Assembly (NCBI GenBank): GCA_021647835.1 | Contig: JAKITY010000001.1 | Span: 8,718 to 72,717 of the forward strand | Direction of reading: 5' to 3' | Length of the DNA stretch: 64,000 nt | Source: Flavobacteriaceae bacterium | GTDB lineage: Bacteria > Bacteroidota > Bacteroidia > Flavobacteriales > Flavobacteriaceae | Shown: positions 1-64,000 of the stretch, piece by piece | How positions within the stretch are numbered: position 1 is the stretch's first letter | Layout of the letters: each line of letters starts with the position of its first letter | Program-made: the position numbers and the translations under genes | The notes under the pieces: generated by a model | Database searches by the model: none | Told to the model about the DNA's origin: nothing | Seen by the model: only the letters and a program-made list of their open reading frames with translations

Positions 1-1746
1 TCTGGCACAAAAAAATGGGCTAAACTAACAACAGACAACGCGAATGGAGGTTTTGTTGCTGTAGTTCTTGACAATGAAGTACACTCTGCACCAAGAGTAA
101 ACGATCCTATTTTAGCAGGAAGCACTTCTATTTCTGGCGGAAATATGACCATAGAAGAAGCTGAAGATTTAGCAAACGTATTAAAAGCAGGTAAACTTCC
201 TGCTGCTGCACACATTATACAATCTGCAGTTGTTGGTGCGTCATTAGGACAAAAAGCAATTAAGAGCAGTTTTGTTTCTTTCGGAATTGCACTTTTATTA
301 ATTTTAATATGGATGGTGTTTTATTATGGCAAAGCAGGTTTGGTTGCAAACATTGCTTTGGCAGTAAATATCCTATTCCTTTTTGGATGGTTAGCATCAT
401 TTGGAGCAGTACTTACTTTGCCTGGAATTGCAGGAATTATCTTAACCATTGGTATGTCAGTAGATGCAAACGTAATTATATTTGAACGTATCAAAGAAGA
501 ACTTAGAGGTGGAAAAGGGTTGAAAGAAGCAATTGCTGGAGGATATAGTTTTAAAGGGGCCTTATCTGCAATTTTAGATGCCAATGTTACAACAATGCTT
601 ACAGGTATTATTTTATTTGTATTTGGCACAGGACCAATTAAAGGTTTTGCATATACACTAATCTTAGGTATTGTAACTTCCTTTTTTACAGCAGTATTTA
701 TCTCTCGTTTATTATTAGATTGGTACACAAGCAAAGGAAACAAATTAACGTTTAACACAAACATTACCAAAAACTGGTTCCAAAATATAAGTGTAGATTT
801 TTTAAAGAAACGTAAGATTGCTTATATTATATCTGGAGTTGTAATTGCAGCTGGAATTGCTTCATTGGTAACAAACAGTTTAAATTATGGTGTAGATTTT
901 ATTGGAGGACGTTCATATATCGTTAAGTTTGATCAACCAATGAATGCAACAGAAGTTGCAGGAACATTGAAAGATGCTTTTGGTGACGCTCCTGAAGTAA
1001 AAACGTATGGTAATTCTAGTCAATTAAAAATTACCACAAAATATAAAATCGAAGAAGAAGGAAGTGAAATAGATGGAGAAGTAAGAGATCTATTATTCAA
1101 AGGCTTGCAATCATACTTACCTGACGGAACAACTTTAGATCAATTTAAAGTAGATTATGAAGGCACAAGAACTGCAGGAATAGAAAGTAAAATGAAAGTA
1201 GAACCAACTATTGCAGATGATATTAAAACGGCTGCAGGATGGGCAATTGTCGGATCGTTATTAGTTGTATTCTTATATATTCTATTAAGGTTTAGAAAAT
1301 GGCAATACAGTTTAGGTGCAGTTGCGGCAGTATTCCACGATGTATTAATTGTATTGGCTATATTTTCACTTGGTTATAAATTCATGCCATTTGATATGGA
1401 AATAGGTCAATCATTTATTGCCGCAATACTAACCGTTGTAGGTTATTCTCTAAATGATACTGTGGTTATTTTTGATAGAATTAGAGAATTTACTAATACA
1501 CACAGTTCATGGAAATATTCTAAAATCGTAAACAGCGCATTGAGTACAACTTTAGGGAGAACAATCAACACGTCAATCACAACATTAGTCGTATTGTCAG
1601 CAATTTTCTTCTTTGGTGGAGATTCCATCAAAGGATTTATGTTTGCATTGATTGTTGGTGTTATTGTAGGTACTTATTCATCATTATTTATTGCATCACC
1701 AATAATGTATGACACTTCAAAAAAATTAAATGAAGGCAAAAAATAA
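1..1746 (+). CDS. secDF: Protein translocase subunit SecDF (fused), 5'-truncated by window edge
   Basis: Frame is open from base 1 (SGTKKWAKLTTDN...). SecD motif GMSVDANVIIFERIKEE and SecF motifs GVDFIGG and GYSLNDTVVIFDRIRE occur in one ORF. Confidence 0.97.
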   Translation, partial: SGTKKWAKLTTDNANGGFVAVVLDNEVHSAPRVNDPILAGSTSISGGNMTIEEAEDLANVLKAGKLPAAAHIIQSAVVGASLGQKAIKSSFVSFGIALLLILIWMVFYYGKAGLVANIALAVNILFLFGWLASFGAVLTLPGIAGIILTIGMSVDANVIIFERIKEELRGGKGLKEAIAGGYSFKGALSAILDANVTTMLTGIILFVFGTGPIKGFAYTLILGIVTSFFTAVFISRLLLDWYTSKGNKLTFNTNITKNWFQNISVDFLKKRKIAYIISGVVIAAGIASLVTNSLNYGVDFIGGRSYIVKFDQPMNATEVAGTLKDAFGDAPEVKTYGNSSQLKITTKYKIEEEGSEIDGEVRDLLFKGLQSYLPDGTTLDQFKVDYEGTRTAGIESKMKVEPTIADDIKTAAGWAIVGSLLVVFLYILLRFRKWQYSLGAVAAVFHDVLIVLAIFSLGYKFMPFDMEIGQSFIAAILTVVGYSLNDTVVIFDRIREFTNTHSSWKYSKIVNSALSTTLGRTINTSITTLVVLSAIFFFGGDSIKGFMFALIVGVIVGTYSSLFIASPIMYDTSKKLNEGKK

Positions 1747-1766
1747 AATGCCTTTCTAAATAACAT

Positions 1767-1800
1767 ATAAAACCGTTCCGATGATTCAGAACGGTTTTAT
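1767..1800 (+). terminator. Intrinsic terminator after secDF
   Basis: ATAAAACCGTTC...GAACGGTTTTAT 12-bp inverted repeat followed by a T-rich run. Confidence 0.8.
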
Positions 1801-1827
1801 TATTTTTGTTTTATATAAATTCAGATT

Positions 1828-2940
1828 ATGAGTGTTATAAAATTACACGACAGTTATTTCAAACCATATATTTCTAAACAGAAAATAGATAAAATCATAC
1901 AAAAAATGGTCAAGCAAATTTCTGCTGACTGCAAAGGTGAAACACCTATTTTTATTGGAATATTGAACGGCTCATTTATGTTTGTCGCTGATTTTATCAG
2001 AAAGTATGATGGTGAATGCGAAGTCTCTTTTGTAAAACTCGCATCTTATGAAGGTACAAAATCTACAGGAACTGTAAATGAATTGGTTGGCATTAATGAA
2101 GATCTTACAGGACGTACAGTAGTAATCCTTGAAGATATTATTGATACAGGAAGTACACTTCAAAAAATATATGATGTTTTTAAAGATAGGAATGTAAAAA
2201 CACTAAAAATAGCAACACTTTTCTTTAAACCAGATGTTTTTACTAAAGCATTACCAATAGATTATATCGGACTTTCAATTCCTGATGAGTTTATTATAGG
2301 TTACGGATTAGATTATAACAACTTAGGAAGAAATTTAGCAAGTATCTATAAAATAACAAAAAAAAAAATGACAAATATTGTATTATTTGGACCTCCTGGA
2401 GCAGGAAAAGGAACACAAGCAACACTTTTAAAAGAAAAATATGGATTGATTCATATTTCTACAGGAGATGTGTTTAGATATAATATAAAAAATCAAACTG
2501 AACTTGGACTATTAGCCAAATCATATATGGATAAAGGAAATTTAGTTCCTGATGAAGTAACCATAAATATGTTGGAGACTGAAGTTGATAAAAGCCCTAA
2601 TGCGAAAGGTTTTATTTTTGATGGTTTTCCAAGAACAGCATCACAAGCAAAAGCATTAGATCTATTTTTAGCAAAAAAAGGAGAAATTATTGACGGAATG
2701 GTAGCGCTAGAAGTTCCTGAAGATTTATTAGTCGAAAGATTATTAGAAAGAGGGAAAACAAGCGGAAGACCTGATGATCAAGACGAAAAAAAAATCAGAA
2801 ATAGATTTAACGAATACAATACCAAAACTGCTATTTTAAAAGATTATTATGCAAAACAAGATAAGTATTTTGGTGCTGATGGTGTTGGCTCAATAAAAGA
2901 AATTACTGTACGATTGAGCGAAATTATAGATACTATATAA
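1828..2940 (+). CDS. hpt-adk: Hypoxanthine phosphoribosyltransferase - adenylate kinase fusion
   Basis: N-half has the PRPP-binding VVILEDIIDTGST and GYGLDY motifs. C-half starts MTNIVLFGPPGAGKGTQ with HISTGD and DGFPRT. The junction is an A11 run before ATG 2368. Confidence 0.93.
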   Translation: MSVIKLHDSYFKPYISKQKIDKIIQKMVKQISADCKGETPIFIGILNGSFMFVADFIRKYDGECEVSFVKLASYEGTKSTGTVNELVGINEDLTGRTVVILEDIIDTGSTLQKIYDVFKDRNVKTLKIATLFFKPDVFTKALPIDYIGLSIPDEFIIGYGLDYNNLGRNLASIYKITKKKMTNIVLFGPPGAGKGTQATLLKEKYGLIHISTGDVFRYNIKNQTELGLLAKSYMDKGNLVPDEVTINMLETEVDKSPNAKGFIFDGFPRTASQAKALDLFLAKKGEIIDGMVALEVPEDLLVERLLERGKTSGRPDDQDEKKIRNRFNEYNTKTAILKDYYAKQDKYFGADGVGSIKEITVRLSEIIDTI

Positions 2941-2943
2941 ATT

Positions 2944-3008
2944 GTTTGGAGTTTATAGTTTGGAGTTGAGCACAACTTTTAAACTTTTAAACTTTCAACT
3001 TTCAAACT
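2944..3008. repeat. Degenerate 7-8 nt tandem repeats in inverted arrangement
   Basis: AGTTT(GG/AT) units followed by (A/C)AACTTT units between adk and obgE. Confidence 0.6.
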
Positions 3009-3014
3009 AATAAA

Positions 3015-4007
3015 ATGACTGAAGGAAATTTTGTCGATTACGTAAAAATTCATGCTGCTTCTGGTAAAGGAGGCAAAGGTTCTGTGCATTTGCATCGTGA
3101 AAAATTCATCACCAAAGGAGGTCCTGACGGTGGAGATGGTGGTCGTGGAGGTCATGTGATTGTACGTGCCAACAAAGGAATGTGGACGTTGATTCATCTG
3201 AAATTCAAAAAACACTTCAAAGCAGATCATGGAGGTCATGGAAGTAAAAGTCGAAGTACAGGAAAAGACGGAAGAGATGTCTATATCGATGTACCTTTAG
3301 GTACGATTGTTAGAAATGCAGAAACTGACGAAGTCATTTTTGAAATTACTCATGATGGAGAAGAAATAATTTTATCTGAAGGAGGAATGGGAGGACGTGG
3401 TAACTGGCATTTTAAATCTTCTACCAATCAAACACCAAGATATGCGCAGCCTGGAATTGATGGTCAAGAAAATTGGTATCAACTTGAATTAAAAATATTG
3501 GCAGATGTAGGTTTGGTTGGATTTCCAAATGCAGGGAAATCAACACTTTTATCTGTTTTAACATCAGCAAAACCAAAAATTGCAGACTATGCTTTTACTA
3601 CTTTAAAGCCAAATCTTGGAATTGTAGAATACAGAGGTTATAAAAGTTTTGTAATGGCAGATATTCCTGGAATTATTGAAGGCGCTGCCGAAGGAAAAGG
3701 TCTTGGACATCGGTTTTTAAGACATATTGAACGTAATTCTACACTACTGTTTTTAATTCCTGCGGATAGTAACGACATCAATAAAGAGTACGATATTTTA
3801 TTAAACGAACTCAAAAAACACAATCCTGAATTGCTCGATAAAGAACGTTTATTAGTGATTTCAAAATCTGATATGCTTGATGATGAGTTACAAGCAGAAA
3901 TAGAACAAGACCTACCAACGACTATTCCGCATTTATTTATCTCTTCTATTGCTCAAAAAGGATTGGTAGAATTGAAGGATGTGCTTTGGAAAATGTTGAA
4001 TGATTAG
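3015..4007 (+). CDS. obgE: GTPase ObgE/CgtA
   Basis: [12 protein letters not shown] Obg fold, [13 protein letters not shown] and DIPG motifs. Confidence 0.98.
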
Positions 4008-4054
4008 GTAGGCACTAATTTTACGGGTTTTCTCAAACTCATTTATTAGTTATT

Positions 4055-4142
4055 ACACAGGGTTTTACAGAGAAACACGGAGATTCACAGAGGTTTTTTC
4101 TTTGCGAACTTTGCGACAAAACTTTGTGTGCTTTGCGGTTAA
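4055..4142. repeat. Short-period repeats: ~10-nt CAC(A/G)GAG units and 9-nt CTTTGCG units
   Basis: cacaggg/tacagagaaa/cacggagatt/cacagagg followed by ctttgcgaa-ctttgcgac...ctttgtgtg-ctttgcggtt. Confidence 0.65.
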
Positions 4143-4149
4143 TCAGTCA

Positions 4150-4620
4150 TTAATTCTTCACAACAATAGGCAAGGTAAACTCCGTAGTAACAGGTATTCC
4201 GCGTTTTATCGCTGGTTTTAGTAACGGCAAACTATTAATTCCTCTTGAAATCAAACTATCCAATTTTGGAATTTGACTTTTGATGAATTCTGAAGATTGT
4301 AAATCAGTCAAACTTGTTTTTCCTGTTTTATCAATGTTAATTTTAACTAAAATAGTGTCGTTAATAATCTCAGAAGTGACTATTTGATAATCCGATAATG
4401 ATGCGTAAATATGTTCTGATAATTTTATTTGCGAACATATTTTCTGTTTTTCTTGCGATGGAATACTATCACAACTTGGAAACAACGGAAAAACATCTAC
4501 AGAATTATAATCAACAATTGTATCAATAGCAATTGTCGGAGTAAATTCTTTCTTTTTAAAAAACTCACACGAAGTCAATAAAAATCCACAAAAAAGAACA
4601 ATAAAAGCGCGTTGGTACAT
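4150..4620 (-). CDS. Hypothetical lipoprotein with TonB C-terminal-like domain
   Basis: Lipobox LLTSC, VDVFPLFPSC, and C-terminal PAIKRGIPVTTEFTLPI resembling flavobacterial TonB-C domains. Confidence 0.7.
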   Translation of the reverse strand: MYQRAFIVLFCGFLLTSCEFFKKKEFTPTIAIDTIVDYNSVDVFPLFPSCDSIPSQEKQKICSQIKLSEHIYASLSDYQIVTSEIINDTILVKINIDKTGKTSLTDLQSSEFIKSQIPKLDSLISRGINSLPLLKPAIKRGIPVTTEFTLPIVVKN

Positions 4621-4658
4621 CTGTTTTAATTGATGACTGAAAAGTACAACTTTTTCTT

Positions 4659-5915
4659 CTAATCCAGAATTTCACCTTCTAAAAAGTATTCCTTTTTAAT
4701 TTCGTTAGCACGTTGCTTTGCATAATCCGTCATTTTTTTATCACGCTCTTCAAACTTATCAATATATTTTTGATAATGTTTATACGCTATTTTCTTGTCT
4801 TTATAATAGATTTCTGAAGTTGTAGCCAACTCAAATAATGCTTTGTAATTTTGACTATTATTCTGAAAAGATTTCTCAAAATTAACAATAGCCATTTTTA
4901 ATTTATTATCTTCTTTTAAAATTATTGCTAATAGATAATACTGCCTGTCTAAATCAGGTTTCCCGTAATAAATTGAACTTATTACTTTGTACATTGCCTT
5001 TTTATTCTCTTTTCTCTTATAATACAAACTTGCCAAACGATATGTAATTGTCGAATTTCTCCGATCAATTTTCAGTGCTTTCTTAAAATACTTTTCCGCC
5101 ATTATATCATCATCCAATTTTAAATAAGCCATGCCAAACATGTCAAAAGTATTTACTGATTTATAATTCAAACTATCCAATCGTTTTAGATGTTTTATTG
5201 CGCCTTTATAATCTTTAGACGCATATAACGAATTTGCTTTTAATTGATTGAAATTGATACTGTTTTTATCAATTTTTAATCCTTTATCGATAAATAGTTT
5301 CGTGGAATCTTTAAACTTTAAGTCCTTGAAAAATTTAGCCAATCTATAAATGCTTTTGATGTGCATAGAATCTCTTTTAAAGGCTTCTAAATAACTGTCT
5401 CCCATCTCAAAAAGTTTCTTTTGCCTTCCTAAAGCAACTCCTAATTGATACGGATAATTTGGATTCAGTGTGTCTTTTTTCTTTAAATACTGATAAATTT
5501 CTGCTGCTTTTTTTATTTGGCGATTTGACAGATACAATTTCCCTAAACTATTGGCTACCAATAAATTTGTAGAATCTTTTTGGATAATTTCTTCATAAAT
5601 TTTAATAGCATTCAACGACAATCCTGCTGAATTATACGTCTTACCTAACTTTACTTTAATAGCATCTATTTCTTTAATTTTCAATGCTTTTACATAAAAC
5701 TCAATTGCTTTATTATGATTTCCAATAGATTGATAAATACTCGCCGTTTTATCAAAATTAGTAATCGTTTTTATTTCTTGATGCTCTAAATGTTTTAGCG
5801 CTTTTTGATAATTTCCTTGCAATAACAAACTATCTACAACCTTAACAACCAAAACTTGCGCTTCGGTTGTGAAAGAAATGATTAAAACTAGTATTGTGAT
5901 TATTTTCTTTTTCAT
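4659..5915 (-). CDS. Secreted tetratricopeptide-repeat protein
   Basis: Signal peptide and repeated TPR-like helices (GNHNKAIEFYVKAL, AEKYFKKALKID). Confidence 0.85.
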   Translation of the reverse strand: MKKKIITILVLIISFTTEAQVLVVKVVDSLLLQGNYQKALKHLEHQEIKTITNFDKTASIYQSIGNHNKAIEFYVKALKIKEIDAIKVKLGKTYNSAGLSLNAIKIYEEIIQKDSTNLLVANSLGKLYLSNRQIKKAAEIYQYLKKKDTLNPNYPYQLGVALGRQKKLFEMGDSYLEAFKRDSMHIKSIYRLAKFFKDLKFKDSTKLFIDKGLKIDKNSINFNQLKANSLYASKDYKGAIKHLKRLDSLNYKSVNTFDMFGMAYLKLDDDIMAEKYFKKALKIDRRNSTITYRLASLYYKRKENKKAMYKVISSIYYGKPDLDRQYYLLAIILKEDNKLKMAIVNFEKSFQNNSQNYKALFELATTSEIYYKDKKIAYKHYQKYIDKFEERDKKMTDYAKQRANEIKKEYFLEGEILD

Positions 5916-5935
5916 TGTTTTAATATTAATATGTA

Positions 5936-6046
5936 CGTCACTTCGAGTGTTTTAATGAAATGATAACGAAATTAAAATGTATCGAGAAGTGTTTAACTGT
6001 TCTCGATACAATTTTCTCATAAAATCGAAAACCACTCGAACTGACG
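5936..6046. repeat. REP/MITE-like palindromic element (GTCA-end family)
   Basis: Outer arms CGTCACTTCGAGTG / CACTCGAACTGACG and inner arms TGTATCGAGAA / TTCTCGATACA. Confidence 0.8.
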
Positions 6047-6051
6047 ATATT

Positions 6052-7572
6052 CTACTCTACATTAAAAGAAATCGGCAACATATATATTACATTCACTTTT
6101 TCACCATTATGCTCTCCTGGAATCATTCTAGGCAAACTATTAATAACACGTTTTGCCTCGGTTTCAAGTTCTGGTTTTGGTGCTCTTGCTCCAAGAATTT
6201 CAATATCTCCAGTTTTAGTGATTTTAAACTGTACATAAATTTTTTGCTTTCCCGATAAGCCTAAGTTTTTTGCTATATCAACATTAAAATTCTCTTGTAC
6301 GTGTTCTTGAAAACTTCTATTTAAACAATCTTTTAATGATTGATTATCTCCTGTACAACCTGGAAACTGTGGCACATTATCAATTACTGCGAAAGAAACG
6401 TTCTCTCCATACTCTTCAATTTCTAAACGCGTTTCTGATCTATCTCTCTTAAACAATTTAACAAAAAGCACCCGTTCTCCTTCCTCATTTATTACAACTT
6501 GGAATTCCATTTTACTTCCAGTTTCCTTGACTGAATAATCCATTCTATCATACATTTCCTTCTCCTTATCAGTATACTCTTCAAAGGGTACTACTTCACC
6601 TTTTAAACTTTTCCCAATAAAAAGAACAATAGAACCATTCTTAGGTCTAAAATATTTTCCTTCTGTGATTTCATCACCTTTTAGAAGTTCTTTTTCAACT
6701 TCATTAAATAATTGCTGATCTTCATTTGTACAAGAAGTATAAAACAACATACTCGCTAATAAAGGCACTAATACCAAATACTTTAACTGTTTCATTTTCT
6801 GTGATTTTTCTTTTGTAATCATAATAATACGTTTTTTAATTAATGAATGTTTATAAAATTGGTTGACAAAACTGATGTTTTCCACATTAAAAGTTGTTGC
6901 CAATAAATTGTTGAAATATGTTTTTTTATCGCTTTCTTTGACTACTTCAGCATCAGAAATATACTCGTGTAATAGCGTTATTCTTTTCTGATAGATATAA
7001 ATCATAGGATTGAACCACATCAAAATCTTAAGCAATTCAAAAAATATTAAATCCGCTGTGTGATACTGCTTACAATGCACCAATTCATGTTCTATGATAT
7101 TTAATTCTTCTTTTTTTGCCAATGTTTTGTCAATAAAAATATACTTGAAAAACGAAAATGCTGAAGGTTGATTATTCAACAAAATCAAGGTGTAATTTTC
7201 TTTTTTGATGACATTATTTGAAATAATTAAACGAACAATTCGAGTTAATTTTATCAAAAACAAAATAGTAACAACAGCAATTCCTATATAAAAAAGGATG
7301 TTTAAATAGTTGAATGTTTCTATACTGTTTGATGTCCGTTCAATCGCTTTTTGAGGGTTTAGCACAACTTCTGGCAAGAGAATTACATAATCTTGCGGAA
7401 TCGTTTGTTGCAAACTTTCAAATTTTAACAACGGAATGATAAACGACAAGATTGGTGTTATTAATAAGTAGACTCTATTCCACCTAAAAAATGTTTCTTT
7501 CTTTAAAAACAAGTCATACACTGCGAGAAACAATATTTGAAATAATACGATTTGGACTATATAATTTATCAT
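6052..7572 (-). CDS. BlaR1-like M56 family metallopeptidase with C-terminal TonB-C-like domain
   Basis: N-terminal TM helices, HELVH (HExxH), WFNP, HEYISD, SLIKKRIIM and a TonB-C-like tail (VPQFPGC...YMLPISF). Confidence 0.9.
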   Translation of the reverse strand: MINYIVQIVLFQILFLAVYDLFLKKETFFRWNRVYLLITPILSFIIPLLKFESLQQTIPQDYVILLPEVVLNPQKAIERTSNSIETFNYLNILFYIGIAVVTILFLIKLTRIVRLIISNNVIKKENYTLILLNNQPSAFSFFKYIFIDKTLAKKEELNIIEHELVHCKQYHTADLIFFELLKILMWFNPMIYIYQKRITLLHEYISDAEVVKESDKKTYFNNLLATTFNVENISFVNQFYKHSLIKKRIIMITKEKSQKMKQLKYLVLVPLLASMLFYTSCTNEDQQLFNEVEKELLKGDEITEGKYFRPKNGSIVLFIGKSLKGEVVPFEEYTDKEKEMYDRMDYSVKETGSKMEFQVVINEEGERVLFVKLFKRDRSETRLEIEEYGENVSFAVIDNVPQFPGCTGDNQSLKDCLNRSFQEHVQENFNVDIAKNLGLSGKQKIYVQFKITKTGDIEILGARAPKPELETEAKRVINSLPRMIPGEHNGEKVNVIYMLPISFNVE

Positions 7573-7940
7573 TTTTCTGTCTTTTTGTCATTAATTAACT
7601 CTAAAATATGCTCTAATTCTTTTATATCAACATCGTTTTTCTTTACAAAAAACGACACCATACTTTTAAAAGAACCCTCAAAATAACCATCTACCAATTT
7701 GTGTAAACTTTGGTTTGTGTAGTCTGTTTTCTTAATTATCGGATGGTAAATATAACCTCTACCTTTTGCCTTATGCGATACAAATTCTTTGGTTTCTAGT
7801 ATTCTAATAATCGTAGAAACAGTGTTGTACGCTGGTTTTGGCACAGGTAACTGCTCAATAATTTCTTTTACTGATGCTTCTTCGAGTTGCCATAAAACTT
7901 GCATCAACTGCTCTTCTGCTTTTGTTAATTGTTTTGTCAT
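7569..7940 (-). CDS. BlaI/MecI/CopY family transcriptional repressor
   Basis: LTKAEEQLMQVLW and PAYNTVSTIIRILETK motifs; 4-nt overlap with the M56 gene. Confidence 0.95.
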   Translation of the reverse strand: MTKQLTKAEEQLMQVLWQLEEASVKEIIEQLPVPKPAYNTVSTIIRILETKEFVSHKAKGRGYIYHPIIKKTDYTNQSLHKLVDGYFEGSFKSMVSFFVKKNDVDIKELEHILELINDKKTEK

Positions 7941-7946
7941 AATTTC

Positions 7947-8011
7947 AACTAATCTTTTAGTTTGATATTACAAATATAACTAAATTCTTAGTTTAAACTA
8001 ATTTTTTAGTT
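7947..8011. promoter_or_regulatory. Three AACTA-N6-TAGTT operators around the blaI -7 promoter
   Basis: Palindromes at 7947-7962, 7978-7993 and 7996-8011; TATATTTG on the minus strand at 7971-7978. Confidence 0.8.
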
Positions 8012-8028
8012 GATTTATTTTTTGGAAT

Positions 8029-8055
8029 AAAAAAATCCGAAGTAAAAACTTCGGA
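8029..8055 (-). terminator. Intrinsic terminator, minus strand, with no upstream CDS
   Basis: TCCGAAGT/ACTTCGGA stem with an A7 run on the left, giving a U tail on the minus strand. Confidence 0.65.
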
Positions 8056-8076
8056 ATAAAAAACAATATTTTACTT

Positions 8077-8115
8077 ATCATTCACACCGTGACTCGAAGT
8101 CACAGTGTGAATGAT
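8077..8115. other. Long hairpin
   Basis: ATCATTCACAC-C-GTGACT/AGTCAC-A-GTGTGAATGAT. The single mismatch is a G-U pair only on the minus strand. Confidence 0.7.
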
Positions 8116-8338
8116 GAATGGTTTTCAACTTCTCTAGAAAAAAGAAAAAACTAGCACCTAAGATCAAAGACCTAAGATTTAACACCAAAGACCAAAATCA
8201 ATTTATATTATATAAGCATCATTAAGAACTCTAAAAACACCTTTTAGTAGGCGAATAAATTACAATTAAGATGTCCTACTTTTTTTAGCACGATTATTGT
8301 TATATTGCAAGTAATAACAATAAACACACAAACAACAT

Positions 8339-8848
8339 ATGGATATTTTCTTGCTCTTTTTAGGCTTCTTTTTCGTTTTACTCGGAATTATAGGCTCCTT
8401 TTTACCCGTTCTTCCAGGACCAATTACTGGCTGGATCGGACTACTTATATTACACTTAACTAAAGTCATACCAATGGATTGGACGTTTCTAGGAATAACA
8501 TTAGCCATTGCAGTTATCATTTGGGGACTTGACTATGTCATTCCTGCTTGGGGAACCAAGAAATTTGGCGGAAGCAAATACGGAATTTGGGGAACAGTCT
8601 TTGGATTAATCCTCGGAATTATATTTTTAGGACCTCTTGGAATTATTATTGGTCCTTTTGCTGGGGCTTTTATTGGAGAAATGATTCATGATAGCACTGA
8701 TAGTAAGAAAGCTGTCAAAGCAGCATTTGGCTCTTTTATAGGTTTTATGCTTTCTACAGGATTGAAATTTTTGATAAGTATTATTTTTGTTGGGTTGTAC
8801 TTGTCTAAATTTTGGGATTATAAAGATGTTTTCTTTTCGACAAACTAG
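8339..8848 (+). CDS. DUF456 family membrane protein
   Basis: LPVLPGP, TKKFGGSKYG and GPFAGAFIGE motifs; highly hydrophobic. Confidence 0.88.
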   Translation: MDIFLLFLGFFFVLLGIIGSFLPVLPGPITGWIGLLILHLTKVIPMDWTFLGITLAIAVIIWGLDYVIPAWGTKKFGGSKYGIWGTVFGLILGIIFLGPLGIIIGPFAGAFIGEMIHDSTDSKKAVKAAFGSFIGFMLSTGLKFLISIIFVGLYLSKFWDYKDVFFSTN

Positions 8849-8852
8849 ATTT

Positions 8853-9011
8853 AGTCATTTCGAACGAGTAACGAGGAGAAACCGATAGGTTTTCAGCGAA
8901 ACATTAAAAAAACAATAAGAAAAGAAAGAGTTAAATCGCATCATATTGCTCAATTACACAAATCAAAACGTGATTCTCAGTATGCGATTTCTCCTGCTGG
9001 TCGAAATGACT
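8853..9011. repeat. REP/MITE-like element (GTCA-end family) with ~110-bp spacer
   Basis: Perfect 11-bp terminal inverted repeat AGTCATTTCGA / TCGAAATGACT plus inner GGAGAAA / TTTCTCC. Confidence 0.7.
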
Positions 9012-9035
9012 GAGCCGAACAAAACGTTACAAAAC

Positions 9036-9138
9036 AAAAAAAGCGTCCCGAAGTTCGGGAAGCTTTCCATTGGTTTATAAAAACCTTTCGACACACTAAT
9101 GTGTCGAAACAACACAACTCTGTACTTTTACATACAGA
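9036..9138 (-). ncRNA. Candidate ~100-nt trans-acting sRNA divergent from lysS
   Basis: TATCTTTG promoter at 9142-9149(-), hairpin 1 (9119-9138), single-stranded GUUGUGUUG, 10-bp hairpin 2 (9086-9109) and GC-rich terminator with U7 (9036-9066). No ORF in the track. Confidence 0.7.
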
Positions 9139-9141
9139 CTA

Positions 9142-9149
9142 CAAAGATA
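9142..9149 (-). promoter_or_regulatory. Bacteroidota sigmaA -7 element for the sRNA candidate
   Basis: TATCTTTG matches TAnnTTTG. Confidence 0.7.
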
Positions 9150-9220
9150 CTGATTTTTTCAATCACTATACTTTTTTTAATTTCTTTTTTATAGTCTTTC
9201 AATTATTTCCTAATTGATTG

Positions 9221-9228
9221 TATCTTTG
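9221..9228 (+). promoter_or_regulatory. -7 element of lysS
   Basis: TATCTTTG about 35 nt upstream of the ATG. Confidence 0.7.
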
Positions 9229-9262
9229 CTAATTGTAATCATCAATCTATAAAAATTTTAGA

Positions 9263-10960
9263 ATGCAATTATCAGAATTAGAAATTGTAAGACGCGAAAA
9301 ACTTGTAAAATTACGCGCCTTAGGTATCAATCCGTATCCAGCAGATTTATTTCCTGTAAGTCATACTTCTGAAGAAATTAAACAGCAGTACAAAGAAGGA
9401 GAAAAAGTAATTATTGCAGGAAGACTAATGGCAACTAAAATTCAGGGAAAAGCATCTTTTGCGCAATTACAAGATAGTTTTGGTAGGATACAAATATATT
9501 TTAATCGTGATGAAATTTGTCCTGATGATGATAAAACATTATACAATGAAGTCTTTAAAAAACTATTAGATTTAGGAGATTTTATTGGAATCTCAGGCGA
9601 ATTATTTACTACAAAAGTAGGCGAAATATCCGTAAGAGTAAAGGAGTTTAAGTTGCTAAGTAAAGCCTTAAAACCATTACCATTACCAAAGGAAAAAGAC
9701 GGAGTTGTATATGATGCTTTTACAGATCCAGAAATGCGTTATCGACAGCGTTATGTAGATTTGGTCGTAAATCCACACATAAAAGAAGTCTTTATAAAAA
9801 GGTCTAAACTTTTTGCTGCAATGCGAAGTTTTTTTAACGATGCTGAATATATGGAAGTGGAAACGCCAATTCTACAACCAATTCCTGGTGGCGCAGCAGC
9901 AAGACCATTTATAACGCATCACAATAGTTTGAATGTGCCAATGTATATGCGAATAGCCTGCGAATTGTACCTTAAAAAGGTGTTAATTGGCGGTTTTGAT
10001 GGCGTGTATGAGTTTGCAAAAACCTTTAGAAATGAAGGAATGGACAGAACGCACAATCCAGAATTTACAATGATGGAAATCTATGTTGCATACAAAGATT
10101 ACAATTGGATGATGGATTTTACCGAAAAATTATTAGAACATTGTGCAATTGCTGTAAATGGAACTTCAAAAGTAACTTTTGGCGAACATAAAATAGACTT
10201 TAAAGCGCCATACAAACGTGTTACAATGCGTCAAGCAATTATTGATTTTACCGATTTTGATATTGACGGAAAAACAGAGCAAGAGTTATTTACAGCAGCA
10301 AAAGGAATGGGAATTGCTGTGGATAATACAATGGGAAAAGGAAAATTGATTGATGAAATTTTCGGAGAAAAATGTGAAGCAAATTACATCAACCCTACTT
10401 TTATTATGGATTATCCTAAGGAAATGAGTCCTTTATGTAAAGAACATCGAGATAATCCAGAGTTAACAGAACGTTTTGAATTGATTGTTTGCGGTAAAGA
10501 GTTGGCAAACGCTTATTCTGAATTAAATGATCCAATTGATCAACGAGAGCGTTTTGAACACCAACTACAATTAGCCAAAAAAGGAGATGATGAAGCAACG
10601 GAGTTTATTGATGAAGATTTTTTAAGAGCCTTAGAATATGGAATGCCTCCAACTTCTGGCTTAGGAATTGGAATGGATAGATTGATTATGTTTTTAACTA
10701 ACAATGCATCTATTCAAGAAGTGCTTTTCTTTCCACAAATGAAACCTGAGAGGCGAATTTCTTCAGATGTTATTTTAAATGAGGAAGAAAAAAAGGTTCT
10801 TGCAATTGTTCAAAAGGCAGAAAAAATTGATTTAAGCGAATTAAAATCTCAAAGTGGATTGAGCAATAAAAAATGGGATAAAACCATTAAAGGATTAACC
10901 AAAAACAACCTTGCAAAAGTTGAAAAAACAGATGAGGGTTTGTTTGTAGAGATTATATAA
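9263..10960 (+). CDS. lysS: Lysine--tRNA ligase (class II) with C-terminal extension
   Basis: RYRQRYVDL, GGAAARPF, FRNEG..HNPEF and YGMPPTSGLGIGMDR motifs, plus ~65 extra residues after FPQMKP. Confidence 0.98.
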   Translation: MQLSELEIVRREKLVKLRALGINPYPADLFPVSHTSEEIKQQYKEGEKVIIAGRLMATKIQGKASFAQLQDSFGRIQIYFNRDEICPDDDKTLYNEVFKKLLDLGDFIGISGELFTTKVGEISVRVKEFKLLSKALKPLPLPKEKDGVVYDAFTDPEMRYRQRYVDLVVNPHIKEVFIKRSKLFAAMRSFFNDAEYMEVETPILQPIPGGAAARPFITHHNSLNVPMYMRIACELYLKKVLIGGFDGVYEFAKTFRNEGMDRTHNPEFTMMEIYVAYKDYNWMMDFTEKLLEHCAIAVNGTSKVTFGEHKIDFKAPYKRVTMRQAIIDFTDFDIDGKTEQELFTAAKGMGIAVDNTMGKGKLIDEIFGEKCEANYINPTFIMDYPKEMSPLCKEHRDNPELTERFELIVCGKELANAYSELNDPIDQRERFEHQLQLAKKGDDEATEFIDEDFLRALEYGMPPTSGLGIGMDRLIMFLTNNASIQEVLFFPQMKPERRISSDVILNEEEKKVLAIVQKAEKIDLSELKSQSGLSNKKWDKTIKGLTKNNLAKVEKTDEGLFVEII

Positions 10961-11213
10961 CACATTTATAAAACTTGACTTTGTTATTTATTTTGACTAA
11001 CTTTTACGTTATTCGAACGATAAAGTTCATTAAAACGAAAATTTATCTTAAACCGTTACCCACAATCTTCCTACTAAAAAATCGAGTTGAGTTTTTTTGC
11101 TAACGAATTTCAAAAAGGGATAAATATTTAAACTGGTAATAATCAGTCAATTAAATTTGACGTTAGTTGGAAGCAAAAAAACAATCACTTCGATTTAATG
11201 ATTTTAGAATAAA

Positions 11214-11276
11214 TGCTAACTTTAGTCTGTTGTGCCTAAAGAATACTAAAGTTATCTTTGCATACTTTAGTTAGCA
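11214..11276 (+). promoter_or_regulatory. Putative C-box array and -7 promoter of the controller gene
   Basis: ACTTTAGT (11219-11226), ACTAAAGT (11245-11252) and ACTTTAGT (11264-11271) surround TATCTTTG (11253-11260). Confidence 0.6.
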
Positions 11277-11507
11277 ATGAATTCTAAAGAGAAAATATTA
11301 ATAGGTTTTGGTGAAAATATCCGAAAAATTCGAAAAGAACAAGGATTATCCCAAGAACAATTGGCATTTAAAGCAGACCTACACAGAACATATATAGGTA
11401 TGATTGAACGTGCCGAGAAGAATATTACACTCTTAAATATTGTAAAGATTGCTAAAGCATTAGATATAAATATTACGGAGTTATTTTATGGGAATAAAAA
11501 TAAATGA
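11277..11507 (+). CDS. XRE-family HTH, R-M controller (C) protein
   Basis: GLSQEQLAFKADLHRTYIGMIERAEKNITL is typical of C proteins; overlaps the start of the endonuclease gene. Confidence 0.9.
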   Translation: MNSKEKILIGFGENIRKIRKEQGLSQEQLAFKADLHRTYIGMIERAEKNITLLNIVKIAKALDINITELFYGNKNK

Positions 11508-12066
11508 TTTTGTTCTTCTTAAAGAAGGAACAAAAGGAATCGAACTAAATTCTGTCGGTTTAGTTAAAGATATTAAAAATGGAATATTTTTTGTTTTTTT
11601 TGTAAAAAATCAATCTATAATTGAAGTTTCAGAAAAAGCAATTTCATTTTTAGAAATAACTAAAACAGGAAAACCCTACGAATTCAAGATTTGCAATGTT
11701 TGTCATATTTTAAAAGAAGATTTTAAAGACTTTGAAATTAATCAAACTGACTCAAAAGGTCGAAAAACCACAAGACCAAGTTGTAGAGAGTGTAGAAAAA
11801 ATATTGACGGAATAAGTCTAAAAGGTGCAGAAAAGAAAAAACTTGACGATATTAAACCAAAGCATTTTTTTGTGTGTCCAATCTGTGAAAAAGGTTCAAT
11901 TCCAGGAGTTACTGCAAATCTTGTAAGAGATCACGACCACGAAACAGGAAAAGCGAGAGATTGGTTATGTGATAGTTGTAATACGGGATTAGGTAGATTT
12001 AAGGATAATATTGAACTATTAGAAAAAGCAATTAATTATTTAAAAAAATATTCTAACCAAATTTAA
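11488..12066 (+). CDS. Hpy99I-family type II restriction endonuclease (beta-beta-alpha-Me, probable CGWCG)
   Basis: CNVCHILK, FEINQTDSKGRKTTRPSCRECRKNIDG, CPICEK and DHDH..G..R.WLCDSCNTGLGRFKD match my recollection of R.Hpy99I; four CxxC pairs. Confidence 0.9.
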   Translation: MGIKINDFVLLKEGTKGIELNSVGLVKDIKNGIFFVFFVKNQSIIEVSEKAISFLEITKTGKPYEFKICNVCHILKEDFKDFEINQTDSKGRKTTRPSCRECRKNIDGISLKGAEKKKLDDIKPKHFFVCPICEKGSIPGVTANLVRDHDHETGKARDWLCDSCNTGLGRFKDNIELLEKAINYLKKYSNQI

Positions 12067-12838
12067 GTTCTTGTTTTAATAAACCAACTCTTCTTTTTGA
12101 CAATTCAGTATATTTTTTAGAAATATCCATACCTATAAAATTCCGGTTATTTAAACTTGCCATTTTACAGACAGTTCCTGAACCGCACATTGGATCAAAA
12201 ACCAAATCATTTTCATTTGACCAAGACAAAATGTGTTCGTGTGCTAATTTTTCAGGAAAAATCGCAGTATGTTCAAAGGCAAATCTATCATTAGTTGAAC
12301 CACCCAAACCAACAGCGTATTCCCAAATATTAATACGTGTTTTTTCTTTATTCAATTTACCCAAAACTTTGTTATTGATACCATCTGCTTTTTTATTAAC
12401 AGGCATTTTTTCAAGACCTTGTCTAACAGTTGGCACTTTTAAAGGATTAAAAGTTTTGGGTTTTCCTTTCGCAAAAACAAACATATACTCAAAACAATTT
12501 GTATAAGCATTTGACCTCATAAATGGTGTGTTTTTCTTTTGGTAAATCATTACATCGTGAACATTAAAACCTACATTTTGAAAACATAATGCGTGTTTAA
12601 AACTTGTTAATGTCTTATTTCCATTTTTGGTTCTATCCCCAACAACCCAAACAACGATACCACCTTCTTTAACAACTCTAAATAATTCTTTAGCAACTTC
12701 CTCATATTGAAAATCATAACCATTGTAATTTCTTAAATCATCATATGGTGGAGAAGTAACTACTAAATCCACAAAATTATCTTGCATCTCTTTCATTCCT
12801 TCAACACAGTTTATATTGTAAATTTTGTTTGTTTTCAT
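12053..12838 (-). CDS. Beta-class amino DNA methyltransferase (probably N4-cytosine)
   Basis: Catalytic TSPPY precedes the SAM-binding FDPMCGSGT; HTAIFP motif. Convergent with the REase; own TATATTTG promoter at 12877-12884(-). Confidence 0.92.
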   Translation of the reverse strand: MKTNKIYNINCVEGMKEMQDNFVDLVVTSPPYDDLRNYNGYDFQYEEVAKELFRVVKEGGIVVWVVGDRTKNGNKTLTSFKHALCFQNVGFNVHDVMIYQKKNTPFMRSNAYTNCFEYMFVFAKGKPKTFNPLKVPTVRQGLEKMPVNKKADGINNKVLGKLNKEKTRINIWEYAVGLGGSTNDRFAFEHTAIFPEKLAHEHILSWSNENDLVFDPMCGSGTVCKMASLNNRNFIGMDISKKYTELSKRRVGLLKQELKFG

Positions 12839-13101
12839 TTGATAAATCTATTTTACTGGTTGCTAATCTTAGTATGCAAATATAGTGTTTTTTTTAAAAA
12901 CAATAAAATGTTAAAGTCTGTGGGTAGCAAAATGTAAAAATAATTGCAGGTATTGTGCTAAATTTAAAGTTTGTGTCTTTGAATAAAGTTTAGTGACAAA
13001 ATCAAGATAAGTGTTTTAAAAGTCCGCAACTACGCATATTAAAAACCAATAAATAAAATTAAACAATACACCGCAAATATGTTTTAATAACAATACCACA
13101 T

Positions 13102-13136
13102 AAAAAAAAATGCCCCAAATTTTGGAGCATTTTTTT
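13102..13136. terminator. Bidirectional intrinsic terminator
   Basis: A9-TGCCCCAAA / TTTGGAGCA-T7. Confidence 0.8.
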
Positions 13137-13160
13137 ACAATCAAATTTACTGTGCTTTTC

Positions 13161-14813
13161 CTACAATCCTAACACTTCAACTCCTTGCTCAAAAATAACA
13201 TCTACAGGAATACCCATTGTTCCAAGCCTATCTAAATCGGCTTGTAAGTCTTTTGAAATAACACCTTTTTCGGCAACCAATTTTGCTACGCCATCATAAT
13301 CTCCATTTCCTTGTAAGGTTAATATTACATTTGATAAATCTTTCATTGCAATTTCTAGTTTGTCAAAATTCACTTTGTAAGTTCCTTCTTCGCCTTTGGT
13401 AAACGCTCCTTTTTCTTTAAAGAAATTGAAACGAATCATATTTGCTTTTCCGTGTGCCGATGATGCGCCAAAACGTATGGAGCGAAAAATACTTGCCATA
13501 AAGGTAACCATATTGTCTTTGAAATCTTCGGTTAATTCGCCTTTGTTTGTTAATTGCTGAATCATATACAATCCTAAAACATCGGCTTTTCCTTCTTCTA
13601 ATGCACTTGCATGCTCTTTCAATGAATTTCGTACTGTTCCTTTTCCGTTAAGCGTGTTTTTTATTCCTAATCCGTGCGCAACTTCGTGAAACATTGTATT
13701 GGCAAAAAACGCATCGAAAGTAATGTGTTTACGCTGACTTTTATCAATTAAAACTTCAGAAATCGGAACTAATATTTTATCGAATTTTGCTCTCATTGCA
13801 TTTTTTAATTGCAATCTTCGTGTTCCTTTTTGCAGTTGTACTTCTTCATCATTTGGCAAATTAATTGCAATCGTTTTGCTTCCAGAATTACAATCTCCTG
13901 CGTAAAAAACTACATCATAAGCGTTTAAGTCAGAATCTGTTCCGGGAACTTCTTGTTTGTATTTTGTGTCAACTGGCAAGCCTTTTTGCAATTCAGGTAA
14001 AAAAGCGCTGAACTTTGCTAATTTTTTACTCCATTTTTGATCTTTAATTAGTACATACGCTTCATGCGCAGCCTTGTTTCCAAACAGATGATCTTCATAG
14101 GTTTCAATAGGACCAATTACAATATCTAAGGTATTAGTTTTCATGTCCATCCAAGCCAAATCGCTTGCTTGATATCTATCATCCAATAATGCTTGTGAGC
14201 GCAATTTTAAATATTTTTTTAGTCCTACATTATCGGCTAATTCTGATGCTTCTATCAGTAATTCTGAAACTTCCTTTACCTCTTTTTTAAACTGAATATG
14301 ATATGGAATTGCATATAATTTTCCATTTTCATCTCTTCTTACAAACGCGTATAAACTTCCTTTATGTTCAAAATCTGAGGCTTCCCATTCTTCTTTTGTC
14401 ATGTCCTTTGGATAGTAGTTTGCTCCTAAAGGTTTGTCGGGAAAGGTGTCAACGAATGATTTATTTCCATTCAATCTATCCCAAGGACCGTAATTTATTT
14501 CTACAAATCTCTTTGTATCAGCATCAGAAATAGAATTTAATAAGGCTTCTTTATCGCCATAAGATTCATACCAAAACAGGTCGTTCATTTTGTTTGCTGC
14601 TTTTATTAAAATTGGCAACATTTTGCGTTCGTTTTCTGTAAGTTTAGCTACATCAGCAGTTAGTCTTACAGTTACATATTTATGTAAGTTTTTCTTCATT
14701 TCCGAAGTGTTTTGTTCAAAAGTTATCTTTTTTATTGATATTCTTGAATCGTCTTTTGGCTTACAAGAAAATAAAAATAATGGTACTATTAAATATGCGA
14801 TTCCTTTCTTCAT
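13161..14813 (-). CDS. Dipeptidyl-peptidase III (M49)-like Zn hydrolase, lipoprotein
   Basis: Lipobox LFSC, INYGPWDRL, IAINLPND, HEVAH and EEGKAD motifs. Confidence 0.85.
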   Translation of the reverse strand: MKKGIAYLIVPLFLFSCKPKDDSRISIKKITFEQNTSEMKKNLHKYVTVRLTADVAKLTENERKMLPILIKAANKMNDLFWYESYGDKEALLNSISDADTKRFVEINYGPWDRLNGNKSFVDTFPDKPLGANYYPKDMTKEEWEASDFEHKGSLYAFVRRDENGKLYAIPYHIQFKKEVKEVSELLIEASELADNVGLKKYLKLRSQALLDDRYQASDLAWMDMKTNTLDIVIGPIETYEDHLFGNKAAHEAYVLIKDQKWSKKLAKFSAFLPELQKGLPVDTKYKQEVPGTDSDLNAYDVVFYAGDCNSGSKTIAINLPNDEEVQLQKGTRRLQLKNAMRAKFDKILVPISEVLIDKSQRKHITFDAFFANTMFHEVAHGLGIKNTLNGKGTVRNSLKEHASALEEGKADVLGLYMIQQLTNKGELTEDFKDNMVTFMASIFRSIRFGASSAHGKANMIRFNFFKEKGAFTKGEEGTYKVNFDKLEIAMKDLSNVILTLQGNGDYDGVAKLVAEKGVISKDLQADLDRLGTMGIPVDVIFEQGVEVLGL

Positions 14814-14906
14814 TTTATATTTTAATATTTAAGTGATTTTCAAAGTTAAACCTTTTCTAATTTATTTAGTCATAGATATATAAAAAAATTATAAAAACCA
14901 ATTAAA

Positions 14907-15380
14907 ATGAAAAAACTAGTAATTGTATGTGTTGCATTAATAACGCTTAATGCACAAGGACAAAAGGACGTAATGTTGTTTCAAAAGAACACAAAAAAGG
15001 AGTTTATAGAAAACTTGACACCTCAAGAATTTTCAGAATTAAAAACCAAAAAAATGACTTTACGATTAGATTTAACGGAATCTCAACAGGACGAAATTCA
15101 AAAAATACATTTCCGAAATGCTATAGATCGAAAATTTAAAAAAGAAGAACGTAGAAAAAAAGGAGCGCAAATAAAAGCCTTAAAACTTTCAAAGGAAGAG
15201 CGCCTACAAATGATGAACAATCGATTGGACAAGCAAATAGAAATGAAAAAGCAGTTTAGAGAAGTTTTAAATGAAAAGCAATACGAAAAATGGGAAAAAA
15301 GGCATGAATATAAAGCAAGAAAGATGAAGAGTCGTGGGAAAAGAAAAGGAATGAAACAAGGCAGAGAAAAGCGTCAATAA
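14907..15380 (+). CDS. Secreted helical protein, Spy/CpxP-like
   Basis: Signal peptide, MTLRLDLTESQ and VLNEKQYEKW (LTxxQ-type motifs), K/R/M-rich. Confidence 0.7.
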   Translation: MKKLVIVCVALITLNAQGQKDVMLFQKNTKKEFIENLTPQEFSELKTKKMTLRLDLTESQQDEIQKIHFRNAIDRKFKKEERRKKGAQIKALKLSKEERLQMMNNRLDKQIEMKKQFREVLNEKQYEKWEKRHEYKARKMKSRGKRKGMKQGREKRQ

Positions 15381-15384
15381 ATTA

Positions 15385-15440
15385 GTCTAACGAGTCGAGT
15401 TGAGAAGTGCGAAACAGTTCTCGACTCCGCTCGAACGGAC
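15385..15440. repeat. REP-like palindrome (same family as 5936-6046)
   Basis: CGAG..GAGTTGAGAA / TTCTCGACTC..CTCG arms between convergent genes. Confidence 0.7.
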
Positions 15441-15449
15441 AACCTTTTT

Positions 15450-16238
15450 TTATTCCAAACTTGTTAAATACAATTTTTGTCCGATAGAAATATCATTATT
15501 ATCAATTCCATTTATTTCTTTTAATTTAGCAACTGACAATTTGTATTTCCTAGAAATGGAGTATAGTGTATCTCCTTTTTTTACAATATGCGAATCTTTG
15601 CTTTTAACTTTAATTTCATCAACTGTTTTTCCTAAAGCAAGTGCATCATACTCATATAATCGATTTTCTTCAATAATCTTAATCAATTTTTTTGGATATT
15701 TTTTGTCGGTTGCATATCCTGCTTTTTGCAATCCTTTTGCCCAACCTTTGTAGTCTGTAATTTTTAAACGAAATAAATTCATATAACGTTTACGTCCATA
15801 TAGAAAAAGTGAATGATCTCTAAATGAGTAGCTTGGGTGTTTATAAACTCTAAAGCATTCTCCTTTTTCGTCATCATCATGATAGGTTTTTCCACCTTTC
15901 CAACCTTTATGGCATTTGATACCAAAATGGTTGTTTGATCTTGCCGATAATTGACTTTTCCCACTACTAGATTCTAAAATTCCTTGTGCTAACTTAATAC
16001 TTGCAGGAATTTTATACAGTTTCATTTCCTCCATTGCAAGATTACTATAGGTGTTTATATATTTTTGCTTTGCACTTACTATTCCTATTGTAGGCGTTAT
16101 TTTTATAGGAGTTTCGTTGGTAGGTTTGTCAATAATTACTTCTTTTTTTGCTGGTTTTTTTGTTGTTGTCGTTTTTCTTTTTGAACCACAACTTGCTAAA
16201 AAAAGGGACGCTATTAAAAGGATACTTATTTTTTTCAT
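15450..16238 (-). CDS. Glucosaminidase (GH73) + LysM peptidoglycan hydrolase, lipoprotein
   Basis: LASC, AQGILES, NNHFGIKC and GYATD motifs; LysM HIVKKGDTLYSIS. Confidence 0.93.
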   Translation of the reverse strand: MKKISILLIASLFLASCGSKRKTTTTKKPAKKEVIIDKPTNETPIKITPTIGIVSAKQKYINTYSNLAMEEMKLYKIPASIKLAQGILESSSGKSQLSARSNNHFGIKCHKGWKGGKTYHDDDEKGECFRVYKHPSYSFRDHSLFLYGRKRYMNLFRLKITDYKGWAKGLQKAGYATDKKYPKKLIKIIEENRLYEYDALALGKTVDEIKVKSKDSHIVKKGDTLYSISRKYKLSVAKLKEINGIDNNDISIGQKLYLTSLE

Positions 16239-16246
16239 TCTTATTT

Positions 16247-17176
16247 TTATACTATTATCAAACTGTTTTTCTTCTTCAAAATTATATTCATTCCATCAAT
16301 TCCTTGTAATCCTCCTGTGTGAATTGCTAGAATTTTTGCGCCTTTTTCAAAAACCTCTTTGTTGATTAAATTTACGATTCCAAACATCATTTTCCCTGTA
16401 TAAATTGGGTCTAACGGAATTTCGGTTTCTTTTTTAAATTGATTTATAAACGCAATCAACGTTTCAGAAATTTTGGCATAACCTCCAAAATGATAGTCAT
16501 TATTTAATTTCCAATTTTTATTTGTTTTGGTATATTTTTCTATTTCTGATGTTAAAAAACTACCTTTCAAAGCAGGAAATCCTATTATTTTTTGATGTTT
16601 TTTTGCCGAATTTATCAATCCAGAAATTGTTCCTCCAGTTCCAACTGCCACACAAATATAATCGAATTTTTCGGTTTCGCTATTTAAAATTTCTTCACAG
16701 CCTTTCACTGCCGATTTGTTGGTTCCTCCTTCGGGAACTAAATAAAAATCACCAAATTCATTTTTCAACTTCTCAAGAAAACCTTCTGATGTTTTTTCTC
16801 TATAATCGGTTCTTGAAACAAATTTGAATTGCATTCCGCAGTCATACGCAAATTTTAATGTTGGGTTGTTTTGTAATGTTTTCTTTAAATCAATTCCCAA
16901 TTCATCGCCACGAATAATCCCAATTGTTTTAAAATCATACTGTTTTCCTGCGGATGCAACTGCCGAAATATGATTTGAAAATGCACCGCCAAAAGTCAGC
17001 AAAACTTTTTTATTTTCTGATGTTGCTTGAACTACATTGTATTTTAACTTTCGATATTTATTTCCCGAAATTTCGGGATGAATTAAATCTTCTCGTTTTA
17101 TATACAATGAAACGTCTTTCTGAGTGATTTCAGAAAACGCAATTTTTTGTAATATGCTATTTTTTGTGTTTGGCAA
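16247..17176 (-). CDS. ACC deaminase / D-cysteine desulfhydrase family PLP enzyme
   Basis: KREDL, SGNKYRKL, GGAFSNH, GTGGT, DPIYTGK and HTGG motifs; TTG start. Confidence 0.92.
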   Translation of the reverse strand: MPNTKNSILQKIAFSEITQKDVSLYIKREDLIHPEISGNKYRKLKYNVVQATSENKKVLLTFGGAFSNHISAVASAGKQYDFKTIGIIRGDELGIDLKKTLQNNPTLKFAYDCGMQFKFVSRTDYREKTSEGFLEKLKNEFGDFYLVPEGGTNKSAVKGCEEILNSETEKFDYICVAVGTGGTISGLINSAKKHQKIIGFPALKGSFLTSEIEKYTKTNKNWKLNNDYHFGGYAKISETLIAFINQFKKETEIPLDPIYTGKMMFGIVNLINKEVFEKGAKILAIHTGGLQGIDGMNIILKKKNSLIIV

Positions 17177-17254
17177 TTGATTTTATAAGGTAGTTAATCA
17201 ACAAGGTTAAGACTTTGCCTATCGTAAGTCTGAATACTTGTTTGTTATAAAATA

Positions 17255-17569
17255 TTATTTTTCGTTCTGCAATATTCTTAAAAGTTTTTTTGGGTCTTGT
17301 CTGTTATCCCAAAATGCCATAACTATAATTTGTTGAGTAGTAATTTTGTAATAAATGCTAAAATTTCTTAATGAGGCGACTCTAACGTCTTTAAAATTTG
17401 TTGATTTGTAAATAAATGGTGCTGCTGTAATTTGCAAAGTCCTTTCTGTAACTAGTTTCAAAAGTTTTTTCGAAAAATTATTAGACTTGTTCTTTTTAAC
17501 CCAATATTCCAAAACACCTACAAACTGAAGGTCAGCAGTTCTTGCCCAAACTATATTGCGTTTAGCCAT
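17255..17569 (-). CDS. RelE/ParE family toxin
   Basis: 104 aa, basic, N-terminal IVW, FSIYY and C-terminal FWDNRQDP. Confidence 0.85.
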   Translation of the reverse strand: MAKRNIVWARTADLQFVGVLEYWVKKNKSNNFSKKLLKLVTERTLQITAAPFIYKSTNFKDVRVASLRNFSIYYKITTQQIIVMAFWDNRQDPKKLLRILQNEK

Positions 17570-17793
17570 TCAAGATTTCGTTTATTCATAGCATCTTGAG
17601 AAATGAGTTTTCCTGCTTTTATATCGTACTCACTCATTTCTAACATTGCTTTTTGTTCGTAGGTTAATTCAACAATTTCTAATTCAGATTTGCTTGATGA
17701 GATTAATTTATCAAGTGTCATCAAAAAGTCTTTGTTTTTAATGGAAAGAATTTTGTCGATTAATCCAGTTCTTATTTTGTCAACTGTTGCCAT
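17551..17793 (-). CDS. Putative antitoxin
   Basis: 80 aa, upstream of and overlapping the toxin by 19 nt; DIKAGKLIS...EWL tail. Confidence 0.75.
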   Translation of the reverse strand: MATVDKIRTGLIDKILSIKNKDFLMTLDKLISSSKSELEIVELTYEQKAMLEMSEYDIKAGKLISQDAMNKRNLEWLNAI

Positions 17794-17892
17794 TTTAGTA
17801 TTGATTTACATTTCAAATATCCGAAATTTAATTGATTTTCACTACTATTTTACAATGATTTGATAAAATCAGTATCGTATCAAATCAAAAAA

Positions 17893-19803
17893 CTAAGCAT
17901 TTATTTTATCATCCAATGCTGACCAACGCTCCATAACTTCGTCTAACAATTCTTTTTTTGCTTCATAATTCTTAAAAAAAGTAGCGTCTTGACTTACTTT
18001 TTCAAAATCTTCAGAAATTAAAGCATCTAAATTGATAATTTCTTTTTCTAAATCTGAAATTTGAGATTCTAAATTGGATAATTTATTTTGTGCTTTTTTT
18101 CGCTCTTTTTCTTGCAGTCTTTCCTCTTTAGAATTTGCTGGAGCAACCTTTTTTTCTTCCACAATTTTTGTGCGCTTTTCTGCTTCACGCAGATTTTCCA
18201 TTTTATGTTGCGCTAAAAAATAATCAATATCTCCTAAATATTCTTTGATTACTTTGTCTTTAAAACCATAAACAGTTGAAGTCAATCCTTGTAAGAAATC
18301 TCTATCGTGCGATACTACAATCATTGTTCCTTTAAAATCTTTTAAAGCTCTTTTCAACACGTTTTTAGAGGCAATATCCAAGTGATTTGTTGGCTCATCC
18401 ATAATCAACGTGTTGATTGGTTGCAATAATAATTTACACAATGCCAATCGGTTTCGTTCGCCTCCAGAAAGTACTTTTGCTTTTTTGTCAACATCGTCTC
18501 CGCCAAATAAAAACGAACCTAACATATCTCTAACTCGCACTCTATTTGAGTCCGTTGCTGCATCTTCCATAATTTGCAACACTGTTTTTTCGCCGTCCAA
18601 ATACTCTGACTGATTTTGAGCAAAATATCCTATTTGTACATTGTGTCCTAATTTTAATTTTCCTTCAAACGGAATTTCTCCAACCATCATTTTTGCCAAG
18701 GTAGATTTTCCTTGTCCGTTTTGACCTACAAAAGCAATTTTACTACCTCTTTCAATCAATAAATTTACGTTTTCGAGCACTTGATTGTCTCCATAATTTT
18801 TTGATAAATCTTCGGCTTCTACAATGATTTTTCCTGGCTGAATAGATAACGGGAAACGCACATTCATTACGGCAGTATCTTCTAAATCTACTTCTATGCG
18901 GGTTACCTTATCTAGTTTTTTAATAAGCGATTGCGCCATTGATGCCTTATTGGCTTTGGCTCTAAATTTATTAATTAATAGTTCGGTTGCTTTTATTTCT
19001 TTTTCTTGATTTTTTTGTGCTTGTAGTTGTTTTTCACGTATTTCTCCACGCAATGCAAGATATTGTGAGTATGGTTTCTTAAAATCATATATTTGACCTA
19101 AAGAAATTTCAATCGTTCGATTGGTTACATTATCTAAAAACATTTTATCGTGCGAAACCAACATTACGGCACCTGCATAATTTTTCAAAAAACTTTCTAA
19201 CCAAATAATAGATTCAATATCTAAGTGATTTGTAGGTTCATCGAGTAATAAAATATCGTTGTTTTGTAAAAGTAGTTTCGCCAATTCTATACGCATTCTC
19301 CATCCACCAGAAAAAGTGTCGGTCAACTTATCAAAGTCTTCTCTTTTAAAACCTAATCCTTGTAATATTTTCTCGGTATCTCCTTGATAATTATATCCTC
19401 CTAAAAGTTCATATCGCTGTGTTAAATCGGTCAATTCGTGAATTAAATCGGTATAATAATCACTTTCGTAGTCTGTTCTTTCGGCTAATTCTTTATTTAC
19501 GGTTTCAAGTTTTCGTTCAATTTCTTTAATTTCAACAAATGCTTCATAAGCCTCTTCGAGAATAGTTCTTCCGTAAACAAAATCAATATCTTGACGTAAA
19601 AAACCTATTTTTATATCTTTTTCAAACGCCATTGTTCCGCCATCATATTCAATATCACTCGAAATAACTTTGAGTAAGGTTGATTTTCCTGCGCCGTTTT
19701 TACCTACAAGACCAACATTGTCGCCTCCGTTGAGTTTAAAAGTAATTCCAGCGAATAAGTCTTCTCCAGCAAATGAAACGGTTAAATTGTGAATGTTTAG
19801 CAT
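17893..19803 (-). CDS. ABC-F family ATP-binding protein
   Basis: Two ABC domains (GKNGAGKST/FSGGW/DEPTNHLD and GQNGQGKST/LSGGE), no TM segments. Start moved to ATG 19803 because the track start lies within the TACTTTTG promoter at 19840-19847. Confidence 0.95.
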   Translation of the reverse strand: MLNIHNLTVSFAGEDLFAGITFKLNGGDNVGLVGKNGAGKSTLLKVISSDIEYDGGTMAFEKDIKIGFLRQDIDFVYGRTILEEAYEAFVEIKEIERKLETVNKELAERTDYESDYYTDLIHELTDLTQRYELLGGYNYQGDTEKILQGLGFKREDFDKLTDTFSGGWRMRIELAKLLLQNNDILLLDEPTNHLDIESIIWLESFLKNYAGAVMLVSHDKMFLDNVTNRTIEISLGQIYDFKKPYSQYLALRGEIREKQLQAQKNQEKEIKATELLINKFRAKANKASMAQSLIKKLDKVTRIEVDLEDTAVMNVRFPLSIQPGKIIVEAEDLSKNYGDNQVLENVNLLIERGSKIAFVGQNGQGKSTLAKMMVGEIPFEGKLKLGHNVQIGYFAQNQSEYLDGEKTVLQIMEDAATDSNRVRVRDMLGSFLFGGDDVDKKAKVLSGGERNRLALCKLLLQPINTLIMDEPTNHLDIASKNVLKRALKDFKGTMIVVSHDRDFLQGLTSTVYGFKDKVIKEYLGDIDYFLAQHKMENLREAEKRTKIVEEKKVAPANSKEERLQEKERKKAQNKLSNLESQISDLEKEIINLDALISEDFEKVSQDATFFKNYEAKKELLDEVMERWSALDDKINA

Positions 19804-19873
19804 AGTGTAAGTGAAATGGTTTTGAAAAAAAATACGGTGCAAAAGTACTCTTTTTTTGTGTCTTCTTTACGTT

Positions 19874-20914
19874 TTAAAAAAACCTTGAAATATCAATTTC
19901 TTTTCTCAATGTTACTCCGTTTTCAATACGATTGTAAAGTTCTTTTGCAACGGTTGGCGCAATCATAACGCCACGAGTTCCCAAACCGTTTAAAATTGCT
20001 ACTTGCGAATATTTCTGATGTATTCCAACTAAAGGTCTTCTGTCTTTTACCGTTGGTCTGATTCCTGCCACGTGATCTACAACTTCAAATGTCACATTTA
20101 AAATCTTATCCAATTTATTTGTCAATTCTTGTTTTCCTGCGGATGTTGGTATACTCGTCTTATCTTTCCAATTAAATGTTGCTCCGACTTTAAACAAATC
20201 ATTACCTAAAGGCATTATAAAAACGGCTGATTTTAACACAAAATCTATCTCTAATTCTGGCGCGTGTATTGTAATTAACTCACCTTTTGCTTCTTGCATT
20301 GGCAACTCATTAAAAAACGGATTGTTTTTTATTCCAAATCCTTCACAAAAAACAATATGCTTTGCTTTTATATTTTGATAAGTCACGCTGTTTTCTTTAA
20401 ATTGAATAGCATCATAATTAAAACTCTCGTAACGAATTTCATTGTTAATTTCTAAAAACATTCGATAATCACTCAGTAATTTCTTTGTATCAATCCTTCC
20501 TGTTTTGGTTACTTTTCCGTAGCCAAAAGCAGCGTCAATTCCATTAAATTTTTCTGTAACAACTTTTGGAATCATATAATCAGAAAGTAATGGATTATCA
20601 CAAGTTACAAACCAATTATTTTGCTCTTCTATGGATGTGAATAGGCGATGAATATCAATCTTATAATCGTATTTGTTTCCTAATAATTTTTCCAATTCAG
20701 TATAAAAAGGAAGCGCTATTTTTAATTGTCGTTCAGCATCCCAAACTGGAGTGAAACGTTTTAAAATGATTGGATTGTACATTCCTCCTGCAACTTTTGA
20801 AGAGTTTTGAGAGCTATCTTCAAAAACAATAAAGGATTTGTTATTCTTTTTGAGTTCTCGTGTAAAAGCAAGTCCTGCAAGACCTAAACCAACTGTTATG
20901 TAATCAACATCCAT
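19874..20914 (-). CDS. FAD-dependent oxidoreductase (DAO family)
   Basis: VGLGLAG, SSKVAGG, AGIRP and NGLGTRG motifs. Confidence 0.88.
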   Translation of the reverse strand: MDVDYITVGLGLAGLAFTRELKKNNKSFIVFEDSSQNSSKVAGGMYNPIILKRFTPVWDAERQLKIALPFYTELEKLLGNKYDYKIDIHRLFTSIEEQNNWFVTCDNPLLSDYMIPKVVTEKFNGIDAAFGYGKVTKTGRIDTKKLLSDYRMFLEINNEIRYESFNYDAIQFKENSVTYQNIKAKHIVFCEGFGIKNNPFFNELPMQEAKGELITIHAPELEIDFVLKSAVFIMPLGNDLFKVGATFNWKDKTSIPTSAGKQELTNKLDKILNVTFEVVDHVAGIRPTVKDRRPLVGIHQKYSQVAILNGLGTRGVMIAPTVAKELYNRIENGVTLRKEIDISRFF

Positions 20915-20949
20915 TAGACAAAAATAAGCGTTTTCATTATTTATTGCAT

Positions 20950-20981
20950 AAAAAAACGCCCGTAAAATTTACGAGCGTTTT
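20950..20981 (-). terminator. Terminator of gldKLMN
   Basis: A7-CGCCCGTAAA / TTTACGAGCG-T4. Confidence 0.8.
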
Positions 20982-21008
20982 CTATTACTTTATTTTCTAT
21001 ATGAAGAT

Positions 21009-21917
21009 TTAGTAATTCCACATATCTAGTTCTTTATCTCGAATTGATTCTCTAATTCTATCCGATTCTAATACTTGGAACAACGCATTACCTTTTACAT
21101 ATTGAGCAACATCACGGTTACCGTAAATATTCTCTTCTCTATATATAATTGCATTATATCTTCGAGCATTTAACATGTGATCATAAGAAATAGGATATGC
21201 AGCATTCTTTTCATTAAATACTTTCATATTGTGCAATAACTCACGCGCTCCGGGATACCAAACCCAAAAGATTGGTAACTTTTCAGCAACATCTTCCAAC
21301 TCTTGTCTTCCTTTTGTTTGCACATCTGGAGCAATTGGTGCGATTGCTAAAATACGAGCTTTCATTTCGCCTTGACGCTTATCAAAATACCACATACTTT
21401 TTACTTTAAACCCTTCAATATCATGAGGTTTTAATTCAGTACGTGTAATATATTCTTCAATATCAGTATTTCCTGCATTTAATTCATCTTTACCAGCATC
21501 TGTGGTATCAACTCTAAAAAGTTTTGCTTCAATCTCTCTTTTTGACAACTTAGTTGTAAAATAAGAGTCATCATAAACCTCTGTTAATTGATCATCTTTA
21601 ACTCCTTGTAATAAGGTAGCAAACAATGATTTTCTATTAGAAGATGTACTGTTTTCATGGATTGGATAATAATATGGTAGATTTAATCTTTCGTTCAAAT
21701 CGATATATTCCCATACCACTTTTGCCCAAAGTATATCTCTATCATCAACATAGCCATAAGGCAATGGTTTATCATTATCTGCAAGTAATTGCTCTGCCGT
21801 TTTCACTCCAATATCAGAAGGAGTTTTTGCGTTTAACAAATTTGCTTGCGCGCTAACTGATGCAGTTATTAAAACCGCTCCAAATAGCATTACAAAACTT
21901 TTCCAATTCATCTTCAT
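21009..21917 (-). CDS. gldN: Gliding motility / T9SS protein GldN
   Basis: NLLNAK, PLPYGYVDDRDILW and WYFDKRQGE motifs; last gene of gldKLMN. Confidence 0.95.
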   Translation of the reverse strand: MKMNWKSFVMLFGAVLITASVSAQANLLNAKTPSDIGVKTAEQLLADNDKPLPYGYVDDRDILWAKVVWEYIDLNERLNLPYYYPIHENSTSSNRKSLFATLLQGVKDDQLTEVYDDSYFTTKLSKREIEAKLFRVDTTDAGKDELNAGNTDIEEYITRTELKPHDIEGFKVKSMWYFDKRQGEMKARILAIAPIAPDVQTKGRQELEDVAEKLPIFWVWYPGARELLHNMKVFNEKNAAYPISYDHMLNARRYNAIIYREENIYGNRDVAQYVKGNALFQVLESDRIRESIRDKELDMWNY

Positions 21918-21933
21918 TTTATGATTCTTTTAA

Positions 21934-23481
21934 TTATTGTATTTCGACACTTACTGCCGATGCATCTTTTACATTTACGCCAGATACACCTACTAAACTC
22001 GATTTTACGTCAAATATTGCAATAATATCTCCAACTCTCGATCCGTTTATGGCACTTTGTGCTTGTCCATTCATTTTACTACCACTAACTGTAATAGTTG
22101 CTTTTCCTGGAACTTTCACTTTAAAACTCTTAATTTTAAATTTCAAGTCAAACAAAAAGTCTGGTAACTCAACACGTACAGTCGTTTTAACTAAACTCGA
22201 TTTAGGCATTTTTACATAACCTGATTCTTTACGAACTGTTGCTAATGGCTTAGGAATGTCTTTAATTCTAAATGTTTGCGAACTACTTACTTTCGAACCA
22301 TCTGGTAAAGTCCCTGAAGCTGTTATTTTAACTGTTTTGCCTCCTCCTGGAGTCATCATATATTTACCAACTCCTGAAATTTTTCTCAAAGTATTTCCTG
22401 GAGCAGATGCTCTTACTAAGTTGTCTGGTATTCCTGGAATAGAAACCGTCATTGGGTTTGGTAAACTACGATATACCACATTCATTTTATCTGCTGCAAT
22501 TACCGCACTGTTAGGTTTTGGCACTACTGCATAAGTAGTTTCGATAGGAATTTCAACATCTTCTCCGTTTTCTTTAAAGACAAATTTTCCTTTAATAGTT
22601 CTTTCTCCAACTGCTCCTACAGGAAACTCTAATACTACTTGTCCTGCTTGTAGGTTTTTCTTTGCTATTTCTTTACCATTAATTTCAACACGAGTTGGTA
22701 TTAAAGTAGCATCTACTTTTCCTAAATAAACTTTTCCTTTAAAAGTTTCTCCTGCAAAAAATGCAGTTTTTTCAGGAACTACAATTGCTTCGTACTTTTT
22801 AATTGAGTTGTCTTGAATTAGTTGTCCTTGTAACATTGCTGATAAAATATCTGATTCAGTCGATTTAATATCTGCTTGCATTGCCGTTAACTTTGTAACG
22901 GATGCTACTGCTGGAAATCCAACAAAATTATACGAAATCCAATCCTTAGTAACACCTGCTCTATCAACAACATCAGATATATCAAAACGTTGATTTATCG
23001 ATTTTACTACTGATGGATACAGCGTGTCTAATTCCTTTATTACATCGCTTTTGTATCCGTTTATTTTATCTAAAAATGCTTGACCGTTTTCAGAAATAGT
23101 ACCTTTTAAGTAAAAGTATTCATTTAAGAAATCAGCCTTATCCATTGTTTCATAATTAGTTGGATCTTCAAAATCTTCTAGCACTTTACTTTTAATAGTC
23201 GCTATGTGATTATATAAGTCTGTAGATAATGCTTTTACTTTTGTAGCCTTTTCGTTTAAAGGTCTATATTTTTCAGCCTGTTCACTTACTTTTTCTGCAA
23301 GCCCTGCATACGCATCATTATTCAATTGCGTTGCGGTAATATTTGAAGCTTCAAATTTATCGTTCATAAAGCCAAAAGCTGTTAACACTTCCTTAGACAT
23401 ATTCATTGCAAGCATTGCAATAAATACTAAGTACATTAAGTTAATCATCTTCTGCCTTGGTGATAGTTTTCCTCCTGCCAT
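21934..23481 (-). CDS. gldM: Gliding motility / T9SS motor protein GldM
   Basis: MAGGKLSPRQKMINLMYLVFIAMLAMN and ADKMNVVYR. Confidence 0.98.
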   Translation of the reverse strand: MAGGKLSPRQKMINLMYLVFIAMLAMNMSKEVLTAFGFMNDKFEASNITATQLNNDAYAGLAEKVSEQAEKYRPLNEKATKVKALSTDLYNHIATIKSKVLEDFEDPTNYETMDKADFLNEYFYLKGTISENGQAFLDKINGYKSDVIKELDTLYPSVVKSINQRFDISDVVDRAGVTKDWISYNFVGFPAVASVTKLTAMQADIKSTESDILSAMLQGQLIQDNSIKKYEAIVVPEKTAFFAGETFKGKVYLGKVDATLIPTRVEINGKEIAKKNLQAGQVVLEFPVGAVGERTIKGKFVFKENGEDVEIPIETTYAVVPKPNSAVIAADKMNVVYRSLPNPMTVSIPGIPDNLVRASAPGNTLRKISGVGKYMMTPGGGKTVKITASGTLPDGSKVSSSQTFRIKDIPKPLATVRKESGYVKMPKSSLVKTTVRVELPDFLFDLKFKIKSFKVKVPGKATITVSGSKMNGQAQSAINGSRVGDIIAIFDVKSSLVGVSGVNVKDASAVSVEIQ

Positions 23482-23524
23482 AATTAATTAGTTTTAAATG
23501 GTTAATAATTTATTTTAATACTAA

Positions 23525-24154
23525 TTAATTTTTGTTCATTGCAGATAACATTCCTCCATAAACACCATTTAATGATGATAGGTTAGAAGCCAATGATTGC
23601 ATTTGCTCTTTCAATTTACCTGCATTTTCAACAGTTTCAGCGTTTATTTCTGTTTGTCTAGAGGCGCTTTCTAATTGCACTTGATATAAACTATTTAAAG
23701 ATTCCATTTGCGCTGCTGCTAAGGATAGTTGTTCGCTATACTTATTAGTTGCTGCAATTGAATCTACTGCTGGAGCAATATTTTCTGCGGCTCCACTAAA
23801 GTTTTGGATACTCGCCCCTAGACTTTGCATTAATCCAACGTCTAGTTTTGCTTCTTTAAGCATGTCATCCAATTTTTGCGAAAGCAATCCTTGTACATCT
23901 CCTTTTTCTTCGAGTTGACCTACAGATTTTCCTCCAGCTAATTCTGGATATACTTTAGACCAATCTAAATCATCTTCTACGGGTTCAAACGCCGAAATAA
24001 AGAAAACTATTGCTTCTACAATCATACCAATCATAAGCATTTCATTACCATAAGGCCAGTGTAGAATTTTAAATAGTGCTCCAAGAATTACAATTGACGC
24101 ACCAATACCGTATGCTGCATTAAATAGTTTTTTTGTAGTTTTTGATTGTGCCAT
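23525..24154 (-). CDS. gldL: Gliding motility / T9SS motor protein GldL
   Basis: YGIGASIVILGALFKILHW, EAIVFFISAFEP and LNGVYGGMLSAM. Confidence 0.98.
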   Translation of the reverse strand: MAQSKTTKKLFNAAYGIGASIVILGALFKILHWPYGNEMLMIGMIVEAIVFFISAFEPVEDDLDWSKVYPELAGGKSVGQLEEKGDVQGLLSQKLDDMLKEAKLDVGLMQSLGASIQNFSGAAENIAPAVDSIAATNKYSEQLSLAAAQMESLNSLYQVQLESASRQTEINAETVENAGKLKEQMQSLASNLSSLNGVYGGMLSAMNKN

Positions 24155-24202
24155 AATTTTTTTTGTTTTTAAATGGTTAATTTTAGAGTTAATTATTTAT
24201 TA

Positions 24203-25540
24203 TTAAGGGTTCAGGTCTGTACCTAAATAATCCTGTGCAGTTCTGAAGCCAATATAACTTCTTGCTGAATCTGCATATTCATAATCTCTGGTACTTACTT
24301 CTAAAAAGTATGCTACGTCTTTCCATGAGCCACCTCTTATTACTTTTCTATGATTTTTATCATCTTCTACATTAGGATTCATTGTTGACCCTAAGTAATA
24401 TGATGCTTCATTGTATGCTGTATCTGTCCATTCTGAAACATTACCAGCCATATTATACAAACCGTAATCGTTTGCATTATATGATTTTGCTTCAACAGTA
24501 TATAATGCTCCGTCAACTGCATAATCACCTCTTCTTGGTTTAAAGTTTGCTAAGAAACAACCTCTATCACTTGTAGTGTATGAGCCTCCCCAAGGATATG
24601 TAGAGAATTCTAATCCACCACGAGCAGCATATTCCCATTCAGTTTCTGTCGCTAATCTGAAGTGTGGTACAGTTGCTAAACGCTTCTTTGTATTCAAGTA
24701 GTCATTTTTCTTCTTGGTTCTCCAACTACAAAATGCTTTTGCTTGTGCCCAAGTCACACCAACTACTGGATAATCTTCATAAGCTTGGTGACTAAAATAA
24801 TCTTGGTGCATTGGATCATTATAAGAATAGTCAAAATCTTTTACCCAAACCGTTGTATCAGGATACACTTCAACAACTTTATGTTTGATATAATCTTTTC
24901 TATTTCCTTGATTTCTTGCTGCTGCTTCTTTATCAAGATACGAATATTTATATTTTAATTTTTCAGTCTTTAACATTCTCTTACCGTCAAAACTTTCTTC
25001 TATTGGTATGTACATTGAATCTACCATTACTTCTGTATAGTATTCATCTGGAAATTCTGAGGTATCCCAAATCAATTCTTCATCCCAATTTAATCTTCTT
25101 TCATCTGGCATTTTATCAGCCATATACTTTTCATACGGAGTCGCATCAGCAGTATCTGCTGCTTTAAACTGATACGCTGCAAGTGGTGATGCTGGATCTT
25201 CTGGATCTGAATATAAATCTGCCATTAGAGCTAATTCTGTTCTTACAATAGAATCTCTTACCCAAAAGACAAATTCTTTGTATTCTGCATTGGTGATTTC
25301 AGTTTCATCCATATAAAATGGTCTTACTGTAACAGTTCTTGTTGGTGCATTTAATGCTCCTGAAATATCTTCATCTTGTTTACCCATAGTAAATGATCCT
25401 CCAGGAACTAATGTCATTCCAAATGGTTTTTCAGCATTCCATGTGCTTTTTGATTTTATTCCAACCAATTCTCCTTTGTCATTCTTACCACAACTATAAA
25501 CTATAGTAATTAACAGTATGTATAATGATATTTTTTTCAT
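24203..25540 (-). CDS. gldK: Gliding motility lipoprotein GldK
   Basis: Lipobox YSC, GELVG and FGE-sulfatase-like motifs EWEYAARGG and MAGNVSEW. Confidence 0.97.
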   Translation of the reverse strand: MKKISLYILLITIVYSCGKNDKGELVGIKSKSTWNAEKPFGMTLVPGGSFTMGKQDEDISGALNAPTRTVTVRPFYMDETEITNAEYKEFVFWVRDSIVRTELALMADLYSDPEDPASPLAAYQFKAADTADATPYEKYMADKMPDERRLNWDEELIWDTSEFPDEYYTEVMVDSMYIPIEESFDGKRMLKTEKLKYKYSYLDKEAAARNQGNRKDYIKHKVVEVYPDTTVWVKDFDYSYNDPMHQDYFSHQAYEDYPVVGVTWAQAKAFCSWRTKKKNDYLNTKKRLATVPHFRLATETEWEYAARGGLEFSTYPWGGSYTTSDRGCFLANFKPRRGDYAVDGALYTVEAKSYNANDYGLYNMAGNVSEWTDTAYNEASYYLGSTMNPNVEDDKNHRKVIRGGSWKDVAYFLEVSTRDYEYADSARSYIGFRTAQDYLGTDLNP

Positions 25541-25632
25541 AATAAAATGTATCTCTTTCTAAATTCGCGTAAACGTAAATATTATTTTCTTAATAACAAT
25601 TTAATTTGTTTTTATTTTTTAAAAAAACCTTT

Positions 25633-26790
25633 TTAAAGGATTTTTTTTAATGTTTTGTACCATCTATCAGGAATTTCCTGTTCGTTTGTATTCAAATAAT
25701 CTTGGTACGTACATGGTATTAACGAATGTCTTTCGTATTTATTATTATTAAAGTTAATTTCCATCCACCATCTTCCACTTTTATGACTCTTATAAAAGTT
25801 TAAAACTTCATCTTCCATTGGTACTATAAACTTCTGATATTTCTCTTTCGTTCCAAACGGATAATCATTGGTTCTACAATTTACTCCTTCTATAAAATAC
25901 CAAATAGCTTGCGCTATTAACTGTGAAGTTTGTGTTTTATTGTCTAACTTATAATTAAATTCATAAATCCCAAAAGAACTTACTTTATCACTTATACCTG
26001 CATAGCGTGAAATAGCACAAATATCTTCTCCATAAAAACCGTTTGGTGTTGCATTATTATTTGCAGGAGCCTCGCTATTTCGTATTGCACTTATATCAAT
26101 AGACACAATATCTGCATCACGAAGAATTGGCTCTACTATTTCTATCTTATTCACGACTTCTCCTAATCTATAGGCGTCAAAAAACAAATCATTAATTAAA
26201 TCTATTTCTTCTTGCGGATTGAAAAAAGTTTGGTAACCAATATTACTAAAATTGAATAAATTATTTGGTTTTTCCATCACAATAGAACTTAAATACGATT
26301 GTGATGTTACGCCATCTTGAATGCTTCCAAAGTCAAATTTATTATCTATAGATACAACATTCACCATTTGCTCTAAACTATCATACGCACGATAATTTGC
26401 ATACGTCAAGTCTTGACTTCCTCCAATAATTATAGGAATAATGTTTTGTTTTAATAAACTTGAAAGTAATTCTGAAACTGCAAAATAAGTGTCTTCTACA
26501 GTATTTCCTTGTGGAATATTGCCTAAATCGACCATTTTGGCAATCCAACTTCCAGGGAAAAGTTGATATATTTGTTTTCTGATTTCGCCTAACCCTTGAC
26601 CTGTTTCTTCATTATCCACAGCTCTACGACCTTCTTCAACACCGACAATAGCAAGACGTATGCCTTCTAAGTCAGGAATACCATTCTGTTCTGAATGGAT
26701 GTCGATATGATGACCAAGCGTTTGATCTGACTGCAACATTAAATGTGCGAGTACAGCATCTTCAACTGGACGTAAATAATCAAAACTCAT
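25633..26790 (-). CDS. Arginase/formimidoylglutamase family protein
   Basis: DLGNI, IIIGGSQDLT, NIGYQ and PNGFYGE motifs; start set at ATG 26790 (MSFDYL). Confidence 0.85.
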   Translation of the reverse strand: MSFDYLRPVEDAVLAHLMLQSDQTLGHHIDIHSEQNGIPDLEGIRLAIVGVEEGRRAVDNEETGQGLGEIRKQIYQLFPGSWIAKMVDLGNIPQGNTVEDTYFAVSELLSSLLKQNIIPIIIGGSQDLTYANYRAYDSLEQMVNVVSIDNKFDFGSIQDGVTSQSYLSSIVMEKPNNLFNFSNIGYQTFFNPQEEIDLINDLFFDAYRLGEVVNKIEIVEPILRDADIVSIDISAIRNSEAPANNNATPNGFYGEDICAISRYAGISDKVSSFGIYEFNYKLDNKTQTSQLIAQAIWYFIEGVNCRTNDYPFGTKEKYQKFIVPMEDEVLNFYKSHKSGRWWMEINFNNNKYERHSLIPCTYQDYLNTNEQEIPDRWYKTLKKIL

Positions 26791-26838
26791 ATTGATTTGA
26801 GTCGTTTTGGGGTTAAACAATATGGCGAATGTAATAAA

Positions 26839-29334
26839 TTATTTCTTTTTCGCTACTTTTTTCTTTGTTGTTTTCTTTTTTACTTTCTTTTTAGGTGCCT
26901 TTTTCTCAATGATAGCTTGCACTTCTTCAAGTGTTAATTTATCGGCTTTTGTTGTTTTTGGCATCTCAATTTTTATCTTTCCTTTGATAATGTTAAAACG
27001 TCCCCAACGAGCCTTCTCTACTCGTATTCCTTCTTCTTCCCAATTATGAATTACCTTATCAATCTCTTTCTGTTTCTTGGCTTCAATCAATTCAACAATA
27101 TTATCAAAAGTTAAATTATCAAAATCATACTTCTTATTTACATTGATAAACATGCTATTCCATTTGATAAATGGTCCAAAACGACCAACTCCTTTTTGAA
27201 CAGGAAGATCTTCATATTCAGCAATTGGAGCATCTGCCTTTCTTTTTGCTGCAATCAATTCAATTGCTCTGTCTAAATCAACTGTCATAGGATTTTCTCC
27301 TTTCGGCAACGACACAAACATACTTCCAAATCGTACATAAGGTCCAAAACGACCATTTGAAACAATTACTTCTTCACTTTCGTAATTACCAAGGCTCTTT
27401 GGCAATAAAAATAAATCTAAAGCACCTTCTAGATTGATATTCCCTAAAGTTTGACCTCCTTGTAAACTTGCAAATTTCTTATCTTCATCTTCTCTGTCTC
27501 CTATTTGAACCATTGGCCCGAACTTCCCTAAACGCACCAAAACTGTTTTTCCTGATTCTGGATGCTTTCCTAAAATACGTTCTCCTGATTCACGTTCGGC
27601 ATGTTCTTTTACATATTCTACTGTTGAATGAAAATCATCATAAAAATCTTTTATCATTTTTATCCAATCTTCTTTTCCTTCAGCAATATCATCAAAATCT
27701 GATTCTACTTTGGCCGTAAATCCGTAGTCAAGAATATTGGCAAAATTGGCAACTAAAAAGTCATTTACAATGTTTCCAATATCTGTTGGAACTAACTTTC
27801 CTTTGTCTGAACCAACTTTTTCTGTCAAATCTTTAGATTTAACATTTCCATCTTCTAATTTCAACTGAATATACGCTCTTTCAACACCTTCAACTACTCC
27901 TTTTTCAACATATCCTCTTCGTTGTACAGTAGAAATTGTTGGTGCATACGTTGACGGGCGACCAATACCAAGTTCTTCTAATTGTTTTACCAATGATGCT
28001 TCTGTAAAACGACCTTTTGGTCTTGTGTAACGTTCTGTCGCAGTAATGTAGTTATCGTTCAATAATTCTCCTATTGCCATTTGCGGTAACATTCCATCTT
28101 GCTCTTCATCTTCATTATCGTTTCCTTCAAGATATACTTTTAGGAATCCATCAAACTTTATTACTTCACCATTTGCAGTAAAAATCTTATCGTTTTTAGC
28201 GTTTTCAATTTTTACACTTGTACGTTCCAATTGCGCTTCACTCATTTGAGATGCAATGGTACGTTTCCAGATCAAACTATACAACCTATCTTGATCATAA
28301 TCAATCGAAACCGAATGACGATCCATATTTGTAGGTCTAATTGCCTCGTGTGCTTCTTGTGCTCCTTTAACTTTCGTTTTAAAATTTCTTGGGTTGCTAT
28401 ATTGCTCGCCATACGAAGATATAATCTCTGCTTGTGCGGCATCTTTTGCATCATTTGATAAATTCACACTATCAGTTCTCATATACGTTATCAACCCTGT
28501 TTCATATAAACGCTGCGCCATCATCATCGTTTTCGCTACAGGAAAATATAATTTTCTTGACGCCTCTTGTTGTAATGTTGATGTCGTAAATGGTGCTGCT
28601 GGATGTTTTTTTGCAGGTGTTTTCTTTAAGTCTGATACTGAAAAGTTAGTTCCAAGACATGAGTTTAAAAAATCTTCTGCTTCTTTTTTTGCATCAAAAT
28701 TCTTTGGCAATTTTGCCTTAAATTTCTTTCCGTTTTTATTAGCAAATTCTGCATCTACTCTATAAGATGCCTTAGGTTCGAAACCTAAAATTTCGCGTTC
28801 ACGCTCTACAATCAATCGTACTGCAACAGATTGCACACGCCCTGCAGATAATCCTCCTTTTACTTTACGCCACAAAACTGGTGATAATTCATAACCAACC
28901 AATCTATCTAACACTCTTCTTGCTTGTTGTGCGTTTACTAAATTGTAATTTATCTCTCTCGGATTTTCTACAGCATTTAAAATTGCTTTCTTTGTTATCT
29001 CATGAAAAACAATACGTTTTGTATTCTCTTCTTTTAGTTTTAGTTGCTCTACCAAATGCCATGCAATTGCTTCTCCTTCTCTATCTTCATCACTTGCTAA
29101 CCAAACTGTTTCTGCTTTTTTCGCCAAACTTTTTAATTTTGAAACAACCGCTTTTTTATCGGTTGATACAATATAGTTTGGCATAAAATCACCATCTACA
29201 TTTATTCCTAATTCCTTAGAAGGTAAATCTGCAATGTGCCCAAAACTTGATTCTACTTGAAAGTCTTTTCCAAGGAATTTCTCTATTGTTTTTGCTTTTG
29301 CAGGGGACTCAACTATTACTAAATTCTTTGCCAT
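26839..29334 (-). CDS. topA: DNA topoisomerase I
   Basis: LVIVESPAKAKTI, DEDREGE, SAGRVQS, ITYMRTDS and GRFGP C-terminal repeats. Start ATG 29334; TACATTTG promoter at 29390-29397(-). Confidence 0.98.
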   Translation of the reverse strand: MAKNLVIVESPAKAKTIEKFLGKDFQVESSFGHIADLPSKELGINVDGDFMPNYIVSTDKKAVVSKLKSLAKKAETVWLASDEDREGEAIAWHLVEQLKLKEENTKRIVFHEITKKAILNAVENPREINYNLVNAQQARRVLDRLVGYELSPVLWRKVKGGLSAGRVQSVAVRLIVEREREILGFEPKASYRVDAEFANKNGKKFKAKLPKNFDAKKEAEDFLNSCLGTNFSVSDLKKTPAKKHPAAPFTTSTLQQEASRKLYFPVAKTMMMAQRLYETGLITYMRTDSVNLSNDAKDAAQAEIISSYGEQYSNPRNFKTKVKGAQEAHEAIRPTNMDRHSVSIDYDQDRLYSLIWKRTIASQMSEAQLERTSVKIENAKNDKIFTANGEVIKFDGFLKVYLEGNDNEDEEQDGMLPQMAIGELLNDNYITATERYTRPKGRFTEASLVKQLEELGIGRPSTYAPTISTVQRRGYVEKGVVEGVERAYIQLKLEDGNVKSKDLTEKVGSDKGKLVPTDIGNIVNDFLVANFANILDYGFTAKVESDFDDIAEGKEDWIKMIKDFYDDFHSTVEYVKEHAERESGERILGKHPESGKTVLVRLGKFGPMVQIGDREDEDKKFASLQGGQTLGNINLEGALDLFLLPKSLGNYESEEVIVSNGRFGPYVRFGSMFVSLPKGENPMTVDLDRAIELIAAKRKADAPIAEYEDLPVQKGVGRFGPFIKWNSMFINVNKKYDFDNLTFDNIVELIEAKKQKEIDKVIHNWEEEGIRVEKARWGRFNIIKGKIKIEMPKTTKADKLTLEEVQAIIEKKAPKKKVKKKTTKKKVAKKK

Positions 29335-29472
29335 ATACCTCTCATTTTTAATCAAAATACAACTTATATATATGTGTTATTTTGGATTGCAAATGTAGAT
29401 AGTTTTTTTTAAATTCAAATTTTTTGTTTGATTTTCTACTATATCAACCTACAAAATAGCATGTTAAATTTC

Positions 29473-29513
29473 TGCCAATTTGTCATATTTTTAGTTTTTT
29501 GGTTGTATCTTTG
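29473..29513 (+). promoter_or_regulatory. miaB operon promoter with TGCCA-N3-TGTCA motif
   Basis: TGCCAATTTGTCA at 29473-29485 and TATCTTTG at 29506-29513. Confidence 0.6.
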
Positions 29514-29530
29514 CAAACCAATTTTGAGAT

Positions 29531-30982
29531 ATGGCAAGTGAACATGCAATAGAAGAAAAAAAGCAAGGTCAAACATTAATAACCAAACAAAAAGAAGGTA
29601 ATTCTAAAAAATTATTTATTGAAAGTTATGGTTGTCAAATGAACTTGAATGATAGTGAAATTGTCGCTTCCATCCTTTCAGAACAAGGATTTAATACAAC
29701 TCAAAATTTGGAAGATGCAGATTTAGTTTTGGTAAATACTTGTTCAATTAGAGAAAAAGCAGAAACTACAATTCGCAAACGGTTACAGAAATATAATGCT
29801 GTAAAACGCATCAATCCGAAGATGAAAGTTGGTGTTTTGGGATGTATGGCAGAACGACTGAAAGAAAAGTTTTTAGAAGAAGAAAAAATTGTTGATTTAG
29901 TTGTTGGTCCAGACGCATATCGAGATTTACCGAATTTATTACAAGAAATTAACGAAGGAAGAGATGCTATAAACGTGATTTTATCAAAGGATGAAACCTA
30001 TGGAGATGTATCTCCTGTACGTTTAAATTCAAACGGAGTTTCTGCATTTGTATCTATCACAAGAGGTTGCGATAATATGTGTACTTTTTGTGTAGTTCCT
30101 TTTACTCGTGGACGTGAACGCAGTCGTGATCCACAAAGTATTTTGAAAGAAATTCAAGATTTAGTTGACACTAATTATAAAGAAGTAACGCTTCTTGGTC
30201 AGAATGTTGATAGTTTTTTATGGTACGGAGGAGGACTCAAAAAAAACTTCAAAAAAGCCTCTGAAATTGCACAAGCAACTGCAATAGATTTCGCACAATT
30301 ATTAGAAATGTGTGCAACGAAGTTTTCAAAAACAAGATTTAGATTTTCAACATCCAATCCTCAAGATATGGATTTGAGCGTATTGCATACAATGGCAAAC
30401 CATCAAAATATTTGCAGATATATTCATCTTCCTGTTCAATCTGGAAGCACAAGTGTTTTAAAAGCGATGAATCGCCAACACACACGAGAAGAATATATGG
30501 AGTTGATTGACAATATCCGTAAAATTATTCCTGATTGTTCTTTGAGTCAAGATATGATTGCTGGTTTTTGTGGAGAAACAGAAGAAGATCATCAAGACAC
30601 ATTGAGTTTAATGGAGTATGTAAAATATGACTTCGGATTTATGTTTGTATATTCTGAAAGACCTGGAACTCCTGCGGCAAAAAAAATGCCTGACGATGTT
30701 CCATTGGATGTTAAAAAACGTCGATTAACAGAGATAATTAATCTACAGCAAAAGCACGGTTTATATAGAACTAAGCAATTTGTTGGAAAAACAGTCGAAG
30801 TTTTAATTGAAGGCGAATCAAAAAAGTCTGACAAACATTGGAAGGGAAGGACTTCACAAAATACAGTTGCTGTATTTGAAAAAGAAAATTACAACGTTGG
30901 AGATTTTGTGAATGTAAAAATTAGTGATTGCACCAGTGCAACCTTAATTGGAACTGCTATTGGATATTCAGATAATAATTAG
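29531..30982 (+). CDS. miaB: tRNA i6A37 methylthiotransferase MiaB
   Basis: YGCQMN, NTCSIREKAE, radical-SAM CDNMCTFC and TRAM tail. Confidence 0.97.
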   Translation: MASEHAIEEKKQGQTLITKQKEGNSKKLFIESYGCQMNLNDSEIVASILSEQGFNTTQNLEDADLVLVNTCSIREKAETTIRKRLQKYNAVKRINPKMKVGVLGCMAERLKEKFLEEEKIVDLVVGPDAYRDLPNLLQEINEGRDAINVILSKDETYGDVSPVRLNSNGVSAFVSITRGCDNMCTFCVVPFTRGRERSRDPQSILKEIQDLVDTNYKEVTLLGQNVDSFLWYGGGLKKNFKKASEIAQATAIDFAQLLEMCATKFSKTRFRFSTSNPQDMDLSVLHTMANHQNICRYIHLPVQSGSTSVLKAMNRQHTREEYMELIDNIRKIIPDCSLSQDMIAGFCGETEEDHQDTLSLMEYVKYDFGFMFVYSERPGTPAAKKMPDDVPLDVKKRRLTEIINLQQKHGLYRTKQFVGKTVEVLIEGESKKSDKHWKGRTSQNTVAVFEKENYNVGDFVNVKISDCTSATLIGTAIGYSDNN

Positions 30983-30986
30983 CGTC

Positions 30987-31055
30987 TGTCATTCCTGCGA
31001 AGGCAGGAATCCAGAAGAAACAAAAGTATAGGTTCCTGCCTTCGCAGGAATGACA
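30987..31055. repeat. REP doublet (dRS3/RPE-like), perfect 23-bp inverted repeat
   Basis: TGTCATTCCTGCGAAGGCAGGAA (30987-31009) / TTCCTGCCTTCGCAGGAATGACA (31033-31055). Confidence 0.9.
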
Positions 31056-31066
31056 AATAAATAAAA

Positions 31067-32305
31067 ATGGAATCATTACAAGTCATAAAACAACGCTTTG
31101 GAATTATCGGAAACGATATGCAATTAAACCGTTCACTTGAAAAAGCGATACGTGTTGCGCCAACTGATATTTCGGTTTTAGTAACAGGAGAAAGTGGTGT
31201 TGGAAAAGAAAGTCTTCCGAAGATAATACATGCATTATCACACCGTAAACATGCAAAATATATTGCTGTAAACTGTGGTGCAATTCCTGAAGGAACTATT
31301 GATAGCGAATTGTTTGGTCATGAAAAAGGAGCATTTACTGGCGCAACATCTACAAGAAGCGGTTACTTTGAAGTTGCTGATGGCGGAACTATTTTTTTAG
31401 ACGAAGTTGGAGAGTTACCACTCACAACTCAAGTGCGCTTATTACGTGTTTTAGAAAATGGCGAATTCATAAAAGTTGGTTCGAGTAAAGTGCAAAAAAC
31501 AGATGTAAGAATTGTTGCTGCAACGAATCTTAAAATGATGGAAGCCATCGAAAGAGGAAAGTTCAGAGAAGATTTATACTACCGTTTAAGTACTATCGAA
31601 ATTGATTTACCTCCTTTACGTAATCGAAAAGAAGATATTCACTTGTTATTTAGAAAATTTGCTTCTGATTTTGCTCAAAAATATCAAATGCCAACAATTA
31701 GATTAACTGATGATGCAGTAAATGCATTGGTAAATTATAATTTCCCTGGAAATATCCGTCAGTTGCGAAATATTGCTGAGCAGATTTCCGTTATTGAAGA
31801 AAACAGAACGGTAACTCTCCAGCAATTGGTAGAATATTTACCTCAGCAAGGTAGAAATTTACCTTCAGTGATTTCAAACAGTAAGTCAAATTCTGATTTT
31901 GCTAACGAGCGAGAGATTATGTACAAAGTCTTGTTTGACATGAAAAATGACATTAATGATTTGAAGAAATTGACGCTTGATTTATTACAAAATGGCAACA
32001 ATTCTGAGTTTCAAGAAGAAAATCAACATTTAATAAAAAAAATTTATCGTGAAGAGCCTTCAGAAGTTGAAAATAAAGTAGAAGTTGTATATCCTCAGAA
32101 AACAACATATCAACAAGAAAAAACGGAGCAATATGACTTTTCTGAAACTATAATTGAAGATGAAACACTTTCGCTGCAAGACAAGGAATTTGAAATGATA
32201 AAAAAATCTCTTGAACGTAACAAAGGAAAACGTAAATTAGCGGCAAAAGAATTAGGTATTTCTGAACGAACGCTTTATAGAAAAATAAAACAATATAATT
32301 TGTGA
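31067..32305 (+). CDS. Sigma54-dependent enhancer-binding protein lacking an N-terminal sensor domain
   Basis: GESGVGKE, ELFGHEKGAFTGA, FLDEVGE, FREDLYYRL and a Fis-type HTH (AAKELGISERTLYRK). Confidence 0.95.
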   Translation: MESLQVIKQRFGIIGNDMQLNRSLEKAIRVAPTDISVLVTGESGVGKESLPKIIHALSHRKHAKYIAVNCGAIPEGTIDSELFGHEKGAFTGATSTRSGYFEVADGGTIFLDEVGELPLTTQVRLLRVLENGEFIKVGSSKVQKTDVRIVAATNLKMMEAIERGKFREDLYYRLSTIEIDLPPLRNRKEDIHLLFRKFASDFAQKYQMPTIRLTDDAVNALVNYNFPGNIRQLRNIAEQISVIEENRTVTLQQLVEYLPQQGRNLPSVISNSKSNSDFANEREIMYKVLFDMKNDINDLKKLTLDLLQNGNNSEFQEENQHLIKKIYREEPSEVENKVEVVYPQKTTYQQEKTEQYDFSETIIEDETLSLQDKEFEMIKKSLERNKGKRKLAAKELGISERTLYRKIKQYNL

Positions 32306-32347
32306 TTGACGATTGACGATTGACGAAATTTTGAATAAAAATATTAA

Positions 32348-32854
32348 ATGAAAAAAATAATAACCTTTTTTGCTTTCACGCTACTTTTAACTACTCAAAG
32401 TTGTGGAATTTACTCGTTTGGAGGCGTTACTCTTGACGATCGTATTAAGACTGTTCAGATTGATTATTTTGCAAATAATGCTTTGTTGATTGAGCCAACT
32501 TTAAGTCAGCAAATGACATTGACATTACAAGATTTATTTACAAGTCAGACAAATTTAACTTCTGTAAATAGCGGAGGAGATATTCATTTTGAAGGAGAGA
32601 TTACAGGTTACAGAATCAACCCTATGGCAGCAACTTCACAACAAACTGCCGCTCAAAATAGACTGACTATTACCGTAAATGTTCGCTATTACAACAAATA
32701 TGAAGAAGATAATGAGTTTGAACGTTCGTTCTCTTTTTATTATGATTATCCAGCAAACTCACAACTTACAGGAAGCGTTCTTGAAGATGCTTTTTCTGAA
32801 ATTTTAGAACGAATTACTCAAGACATTTTCAATGCCTCAGTAACAAGTTGGTAA
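32348..32854 (+). CDS. lptE: LptE-family LPS assembly lipoprotein
   Basis: Lipobox QSC-GIYSF, EGEITGY and NRLTITVNVRY; typical Bacteroidota context. Confidence 0.8.
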   Translation: MKKIITFFAFTLLLTTQSCGIYSFGGVTLDDRIKTVQIDYFANNALLIEPTLSQQMTLTLQDLFTSQTNLTSVNSGGDIHFEGEITGYRINPMAATSQQTAAQNRLTITVNVRYYNKYEEDNEFERSFSFYYDYPANSQLTGSVLEDAFSEILERITQDIFNASVTSW

Positions 32855-33598
32855 ATGAATATAACTGATTTTACATATCTAATTAACAATCCGAAAGAAA
32901 TAAATAAGGAATATACCAAGCAATTGGAAGATGTTATTACTGCTTTCCCTTACTTTCAGCCTGCAAGAGCATTGTACCTGAAAGGATTGAAAAATCAAGA
33001 TAATTTTAAATACAATCAAACGCTAAAAAATACGGCCGCTTACACTACTGACAGAAGTATTTTGTTTGAATTTATTACGTCTCCTTTTTTTACTGATGAA
33101 GTCATAAATACTGAAGAAATAGATGTAGAATCTATTGAAGTAATCCATCAAAAAATAGCCGAAACTACTTTTACATCCGAGGAAAAAAAATCTATTGAAT
33201 CTCTTGAAATTGGAAAACCAATTGAGTTTAAAAATGACGAATCGCATTCTTTTAATGAATGGTTACAATTAGGATCTTTTAAACCAATAAAAAGGGGAGA
33301 AAAAACAGAAGTAATAGTAGAAAATCAAGAAGAAAAAGTTGATTTGATTGATAAGTTTATCGCTAAAAAACCAAAAATAAAATCTGTAAAAAATGAGGTT
33401 TACAATCCAATCGCTTTAAAACATGAGCCTATTGATTACAACACCTTAATGACAGAAACGCTTGCAAAGGTTTATTTAGAACAAAAAAAGTATAAAAACG
33501 CTATTAAAGCATATCGCATTTTAAGTTTGAAATATCCAGAAAAAAGTAGCATCTTTGCACACCGAATTAAAGCAATAAAATTATTAGATAAAAATTAG
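32855..33598 (+). CDS. Conserved hypothetical protein with C-terminal TPR
   Basis: FPYFQ and MTETLAKVYLEQKKYKNAIKAY..LSLKYPEKS. Confidence 0.8.
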   Translation: MNITDFTYLINNPKEINKEYTKQLEDVITAFPYFQPARALYLKGLKNQDNFKYNQTLKNTAAYTTDRSILFEFITSPFFTDEVINTEEIDVESIEVIHQKIAETTFTSEEKKSIESLEIGKPIEFKNDESHSFNEWLQLGSFKPIKRGEKTEVIVENQEEKVDLIDKFIAKKPKIKSVKNEVYNPIALKHEPIDYNTLMTETLAKVYLEQKKYKNAIKAYRILSLKYPEKSSIFAHRIKAIKLLDKN

Positions 33599-33601
33599 AT
33601 T

Positions 33602-33952
33602 ATGAGTTATACGATATTTTTAGTATTAATTATAATTGTAGCTGTGCTACTTGTATTAATAATAATGGTTCAAAACCCTAAAGGTGGAGGATTGTCATCT
33701 TCATTTGGTGGTGGTGGTGGTGGATCTCAATCAGTTGGTGGTGGAGTTCAAAATACAACAAGTTTTTTAGACAAGAGTACTTGGACACTTTCAATCGCAT
33801 TATTAGCATTGGTATTATTATCAAACTTTGCGTTACCAAACAGAAGTAATGCACCAACAAATACAACAATTCAAAATACACTTGACGACAGAGAAATTCA
33901 AAAAATTCCTGCTGAAGAGCCTGCAACTACAACACTTGATTCTATCAACTAA
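33602..33952 (+). CDS. secG: Preprotein translocase subunit SecG
   Basis: VQNPKGGGLSSSFGG and FLDKSTW; two TM helices. Confidence 0.95.
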   Translation: MSYTIFLVLIIIVAVLLVLIIMVQNPKGGGLSSSFGGGGGGSQSVGGGVQNTTSFLDKSTWTLSIALLALVLLSNFALPNRSNAPTNTTIQNTLDDREIQKIPAEEPATTTLDSIN

Positions 33953-33973
33953 TATGTAGTTCACAAAAATATT

Positions 33974-34010
33974 AAAATGCTGACGTAAATGACACGTTGG
34001 CATTTTTTTT
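33974..34010 (+). terminator. secG terminator overlapping a TGACA-N3-TGGCA motif
   Basis: AAAATGCTGACGT / ACGTTGGCATTTT stem followed by a T run. Confidence 0.65.
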
Positions 34011-34014
34011 ACAA

Positions 34015-34048
34015 TTTGACAGATAATTCTATTTGGCATACTTTTGGA
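34015..34048 (+). promoter_or_regulatory. groES promoter: sigmaA TTTG-N20-TACTTTTG overlapping a sigma54-like TGGCA-N-TGGA
   Basis: TTTG at 34015-34018, TACTTTTG at 34039-34046 and TGGCATACTTTTGGA at 34034-34048. Confidence 0.6.
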
Positions 34049-34090
34049 AATTAATAAATCAAACAAATAACAAACTAAAATTATTTAAAA

Positions 34091-34369
34091 ATGAGTAAAG
34101 TACACATAAAACCATTAGCCGATAGAGTTCTTATTGAGCCAGTACAAGCAGAAACTACTACTGCAAGTGGAATTATTATTCCAGATTCAGCAAAAGAAAA
34201 ACCACAAAAAGGAACTGTAATTGCAGTTGGAAAAGGAACAAAAGACGAGCCAATGACTGTAAAGGTTAAAGATACTGTTCTCTATGGGAAATATGCTGGA
34301 ACAGAATTAACCGTTGATGGAAAAGATTATTTAATAATGAGAGAAAGCGATATTTTCGCAGTTCTTTAA
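34091..34369 (+). CDS. groES: Co-chaperonin GroES
   Basis: [21 protein letters not shown] and YAGTE. Confidence 0.99.
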
Positions 34370-34455
34370 ATTTGTTTAATCGTTGATTTTTTTATGCGTG
34401 TAATTGTAAGAATGTCACGATTATATAACTCAACAATTAAATCATATACTAATTA

Positions 34456-36160
<1,705 letters not shown>

Positions 36161-36230
36161 TGGCGAATTGCTACTGATAGGTATTAAGGATTCGGTTTGA
36201 CATAAAACTGAAAACATACAGATAAAAACT

Positions 36231-36258
36231 AAAAAAACCACGCAATCGCGTGGTTTTT
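36231..36258. terminator. Bidirectional terminator between groEL and the copper cluster
   Basis: A7-CCACGC / GCGTGG-T5. Confidence 0.85.
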
Positions 36259-36281
36259 ATGAATTACACTTTTTCTAGTTC

Positions 36282-36518
36282 TTAATGATCATGACCTTCA
36301 TGATTATCTTCCATAGATACTTTTTTCTCTTTTAGGTCCATTTTACAAACAGGACATTGTCCAGGTTCAGTATAACTCTTACCGTCTTCACAATCCATAG
36401 GGCATTGATATACTGCTGTTGCTACTTCTTTTTTCTCTTCTTTCTTTTCTGACTTACAAGAGGTCATTGTAAATCCTGCTGCGAAAACTATCGCTAATAC
36501 TAAAACTAATTTTTTCAT
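36282..36518 (-). CDS. Small heavy-metal-binding lipoprotein
   Basis: MTSC lipobox, YQCPMDCE...GQCPVCKMDL and His tail HEGHDH. Confidence 0.9.
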   Translation of the reverse strand: MKKLVLVLAIVFAAGFTMTSCKSEKKEEKKEVATAVYQCPMDCEDGKSYTEPGQCPVCKMDLKEKKVSMEDNHEGHDH

Positions 36519-36537
36519 TTGTTTAAAAATTTAATTA

Positions 36538-38268
36538 TTATTCTATTATTTCTTTTACACTCCCACAATTTAGCATTTTATCTCCAAAATAAGGGTTTTT
36601 TATTTCTTTTTCTAAACTCAACCAATATGCGCCTTTATTATCATTAGCCATCGGACAAAATTGATTATAAATTTCTTGATTTACTCCAAATAATTGAATA
36701 GCACTTGTAAGATGTGAAGATAAATGTATAAAATGATCTCTTTGCTTTTCTATTTCTGTTACATCAGCAATTGAATTTGCTGAAGATTTAATCTCTTTTT
36801 CAACTGTCATCCAATGAGTATGTGCTGCATTATCTTTAAGTAATTTCATATCAACTTTTCCTAAACTTGAAATAATTACACTTGCAGCATCTTTGGCTAA
36901 ATCAGGATTATCATTAACTAAGGCGTTTTTAAGTTTAATATAATCATCAAAAACCGTTTTTAATTGATTTTGAAATTTTGAATCTACCGAAATCCTACTA
37001 ACAATTTCCTTTTCAACAATATCTTTAGAACTTTTATTTTGGTTCATCATAGATCTTTTACCTTGTAACTGCGCTGTAGCATCTATTGTAAATGTGCCGT
37101 TTACAACAATTTCTTCATCACCTTCTAATCCTTTTATTACTTCGTAGTTTTCTCCCATTTTAGAACCTAGCGTTACTTCACGCATTTCAAAAATTGGTTC
37201 GTCAGGTGTTGATTTTACATAAACTACTGAACGTTTTCCTGTCCACAAAACTGCAGATGCAGGAATCAATATTGATTGTTTGTCAACAATAGAAGGTGCT
37301 ATTCTCTGTACTTTTCCTTCAACAAACATTCCTGGCTTAAAAAGACCCTTTCTATTATTTAAAACTACTCTTAATTTTATTGTTCGTGTTGCATTGTCCA
37401 AAATTGGATCTATAAATGATACTTTTGATTTAAACTCTTTCGCAGGATAAGCATTTGTAGTCACTACAACTTCTTGCCCCTTTTTAAACTGTGATATTTG
37501 ATTTTCATACACATCAAAATTTGCCCAAACTGTATTTAAATTTGATATTTTCAATAATGGCGCTCCTTCCATTACATGATTCCCTTCTTCAACCATTTTC
37601 ATACTTACAACTCCAGATACATTCGCATAAATTGGAAAATTAGCAATTGGCTTTCCTGAAATCTCGATACTGTTAATTTGCTTCTCAGAAAGTTTCCATA
37701 AATTTAATTTTCCTCTAACTGCCTTATAAAGAGCAGGCTGAGATTCTTTTAACGATGCTGCTGTTAATAGTTCTTGCTGTGCTGCAAATAATTCTGGAGA
37801 ATAAATACGTGCTAACAATTTCCCTCTATTTACTTTTTCTCCAACAGAACTAACATATAACCTCTCTATTCTACCTCCAAAATGTGCAGTTTGAACGGAT
37901 GTTGCATCTTCATTCTCAACAATTTTTCCCGACAATTTTATAGCATTACTACCTATTTGATTGTTTGAATCATTAATGGTAATTGTTTGGATATTTGCCA
38001 ATGCCATTGCGTTTTCTGACAATTTAAATTGATCTTCCTCAAGACCATCTGCACCAACCTCAGCAGGAATTAAATCCATCCCACAAATAGGACAATCGCC
38101 TGCTTCAGGCTGCATAATTTGTGGATGCATTGAACATGTCCACATTTGATTGACTTTTTCTTCTGAGTGATTCTGAGTAGAATCATTAATAGATGAATTT
38201 GCAAAAAACATTTTCCCTAAAAATAGTCCTACAACTATTAATCCAATATAAATTAGATATTTCTTCAT
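36538..38268 (-). CDS. CusB-like RND periplasmic adaptor with heavy-metal-binding and DUF3347 domains
   Basis: [25 protein letters not shown] and C-terminal FCPMA..NPYFG..MLNCG. Confidence 0.93.
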   Translation of the reverse strand: MKKYLIYIGLIVVGLFLGKMFFANSSINDSTQNHSEEKVNQMWTCSMHPQIMQPEAGDCPICGMDLIPAEVGADGLEEDQFKLSENAMALANIQTITINDSNNQIGSNAIKLSGKIVENEDATSVQTAHFGGRIERLYVSSVGEKVNRGKLLARIYSPELFAAQQELLTAASLKESQPALYKAVRGKLNLWKLSEKQINSIEISGKPIANFPIYANVSGVVSMKMVEEGNHVMEGAPLLKISNLNTVWANFDVYENQISQFKKGQEVVVTTNAYPAKEFKSKVSFIDPILDNATRTIKLRVVLNNRKGLFKPGMFVEGKVQRIAPSIVDKQSILIPASAVLWTGKRSVVYVKSTPDEPIFEMREVTLGSKMGENYEVIKGLEGDEEIVVNGTFTIDATAQLQGKRSMMNQNKSSKDIVEKEIVSRISVDSKFQNQLKTVFDDYIKLKNALVNDNPDLAKDAASVIISSLGKVDMKLLKDNAAHTHWMTVEKEIKSSANSIADVTEIEKQRDHFIHLSSHLTSAIQLFGVNQEIYNQFCPMANDNKGAYWLSLEKEIKNPYFGDKMLNCGSVKEIIE

Positions 38269-38282
38269 TTTGTTATTATTTT

Positions 38283-38366
38283 ACTATTTATCTTTTTCTT
38301 CTTAAAAATTTTCCTAACAGATAGTGATGATGTAAGTCATAACAAAAATCTGCTAAAACTGATGTG
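38283..38366 (-). pseudogene. Possible remnant of a PepSY-TM gene 3' end
   Basis: Minus frame reads ...SRFLL*LTSSLSVRKIFKKKK, resembling the SGFLLWxTSSPxxRK end I recall for PepSY proteins preceding cusB in related clusters. Confidence 0.4.
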
Positions 38367-38404
38367 TTTTCTTATTTTTAATCCTGTACGTCTTTACTAT
38401 TATT

Positions 38405-38941
38405 TTAATGAGATGCTTTTCTAATATTTCTTGATGAAGAATGCGTTTTTGTAATTTGCCATTTTCCATCAATTTTCTTTAAGTCTGAAGTTGCTACACC
38501 TTTCTTTTTAATGACTCTTCCTGGTCTTCCTTTTTCTTTATTTTCTTTGATGTCTATAGCATAGTTATATGTTTCGGTAGTGAAAGCATACGGCGTTTCT
38601 ACAACAACATCAATTTTATAATTTGAAAAAATAAAACTATTAAAATGATCTAATTCAGGTCCTAAATGATGATCTAAATAATTTGCATACGTACCTTCAC
38701 TTCCTCCAGATTCAAATACAGTTGCATCTTTTGTGAAAAGTTCCATTGTACCTTCGGTTGTTAGGTTTTGAATGGCATCCTTGTAACTTTTCATTACTGC
38801 GGCTACCGCTTCTTTTTCTGTTGAAACATCCACTTTTTCCACTTCAATTTCCTCCTCAATTTTACTTGCTTGTTCTTTGCAACTTACAAAAGTTAAAGTT
38901 ACTACTAATACAACTGCGATTGCTTTTAATTGTGTTTTCAT
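38405..38941 (-). CDS. NTF2/SnoaL-like lipoprotein
   Basis: FVSC lipobox, YLDHHLGPEL and GKWQITKTHSS terminus. Confidence 0.8.
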   Translation of the reverse strand: MKTQLKAIAVVLVVTLTFVSCKEQASKIEEEIEVEKVDVSTEKEAVAAVMKSYKDAIQNLTTEGTMELFTKDATVFESGGSEGTYANYLDHHLGPELDHFNSFIFSNYKIDVVVETPYAFTTETYNYAIDIKENKEKGRPGRVIKKKGVATSDLKKIDGKWQITKTHSSSRNIRKASH

Positions 38942-39011
38942 TTTTAGTTATTTAATTATTCGTATATTTTAATTTATTATTAATTGGAACGCTGACATTT
39001 CAATTCTTAGC

Positions 39012-39605
39012 TTATTTTACTTCAAAAGGAAAACTTATAGTTACCTTTTCCCACGATAAAGAAATAGCACCTTCAGTTTCATTTTTTTTAGTTATTTTAT
39101 ATTCTAAATGTTCTTGTATGTTTTCAGACAATTTTTGGCTGACAGTAAACCTTAGTACATCTTCTTTTTCATCATATTCGTCTTTGCCGTGTTGTTCCCA
39201 ATTTTTATTAATCATAATTGTCCAATCTCCTTTTGAAGGAATCGTAAAAAATCCGTATTTCCCTGCTGGAAGCGTTTTTCCATCAATCTGTAAATCTTTG
39301 TTGGTTTCAATCCACGTAGCCATATGTGCGCCTGCTTGCCATACATTATTATAGCCTACTAAACCACCAAATATAATTCTATCTCTAACTCCTGGCGAAG
39401 AATAATCGATATGAATATGCGCATCACCAACCATAGCCATTGTGGAAGTATGAGGACTTAAACTCTTCTTTTTCTTCGTGCTTTCAGTTTTTTTAATTTG
39501 ATGTTCTTTATGATTCGTTTTAGAATCCGTTTTTTCCTTAATTTCAGACTTACATCCGAAAGTTAAAAGAATTACTGCTACGCTTACTATTTTTAAATAC
39601 TTCAT
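39012..39605 (-). CDS. DUF2911 family lipoprotein
   Basis: IDYSSPGVRDRIIFGGLV..WQAGA and LPAGKYGFFTIP. Confidence 0.85.
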   Translation of the reverse strand: MKYLKIVSVAVILLTFGCKSEIKEKTDSKTNHKEHQIKKTESTKKKKSLSPHTSTMAMVGDAHIHIDYSSPGVRDRIIFGGLVGYNNVWQAGAHMATWIETNKDLQIDGKTLPAGKYGFFTIPSKGDWTIMINKNWEQHGKDEYDEKEDVLRFTVSQKLSENIQEHLEYKITKKNETEGAISLSWEKVTISFPFEVK

Positions 39606-39692
39606 TTATAGTTATTTAATTGTTCTATTTATTTTTATAACGAGTTAATCAATTCGCCAAAAGGCATTTGCTAATCGCAAGTTATTTATCAT

Positions 39693-42260
39693 TTAGTCCA
39701 ACTCCACACCACGCAATCGCAGTGAATTTACAATTACCGAAAACGAACTAAAACTCATTGCTGCTGCGGCTATCATTGGTGATAATAAAAGCCCGAAAAC
39801 TGGATATAACAATCCTGCAGCAACAGGAATACCTAATACATTGTATATAAATGCAAAAAACAGATTTTGTTTGATGTTTCGCATTACTTTAGTTCCTAAA
39901 TTTTTGGCTTTTACAATTCCCATCAAATCGCCTTTTACTAAGGTTACTTCGCTACTTTCAATCGCGACATCGGTTCCTGTTCCCATTGCAATACCAACAT
40001 CTGATTGTGCCAATGCTGGTGCATCGTTAATTCCGTCTCCTGCCATTGCAACTACTTTTCCTTCTTCCTGTAGTTTTTCGATGACTTTTAGTTTGTCTTC
40101 TGGCAAACATTCAGCTTGAAAAGAGGCTAAATTTAACTCATCTGCAACCGATTTTGCCGTTCGGGCATTATCGCCTGTAAGCATAATTACTTCTACACCA
40201 TTTTTTTGTAGCGTTGCAATGGCTTCTTTACTGGTTGCTTTAATAGCATCGGTAATGGTTACGTAGCCTTCAACAGTTCCATTTACCGAAATGTACGAAA
40301 CCGTTTTACCTTGTTTTTGCTCTTCAATAACTTTTTCGTTTAATGCTGTTGGCAATGTAGCATTTATTTGCTTCATCAATTTATTATTTCCAACGGCAAC
40401 ATCTTTTCCGTCAATAGTTCCTGTAACACCTTTTCCCATAACGGCTTCAAAATTATCTGAATCGGATAGTGATACATTTAATTCTTCAGCCTTTTTTACA
40501 ATTGCCTCTGCTAATGGATGTTCGCTATATTTATTTAATGATGCTATTAATTTTAATAAACCTGCATCATTTTCATTTTTAATATTTACCACCTTTTCAA
40601 CGGATGGCTTTCCTTCGGTTATCGTTCCTGTTTTATCTGTGATTAGCACATCTACTTTGTTTAAATTTTCCAATGCTTCGGCGTTTTTAATTAACACACC
40701 ATTTAATGCGCCTTTACCTACGCCAACCATTACAGACATTGGTGTTGCCAATCCTAATGCACACGGACAAGCAATTATCAGTACAGCAATGGCGTTTACA
40801 AAACCAAATTCCAATCCGTATTCTCCTCCAAAAATATACCAAGCAAAAAATGTTATTATGGCAACTACAATTACTATAGGTACAAAGTATTTAGAAATTT
40901 TATCGGCTAATTTCTGAATTGGTGCTTTACTTCTACTTGCATTATTTACCATTTGTATTATCTGCGAAAGCAAAGTTTCTGAGCCTACTTTTTCGGCACT
41001 CATTACAAATGATTTTGTTCCGTTTATCGTTCCTGAACTCACAGCATCTCCTACATTTTTATCTACAGGAATTGGTTCTCCTGTTATCATAGATTCATCT
41101 ACATTACTATATCCTTCGGTTATTTTTCCGTCCACAGGAATTTTTCCTCCTGGTTTTACACGTAGTAAATCTCCCTTTTTGATACTGTGAATGGAAATTG
41201 TTTTATCGCCTTCTGGTGTTACTAAAGTGGCTTCGGTTGGTGCTAATTTCAAAAGTTCTTTAATCGCTCCGCTGGTTTGACTATGCGCTCTGGCTTCTAA
41301 TAATTGCCCAAGTAAAACTAAGGTTAAAATTACGGTTGTTGCTTCAAAATAAACATAAACCGTTCCTGCTTCGGTTTTAAACTGATCTGGAAAAACGTCT
41401 GGAAAAAACATCGCTACAATACTGAATAACCACGCAACTCCTGTACCAATTCCTATTAAAGTGAACATATTTAGGTTCATTGTTACAATAGATTTCCACG
41501 CTCGTTCAAAGAACATCCAACAGGCATAAAACACTACTGGAAGTGATAAAACTAACTGTATCCAGTTCCACGTTTGTTGTGAAAATATTTTTGCAAACGG
41601 ATTTCCTGGAATCAATTCTCCCATTGCAATGATAAAAATAGGCCCTGTAAAAAGCGTGGCTATTTTCATTTTTGAAAGTAATTTTTGGTAGGTTTTGTCT
41701 TCTTCGCTTTCCGATGGTTCCATTGGTACTAAATCCATTCCGCAAATAGGACACGATCCCATTTCGTCTTTGATTACTTCTGGATGCATTGGGCAGGTAT
41801 ATTGTACTGTTTGTACCGCTTGTAGTTGTTCTACTAAGTCCATTCCGCAAACTGGACAACCAACTTGTGAGGTGTATGTTTTATCGCCTTCGCAGTGCAT
41901 TGGGCAATAGAAAATTCCGTTTCCGTCTTTTACAATTGCACTTGAACTATCTGAACTACAACACGATAACTTTTCTTCTTTTTCAGAGTCACAGCAAGAG
42001 GTTTTTTCTGCTGTTTTTGTTGTGCAACAAGAGGTTTTTTCGTCATTTGTTTTCATTGTTATTGTATAATGTAATCCTGCTTTTAATAAGGTTTCTTGTA
42101 ATTTTTCTAATAAAACGTGTGAAATCATTTCTATAATAACTTCTTCTTTCTTTACATCTGCTGTTACTTTTGTAATTTCTTTTAAATTATTTAAAGCACT
42201 TTCTACATTGGTTTTACAACCTGTGCAGGTCATTCCTGATATTTTGTATGTATGTTTCAT
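39693..42260 (-). CDS. copA: Cu(I)-translocating P1B-type ATPase
   Basis: GMTCTGC HMA domain, two CPMH..CP.CGM domains, TGE, CPC, DKTGT, HP, GDGIND, YN and MxxSS. Confidence 0.96.
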
Positions 42261-42354
42261 AATGTTATATTTTCAAAAACAAAGATTACTTTAATTTAAG
42301 ATTTTTTTATGCATAATTTTGGTTAATGTTTATACTTTTTATGGTTTTACGTCC

Positions 42355-42387
42355 ACGTTTACTAAACTTTTAAAGTTTAGTAAACGT
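42355..42387. repeat. Perfect 16-bp inverted repeat
   Basis: ACGTTTACTAAACTTT-T-AAAGTTTAGTAAACGT. Confidence 0.8.
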
Positions 42388-44726
42388 TAAAATCGCCAAG
42401 ACAATCCGCCACCAGCACCAAAACGATTGTCATAACTTGCCATTAAAGAAAAATTTCTTGATAACATATATTCTGCTCCAGCACTCCAAACAGTTTCGGA
42501 TTCAAAATTAATTCCCGTAGGAAGATCATTTATTAATCCTACATCAAATTGATATTCATAATAGCCAAATACCGAAAATCTTGGGAAAAGACCAAAACTT
42601 CTTCCTAATGAAATTCGTGGTCTTAATTCGCTATCTATACGAGCGTCCAAACTAAACATATAAGGTGTAAAATACCGAATACCTGCAACTGCAACTGTAT
42701 TAAACTCCGTTAGATTGTTTTCTTCATTTTCGGTATTTACGCCTCCAAAAACGGTTAAATAATCGTGCAAATAATATTCATACGTAAATTCGGCTTCCAA
42801 AATCTTATTCCAACCATATTCAAACGAAGCGTTAAATTGATTTCTGATATTTGATGTTGTCAAGTTTATTGCCGCCATATTAGATGCAACATCGAGTAAT
42901 CCCCAAGAATAGTATTTATCGGTTTTTGCTATTGCTACAGATACAGGATAATTTTCCATTCTTTTATCTCGTGGTGTTTCATAAGTAAAAACACGAGCCA
43001 TTCCGCCCATTACGTGATAGAGAACGTGACAATGAAAAAACCAGTCGCCATATTCGTTACCAAAAAACTCTATCGTTATTTCTTCCATTGGTGGCACGTT
43101 TACAGTATGTTTTAATGGTGAATAATCTCCGTTTTTATTCAATACTCTAAAAAAGTGTCCGTGCAAGTGCATTGGATGATGCATCATTGTTAAATTATTC
43201 AGTGTAATTCTGGTAACCTGATTTTCTTTGATTTTTATAACATCTGTTTCAGAAAGAGGCACGCCGTCCATACTCCAAATGTAACGTTGCATATTTCCTG
43301 TAAGGTTTAATAAAATTTCTTTTACTGGAATATCTTTAGAAAAATTAGTTTTTTCAGGCGATTTTAAATAATCATAATTATATTCTGAAAATATATTCAT
43401 TTCTTCCATTTTCATAGTACCTTTTTCCATCATCTTTGTTTTGTCCATACTTTTCATCTGCATAGAATCATTTGGCATATCCATTCTATTATTTTTCATT
43501 TTTGAAGATTTCTTCATTCCATCTTTCATTTCATCATTCATCCCTTCATTCATTTTATCATTTTTTTTACCTTTCATCTGCATACCAAATTTCTCTTTCA
43601 TCTCATAGCGATTGTCTATTTTGGGACGGAATTTTAAGGCATAAGCACCCATTTTCATATCCATTTTCGCCATTTTTTTCATCATCCCAATTTTGTCTGG
43701 TCTTTCAATACTTTCGGCTTTGAGTATTTTTCCTGTTCCTAAAAACGCTGATGCTGTTCCTGAACCATCTTGTGCTGTGATTTTAAATTCTATTTTTCCG
43801 TTTTCTGGAATGGTTACAATAAAATCGTAGGCTTCGGCAATAGCAATAAAGGTTTTGTTCTTTTTAATTGGGACAACATCTACTCCGTCATTAGCAACTA
43901 ATAATGGGTCTTCGCCACCAAATGTCATCCAAAAATTGGTGGATGCGGCTGCGTCAATAATTCGTAAGCGTACTTTTTCTCCTGCTTTAAATTCGGGATA
44001 TTCTATGGATTGTTTTCCATTAATTAAGAAGGCATCATAGTAAATATCGGCAATATCTGCACCTTCCATTCGCCCTTTCCAGAATTTCATTTGTGCGCCA
44101 AAAGCACCTCTTTTAATCACTTGGTTTAAAGGTGTTGCTGTTCCTTTTCTGAAATTATACCATTCTGTGCCCCGTTTTAGATTGCGTAATACTTCCATTG
44201 GTTTTTCGTTTGTCCAATCGGATAGCATCAATACTAAATCGCTGTCATATTCTAATGTTTTCTTTTTAGGATGAATTATAAACGACCCAAAAATACCTCT
44301 TTGCTCTTGTAACATTGTATGGCTGTGATACCAATATGTTCCTGAATGCTTCAGGGCAAACTCGTATTTAAATGATTTTCCAGCAGGAATTGGCGGTGTT
44401 GTTAAGTGAGGAACGCCATCATAAAAATTGGGTAGTAAAAGTCCGTGCCAATGAATTGAACTTTCTACATCCATTTCATTTTTTACATTGATGACCGCAT
44501 ATTCACCTTCGGTAAATTCCAATACTGGTCCAGGAATACTACCGTTTATGGTCATTGCCATTACTTCTTTTCCTGACATATTCACTTTTTCTTGCCTAAG
44601 CGTTAGTGTGTACTCCTTTACAGGAAGATTGTCTATATTTCCTTCTACAGATTTTTCTTCTTGGGCATTTAGGCTGATGCTTATAAGCAGTAAAAATATA
44701 GAAACTATGTTTATCGATTTTTTCAT
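42387..44726 (-). CDS. Multicopper oxidase (PcoA/CopA-like) with Met-rich insert and C-terminal beta-barrel-like domain
   Basis: HWHG, WYHSH, HPMHLHGH and HCHVLYH motifs, a Met/Lys-rich linker and an aromatic C-terminus (LSWRF). Confidence 0.93.
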   Translation of the reverse strand: MKKSINIVSIFLLLISISLNAQEEKSVEGNIDNLPVKEYTLTLRQEKVNMSGKEVMAMTINGSIPGPVLEFTEGEYAVINVKNEMDVESSIHWHGLLLPNFYDGVPHLTTPPIPAGKSFKYEFALKHSGTYWYHSHTMLQEQRGIFGSFIIHPKKKTLEYDSDLVLMLSDWTNEKPMEVLRNLKRGTEWYNFRKGTATPLNQVIKRGAFGAQMKFWKGRMEGADIADIYYDAFLINGKQSIEYPEFKAGEKVRLRIIDAAASTNFWMTFGGEDPLLVANDGVDVVPIKKNKTFIAIAEAYDFIVTIPENGKIEFKITAQDGSGTASAFLGTGKILKAESIERPDKIGMMKKMAKMDMKMGAYALKFRPKIDNRYEMKEKFGMQMKGKKNDKMNEGMNDEMKDGMKKSSKMKNNRMDMPNDSMQMKSMDKTKMMEKGTMKMEEMNIFSEYNYDYLKSPEKTNFSKDIPVKEILLNLTGNMQRYIWSMDGVPLSETDVIKIKENQVTRITLNNLTMMHHPMHLHGHFFRVLNKNGDYSPLKHTVNVPPMEEITIEFFGNEYGDWFFHCHVLYHVMGGMARVFTYETPRDKRMENYPVSVAIAKTDKYYSWGLLDVASNMAAINLTTSNIRNQFNASFEYGWNKILEAEFTYEYYLHDYLTVFGGVNTENEENNLTEFNTVAVAGIRYFTPYMFSLDARIDSELRPRISLGRSFGLFPRFSVFGYYEYQFDVGLINDLPTGINFESETVWSAGAEYMLSRNFSLMASYDNRFGAGGGLSWRF

Positions 44727-44765
44727 AATTTATTCTTTTGTTGTTGAATAATTGTAATTTTAAAG

Positions 44766-46118
44766 TTATGTCATTCCATTCATTTCTTCCTCATCCATTT
44801 CCATATACATTTTCCCTTCATTATCTGTATGTGATTTCATAAAAAGATATTGAGAAAGAAAAATAAGGGCAATTCCAATAGTGGCAACTACAAGTACAAA
44901 AGGGTCACTCACATATTTTAAATAGATAAATGCAACCAAAACAATCACATCCATTACTATTGCAATTAGCGGAATAATTGGATTGAATTTCACTTCTTTT
45001 CTAAGATGTCTAAAAAGTCCCCAATGAATAGCAATATCCATTATTAAATAAAAAATAGCACCAATGGAAGCAATTCGTGTTAAATCGAACAAAATAGTTA
45101 AAAGTATTGCCAAAGAAACCGTGAAAATTAAAGATGGGTTTTTAAGGTTTTTTATACGATTTAAGTTAGGTACTTGTTTCATATTACTTAACATTTCTAA
45201 CATTCTTGAAGCTGAATATACACTCGCTATTACTCCAGAAACGGTTGCAATAATGGCAAGAAAAATAGTTAGTACAGAACCCCATTCGCCAAATACAGGT
45301 TTTGCCGCAGCTGCCAAAGCATAATCTTTTGCCACAATAATTTCTTCAATACTTAATCCGCCAGCAACCGATAATGCCAAAGTAACATAGATAACTGTAC
45401 AAACTGCAATTGAAATAATAATAGAACGTCCAACATTTTTATGCGGATTTTTAATATCTCCTCCTTGATTGGTAATGGTAGTAAACCCTTTATAAGCAAG
45501 AATAGATAAAGCCAATGCTGCAACAAACCCAAAACCTTCAGGTAAAGATTGACTACTTGCTGATATATAATTACCTGCAATAGTAGGTAAACCTGAAATT
45601 ACCAAACCTGAAATTGCTAAAACTGCAATACCTGCTATTTTAATAATAGCGGTTATAGTGGCTGATGCTTCTATAACCTTATTGCCTGAAATATTAACAA
45701 TATAGGCTATTGCTATAAGTAGCACACCCAATACAGAAGCATATCCTGTATATTCTTGCGGAAACAGTCGCAAGGTATAAGCACCAAAAGTGCCTGCAAC
45801 TAAACTTTCTGCAACAACCATTGACACATACATTAACAAAGAAAAAGAACCTGTGGCTGTACCTGGACCATAGGCTTTTGTTAAAAATTTTGCAACACCA
45901 CCAGAAGAAGGATATGCATTTGAAAACTTAACATAAGAATAAGAACTAAAACCTACAACTATTGCACCTGCAACAAACGCTATAGGAAATAAATCACCTA
46001 CTAATTCAGCAATTTGACCCATAAGCACAAAAATACCAGCACCTATCATCACTCCTGTGCCTAAAGAAACAGATCCAAGTAAAGATAATTTTTGCTTTTC
46101 TTGTTTATGATTTTTCAT
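44766..46118 (-). CDS. APC family permease
   Basis: GVMIGAGIF, PSSGG and AYKGF motifs; ~12 TM helices. Confidence 0.9.
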   Translation of the reverse strand: MKNHKQEKQKLSLLGSVSLGTGVMIGAGIFVLMGQIAELVGDLFPIAFVAGAIVVGFSSYSYVKFSNAYPSSGGVAKFLTKAYGPGTATGSFSLLMYVSMVVAESLVAGTFGAYTLRLFPQEYTGYASVLGVLLIAIAYIVNISGNKVIEASATITAIIKIAGIAVLAISGLVISGLPTIAGNYISASSQSLPEGFGFVAALALSILAYKGFTTITNQGGDIKNPHKNVGRSIIISIAVCTVIYVTLALSVAGGLSIEEIIVAKDYALAAAAKPVFGEWGSVLTIFLAIIATVSGVIASVYSASRMLEMLSNMKQVPNLNRIKNLKNPSLIFTVSLAILLTILFDLTRIASIGAIFYLIMDIAIHWGLFRHLRKEVKFNPIIPLIAIVMDVIVLVAFIYLKYVSDPFVLVVATIGIALIFLSQYLFMKSHTDNEGKMYMEMDEEEMNGMT

Positions 46119-46197
46119 TTTATTTATTTATTTCTAAAATATTTTGAAATGACAAATACAATTACAACAAATGCCGACATCATTTTAAATACTGAAA

Positions 46198-47514
46198 TTA
46201 TTCTTGCTCTTTGGGTTTAAAATTTCTAATAATTAACCTATTACTTTTTTCGTAACTAAAGTAACTTATTGTCCAATTTATGCCTACCATTAGTCTATTT
46301 CTAAAACCGCTAATAGACATTAAGTGAACAAATGACCATAGCAACCAAGCAAAATAACCTCCAAATTTTAATTTACCTAAATCGGCAACTGCTCTACGTT
46401 TTCCAACAGTTGCTAATGAACCTTTGTCTTTGTATTTAAAAGAAATAAGTGGTTTTTTTTGAATGATATTTATAATATTTTTGGCGACAATCTTACCTTG
46501 TTGTATTGCAGGTTGAGCAACTTGCGGATGCCCTTTAGGTGTTTCTTTTGTAATAACAGCAGCAATATCTCCCATTGCAAATACATTATTCAGTTCTTCA
46601 ACTTGTAGATGTTGATTTGTTTTTAGTCGGTTGCCTGCAACCAAGTGTTTTTTATCAATCCCTTTTGGTAACTGTCCTTTAACTCCTGCTGTCCAAATTA
46701 GGTTTTTGGCGAGTAATTGTTTGCCACTTTTAGTTTTAACAATATTACCATCATAATCTGTTACAATTTCATTTAAAAAGATTTCTACATCTAATTCTTT
46801 TAGATATTTCAATGTTTTAGTAGATGCTTTTTCAGACATTCCTGAAATAAGTTTATTAGAGCCTTCAACTAAATAAATGTTCATAATGGATGCTGGATAT
46901 TCGGGATAGTCTTTAGGAAGAATGTACTTTTTAAATTCTGCTAATGCTCCAGCCATTTCTACACCAGCAGGACCACCACCAACAATTACAAAATTGGTTA
47001 ACGCATCACGTTCATTATCATTACAAGTAATGGTGGCTTGTTCTAAATTTTGAAGCATCATATGACGAATATTCAGTGAATCTCGAATATTTTTCATTCC
47101 TAAACTATGCTTTTTTACATTTTTCATTCCGAAAAAATTAGTAGTTGTGCCTGTTGCTAATACTAAATAGTCGTATATTAAACTTCCTTTATTGGTTTGA
47201 ATAGTTTTTGTTTCGGGTTTAATTTCTTGAACTTCTACTAATCTAAAAACAACATTTTTATAACCCAAAATTTGTTTTCTAAACGGAAAAGCAATACTAT
47301 CTGGTTCTAATCCACTAGTTGCAACTTGATACAATAATGGCTGAAATTGATGGTAGTTATTTTTATCTATCAATACTACTTGTACATTTTGTTTTTTTAA
47401 GCCTTCAATTAAAGATAAGCCCGCAAAACCTCCACCAATTATTACAACTCTTGGTAAGTTTGAATTTGGCAAACATATTGTTGTTGCTTCTTTGCAAGTG
47501 GTATCTTTATACAT
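46198..47514 (-). CDS. Type II NADH:quinone oxidoreductase (NDH-2) family
   Basis: IIGGGFAG, FQPLLYQVAT, VGGGPAGVEMAG, WTAG and AQPAIQQG. Confidence 0.92.
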   Translation of the reverse strand: MYKDTTCKEATTICLPNSNLPRVVIIGGGFAGLSLIEGLKKQNVQVVLIDKNNYHQFQPLLYQVATSGLEPDSIAFPFRKQILGYKNVVFRLVEVQEIKPETKTIQTNKGSLIYDYLVLATGTTTNFFGMKNVKKHSLGMKNIRDSLNIRHMMLQNLEQATITCNDNERDALTNFVIVGGGPAGVEMAGALAEFKKYILPKDYPEYPASIMNIYLVEGSNKLISGMSEKASTKTLKYLKELDVEIFLNEIVTDYDGNIVKTKSGKQLLAKNLIWTAGVKGQLPKGIDKKHLVAGNRLKTNQHLQVEELNNVFAMGDIAAVITKETPKGHPQVAQPAIQQGKIVAKNIINIIQKKPLISFKYKDKGSLATVGKRRAVADLGKLKFGGYFAWLLWSFVHLMSISGFRNRLMVGINWTISYFSYEKSNRLIIRNFKPKEQE

Positions 47515-47574
47515 TGGTATTGTATTTATAATAAGTATAATTCTATTTTAAACTTTTCTTGTGTGTAATTTTAG

Positions 47575-48147
47575 TTAAATTGTATCTAATTTTTTTCTTT
47601 TTCCTGTATTTTTAAACTGCGTAGGTGTTATTCCTGTTACTTTTTTGAATTGTCTTGATAAATGTTGTGGACTGCTATAATTAAGTTCATAAGAGATTTG
47701 ACTTAAGGTTAGTTCTCCATAAAGCAGTAGTTCTTTTGCACGTTCAATTTTTTGTTTTATCGTGAAGTGTTCTATTGTTTCTTCTTCTATTTCTGAAAAC
47801 ACTTTGCTTAAATGAGAATAATCTACGCTTAAATTTATAGTTAGAAATTCTGAAAAATTTTGAGTTGATGGTTTTTTTCTTTGATGATGTATAATATCTA
47901 TAATTAAAGATTTTACTTGGCTTGCTATTTTTGCATCACGAGTTTCAACCAATTCAAACCCTTCTTTTTTTAGCATCTTTTTGAGTTTTCTTTTGTTTCC
48001 CTCTGAAATCCCTTGCTGAAATTGTATTGTTCCTAATTGAACATCTATAAAGTCAATATTATTTTTTAACAGTTCTTCTTTAATCACTTTTATACAGCGA
48101 TTGCAAACCATATTTTTAACTATTATTTTAGTGTTTTTTAGTTTCAC
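47575..48147 (-). CDS. AraC-family regulator with N-terminal HMA-like CxxC domain
   Basis: KNMVCNRC and a C-terminal AraC HTH (YSSPQHLSRQFKKVTGITP). Confidence 0.92.
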   Translation of the reverse strand: MKLKNTKIIVKNMVCNRCIKVIKEELLKNNIDFIDVQLGTIQFQQGISEGNKRKLKKMLKKEGFELVETRDAKIASQVKSLIIDIIHHQRKKPSTQNFSEFLTINLSVDYSHLSKVFSEIEEETIEHFTIKQKIERAKELLLYGELTLSQISYELNYSSPQHLSRQFKKVTGITPTQFKNTGKRKKLDTI

Positions 48148-48152
48148 TTTTT

Positions 48153-48608
48153 CTAAAGATTATCTCTTAAATTATCTAACCATTCTGTAAGCATTTTTTT
48201 ATCTTCTTCAGAAAATTTTGCTTCGCTGTGCATTAATGTATAGGACGACAATGGCATTTCGTCATCTCTAATCTGACTCATAATTGATTTCAACTTACTT
48301 TTTTGTCTGCGTTTAGAATAATCTGCAAACTCACTAAAATTTAGTTCTGCTTTTGCTTCATTAATATGATCTTCTAAAAACCAAGCAATTGGCTGTATTT
48401 TATTGTACCACGGATAGTAGGTATTGTTACTGTGGCAATCGTAACATGAAGCTGTTAGTTTTGCTGCGATATTTTTAGGAGGATTAAAGGTTGTTATAAA
48501 ATCTGTTTTTGAAACAATATCGTTTTGGTTGTATTTTTTTGGTATAAACTGAATAGCAATGAATACTATAAATAATACAAGCCCTATTTTTTTTATGTAT
48601 CGTTTCAT
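48153..48608 (-). CDS. Haem-binding domain (c-type cytochrome) protein
   Basis: SCYDCHSN CxxCH motif, YPWY and MPL distal Met. Confidence 0.9.
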   Translation of the reverse strand: MKRYIKKIGLVLFIVFIAIQFIPKKYNQNDIVSKTDFITTFNPPKNIAAKLTASCYDCHSNNTYYPWYNKIQPIAWFLEDHINEAKAELNFSEFADYSKRRQKSKLKSIMSQIRDDEMPLSSYTLMHSEAKFSEEDKKMLTEWLDNLRDNL

Positions 48609-48627
48609 TTTTTTTATTTTAAGTTAA

Positions 48628-48658
48628 AACCTACAAGGTTTTTGAAACCTTGTAGGTT
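48628..48658. repeat. Perfect 14-bp inverted repeat (REP-like)
   Basis: AACCTACAAGGTTT-TTG-AAACCTTGTAGGTT. Confidence 0.8.
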
Positions 48659-48671
48659 CAGTAAACTAAAC

Positions 48672-49337
48672 TTAGTTAATCTGCTTTTTCACACTACCAC
48701 ATTTTAACATTTTCGCTCCAAAATATGGATTTTTGATTTCTTTTACTTCACTTAACCAAGAAGCACCTTTGTTATTATTTGCCATTGGACAAAAATCTTG
48801 ATACAAGGTTTTTTCTGTTCCTAATAGCGTAATTAAATCGTCCATATCTGTACTCAACACTTCAAAATGTTCTCTTTGATGTGCGATATCACTTTTTACA
48901 ATATGTGCTCCGTGCTCTTTTGCACTTTCCATTATTTCCATATATTCTTTGTGTGTATCGCCAGACAATTTGCTCATATCAAATTTAGAAAAAGCAGCAA
49001 CCAACGCAGTTCCTCCTTTTTTCGTTGCTACATTATCATCTGAAACTAAACCATTTTTAATTTGAATATACGCATCAATAATTGGTGTTGTTGCTGCATT
49101 CTTTTGAGAAGTTGCACTAACATCTCTTGTTTCTGAAGCCTTATCACCATCATGATGTCCATCGCTGTTATCGTGTCCTGCTTCCTCGTGCTTCATATTT
49201 GAATGATCATTGCCTTTCATTTCTGTTTTCTGAGCATCTTCTTTTGGTTGCTCCTTTTTACCATCTTTACAAGATATTACTGTTACTGCAATAAATAATA
49301 TTGCTAAAATTCTTGTTGTTAATTTTAAACCTTTCAT
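48672..49337 (-). CDS. DUF3347 lipoprotein with His-rich linker
   Basis: VISC lipobox, HQREHF and FCPMA..NPYFG..MLKCG. Confidence 0.88.
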   Translation of the reverse strand: MKGLKLTTRILAILFIAVTVISCKDGKKEQPKEDAQKTEMKGNDHSNMKHEEAGHDNSDGHHDGDKASETRDVSATSQKNAATTPIIDAYIQIKNGLVSDDNVATKKGGTALVAAFSKFDMSKLSGDTHKEYMEIMESAKEHGAHIVKSDIAHQREHFEVLSTDMDDLITLLGTEKTLYQDFCPMANNNKGASWLSEVKEIKNPYFGAKMLKCGSVKKQIN

Positions 49338-49359
49338 TTTTAAATAAATTTCGTGTTAA

Positions 49360-49743
49360 TTAATGCTTGTGACCACTATGACCCTCTTTTTTCTTTGTAG
49401 ATATTTTCATTTCTCTATCATATTGGCAACATCCTGGTAAAGCGTTATATGATTTCTCGTTGGCTTTTACTAGGTTAGTATCATATCCAGAAGCAGCAAT
49501 AGTTCTATGAATTATTGATAATTTTGTTTTGGAAGCATCAAAAGAAACTACCATTTTTTTGCTTTCCTTGTCCCAAACTGCCTCCGAAACACCTGCTACG
49601 CTTTTTGCTGCTTTCTCAATAGTTGATTTGCACATTCCGCAATTTCCTCGAACGCCAAATGTGGCATCTTCAGTTTTAGATTGTGCAAAACTCATTGTAA
49701 TTGTTAAAACGAATACGATTGTTGTTAAAATTGTTTTTCTCAT
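49360..49743 (-). CDS. Periplasmic HMA-domain metallochaperone
   Basis: Signal peptide, GNCGMC, LPGCCQY and His tail. Confidence 0.92.
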   Translation of the reverse strand: MRKTILTTIVFVLTITMSFAQSKTEDATFGVRGNCGMCKSTIEKAAKSVAGVSEAVWDKESKKMVVSFDASKTKLSIIHRTIAASGYDTNLVKANEKSYNALPGCCQYDREMKISTKKKEGHSGHKH

Positions 49744-49754
49744 TGTTTTTAAAT

Positions 49755-50996
49755 TTAATTTGTTAAATAATTGATAATTGTTGTTTGTAAATAATACTTT
49801 TTAATAGATTCTATTTGATTGATTTGAAATTTTAATTGTAATTCTTGAATGTCTAAAACATCAATAAAATTAATCCTTCCTGTTTCATAACTTCTGATCA
49901 AAATATCTTCAGCGTCTTTTGCTTGTTTTAGATTTTTTGATTGTATATTGTATTGAATTTTAGTTGCAATTCTATTATTTATGGCTTTATCAAAAATTGT
50001 CTCAAGATTATTTAGTCTATCTTGTTTTTGAGCCGTAATTTCTTCTTGTTTCCACTCGTTTTGCTTTGTTTTTGATTTGTGTTTTTTATTGAAAATCGGA
50101 ATTGAAAGCGTAACCATTGGCATTAAAATATCTTTTCCGTTGTCACTAAAAATTAAGTCTGGACGTTCTGAAACGGCAATATAGTCTAACCCAAAACCAA
50201 TATTTGGTGCGCTTTCCTTTTGATTTAGTAATTCTGATTGTTCTACTGATTTATATAACTTATCAAACCTAATGAGTTCTGGGTGTAATTGTAAATTTTC
50301 TGCTAAAAACATAACTTCATCTGAAGGGATAACCAACTCATTCACAACCAATATTTCAATAGATTTATCACGGCTCAATAATTTATTAAAATTAGTTTGC
50401 TCTGATAAATAATTTTGCTCCAACACCTGTTTTAATTGCTCCAATTCATTTTGTCTCATCTGTAATCTCAACACATCAACCACCGATGCTTTACCTACTT
50501 CAACAAAGGTCAGTGCCATTGTTTCATAGGTTTCTAGTAAATCGATATTCTCAAGTAAAACTTTTTGCTTGGCTTTAATTGCATACATATTATAGTATGA
50601 TTGAGAAACCGAAGCAACTAATTTACGCTTGGAGATAACAATATCTTCATACTTAGCATCTGCCAATGAACTTGCATAATTTTCTCGCGCAGTAATAGTT
50701 CCAAACCAAGGAACCATTTGTTTTGCTGAAATTTTAAAACGTTGCGCTCCTGTTCGCGTTTCTGGTTCGCTTATAAAATATCCTGCACCAATTTCAGTAT
50801 TAGGAAATGTATTCACTTCATTTTTCTTTTCTGATGCTATCTTATACTGTAATTCAAATTTTTGAATCTTTGGGTTATTTATCAACGCTTCTTTAATATA
50901 TGTTTCTAATTCTTGGCCTTGTATCAAAAGAGAAAAGAAAAAAGAAAAAAGAAAAAATACTATTTTCTGGATTTTATATTTATTTATTTCATTCAT
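49755..50996 (-). CDS. TolC-family outer membrane efflux protein
   Basis: PETRTGAQ, QMVPWFG, LSIPIF and SYETG motifs; follows cusA. Start set at ATG 50996 to avoid overlap. Confidence 0.88.
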   Translation of the reverse strand: MNEINKYKIQKIVFFLFSFFFSLLIQGQELETYIKEALINNPKIQKFELQYKIASEKKNEVNTFPNTEIGAGYFISEPETRTGAQRFKISAKQMVPWFGTITARENYASSLADAKYEDIVISKRKLVASVSQSYYNMYAIKAKQKVLLENIDLLETYETMALTFVEVGKASVVDVLRLQMRQNELEQLKQVLEQNYLSEQTNFNKLLSRDKSIEILVVNELVIPSDEVMFLAENLQLHPELIRFDKLYKSVEQSELLNQKESAPNIGFGLDYIAVSERPDLIFSDNGKDILMPMVTLSIPIFNKKHKSKTKQNEWKQEEITAQKQDRLNNLETIFDKAINNRIATKIQYNIQSKNLKQAKDAEDILIRSYETGRINFIDVLDIQELQLKFQINQIESIKKYYLQTTIINYLTN

Positions 50997-51001
50997 CTTT
51001 T

Positions 51002-54000
51002 TTAATTTTTTAGTTTTAATTCTTTCATCCAACTAAATAAAACTGGCACTACAAATAGCGTTATTAATGCAACAAGCATTCCTCCAAAACTTGGAATTGC
51101 CATTGGAATCATAATATCACTTCCTCTTCCTGTTGATGTTAGTATTGGCAACAATGCCAAAATTGTAGTTGCTGTTGTCATCAAGCAAGGTCTTATTCGT
51201 TTTTCTCCTGCTTCAATTACCGATTTTCTTATTTCTTCTTTTGTTTCTGGTTTATTTCTATCGAATATTTGCGTAAGATACGTTGCCATTACTACGCCAT
51301 CGTCTGTTGCAATTCCGAATAGTGCTATAAATCCTACCCAAACGGCGACACTTAAATTTATTGTTTTTATCTGAAATAACTCTCGAAAATCTATTCCAAA
51401 AGTAGTAAAGTTCAAGAACCAATCAGTACTATATAAACCAATCATAATAAATCCTCCTGCAAAAGCAACTAAAATTCCTGTAAACACTAAAAGTGATGTT
51501 GCTATGGATTTAAACTGAAAATACAATATCAATAAAATAATTACCAATGCTAAAGGCACTACAATAGAGAGTGTTTTTTCGGCACGTAATTGATTTTCGT
51601 ACGTTCCAGTAAATTTATAGCTTATTCCTTTTGGAACAATTAATTCGCCTCTATCTATTTGTCCTTGAATTGCTTCTTGAGCAGTTTCAACTACATTTAC
51701 TTCAGCAAAACCATCAACCTTATCAAACAATACATAACCAATTAAAAAAGTATCTTCACTTTTAATTACTTGTGGCCCTTGTTCGTATCTAATTGTTACC
51801 AATTCTTTTAACGGAATTGGATTTCCTTTTTTGGTTGGCACATAAATATTTCCCAAGTCCGTTGGGCTTGTACGCAACTCTCTTGGGTAACGCACACGAA
51901 CACCATAACGCTCTCGTCCCTCTACGGTTTGCGTTAACATTTTGCCTCCAATGGCAACTTCTAAAATAGATTGTACATCTTGTATTGCCAAGCCATAACG
52001 TGCTATTTTTTCTCTATCAATGTCTATCAACATATACGGTTTCCCCACAATTCTATCAGCAAAAACAGCTTCTTTTTTAACGCCTTCAACTTGTTTTAAA
52101 ATACCTTCTAGTTTTACACCAAAGGCTTCAATTTCCGCCAAGTTTTGACCTTTTACTTTAATTCCCATTGGCGCACGCATTCCTGTTTGAAGCATTACCA
52201 ATCGTGTTTCTATAGGTTGTAATTTTGGTGCTGATGTTACGCCTGGCAATTTTGTAACTTTTACGATTTCTTTCCAAATATCATCTGTAGATTTTATATG
52301 TTTTCGCCAATTTCTATAATAATCTCCATCATCATCAATAATTAGATTTTTGGTTGCTATTTTTGTTCCTAAAGTTATATGTCTTCCGAATTTCGTTTCA
52401 AACAGTCCATCTTCATTTACTTTAAATTTTAAACGTTCTCTGTCTTTGTCTTGCTTATATTCTGGCTTATAAATAATTACATTTTCATACATAGATAAAG
52501 GAGCAGGATCGAGCGCGCTTTCTGCTCTACCTGCTTTTCCAACTACGGTTTGTATCTCGTTGATTGTAGCAACTGCAATATCTAATTGCTGTAAAACGCG
52601 TTTATTTTCTTCAAGACCAGAATGTGGCATTGAGGTTGGCATCAGCAAAAAAGAACCTTCATTTAATGATGGCATAAACTCTTTTCCTGTATTGCTCCAA
52701 ATATTAAATCCTAAAAAAACAATTAATGTTGGAAGACTTAAAAATAAAAGTTTGTTGTCTAAAGCCCAAGTTAAAATACGCACATAATATTTTTGAAATA
52801 AAGTAAAAACGCCTAATAATCCGAAACAAATAATAGAGACAAAAATAATATTCGAAATAATTGAATAATCTAAACCTAATGGTCGCCAATAAATCCCTAA
52901 CAGAATGACAATTGTAATTGCCGAAAGTAATACGTTTACGGTATTTGCCATTTTTTCTGACAATACTTCTCTACTTTTCAAAATACTTGAAATTGCAAAT
53001 CCAATAAGAATAAGCCCGATATAATGTCCTTTAATTATTGCAAAAACTCCTAGTAATGCTAAAGTAATATTTAATATAAATCCAAATTTCTTTTTAGGTG
53101 ATTTCCAACCAAATAGCCAAGAAGCAAAAGGCGGAATTAAAAATAATGCAACTATTACAGAAGCTACTAATGCCATTGTTTTTGTGGCTGCTAGTGGTCT
53201 AAATAATTTCCCTTCAGAACCTATCATTGTAAATACTGGTACAAAACTGATAATGGTTGTAGAAACTGCTGTTAATATTGCGCCCGAAACTTCTTCGGTT
53301 GCAGTATAAACAATCGAATTCATAGAGCGTTTGACCTTGTCTAATTTACTTTCATCAATGTGTCTAATAATATTTTCGGTAAGAATAACACCAATATCGA
53401 CCATTGTACCAATGGCAATGGCAATACCAGAAAGTGCTACAATATTGGCATCTACGCCAAAGAGTTTCATTCCTATGAAAACCATTAGCACTGCAACTGG
53501 CAATAATCCTGATATTAAAGAGGAAACTTTGAGATTGAAAACCATCATAATAATGACCAAAATGGTAATTAATATTTGTAAGGTTATTGCTTCATTTAGT
53601 GTTTCTAGTGTTTCTTCAATAAGTTCTGTTCTATCATAAAATGGAATGATGGTTAATTGTGATGTTCTTCCATCTTTTAAAACTTTTGAAGGCAATCCTG
53701 TACTTATTTCGGCTATTTGTTTTTTAACATTGGTAATTACTTCCATTGGATTTGACCCATAACGCGCCACAACAACACCACCAACAACTTCAGCACCTTC
53801 TTTATCTAATATACCTCTTCGTTGTGCTGGTCCTAAAGCAACTTTGGCAACATCTTTCAGTAAAATTGGCGTGAAATTTTCGGAGGAAACTACTGCATTT
53901 TCTAAGTCTTCAACCGATTTTATATAGCCTAAACCACGAACTAAGTATTCTACTTGGTTTATTTCTATTGTTTTTGCACCAATATCTTTATTTGATTTCC

Positions 54001-54685
54001 GAACAGCATTTACAACTTGCTGTAAGGTTATATTGTATTCTTTTAGTATATCTGGATTTATATCAACTTGATATTCTTGCACATAACCTCCAATACTCGC
54101 TACTTCCGAAACACCACTTGCCGATGACAATGCATATTTTACATAATAATCTTGTATGCTACGCAACTCATGTAAGTCCCAACCACCAGTTACATTACCT
54201 TCTTCATCTCTACCTTCTAGCGTGTACCAAAATATTTGTCCTAATCCTGTAGCATCTGGACCCAAACTTGGTTGGACACCTTGAGGCAACAATCCTTTTG
54301 GTAGTGAATTTAGTTTTTCAAGGATGCGGCTTCGACTCCAATAAAATTCTACATCTTCTTCAAGAATGATATAGATTGATGAAAATCCAAATGCCGAAGA
54401 ACTACGGATTGTTTTAACTCCTGGAATTCCTAATAATGAAGTTGTTAACGGATAGGTTATTTGGTCTTCTATGTCTTGTGGCGAACGACCGTCCCATTTT
54501 GTGAAAACTATTTGCTGGTTTTCGCCAATATCTGGAATGGCATCTACAGCCACAGGATTTCTTGGAATACCAATATTATCCCAGTTAAATGGCGCCGTTG
54601 AAATTCCTAACCCTATAAAAAGGGCTAATAATAAAACTGCTACGAGTTTGTTTTCTATAAGAAATTTGATGCTTTTATTTAGCAT
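51002..54685 (-). CDS. cusA: CusA/CzcA heavy-metal RND permease
   Basis: DAIPDIGENQQIV, EDQITYPL, LGPDATGLG, AIAIGTMVD and RIRPCLMT. Confidence 0.95.
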   Translation of the reverse strand: MLNKSIKFLIENKLVAVLLLALFIGLGISTAPFNWDNIGIPRNPVAVDAIPDIGENQQIVFTKWDGRSPQDIEDQITYPLTTSLLGIPGVKTIRSSSAFGFSSIYIILEEDVEFYWSRSRILEKLNSLPKGLLPQGVQPSLGPDATGLGQIFWYTLEGRDEEGNVTGGWDLHELRSIQDYYVKYALSSASGVSEVASIGGYVQEYQVDINPDILKEYNITLQQVVNAVRKSNKDIGAKTIEINQVEYLVRGLGYIKSVEDLENAVVSSENFTPILLKDVAKVALGPAQRRGILDKEGAEVVGGVVVARYGSNPMEVITNVKKQIAEISTGLPSKVLKDGRTSQLTIIPFYDRTELIEETLETLNEAITLQILITILVIIMMVFNLKVSSLISGLLPVAVLMVFIGMKLFGVDANIVALSGIAIAIGTMVDIGVILTENIIRHIDESKLDKVKRSMNSIVYTATEEVSGAILTAVSTTIISFVPVFTMIGSEGKLFRPLAATKTMALVASVIVALFLIPPFASWLFGWKSPKKKFGFILNITLALLGVFAIIKGHYIGLILIGFAISSILKSREVLSEKMANTVNVLLSAITIVILLGIYWRPLGLDYSIISNIIFVSIICFGLLGVFTLFQKYYVRILTWALDNKLLFLSLPTLIVFLGFNIWSNTGKEFMPSLNEGSFLLMPTSMPHSGLEENKRVLQQLDIAVATINEIQTVVGKAGRAESALDPAPLSMYENVIIYKPEYKQDKDRERLKFKVNEDGLFETKFGRHITLGTKIATKNLIIDDDGDYYRNWRKHIKSTDDIWKEIVKVTKLPGVTSAPKLQPIETRLVMLQTGMRAPMGIKVKGQNLAEIEAFGVKLEGILKQVEGVKKEAVFADRIVGKPYMLIDIDREKIARYGLAIQDVQSILEVAIGGKMLTQTVEGRERYGVRVRYPRELRTSPTDLGNIYVPTKKGNPIPLKELVTIRYEQGPQVIKSEDTFLIGYVLFDKVDGFAEVNVVETAQEAIQGQIDRGELIVPKGISYKFTGTYENQLRAEKTLSIVVPLALVIILLILYFQFKSIATSLLVFTGILVAFAGGFIMIGLYSTDWFLNFTTFGIDFRELFQIKTINLSVAVWVGFIALFGIATDDGVVMATYLTQIFDRNKPETKEEIRKSVIEAGEKRIRPCLMTTATTILALLPILTSTGRGSDIMIPMAIPSFGGMLVALITLFVVPVLFSWMKELKLKN

Positions 54686-54694
54686 TGATTTTAA

Positions 54695-54791
54695 TTTTTA
54701 AACTTAGACATTAGTGTTGAGAAAACACCGAATACAGAAATTTATCCTAATGGAATGTATTCATCGGATAAAAGAGTCAATAGTTTAAAAA
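54695..54791 (-). promoter_or_regulatory. Structured intercistronic RNA between the HYC_CC_PP gene and cusA
   Basis: 10-bp outer stem 54782-54791/54695-54704, interleaved 7-bp helices 54766-72/54741-47 and 54756-62/54730-36, and hairpin 54714-54728. Confidence 0.6.
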
Positions 54792-55208
54792 TCAAATTAA
54801 ATAAGTCTCGTCAAGTTTATGTATATCCTTGACGACCAAAGGTGGAGAATAATCTCTATAAGAACTAATATCATTTTCTAAAACTTCAAAAAGAGAAATA
54901 TATGAGTGTATGTATGAAACAATGAAGGCTTGCTGCTCAAAACGAAGTGTCTCTAAAGCCGTTTTTAACTCATCTTGACCTTCAATTACTTCTTGTTTTT
55001 CAGTACAGCAGTTCTTTTTAGCAAGCGAACAATCTTTATCTGAGGTGTTTTTTTTCATCTCCATTCCACAACTTTTTGCAGCCCCAAAAATGGTTGCATC
55101 TACTAGTAAATCTCCGCAATAATGCTTATTTACAGTAAAAGACAATGTAGAGAATAATACTACAAAGGTTAGTGAAATTGCTGTTATTTTATGAAAAAAC
55201 TGCTTCAT
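54792..55208 (-). CDS. HYC_CC_PP family protein
   Basis: Hydrophobic N-terminus, HYC, CGM, C..CC, YSPPL and terminal YLI; TACATTTG promoter at 55217-55224(-). Confidence 0.88.
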   Translation of the reverse strand: MKQFFHKITAISLTFVVLFSTLSFTVNKHYCGDLLVDATIFGAAKSCGMEMKKNTSDKDCSLAKKNCCTEKQEVIEGQDELKTALETLRFEQQAFIVSYIHSYISLFEVLENDISSYRDYSPPLVVKDIHKLDETYLI

Positions 55209-55311
55209 TATTAATACAAATGTATAAAAAAATGTTATTACTCATCTAAAAATTATGTTAAATCAAGCAATGAATCATTTTTTTTTACAACTTATAACAA
55301 TAAAATAAATC

Positions 55312-55524
55312 ATGGCAAGTAAGAAAAAAATCAAGATTATATTAACTGGAAATTTTGACAATCCTCAAGATGCGTTTAACTTTTTTGATAAAAACAGTAA
55401 TGGAGCATTATCAAAAAAAAAAAATGTAACATTGCTTAAAGAAGCAGAAATTAGTGGTTATGATTTGATGACGATAATAAAGTTGATTGGAAAGAATTTA
55501 AAACAAGCAATTAGCGAGATGTAA
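55312..55524 (+). pseudogene. Degraded two-EF-hand protein
   Basis: First loop FDKNSNGALSK is in frame. Second loop DDDNKVDWKEFK is in another frame from 55467. A12 run at 55413-55424. Confidence 0.6.
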
Positions 55525-55527
55525 TCG

Positions 55528-55959
55528 TTATTGAGAACTCTTCTTTTGGTAGTAAAATGCTGGTAAAAGTATCAGTAAAAAAATTGGATGGATTAGCATT
55601 CTTCTGACATAGAATGCTAATAAATATCCTGAAGAAAATTCTGTTTTTAGTAGCACTAAATATACAATTGAAAGAACTATAAATGTGACTATATAAAACT
55701 TTACAGAGAATGCAATCAATTGCTTTTTTTGAAAAAATAAGTAAATAATCGCTAATGAAATTAACGTATTGATTGAATTTCTGAAAAATAAATTCGTAAA
55801 CAAATTACCTGTTATAAATTCAGGAAAAATACTCGTTAAATAATCATTTTTAAAGAAATTTATAAAAGGATCATAAAATATTACTGATGCAAATGAGCGC
55901 ACTAAAATCAGTAAGAAAAATAATGCTATAATCAATATAATTCTTAAACTTTTATTCAT
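55528..55959 (-). CDS. Exosortase F system-associated membrane protein
   Basis: FYDPF, FYVRRMLIHP and PAFYY motifs; ATG 55959 overlaps the xrtF stop. Confidence 0.88.
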   Translation of the reverse strand: MNKSLRIILIIALFFLLILVRSFASVIFYDPFINFFKNDYLTSIFPEFITGNLFTNLFFRNSINTLISLAIIYLFFQKKQLIAFSVKFYIVTFIVLSIVYLVLLKTEFSSGYLLAFYVRRMLIHPIFLLILLPAFYYQKKSSQ

Positions 55960-56497
55960 CTTTTTTATTGATTTTTGCAAACTTATTTACCCAAATGATC
56001 CATAATAAAAATACCATTCCGTAAATAACTGCTGGAAAAAATAAGGAATGCATCACATCTTGGTATTCTGGTCGATGGTAAATTATCAATGCCAATGCTA
56101 CAATTCTAAAAATATTGGTCATATATATCAATATCATCCCAAAGATGCCATATAAAATCGTAGCCTTTATACTTCCTGAAAATGCAATTATGAATGCCAA
56201 AAACAAAATCATAATACTTATACTCGTACAGCCTTCAACAATCTTTACCACATATTTTTCATTGACCATAAACATCAATGAAAGTTCTTGATAATTTTGA
56301 TCTGTATAAATATCATAGCCAAACCATTCTGCAACAATTTCAGAATGATCAGTAACCATTTTCGTAATTGGTGAGCAAGAAAAAATATCACTTTTTTGCT
56401 GTGTATTGTTCAAATAAAGAGAATACAATCCTGTGAGTGAAAAATACACTACAAAAAATTTGAGCAAAAATTGTATGACAACTTTATTTTTTTTCAA
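55952..56497 (-). CDS. xrtF: Exosortase family protein XrtF
   Basis: IVEGC, NIFRI and H..FP..IYG give the Cys/Arg/His triad. TTG start 56497 lies downstream of TAAATTTG at 56521-56528(-). Confidence 0.88.
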   Translation of the reverse strand: MKKNKVVIQFLLKFFVVYFSLTGLYSLYLNNTQQKSDIFSCSPITKMVTDHSEIVAEWFGYDIYTDQNYQELSLMFMVNEKYVVKIVEGCTSISIMILFLAFIIAFSGSIKATILYGIFGMILIYMTNIFRIVALALIIYHRPEYQDVMHSLFFPAVIYGMVFLLWIIWVNKFAKINKKDE

Positions 56498-56537
56498 TGA
56501 AAAAGGTTTTAGTTTTGCTTCAAATTTAAACAAACAA

Positions 56538-56990
56538 ATGCAAATCGACTTCTTAAAAAACAAAATCATCTCAATTATTAGCAATTCTGAGTCGAAAGAG
56601 GATACATTACAATCTATTTGTAATTTTTTAAAACAAGAAATTGACTACTATGATTGGGTTGGGTTTTACTTTAAAAATGGTAATAAAAATGAATTAAAAT
56701 TAGCACCGTTTGCAGGAGAACCAACAGAACATACTATTATTCCATTCGGAAAAGGAATTTGCGGTCAAGTTGCTGTAAGTAACAAAAACTTTGTTGTACA
56801 AGATGTAACAGAACAAAACAATTATATCTCTTGTGGATGGAAAATAAAATCGGAAATCGTAATTCCTATTTTTAAAAATGATGAAAATATTGGTCAAATT
56901 GATATTGATTCTCATACTAAAAATCCGTTTACAAAATCTGACGAAGAACTTTTAGAATTCGTTTGTGAACAAGTTGCTGAAATTGTTTAA
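56538..56990 (+). CDS. GAF-domain protein (free methionine-R-sulfoxide reductase-like)
   Basis: DWVGFY, IPFGKGICG, YISC, SEIVIP and DIDS motifs; ATG 56538 follows TAGTTTTG at 56510-56517. Confidence 0.88.
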   Translation: MQIDFLKNKIISIISNSESKEDTLQSICNFLKQEIDYYDWVGFYFKNGNKNELKLAPFAGEPTEHTIIPFGKGICGQVAVSNKNFVVQDVTEQNNYISCGWKIKSEIVIPIFKNDENIGQIDIDSHTKNPFTKSDEELLEFVCEQVAEIV

Positions 56991-57032
56991 AAGTTCGTTT
57001 TTTATTTTATAGTTAAGGCTAAATCCTTTTAG

Positions 57033-57058
57033 TAATTTTGTGCGAAACCACACAACTC
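57033..57058 (+). promoter_or_regulatory. purH -7 promoter and C/A-rich leader (candidate sRNA target)
   Basis: TAATTTTG at 57033-57040 and CGAAACCACACAACTC at 57043-57058. Confidence 0.6.
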
Positions 57059-57063
57059 ACAAA

Positions 57064-58596
57064 ATGAACGCTACAAAAACAGCAAAATCAGCACTTATTT
57101 CAGTATTTCACAAAGATGGATTGGCACCAATCGTTAAAAAGTTAAACGAACTTGGAATCACAATTTATTCTACAGGAGGAACAGAAAAATTCATCACAAA
57201 ATTAGGAATTAACGTAGTTCCTGTTGAAGATTTAACATCATATCCATCTATTTTAGGCGGAAGAGTTAAAACACTACATCCAAAAGTTTTTGGAGGAATT
57301 TTAACAAGACGTGATAATGAAAATGACGTTGCACAAATAAATGAATTTGAAATTCCAGAGATTGATATTGTTATTGTTGACTTATATCCTTTTGAAAAAA
57401 CGGTTGAAAGTGGCGCACCTGAGCAAGATATTATTGAGAAAATTGATATCGGAGGAATTTCTCTAATTCGTGCAGCAGCAAAAAACTTTAAAGATGTTAT
57501 TTGTGTATCATCTGTTAATGATTATGAAGAGTTTTTACAGTTGATTACTGATGGAAATGGCAGTACAACTTTAACCGATAGAAAACGATTTGCCGCAAAA
57601 ACATTTAATGTTTCTTCCCATTATGACAGTGCTATTTTCAACTACTTCAATAGCAATCACGAAATCGCTACATTAAAAATAAGCGAACAAAAAGGACAAG
57701 TATTGCGTTATGGTGAAAATCCGCATCAAAAAGGGTTTTTCTTTGGCGATTTAGATAAAATGTTTGATAAACTGCACGGCAAAGAACTTTCCTATAATAA
57801 TTTATTAGATGTTGATGCTGCGGTAAATTTAATGTTAGAGTTTAAAAATGACGCGCCAACATTTGCAATTTTAAAACATAATAACGCTTGTGGATTGGCA
57901 CAACGAGAAACAATCTATCAAGCCTATATCGATGCGCTTGCAGGAGATCCAACATCAGCATTTGGAGGAATTTTAATTTCTAATGTTGAAATCGACACAA
58001 AAACTGCTACTGAAATTCATCAATTATTTTGCGAAGTTGTTATTGCCCCTTCTTTTTCTGATAAAGCATTAACTATATTAAAAGGAAAAAAACACAGAAG
58101 AATCCTCTTACAAAAAGACATTGACTTGCCTAAAACTACTGTTCGAACTTGCCTAAATGGAGTATTGGTACAAGGTAAAGATTTAAAAACCGATGTTTTA
58201 GAAGATTTAACTTATGTAACCAACAATAAACCATCCGAAAAGGAGTTAGAAGACTTATTGTTCGCCTCCAAACTGTGTAAACACACGAAGTCAAACACTA
58301 TTGTTCTTGTAAAAAACAAACAACTTTGTGCCAGCGGAACTGGTCAAACAAGTCGTATTGATGCGTTAAATCAATCTATTATTAAAGCAAATCATTTTAA
58401 TTTTGATCTAAATGGTGCTGTTATGGCAAGTGATGCATTCTTTCCATTTCCAGATTGTGTGGAAATTGCTGATAATGCGGGAATTAAAAGTGTTATTCAG
58501 CCAGGAGGTTCAATAAAAGACCAGTTATCTATTGATTATTGCAATGAAAATAAAATAGCAATGGTAATGACTGGAACAAGGCATTTTAAACATTAA
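57064..58596 (+). CDS. purH: Bifunctional AICAR transformylase / IMP cyclohydrolase
   Basis: ALISV, GRVKTLHP, LRYGENPHQ, SDAFFPF and RHFKH; start ATG 57064. Confidence 0.98.
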   Translation: MNATKTAKSALISVFHKDGLAPIVKKLNELGITIYSTGGTEKFITKLGINVVPVEDLTSYPSILGGRVKTLHPKVFGGILTRRDNENDVAQINEFEIPEIDIVIVDLYPFEKTVESGAPEQDIIEKIDIGGISLIRAAAKNFKDVICVSSVNDYEEFLQLITDGNGSTTLTDRKRFAAKTFNVSSHYDSAIFNYFNSNHEIATLKISEQKGQVLRYGENPHQKGFFFGDLDKMFDKLHGKELSYNNLLDVDAAVNLMLEFKNDAPTFAILKHNNACGLAQRETIYQAYIDALAGDPTSAFGGILISNVEIDTKTATEIHQLFCEVVIAPSFSDKALTILKGKKHRRILLQKDIDLPKTTVRTCLNGVLVQGKDLKTDVLEDLTYVTNNKPSEKELEDLLFASKLCKHTKSNTIVLVKNKQLCASGTGQTSRIDALNQSIIKANHFNFDLNGAVMASDAFFPFPDCVEIADNAGIKSVIQPGGSIKDQLSIDYCNENKIAMVMTGTRHFKH

Positions 58597-58637
58597 TTTT
58601 ATTACATTTGTAATCAACTCCAAAAAACAGTTAGAAT

Positions 58638-59666
58638 ATGGGATTTTTTGACTTCATGACCGAAGAAATTGCTATTGATTTAGGAACGGCAAATACGCTT
58701 ATCATCCATGATGGTAAAGTAATTGTTGACGAACCTTCAATTGTTGCAATTGACCGCCTTACCGGAAAAATACTTGCTACAGGAAAAAAAGCAAGTTTGA
58801 TGCAAGGTAAAACTCATGAAAATATTAAAACTGTAAGACCTTTAAAAGATGGTGTAATTGCTGATTTTGAAGCATCAGAATTGATGATAAAGGAGTTTAT
58901 CAAGAATATACCAACGATAAAAAATAAATTCTGGACACCATCTTTAAGAATGGTTGTATGTATTCCTTCAGGAATTACTGAAGTTGAAAAACGTGCCGTT
59001 CGTGATTCTTGCGAACACATGAATGCTAAAGAAATATATTTAATTCACGAGCCAATGGCAGCAGCAATTGGTATTGGGGTTGACATTACAGAGCCCAAAG
59101 GAAATATGATTATTGATATTGGTGGCGGAACTACAGAAATTGCTGTAATTGCTCTTGGAGGAATTGTTTGTGATAAATCTGTAAAAGTTGCAGGAGATGT
59201 TTTTACCAATGATATTGCTTATTACATGCGTACACAACACAACTTGTATGTTGGTGAGCGCACGGCGGAAAGAATAAAAATTGAAATTGGTTCTGCAACC
59301 GAGGATTTAGAAAATCCACCAGAAGATTTATTAGTACAAGGACGAGATTTATTAAGTGGTAAACCAAAACAAGTTCAAGTTTCTTATAGAGAAATTGCGA
59401 AAGCATTAGACAAATCTATTTTAAGAATTGAAGATGCTGTTATGGAAACACTTTCTCAAACTCCACCAGAATTAGCTGCAGACATTTACAATACAGGAAT
59501 CTACCTTGCAGGTGGAGGTTCTATGCTTCGTGGTTTAGACAAGCGTTTATCTCGAAAAACAGATTTACCTGTTTATGTTGCAGAAGACCCTTTAAGAGCA
59601 GTTGTTAGAGGTACAGGAATGGCTTTAAAAGACCTTGAAAAATACAACAATGTTCTATTGAAATAA
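58638..59666 (+). CDS. mreB: Rod shape-determining protein MreB
   Basis: IDLGTANT, RPLKDGVIAD and DIGGGTTE; TACATTTG promoter at 58603-58610. Confidence 0.98.
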   Translation: MGFFDFMTEEIAIDLGTANTLIIHDGKVIVDEPSIVAIDRLTGKILATGKKASLMQGKTHENIKTVRPLKDGVIADFEASELMIKEFIKNIPTIKNKFWTPSLRMVVCIPSGITEVEKRAVRDSCEHMNAKEIYLIHEPMAAAIGIGVDITEPKGNMIIDIGGGTTEIAVIALGGIVCDKSVKVAGDVFTNDIAYYMRTQHNLYVGERTAERIKIEIGSATEDLENPPEDLLVQGRDLLSGKPKQVQVSYREIAKALDKSILRIEDAVMETLSQTPPELAADIYNTGIYLAGGGSMLRGLDKRLSRKTDLPVYVAEDPLRAVVRGTGMALKDLEKYNNVLLK

Positions 59667-59678
59667 TAAGAAAAATAC

Positions 59679-60494
59679 ATGAGACAGATAATTAGGTTTA
59701 TTGAAAAGTATCGGTACTTTTTACTGTTCTTATTCTTAGAATTTTTTGCGTTGTTCTTTACCATCCAAAGTCACTCTTATCACAGAAGTAAATTTGTTAA
59801 TTCTGCCAATCGTCTTACTGGAGGAATTTATGATAAATTGAATTCTATCAATGAATTTTGGAATTTAAAATCTGAAAATCAGCATCTTTTAGAAGAAAAT
59901 ACACGCTTAAAAAATATACTTTCTATCGAATCTATTAATTCAATTAACGAAATAGATAGTACAACACATTATAGAGATTTTTATTACTCTTCTGCCAAAA
60001 TAATTAAAAACGATTACACCAAACGAAATAATTATTTATTGATTAATAAAGGCTCAAAAAATGGCGTAACTTCTGAAATGGCAGTTGTAAATAGCAAAGG
60101 AATTGTTGGAGTAACTAAAAGCGTATCAAATTACAAAGCTACGGTAATCAGTATATTAAATGAATATTCTCATGTCAATGCTAAACCAAAAAACAGCAAT
60201 CACTTTGGAACACTTTCTTGGGATGGAAAAGGTTATAAAACCATACAACTCGAAGATTTACCAAGACAAGCACAACTAAATATTGGAGACACAATTATAA
60301 CTGGCGGAAAATCTATTATATTTCCTGAAGGTATTTTAATTGGAACAATAAAAGGCTTTGAAAAGACCGATAATGTTTATAACTCTATAAATATCACACT
60401 GTTTAACGATATGAGTTCATTGAGCAATGTGAATATTATTACTAATTTACAACGTAAAGAAATTCAACAATTAGAAAAATCAAACAATGAATAA
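59679..60494 (+). CDS. mreC: Rod shape-determining protein MreC
   Basis: TM plus coiled coil, INKGSKNGV and GDTIITGG..IFPEGI. Confidence 0.95.
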   Translation: MRQIIRFIEKYRYFLLFLFLEFFALFFTIQSHSYHRSKFVNSANRLTGGIYDKLNSINEFWNLKSENQHLLEENTRLKNILSIESINSINEIDSTTHYRDFYYSSAKIIKNDYTKRNNYLLINKGSKNGVTSEMAVVNSKGIVGVTKSVSNYKATVISILNEYSHVNAKPKNSNHFGTLSWDGKGYKTIQLEDLPRQAQLNIGDTIITGGKSIIFPEGILIGTIKGFEKTDNVYNSINITLFNDMSSLSNVNIITNLQRKEIQQLEKSNNE

Positions 60495-60993
60495 CAATGT
60501 AATTAAACATATCGTTTGGTTTGTACTATTCATTCTCTTACAAGTATTGATATTCAACAATATTAAACTTTTTGACTACATAAACCCTTATGTTTATATC
60601 GCTTTTGTCTTCTATTATCCACTCAAAAAAGAAAAAGGTACATTTTTATTTCTTAGTTTTCTACTTGGTCTTTGTATAGATTTTTTCTCTGATACAGGAG
60701 GAATTAATGCAGCCGCTACATTGCTCATTGCTTATATCCGAATTCCTGTTTTATCAACTATTTTAAGAAAATCTGATTTCGATTTTCTACTATTTAATAT
60801 CCGTTCTATTTCTTTTGCTAAATCATTTTTATACATTCTTACTCTTACATTCATTCACCACCTAACACTTTTCTCATTAGATTATTTTAGTTTAAATGAA
60901 TTCGGAAGTATCATCTACAAAACAATAATAACAGCTGCATTTACTATTTCTCTAATCTTTATTGGCATCATATTATTTACTAAAAAAAGATAA
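60487..60993 (+). CDS. mreD: Rod shape-determining protein MreD
   Basis: Hydrophobic, LGLCIDFFSDTGG motif, operon position. Confidence 0.92.
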   Translation: MNNNVIKHIVWFVLFILLQVLIFNNIKLFDYINPYVYIAFVFYYPLKKEKGTFLFLSFLLGLCIDFFSDTGGINAAATLLIAYIRIPVLSTILRKSDFDFLLFNIRSISFAKSFLYILTLTFIHHLTLFSLDYFSLNEFGSIIYKTIITAAFTISLIFIGIILFTKKR

Positions 60994-60994
60994 T

Positions 60995-62869
60995 ATGCAA
61001 AGAGGAGGCTTACTATACATATTCATTATACTTGTTGGAATTATCTTTATCGGACGCCTATTCTATATCCAAATATTAGACAATCCGTATCAAATATCTC
61101 CTCTTAACAATGCATCTATCAAAAAAGTATATGATTATCCTGAAAGAGGATATGTTTATGACAGAAATGGAAAATTATTAATTGCCAATCAACAATCTTA
61201 TGATTTAATGATTATTCCGAGAGAAGTAAAACCGTTAGATACTACAGAATTTTGCGATTTATTAAGTATTGATAAAACTTTTTTCTTAAAGCAATTTAAA
61301 AGAGCAGAAAACTATTCTACACGCCTACCTTCAACTTTTGTAAGTCAAGTTTCTAAAAATGATTATGCATATCTGCAAGAAAAATTACATAAATTTAAAG
61401 GGTTTTATATCCAAAAACGTTCGATAAGAGATTATCCAATGAAAATAGCCGCAAATGTTGTTGGTTATATTAGTGAAGTAAATGAAAATCAAATTAAAGA
61501 AAATAGTTATTATCAACAAGGAGAATTGATTGGTAAAAGCGGAATTGAAAAAACCTATGAATCCTTTTTAAGAGGTATAAAAGGAATTAAGCATATTCAA
61601 AAAAATAAGTTTAACAAGGAAATTGGCTCTTTTAAAGGAGGAATTTACGACACACTCGCAACTCCTGGAAAAGATTTAACCTTAACGCTCGACGCTGTTT
61701 TACAGGAATATGGGCAAAGATTAATGGCAAATAAGCGAGGCGGAATTATTGCCATAGAGCCATCAAGTGGAGAAATCTTAACCTTAGTTACGGCACCATC
61801 TTATGATCCAAATATGATGGTTGGTAGAAAACGATCTAGAAATTCTGTCAAATTCTTTGGAGATACTATAAACAAACCAATGTTTGATAGAGGTTTACAG
61901 GCTGAATATCCTCCAGGATCGCCATTTAAAATTCTCACAGGACTCATAGGACTTCAAGAAAATGTTATTGATGAAAGCACAGTTTTTACGTGTAATCGTG
62001 GCTATAAATATGGACGAAAAGGATTTATGGGATGCCACGCACATGCAAGTCGAGTGCAATTAAATTTTGGGATTTATACATCTTGTAACTCCTATTTTGC
62101 AAATACATATAGACGCATCATAGAAAAGTACGACACTCCAAGAAAAGGCATGAATACTTGGAATAAGCATGTTGAAAGTTTTGGTTTAGGAAATTTTTTA
62201 GGATATGATTTACCAAGTGGACGAAGAGGTCTTATTCCTGATGCTGATTATTATGACAAATGGTATCCTGCTAAAAATTGGACAGCAACATATACGCTTT
62301 CAAACGCAATAGGTCAAGGAGAAGTTTTAACGACACCTATTCAGTTGGCAAATATGACTGCTGCAGTTGCTAATAGAGGTTTTTATTACACGCCACATAT
62401 TGTTAAAAACATTAAAGGAGAAACTATTGATAAAAAATTTACAACAAAGCACATTACAACAATTGATAAAGAACATTTTGAACCTATAATTCAAGGGCTT
62501 TTTGATGTATTTGAAAACCCAAAAGGAACAGCCTATTATTCACGAGTAAAAGGAATTGAAATCTGTGGAAAAACAGGTACAGCAGAAAACTATACCAAAA
62601 TAAAAGGCAAAAGAGTCAAATTAACCGATCATTCTATTTTTATAGCATTTGCGCCAAAAGACAATCCGAAAATTGCCATTGCTGTTTTTGTAGAAAACGG
62701 ATATTGGGGTTCGCGTTGGGCTGGACCAATTGCTACTCTTATGATTGAAAAATATCTAAAAGGGGAAATTAGCAGAAAATATCTTGAAGAACGCATGCTT
62801 AAAGGCAACCTTCAAGAAGAATATAACAAGCAACTTGATACATTGTACCGTGCAGAGGGAGAAAAATAA
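60995..62869 (+). CDS. mrdA: Penicillin-binding protein 2
   Basis: PERG..YDRNG, SPFK (SxxK), SCN (SxN) and KTGTAE; start ATG 60995. Confidence 0.96.
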   Translation: MQRGGLLYIFIILVGIIFIGRLFYIQILDNPYQISPLNNASIKKVYDYPERGYVYDRNGKLLIANQQSYDLMIIPREVKPLDTTEFCDLLSIDKTFFLKQFKRAENYSTRLPSTFVSQVSKNDYAYLQEKLHKFKGFYIQKRSIRDYPMKIAANVVGYISEVNENQIKENSYYQQGELIGKSGIEKTYESFLRGIKGIKHIQKNKFNKEIGSFKGGIYDTLATPGKDLTLTLDAVLQEYGQRLMANKRGGIIAIEPSSGEILTLVTAPSYDPNMMVGRKRSRNSVKFFGDTINKPMFDRGLQAEYPPGSPFKILTGLIGLQENVIDESTVFTCNRGYKYGRKGFMGCHAHASRVQLNFGIYTSCNSYFANTYRRIIEKYDTPRKGMNTWNKHVESFGLGNFLGYDLPSGRRGLIPDADYYDKWYPAKNWTATYTLSNAIGQGEVLTTPIQLANMTAAVANRGFYYTPHIVKNIKGETIDKKFTTKHITTIDKEHFEPIIQGLFDVFENPKGTAYYSRVKGIEICGKTGTAENYTKIKGKRVKLTDHSIFIAFAPKDNPKIAIAVFVENGYWGSRWAGPIATLMIEKYLKGEISRKYLEERMLKGNLQEEYNKQLDTLYRAEGEK

Positions 62870-64000
62870 CATATTTGCAGGAATTGACCTATGGCTCATT
62901 CTATTTTTTATTATCCTTGTCTTTTCAGGATGGCTAAACATTTACGCAGCATCTATATCTGAAGAGCATACTGAAATTTTAGATTTCGGCGCCGTATATG
63001 GCAAACAATTAATTTGGATAGGGCTAACAATCCCACTTATTATTGTTGTTCTATTTATTGAAACAAGATTTTACGAACGATTCGCTTCCATTTTTTACAT
63101 CATTTCTATACTTTCATTAATTGGTCTTTTTATTTTTGGAAAAAATATTAATGGCGCACAATCGTGGTATGCAATTGGAAATTCAACATTACAACCTTCT
63201 GAATTTGCTAAAGCATTTACAGCCTTGGCTGTTGCAAAACTATTGAGTGATAAAGTTTTTACTTTCAAACCTTTTAAAAACCACATAAAGGCTCTCTTTT
63301 TAATATTTCTCCCTGCACTTCTTATTACACTACAGCCAGATCCTGGTTCTGCACTGGTATATTTCGCTTTCCTTTTTGTTTTTTACAGAGAAGGATTACC
63401 AATCTATTATTTTGTGATAGGCTTTTTATTAATCATTTTATTTCTACTAACACTCAAATTCGGAAGTTACGCCTCAATTCCAATTATGATATATGTTGTC
63501 GGAGGAATTTTCATTTTGATTTTTGGATATTTAAGTGTTTACAAACAAAGAATTTTAAAACGAAATTGGTTGCGATTTTTAACAATATCATTTATTATCT
63601 GTGGATATATATTTAGCACCAATTATATTTTCAACAATATTTTTGAAGAGCGCCACAGGAATAGATTTAACGTTATTCTTGGCAAAACAACTGACATTCA
63701 AGGCGTTGGATACAACACGAATCAAGCCCTAAAAACTATTGCTTCAGGAGGTTTTTCAGGAAAGGGATATTTAGAAGGAGATAGAACACAAGGCAAGTTC
63801 GTTCCAGCACAAGATACAGATTATATATTTAGCACCGTTGGAGAAGAATGGGGGTTTTTAGGAAGTACATTTGTAATTATTCTTTTTATTGCTTTAATGC
63901 TTCGGATTATTCATGTTGCCGAGCGACAGAAATCAACTTTCAGTAGAGTGTATGGCTATAGTATCGCTACTATTTTCTTTTTCCACTTTATGGTAAATAT
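62850..64000 (+). CDS. rodA: Rod shape-determining protein RodA (SEDS), 3'-truncated by window edge; absent from ORF track
   Basis: GTG 62850 gives MQREKNNIFAGIDLWL, then GAQSW, QPSEFAK, QPDPGS and DTDYIFSTVGEEWG. Confidence 0.95.
   Translation, partial: MQREKNNIFAGIDLWLILFFIILVFSGWLNIYAASISEEHTEILDFGAVYGKQLIWIGLTIPLIIVVLFIETRFYERFASIFYIISILSLIGLFIFGKNINGAQSWYAIGNSTLQPSEFAKAFTALAVAKLLSDKVFTFKPFKNHIKALFLIFLPALLITLQPDPGSALVYFAFLFVFYREGLPIYYFVIGFLLIILFLLTLKFGSYASIPIMIYVVGGIFILIFGYLSVYKQRILKRNWLRFLTISFIICGYIFSTNYIFNNIFEERHRNRFNVILGKTTDIQGVGYNTNQALKTIASGGFSGKGYLEGDRTQGKFVPAQDTDYIFSTVGEEWGFLGSTFVIILFIALMLRIIHVAERQKSTFSRVYGYSIATIFFFHFMVN

Follow-up and report, generated by a model that had tools for sequence, protein, structure and literature searches.

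A probable new family of small RNAs with an invariant G/U-rich seed in Flavobacteriaceae, and purH as its best-supported candidate target

The window analyzed here, a stretch of 64,000 nucleotides of flavobacterial DNA, contains between lysS and a gene for a DUF456 protein a short segment that an earlier note, made from the letters alone, had described as a complete non-coding unit on the minus strand. Does this segment encode an RNA of its own and, if so, which messages could such an RNA control? Our results indicate that the minus strand from 9149 to 9036 is very probably the gene of a regulatory RNA of about 100 bases, belonging to a family without prior description. The elements that had been claimed for the unit, namely a -7 box, the hairpin UCUGUA/UACAGA, an unpaired GUUGUGUUG, a perfect 10-bp hairpin and a U7 terminator, are all present, and they are collected in Table 1 together with the features of the purH locus.

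Table 1. Features of the sRNA gene and of the purH locus (positions in the window)
Feature	Position	Strand	Basis and remarks
-7 box TATCTTTG	9142-9149	-	Direct reading; Bacteroidota sigma-A consensus TAnnTTTG
5' hairpin UCUGUA/UACAGA	9119-9138	-	MFE fold; RNA 5' end predicted a few nt upstream
Single-stranded seed AGUUGUGUUGUUU	9107-9119	-	Invariant core GUUGUGUUG at 9110-9118
Hairpin 2, perfect 10-bp stem UUUCGACACA/UGUGUCGAAA	9086-9109	-	Terminator and fold predictions
Hairpin 3, GGUUUUUAUAAACC	9072-9085	-	Fold; not mentioned in the earlier note
Second conserved block ACCAAUGGAAAGC	9062-9074	-	Spans the 3' arm of hairpin 3, the linker and the outer stem of the terminator
Intrinsic terminator	9036-9068	-	Stem UCCCGA/UCGGGA (9060-9046), extended by GGAAAGC/GCUUUUU; tail U7 at 9042-9036
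purH -7 box TAATTTTG	57033-57040	+	Direct reading; TAnnTTTG box at the equivalent place in genus relatives
purH leader site CGAAACCACACAACUC	57043-57058	+	Antisense to the sRNA seed; covers -21 to -6 relative to the purH ATG
purH coding sequence (AICAR transformylase / IMP cyclohydrolase)	57064-58596	+	ORF list; candidate target

The predicted fold of the 104-nt RNA reaches -38 kcal/mol, with a z-score of -6.8 against 200 dinucleotide shuffles, and leaves the seed core GUUGUGUUG unpaired with a probability of at least 0.96. On the minus strand, the linker AAUGG separates hairpin 3 from the terminator. The latter is strand-specific: in a terminator scan the stem comes up on the minus strand alone, and the plus-strand hairpin is not followed by a T run. 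As regards the neighbors, lysS is divergent and the DUF456 gene is convergent, so that the RNA precedes no open reading frame. The locus displays the features generally expected of an sRNA gene, with its own promoter box TATCTTTG and an intrinsic terminator in the absence of a conserved open reading frame; additionally, hairpin 2 varies by compensatory changes, which is incompatible with coding.

Some further observations concern the immediate surroundings of the gene. lysS has its own TATCTTTG box in the divergent orientation (window 9220-9262), about 70 bp from the sRNA promoter, and upstream of the sRNA only canonical promoter elements were seen, with no obvious operator. On the opposite side, the spacer of about 160 bp that separates the sRNA terminator from the DUF456 gene end is flanked by an inverted repeat, AGTCATTTCGA at 8853-8863 and TCGAAATGACT at 9001-9011, whose 11 nt lie below the minimum length of 12 used in the repeat search. 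Neither a second copy of the sRNA nor a tandem-repeat sibling was found in the window's own genome, which is 69% complete; a second BLAST match there, on contig C63, turned out to be merely a similar terminator behind a protein gene.

Comparison among relatives separates what is fixed in this RNA from what is free to change. In the genus alignment derived from BLAST matches, the hairpins vary, but no change is seen in the seed block or in ACCAAUGGAAAGC. The stem sequence of the 5' hairpin differs from genus to genus, and five of its six pairs keep pairing through changes on both sides in the genus alignment. A wider alignment of 93 distinct family members (A5), to be read with the caveat that it was fitted to the model, forms standard pairs in 96.5% of its cells, with both-side changes at 14 of the 21 pairs, and its covariation score of 0.36 exceeds those obtained with shuffled (0.11) and slid (0.03-0.07) partners. 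Within it, all of the pairs of hairpin 2 (8/8) are compensatory, with 95% of cells paired, the GG/CC and UU/AA pairs of hairpin 3 are kept in 86-92 of the 93 sequences, and the inner stem of the terminator co-varies as well. The second block reads CCAAUGRRARRC family-wide. Particularly, the seed, on whose conservation the proposal of the earlier note depended, is invariant across the family: among covariance-model matches, which were not selected on the seed, GUUGUGUUG is present in every real one except that of genome G022, which reads AGUGUGUUG.

By BLAST, the 141-nt unit is found in 17 of 19 genomes of the window's genus and, more weakly, in three other genera. A two-block pattern reaches further, with at least 120 records matched in a species-representative collection; about 115 of those listed are Flavobacteriaceae, and the listed carriers include Tenacibaculum, Polaribacter, Lutibacter, Flavobacterium (F. 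psychrophilum among them), Tamlana, Flaviramulus and Algibacter. In a sample drawn across the order, the pattern is present in 40/42 Flavobacteriaceae genomes, with only scattered, chance-like strings in 17 other families and a reversed-pattern control near zero. Under strict filters, a covariance model of the core (model R1) scores in 36 of 61 genera; most of the genera negative at this setting turn positive with lax filters or with the pattern, and model R1 combined with a looser pattern covers nearly every genus sampled. A comparison within the family between genomes with and without the sRNA was dropped, the strict-filter negatives having proved positive. In 31 genomes of a sister family (f7), the same model finds terminator look-alikes only.

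Pattern matches in metagenome-assembled genomes labelled Chitinophagales, Oscillospiraceae and Planctomycetaceae are chance matches that lack a terminator. A typical copy of the Polaribacter/Tenacibaculum type, located beside lysS, was also seen on contig JAOZLT010000211.1 (L066), labelled as a Candidatus Gracilibacteria metagenome-assembled genome, which is probably a mis-binned flavobacterial contig.

The earlier note had recognized no named family, and Rfam 15 likewise holds none that matches, with nothing at gathering score across the whole window; the best sub-threshold matches, RefA9, Phe_leader and BTnc201, are look-alikes in terminator or architecture. Full-text literature searches with the seed, its complement and Flavobacteriaceae sRNAs as subjects returned no description of this RNA, and no matching sequence was found in the F. 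psychrophilum supplements and an OMV-sRNA paper. As judged from these sequence searches, the family appears near-universal in Flavobacteriaceae and is very probably undescribed in Rfam 15 or in the literature searched. Given that no model of a known family matches it, it would constitute a new family within a known kind, that of the base-pairing sRNAs.

The RNA had been described as GcvB-like, a likeness that stands as a functional analogy only. GcvB of Enterobacteria (RF00022) uses a G/U-rich single-stranded seed (the R1 region of GcvB) to block C/A-rich translational enhancers upstream of start codons, and the window RNA likewise has an unpaired G/U-rich seed, GUUGUGUUG, with a complement in the C/A-rich leader of purH. 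In sequence, structure and context, however, the two do not match. The GcvB model gives no match in 8500-9600 even at E up to 10, and none at gathering score in the whole window; the window RNA is about half as long, lies beside lysS and the DUF456 gene instead of gcvA, and belongs to an Hfq-independent phylum, while the GcvB regulon is one of amino-acid transport and not of purine synthesis.

Among the families compared, the most similar layout is that of MasB (BTnc201, RF04177) of Bacteroides thetaiotaomicron, from the same phylum and equally without Hfq: both RNAs measure about 100 nt and run from a 5' hairpin through an extended single-stranded, G/U-rich stretch to an intrinsic terminator. 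MasB represses its target by pairing to the 5' region of the mRNA (PMC10994844). Nevertheless, MasB has a narrow distribution within Bacteroides and acts on the message of a TPR protein; the window family, for its part, is specific to Flavobacteriaceae and differs in its seed and by extra hairpins. With the MasB model the window RNA reaches 19.1 bits (E = 1.7) against a gathering score of 105, and is therefore not a MasB member. GibS and the multicopy FopS of Bacteroides have in common with it an exposed conserved seed followed by a terminator, and pair at start regions (PMC7366714, PMC11697453). In addition, the window family has up to three copies in some genera, as FopS is multicopy, and a likely association with an RNA-binding protein would be a further likeness. 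On the other hand, FopS targets susC-type transporter mRNAs while the recurrent match here is purH, and seed and structure differ. The FopS model has been deposited in Rfam (PMC11697453), and the Rfam search at E up to 10 brought up neither a FopS nor a GibS family. GcvB, MasB and FopS/GibS are analogues of the window RNA, not relatives.

Closer in taxonomy are the Rfp RNAs of Flavobacterium psychrophilum, a species of the same bacterial family, which include Rfp18, a conserved, structured sRNA with a proven regulatory phenotype (PMC9723704). In the published list of Rfp1-89 (Table S8, PMC9723704), the seed and core strings are absent except in an unrelated antisense RNA. The F. psychrophilum homologue (L058:5771-5868) is located just downstream of a tRNA gene and, as far as that table extends, seems not to have been called there as an independent RNA.

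Regarding the messages that the seed could reach, the plus-strand 16-mer at 9105-9120 recurs in the purH leader with one mismatch (15/16), as the earlier note had reported; when up to two mismatches are allowed, the window contains no sites beyond these two, and shuffles predict 0.05. The identity of purH comes from its N-terminal sequence and from orthologues with 62-92% identity in all 60 genera compared. Its leader measures about 20 nt and is nearly all seed complement, and the predicted duplex with the seed amounts to -12.0 kcal/mol for the 13-nt seed and -16.3 kcal/mol for a 15-nt version. The pairing at 15 of 16 positions over the initiation region that had been proposed is thus present as a match, but its last five positions (CGAAA, which pair with UUUCG of the sRNA) fall inside hairpin 2 and are not conserved in relatives. 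For this reason, the conserved accessible pairing unit is AGUUGUGUUGUU(U) rather than the whole 16-mer: conservation extends over 9-13 nt only, and the full 15/16 pairing is peculiar to the window's genome.

The purH leaders of 60 Flavobacteriaceae genera were compared at thresholds of -10 and -12 kcal/mol. Pairing with the seed at or below -10 was found in 24 of them (40%) and at or below -12 in 13, against 4.2% and 0.7%, respectively, of 565 other start regions from the family loci. The neighboring genes, used as controls, gave 6/57 and 0/57 for lysS and 4/37 and 0/37 for the DUF456 gene at the two thresholds; lysS, the DUF456 gene, obg and adk were rejected as targets, their matches being near background. 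In two sister families without the RNA, purH leaders pass -10 in 0/28 and 2/30 cases (pooled 2/58), with none passing -12 in the latter; these leaders are A-rich yet non-complementary to the seed, and the background in sister family f7 is likewise 4%. Fisher's test of 24/60 against 2/58 gives p of about 1e-6, a value that overstates the evidence, as do p-values here in general, since the genera are phylogenetically related and not independent. Furthermore, for 16 of the 60 purH leaders the real seed is a better fit than 95% of its permutations of the same composition. Conservation of the leader match, on which the earlier proposal also rested, is therefore partial: it holds in 40% of genera, against about 4% of start regions, and a good purH site is absent in 60% of the genera that carry the sRNA. 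With a conserved accessible seed and conserved sites complementary to it, purH stands out as the best-supported recurrent target site, a putative one that these comparisons support well.

Other candidate targets are weaker and less consistent. A scan of the 13-nt seed against start regions (-45 to +18) of the window's own genome, comprising 1653 regions from simple ORF calls on the 69%-complete assembly, finds 85 regions pairing at or below -10 kcal/mol against 41.5 +/- 12.8 in 40 permutations, none of which reaches 85; the enrichment over C/A-rich start regions is modest, about 2-fold. purH, purA and guaA all rank within the top 22 of the 1653, and the top match is the gene for a transketolase C-terminal subunit (tkt-C), with a perfect 12-mer. 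When 507 orthologous start regions were compared with those of a second genome (G010, complete and congeneric, 1.6 Mb used), seven paired at or below -10 in both, against 2.1 for shuffled seeds, although this overlap is close to the shuffled-seed maximum of 6. The seven shared sites belong to prs (PRPP synthetase by Pfam), guaA, purF, mutS, a YraN-family gene, an NqrF-like gene and an exonuclease gene; those of guaA, mutS and the YraN-family gene lie within conserved codons, so that protein constraint can explain them. The top sites of G010 also include pnp, pgi, zwf, ppc, an aspartate aminotransferase gene and ribD.

Across the family, matches were found for prs in 8/30, for purA in 11/60 and for the transketolase gene in 4/29 cases; purA and tkt-C were discarded as family-wide targets, their matches being lineage-specific only. 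No seed match was found in the window's genus for purD, purE, purL or the pyrimidine genes. We therefore treat prs, purA, guaA, purF and tkt-C as weaker candidate co-targets, whose matches hint at a control of PRPP and purine supply and make a wider regulon of that kind suggestive. The notion of a trans-acting regulator of C/A-rich leaders that include purine synthesis is supported by the excess of complementary sites at purH (24/60 against 2/58), and to a modest, roughly 2-fold extent genome-wide; overall, the interpretation of the earlier note appears supported at the level of sequence comparison.

Three side observations on nucleotide genes deserve mention here. CAACACAAC words had been seen at the starts of such genes; the purine part of that observation is supported, and the pyrimidine part was not reproduced in the window's genus. 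Among prs leaders (L432-L461), a TAAATTTG promoter and, behind it, a conserved hairpin in the leader, CACCUCC...GGAGG, are seen in many genera. This hairpin is missing from the genera with a seed-complementary prs site, the window's genome included; hairpin and site may be alternative control elements. The purA leaders (L281-L340) have promoters that share the extended string TA(C/T)TTTTACGG(A/C)AA, followed by an A-rich leader, and this string may be a separate conserved regulatory motif.

The gene architecture around the core differs between members of the family. As in the window, 78/114 members carry a TAnnTT(T/C)G box of their own, 21-33 nt ahead of the seed, together with a co-varying 5' hairpin; the remaining 36/114 have the core downstream of a terminator hairpin and its T-run. 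The promoter of some genera directly adjoins the seed, which would then form the 5' end of the RNA. In five genomes (G067, G068, G070, G091 and G093) and in F. psychrophilum (L058:5771-5960), the core begins a few bases past the 3' end of a tRNA gene and lacks a separate promoter box, an arrangement suggestive of a joint transcript from which tRNA processing sets the sRNA free. The family can also be multicopy, as several genomes hold two or three copies within a few kb (G070:C1:3204392-3212541; also G092, G053, G085, G045 and G047). lysS adjoins the sRNA in 57 of about 114 loci, an arrangement kept in Polaribacter, Tenacibaculum, Lutibacter and the window's genus, and the core is kept while the neighbor genes change between genera. 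These varied expression modes of one core, from an own promoter to tRNA-linked, post-terminator and multicopy forms, amount to a natural experiment in sRNA gene evolution.

A sibling RNA was observed beside the structured form in most Flavobacterium genomes sampled (for example, G021:C1:1421-1461, G055:C33:10399-10439 and G310:C1:2003737-2003793). It carries two or three tandem G/U-rich repeats (GUUGUGUUGUAGUUGUUGUGUG...) and, without a middle hairpin, runs straight into the same module of CCAAUGAAAAAC plus terminator.

What the comparisons establish is the anatomy of the unit, its conservation and covariation, the invariance of its seed and a statistical excess of sites complementary to it. 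Our findings lead us to propose that the locus is the gene of a trans-acting sRNA of about 100 nt whose seed pairs with C/A-rich leaders, with purH as the best-supported recurrent target, and represses translation, a reading that we consider probable though far from certain. We infer that the RNA would be transcribed from its own sigma-A type promoter, ended by the intrinsic terminator, and would display the invariant single-stranded G/U-rich seed AGUUGUGUUGUU between two hairpins. In response to a physiological signal, the seed would most likely base-pair directly in the cell with C/A-rich 5' leaders and start regions of mRNAs; at purH, a duplex of -12 to -16 kcal/mol would cover positions -21 to -6. 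Initiation in Bacteroidota relies on unstructured A-rich leaders instead of Shine-Dalgarno sequences, and on target mRNAs without a Shine-Dalgarno sequence such pairing would block ribosome loading, translation being most likely repressed. Start on leaders of this type, together with the fact that GibS, FopS and MasB of Bacteroides repress by pairing at start regions (PMC7366714, PMC11697453, PMC10994844), makes repression of initiation the most likely mode. The conserved block CCAAUGRRARRC and the tandem-repeat sibling may, in addition, leave room for a protein partner.

A far broader role can be conceived, which we put forward tentatively and regard as rather doubtful. In Flavobacteriaceae, the supply of PRPP and purines would be governed at the post-transcriptional level mainly by this sRNA, acting on purH, prs, purF, purA, guaA and pentose-phosphate enzymes in place of PurR or the purine/ZTP riboswitches that hold this role in other bacteria; where fused to a tRNA, it would tie nucleotide synthesis to growth-rate-controlled tRNA transcription.

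Other explanations of the same data have to be considered. The RNA could be real and its match to purH incidental, with the C/A-rich purH leaders serving as a translational enhancer or as a site at which a regulatory protein binds DNA or RNA, and the true targets lying elsewhere. The lack of a good purH site in 60% of the sRNA-bearing genera is in line with this idea, and so is the position of the top G010 sites in central metabolism (pnp, pgi, aspartate aminotransferase, ppc, zwf) and not in purine genes alone. Shuffled seeds also pair better with purH leaders (mean of about -7.5) than with average leaders, so that purH leaders are C/A-rich as such. However, base composition leaves aside the preference of 16/60 leaders for the real seed order over 95% of permutations, the excess of complementarity is absent from the two sister families without the RNA at an equal background rate, and the site fills the whole short leader by the start codon, where Bacteroides sRNAs act (PMC11697453, PMC10994844). 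On balance, an incidental match seems unlikely to us. More remote still is the view that the segment is a cis element, be it the leader or 3' UTR of a neighbor or a bidirectional terminator region. About one third of the family members follow an upstream terminator or tRNA gene without their own -7 box and may arise there by read-through or processing, but the window copy comes with a consensus -7 box and a strand-specific terminator of its own, the next gene downstream is convergent, so that it precedes no open reading frame, and the core outlasts changes of neighbor genes between genera, all of which renders this view very improbable.

In a further scenario, the RNA would act mainly as a protein sponge or ligand, its G/U-rich motif binding an RNA-binding protein (for example, an RRM protein like RbpB of Bacteroides) instead of serving as an mRNA seed. 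The Flavobacterium sibling, in which tandem G/U-rich repeats (two or three) precede the CCAAUGAAAAAC-terminator module, has a layout typical of titrating RNAs, the second invariant block ACCAAUGGAAAGC has no obvious pairing role, and RbpB binds seed-bearing Bacteroides sRNAs in single-stranded regions (PMC11697453). Against this, the window's RNA carries a single motif, protein binding and base pairing are compatible, as FopS and GibS do both, and the statistics of purH complementarity are left unexplained by a sponge, which we accordingly hold to be improbable as the main function. We thus retain the trans-acting, base-pairing sRNA as the preferred reading of the locus.

In the sea, Flavobacteriaceae are major degraders of organic matter from algae and particles, and some of them are serious pathogens of fish. 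To our knowledge, RNA-based regulation is almost unstudied in this family, which lacks both Hfq and initiation led by Shine-Dalgarno sequences. In this regard, a single sRNA whose seed is preserved to the letter in nearly every genus offers an unusually clean entry point, combining a defined seed with a short purH leader, and its carriers include the genetically tractable hosts F. johnsoniae and F. psychrophilum. The match in the purH leader makes the RNA a testable candidate for RNA-based control of nucleotide synthesis. If the purine link is true, this would be, as far as we know, the first regulator of purine synthesis described in Flavobacteriaceae, and an sRNA would exert control where other bacteria use repressors or riboswitches.

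Follow-up and report, generated by a model that had tools for sequence, protein, structure and literature searches.

The closest described systems are exported upstream ORFs that control the genes behind them. In CutF, the dwell time of the ribosome is tuned by a Cys motif that is exported and a Pro motif at the C-terminus, and this opens a stem that hides the ribosome-binding site (PMC9973294; 10.1101/2025.02.05.636593). The corresponding two motifs of CruR control Rho termination (PMC9426467). CutF, which is DUF2946, comes from the cutFOG operon of Rhodobacter capsulatus, and CruR (Bp2923) from Bordetella pertussis, where Rho-dependent termination is relieved or triggered at a C-terminal RAPP. 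In the MS2 coat and replicase genes, the classical form of coupling, long-range pairing couples translation, and the upstream ribosome must open the downstream initiation site.

Here we analysed a locus in a 64,000-nt stretch of Flavobacteriaceae DNA, which is called the window throughout. A sequence-only reading had proposed that the first gene of a copper efflux cluster encodes a metal-sensing leader protein, HYC_CC_PP, a Bacteroidota analogue of CutF and CruR that controls the cusA gene behind it through an RNA switch. Our main reading, to which we assign a probability of roughly 0.55, is that HYC_CC_PP is a cis-acting leader whose translation gates cusA through a helix, P1, formed between the end of the small gene and the region just before the cusA start. 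The genes and protein motifs concerned are the following (window positions):

55217..55224, minus strand: TAcaTTTG, the -7 box of a Bacteroidota-type promoter, ending 8 nt ahead of the HYC_CC_PP ATG (sequence read)
54792..55208, minus strand: HYC_CC_PP (DUF8199) ORF, 138 aa plus TGA stop (NF047658, full length)
Residues 1-26 of HYC_CC_PP: signal-anchor, judged by eye and from an AF2 helix at 2-21
55116-55124, minus strand: HYC motif, H29-Y30-C31 (alignments A2, A5)
55062-55070, minus strand: CGM motif, C47-G48-M49 (alignments A2, A5)
55005-55010, minus strand: CC motif, C67-C68 (alignments A2, A5)
54840..54845, minus strand: Pro122-Pro123 codons (CCA CCT), 15 codons before the stop (A5)
51002..54685, minus strand: cusA/czcA-type heavy-metal RND permease, 1227 aa, AUG at 54685-54683 (TIGR00914)
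47575-48147, minus strand: AraC-family regulator, 190 aa, with an HMA-like MVCNRC at its N-terminus

The features that had been ascribed to the small ORF, an export-like N-terminus, the HYC, CGM and CC ligands and a PP 15 residues from the end, are all read in the sequence. The ORF matches the whole of NCBIfam NF047658 (all 131 profile positions, with E 2e-33 and 115.7 bits where the cut-off is 28), and the Pfam domain DUF8199 (PF26622) is precomputed on all its homologues, with Atlas clusters that are 100% DUF8199. The motifs stand in the order of the family, a hydrophobic N-terminal segment, H-Y/F-C, C-C and P-P, and the N-terminus consists of a positively charged n-region (MKQFFHK) and, after it, a hydrophobic core of 17 residues. 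Across the 42 sequences of alignment A5, C31, C68 and P123 are invariant, and H29, C67 and P122 are at least 90% conserved. The prolines (S121-P122-P123) are followed by 15 residues, a spacing shared by 82 of 114 distinct close loci; among 40 distant loci, 25 have 15-16. The extreme C-terminus, F/Y-[L/R]-I-stop, is common to the family. The stop codon is TGA in 105 of 114 cusA-clade loci, compared with 8% of the long ORFs in the window's own genome, a preference to which both relatedness and the UGA:UCA pairing in P1 contribute. Conservation extends over the whole protein (80% amino acid identity in the close set). The predicted secondary structure comprises a transmembrane helix, a small ligand-bearing sheet and two more helices; the confidence of the AF2 model is low (pLDDT 62, pTM 0.27), and fold searches were therefore not justified. 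Of 401 Bacteroidota genomes sampled, 116 gave a match to NF047658 (E <= 0.001) and 106 exceeded the family cut-off, often with several copies per genome; neither HYC_CC_PP nor DUF8199 was named in any paper that we found.

At the protein level the likeness to CutF lies in the anatomy. Both are small (<150 aa) first genes of a copper operon, with an N-terminal export signal, a periplasm-exposed Cys motif and a Pro motif near the C-terminus. The window ORF has 138 aa, an N-terminal signal (by eye and from the AF2 helix) and a Cys/His motif, whereas its PP lies 16-17 residues from the C-terminus, just outside the 15 C-terminal residues in which the CutF-like rule places the Pro motif. Unlike CutF, the protein continues for 15 residues after PP and ends in F/Y-[LR]-I, and its ligands are HYC, CGM and CC instead of CxxxC. 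The two families have no detectable sequence relationship: the DUF2946 HMM (PF11162) found no match among close and distant HYC_CC_PP members at E <= 10 or <= 1, and nothing in ten genomes of the same family (f1) and nine f4 genomes; elsewhere in the phylum it gave sub-threshold matches only, at other loci.

The position of the small gene at the head of the operon is supported by comparative evidence. In 44 of 81 distinct loci, a TAnnTTTG box ends 8-9 nt before the leader ATG. In F. johnsoniae, transcription starts 4-5 nt past the -7 element, and leaders as short as 10 nt or less occur on just 13% of transcripts (PMC6847099). From the box 8 nt before the ATG, a 5' leader of about 3-4 nt can reasonably be predicted for HYC_CC_PP, in agreement with the earlier description of the gene as almost leaderless. 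Just upstream of the -7 box, 25-55 nt before the HYC_CC_PP ATG, three loci (L008, L013, L014) and most related ones carry two direct TGTTAAA repeats about 21 nt apart, in place of which the window has TTGTAAA and an inverted TTAACA at ~55235-55265. These repeats could be a site for the HMA-AraC regulator of the cluster, and together the regulator and the conserved pair suggest a separate, transcriptional layer of control.

The pump gene was identified with TIGR00914 (E 3e-228, 760.2 bits, cut-off 701.45), and its N-terminus, MLNKSIKFLIENKLV (MLNKSIKF...), is conserved in related loci. With 1227 aa, CusA is about 180 aa longer than the 1051-position profile, which it matches in three stretches; with lengths of 1226-1275 aa, the CusA proteins of related loci share this insertion. 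The genes after cusA encode, in order, a TolC-like OEP, an HMA protein, a DUF3347 protein, a Haem_bd protein and the AraC regulator. The latter is a candidate metal-sensing transcription factor for the cluster, and similar HMA-AraC genes directly follow HYC_CC_PP paralogues in L271 and L277. We considered that the pump might have no adaptor and rejected this, as a CusB-type HlyD_D23 gene (E 2.8e-69) is present at ~37321-37947 on the minus strand. It is the only CusB-type adaptor near the pump and, on the strand of cusA, lies some 13 kb further downstream; the RND system is thus split within the island.

Between HYC_CC_PP and cusA there is a 106-nt spacer, which folds into a three-way junction (MFE -24.3 kcal/mol, z = -3.96) with an outer helix, P1, enclosing two inner hairpins, HP1 and HP2. 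Its elements, together with a tentative hairpin in the ORF, are:

54808..54835, minus strand: P0, a tentative hairpin in the coding sequence directly behind the PP codons (UCGUCAAG / CUUGACGA, 12-nt loop; RNAfold)
54776..54796, minus strand: P1 5' strand, made up of the last 2 nt of the Ile codon, the UGA stop (54794-54792), UUUUUAAACU and a distal GAC (MFE, A4, duplex test)
54741..54772, minus strand: HP1 hairpin, with a UUUAUCC...GGAUAAA base, an extended stem and a variable tip (pair counts)
54730..54740, minus strand: J2/3 junction UUUCUGUAUUC, 11 nt (column conservation at least 90% in A4)
54713..54729, minus strand: HP2 hairpin, GGUGUU / AACACU (pair counts)
54690..54709, minus strand: P1 3' strand, GUC and then AGUUUAAAAAUUAAA at -19..-5 of the cusA AUG (MFE, duplex test, pair counts)

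The perfect pairing on which the RNA switch had been founded is borne out: UUUUUAAACU (54791..54782) and AGUUUAAAAA (54704..54695, -19..-10 of the cusA ATG) are exact reverse complements of each other, and within P1 this 10-bp match lengthens to 15 bp, taking in the UGA stop. The P1 core thus pairs 54796..54782 with 54704..54690, and with the distal GAC/GUC extension the helix of the main clade reaches about 20 bp with small internal loops. J2/3 and the 5' arm of HP2 make up a nearly invariant YUGUAUUCGGUGUU in the main clade, and a divergent subgroup (L045, L268, L272) has another sequence at J2/3. At the position of P0, RNAfold found a hairpin in the window and, with other sequences, in divergent members, and third-codon positions are unusually conserved there; P0 is kept only as tentative because its covariation in the close set was not significant. 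The stop-start duplex of the window (-15.2 kcal/mol) is reached by 3.7% of 328 same-strand gene pairs of its own genome, which have a mean of -5.6. In the same genome, a few other gene pairs have stop-to-start duplexes of -25 to -30 kcal/mol (for example C6:6922-6996, C96:6242-6294, C18:3765-3841); there, GC-rich hairpins fill short spacers and are probably terminators or REP-like elements. A search of Rfam release 15 over 54500-55400 returned noise only (E 0.96-9.3, far below gathering scores).

The conservation of this structure was followed in Flavobacteriaceae genomes, where searches guided by the protein first yielded 52 loci and later a further 80, out of at least 588. In 96 distinct loci cusA comes directly after HYC_CC_PP, and most of the spacers measure 105-111 nt. 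The covariation check of these spacers supports the stems: in 68 distinct Flavobacteriaceae loci, 93.3% of the cells of P1, HP1 and HP2 are paired, compared with 36-42% in slid controls, in an alignment that was fitted to a covariance model and somewhat favours the structure for that reason. Compensatory changes occur at 16 pairs, and none of 500 shuffles reaches the observed values. The close set is phylogenetically narrow, so that sequence counts overstate the number of independent events. In HP1, 7 of 11 pairs show compensatory changes (94.8% of cells paired), and the hairpin is formed by an entirely different sequence (AGCCC/GGGCU) in L046 and the three divergent loci L045, L268 and L272. 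HP2, the small hairpin GGUGUU/AACAC(U) of the sequence-only reading, is likewise conserved, with compensatory changes at 4 of 5 pairs and 97% of cells paired.

An alignment-free calculation, in which 27 nt around the stop were paired with 35 nt before the start, gave a mean duplex energy of -15.2 kcal/mol and a mean z of -5.3 for the 96 distinct loci. The spacer is 83% identical between loci, while third codon positions of the flanking genes are 64-70% and upstream non-coding DNA is 44% identical, which argues that the spacer is under purifying selection. A covariance model built from 26 spacers has exactly one match per locus, always directly after HYC_CC_PP, and in whole-genome searches it gave one match in four of five genomes, each adjoining an HYC_CC_PP gene. 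The conserved RNA motif measures about 127 nt and has no counterpart in Rfam. In seven loci from several genera the spacer is 270-324 nt long, owing to an AT-rich, MITE-like insertion of 163-215 nt with terminal inverted repeats inside the HP2 loop; the insertion point corresponds to ~54718-54724 of the window, and P1 is intact in these loci (-17 to -18.5 kcal/mol).

Two interleaved 7-bp helices had also been proposed inside the outer stem, as a pseudoknot or a mutually exclusive pair. One of them, UUUAUCC/GGAUAAA, is the conserved base of HP1. The other, GAAUACA/UGUAUUC, is present in the window but is not conserved: across the 68 loci, 66.0% of its cells are paired, no more than in shuffles (mean 66.3%), and it shows no covariation. 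GAAUACA is the variable tip of HP1, and only the 3' arm of the helix lies in the near-invariant YUGUAUUCGGUGUU. The pseudoknot or switch is therefore unsupported.

Several other readings of spacer elements were tried and rejected. An internal promoter on the 3' side of HP1 (TAAATTTC / TAATTTG) does not keep the invariant -7 positions, and the segment covaries as an RNA stem. For an intrinsic terminator, the U-tract is absent after HP1, HP2 and P1, as read in the sequence. The window has a mini-ORF in HP1 (ATG AAT ACA TTC CAT TAG), the ATG of which is lost where the stem covaries. The AUG in AAUGUCUAA, conserved inside the P1 3' strand (window 54709-54701) and 27-28 nt upstream of the cusA AUG, is in frame as an alternative cusA start in only a few loci (L040, L213, L225, L271). 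A genome-wide scan for the 15-mer TGTATTCGGTGTTKT gave, among the matches listed, mostly chance ones in unrelated phyla.

A helix joining the leader's stop to the start region of the gene behind it recurs across the HYC_CC_PP family. In seven loci with unrelated spacer sequence, the helix is kept with other bases, and in many members it has 12-14 bp. Flavobacterium-type members, which end in ...APPL(F/Y)KLYxQYIFYA, precede TonB-dependent receptors (Plug domain) instead of cusA, and these loci have a stop-start helix of their own (CUGAUUUUAAUGUU / AACAUUAAAAUCA-N5-AUG) with compensatory variants, around spacer interiors that differ from the cusA type. Among 40 distant members, 15 of the 25 with 40-150-nt spacers show a duplex of -10 kcal/mol or better; about 40% of the distant members examined have no clear stop-start helix, and it is absent from L271, L277 and L279, in which HYC_CC_PP stands before HMA-AraC or HMA-MauE genes.

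The RNA extends the comparison with the described systems. As in CutF, an intergenic helix hides the initiation region of the next gene, in this case P1 over -5..-19 of cusA, which covaries, and the leader's ribosome would have to open it. In contrast to the CutF stem, the helix encloses a 75-nt insert of two hairpins, pairs the stop codon itself and shields an A/U-rich translation initiation region that has no Shine-Dalgarno site. With CruR, the locus shares an exported Cys-motif upstream ORF with a Pro-containing arrest motif at the head of a metal operon, and the Flavobacterium-type members are likewise upstream of a TonB-dependent receptor; unlike CruR, HYC_CC_PP has no RAPP, and its spacer is structured and C-poor, with a conserved stop-start helix. 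Unlike in coupling of the MS2 type, the stop-codon region of a small, dedicated, exported ORF supplies the 5' strand here, and the family conserves the whole arrangement as a module of its own. The proposal of a Bacteroidota analogue of CutF and CruR therefore stands for the anatomy, the stop-start helix and the gene context, and fails for homology, since the DUF2946 HMM has no match.

Bacteroidia ribosomes work without Shine-Dalgarno pairing, and in Flavobacterium it is secondary structure in the initiation region, about -20 to +20, that tunes initiation (PMC6847099). As that region needs to be unstructured and has no such pairing to rely on, P1 over -5..-19 would block initiation at cusA. 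We propose that HYC_CC_PP is the translated leader of a copper/silver efflux operon, in which P1 would hold cusA silent for as long as no leader-translating ribosome arrives at the stop and opens up the 5' strand; with UGA in its A site, such a ribosome would cover the 5' strand and would have to open P1. Translation of the pump then probably requires that a ribosome complete the small gene. We regard such structure-enforced translational coupling of HYC_CC_PP to cusA as likely. The geometry agrees with the earlier suggestion that a ribosome at the stop would melt the outer stem and one paused at PP would not: with the PP codons at 54845..54840 and P1 from 54796 on, the front of a ribosome halted on the prolines would remain about 30 nt away from P1, and P0 would be the one helix that it opens. 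With a pause there the gate would stay shut, the opposite of CutF, where stalling opens it.

As to the metal, an exported or membrane-anchored N-terminus would place the His/Cys/Met motifs in the periplasm, and the C-terminal module (PP, about 15 residues, F/Y-[L/R]-I-stop) would sit in or near the ribosome tunnel. Periplasmic metal would most likely change the frequency or duration of ribosome stays on the stop codon, and translation of cusA would in this way depend on metal, as happens with CutF and CruR. HYC_CC_PP resembles these two in its anatomy, and by that analogy we propose metal dependence via the nascent chain tentatively, at somewhat less than even odds. A second possibility is raised by the conserved F/Y-[L/R]-I-stop ending and the constant spacing between PP and stop codon, namely that a regulated arrest takes place at the stop codon, holding P1 open as in CutF, and not at the PP codons. 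Against the cis-acting leader as a whole speak the lack of a detectable relationship to DUF2946, the family members that have no stop-start helix, the PP just outside the 15-residue window of CutF, from which a ribosome cannot reach P1, the conservation of the entire protein, which also fits a stable functional product, and the HMA-AraC regulator (47575-48147), which could provide transcriptional control by metal.

The last two points are shared by the explanation in which HYC_CC_PP is a stable, membrane-anchored periplasmic metal-binding protein, such as a CusF-like chaperone or a transporter accessory, and P1 merely couples co-expression, with no sensing by the nascent chain. Not the motifs alone but the whole protein is conserved, a transmembrane helix, a ligand-bearing small sheet and two further helices are predicted, and a regulator is on hand for transcription. 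We nevertheless consider this rather unlikely. The same family and helix occur before both efflux pumps and TonB-dependent receptors, two gene contexts in which a regulatory role is easier to explain than that of a subunit, and plain coupling needs neither a 106-nt structured spacer nor a fixed PP-to-stop distance nor a conserved C-terminus; the AF2 model of the supposed stable protein is, in addition, poor.

The elaborate spacer could instead mean that the three-way junction is itself a sensor, riboswitch-like or protein-binding, in which a ligand at YUGUAUUCGGUGUU stabilises or opens P1 independently of leader translation or besides it. P1 with its two hairpins and near-invariant junction is under purifying selection and occludes the downstream initiation region as translational riboswitches do; having no Rfam match, it would be a new class. 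Since the junction differs in L045, L268 and L272 and in other spacer types that keep P1, the TonB-receptor-type spacers have different interiors, and several loci tolerate the 163-215-nt mobile-element insertion in the HP2 loop, we find a sensor of this kind improbable. Long stems flanking structured inserts, comparable to the ~20-bp P1 of the main clade with its small internal loops, also occur in phage T7 and rRNA processing. P1 might by this likeness be an RNase III-type processing site, cleavage at which separates the leader from the cusA mRNA and sets their relative stability or translatability; yet the helix has only 12-14 bp in many family members, and processing does not need a constant register on the stop codon and the start region, which makes this explanation very improbable.

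The cis-acting leader could also be combined with a responsive junction. Bacteria that do without Shine-Dalgarno sites might possess a two-input gate of a kind so far undescribed in them, in which a termination-stage arrest peptide (PP, 15 residues, F/Y-[LR]-I-UGA) reads periplasmic metal with its exported Cys/His/Met domain and keeps the stop-start helix open, while the invariant part of the three-way junction binds a metal ion, a metabolite or a protein to set the stability of P1, and which would serve efflux (cusA) and uptake (TonB-dependent receptor) operons across Bacteroidota. We offer this gate as a speculation with a small chance of being right.

CutF-like genes upstream of RND pumps in Bacteroidota are already described by Öztürk et al. 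(2023), who list such genes before ACR_tran, OEP and TonB-like genes and find many of them in this phylum; what is new here is a defined RNA motif, a family-wide stop-start helix in two gene contexts, a C-terminal module and the rejection of the pseudoknot. HYC_CC_PP/DUF8199, a family with no assigned function, thereby gains a concrete candidate role, and the findings bear on translational coupling and control between genes in a phylum that ignores the Shine-Dalgarno sequence. If the metal sensing is true, the principle of CutF and CruR would reach an unrelated protein family and a second phylum, and would apply to metal import as well as export.
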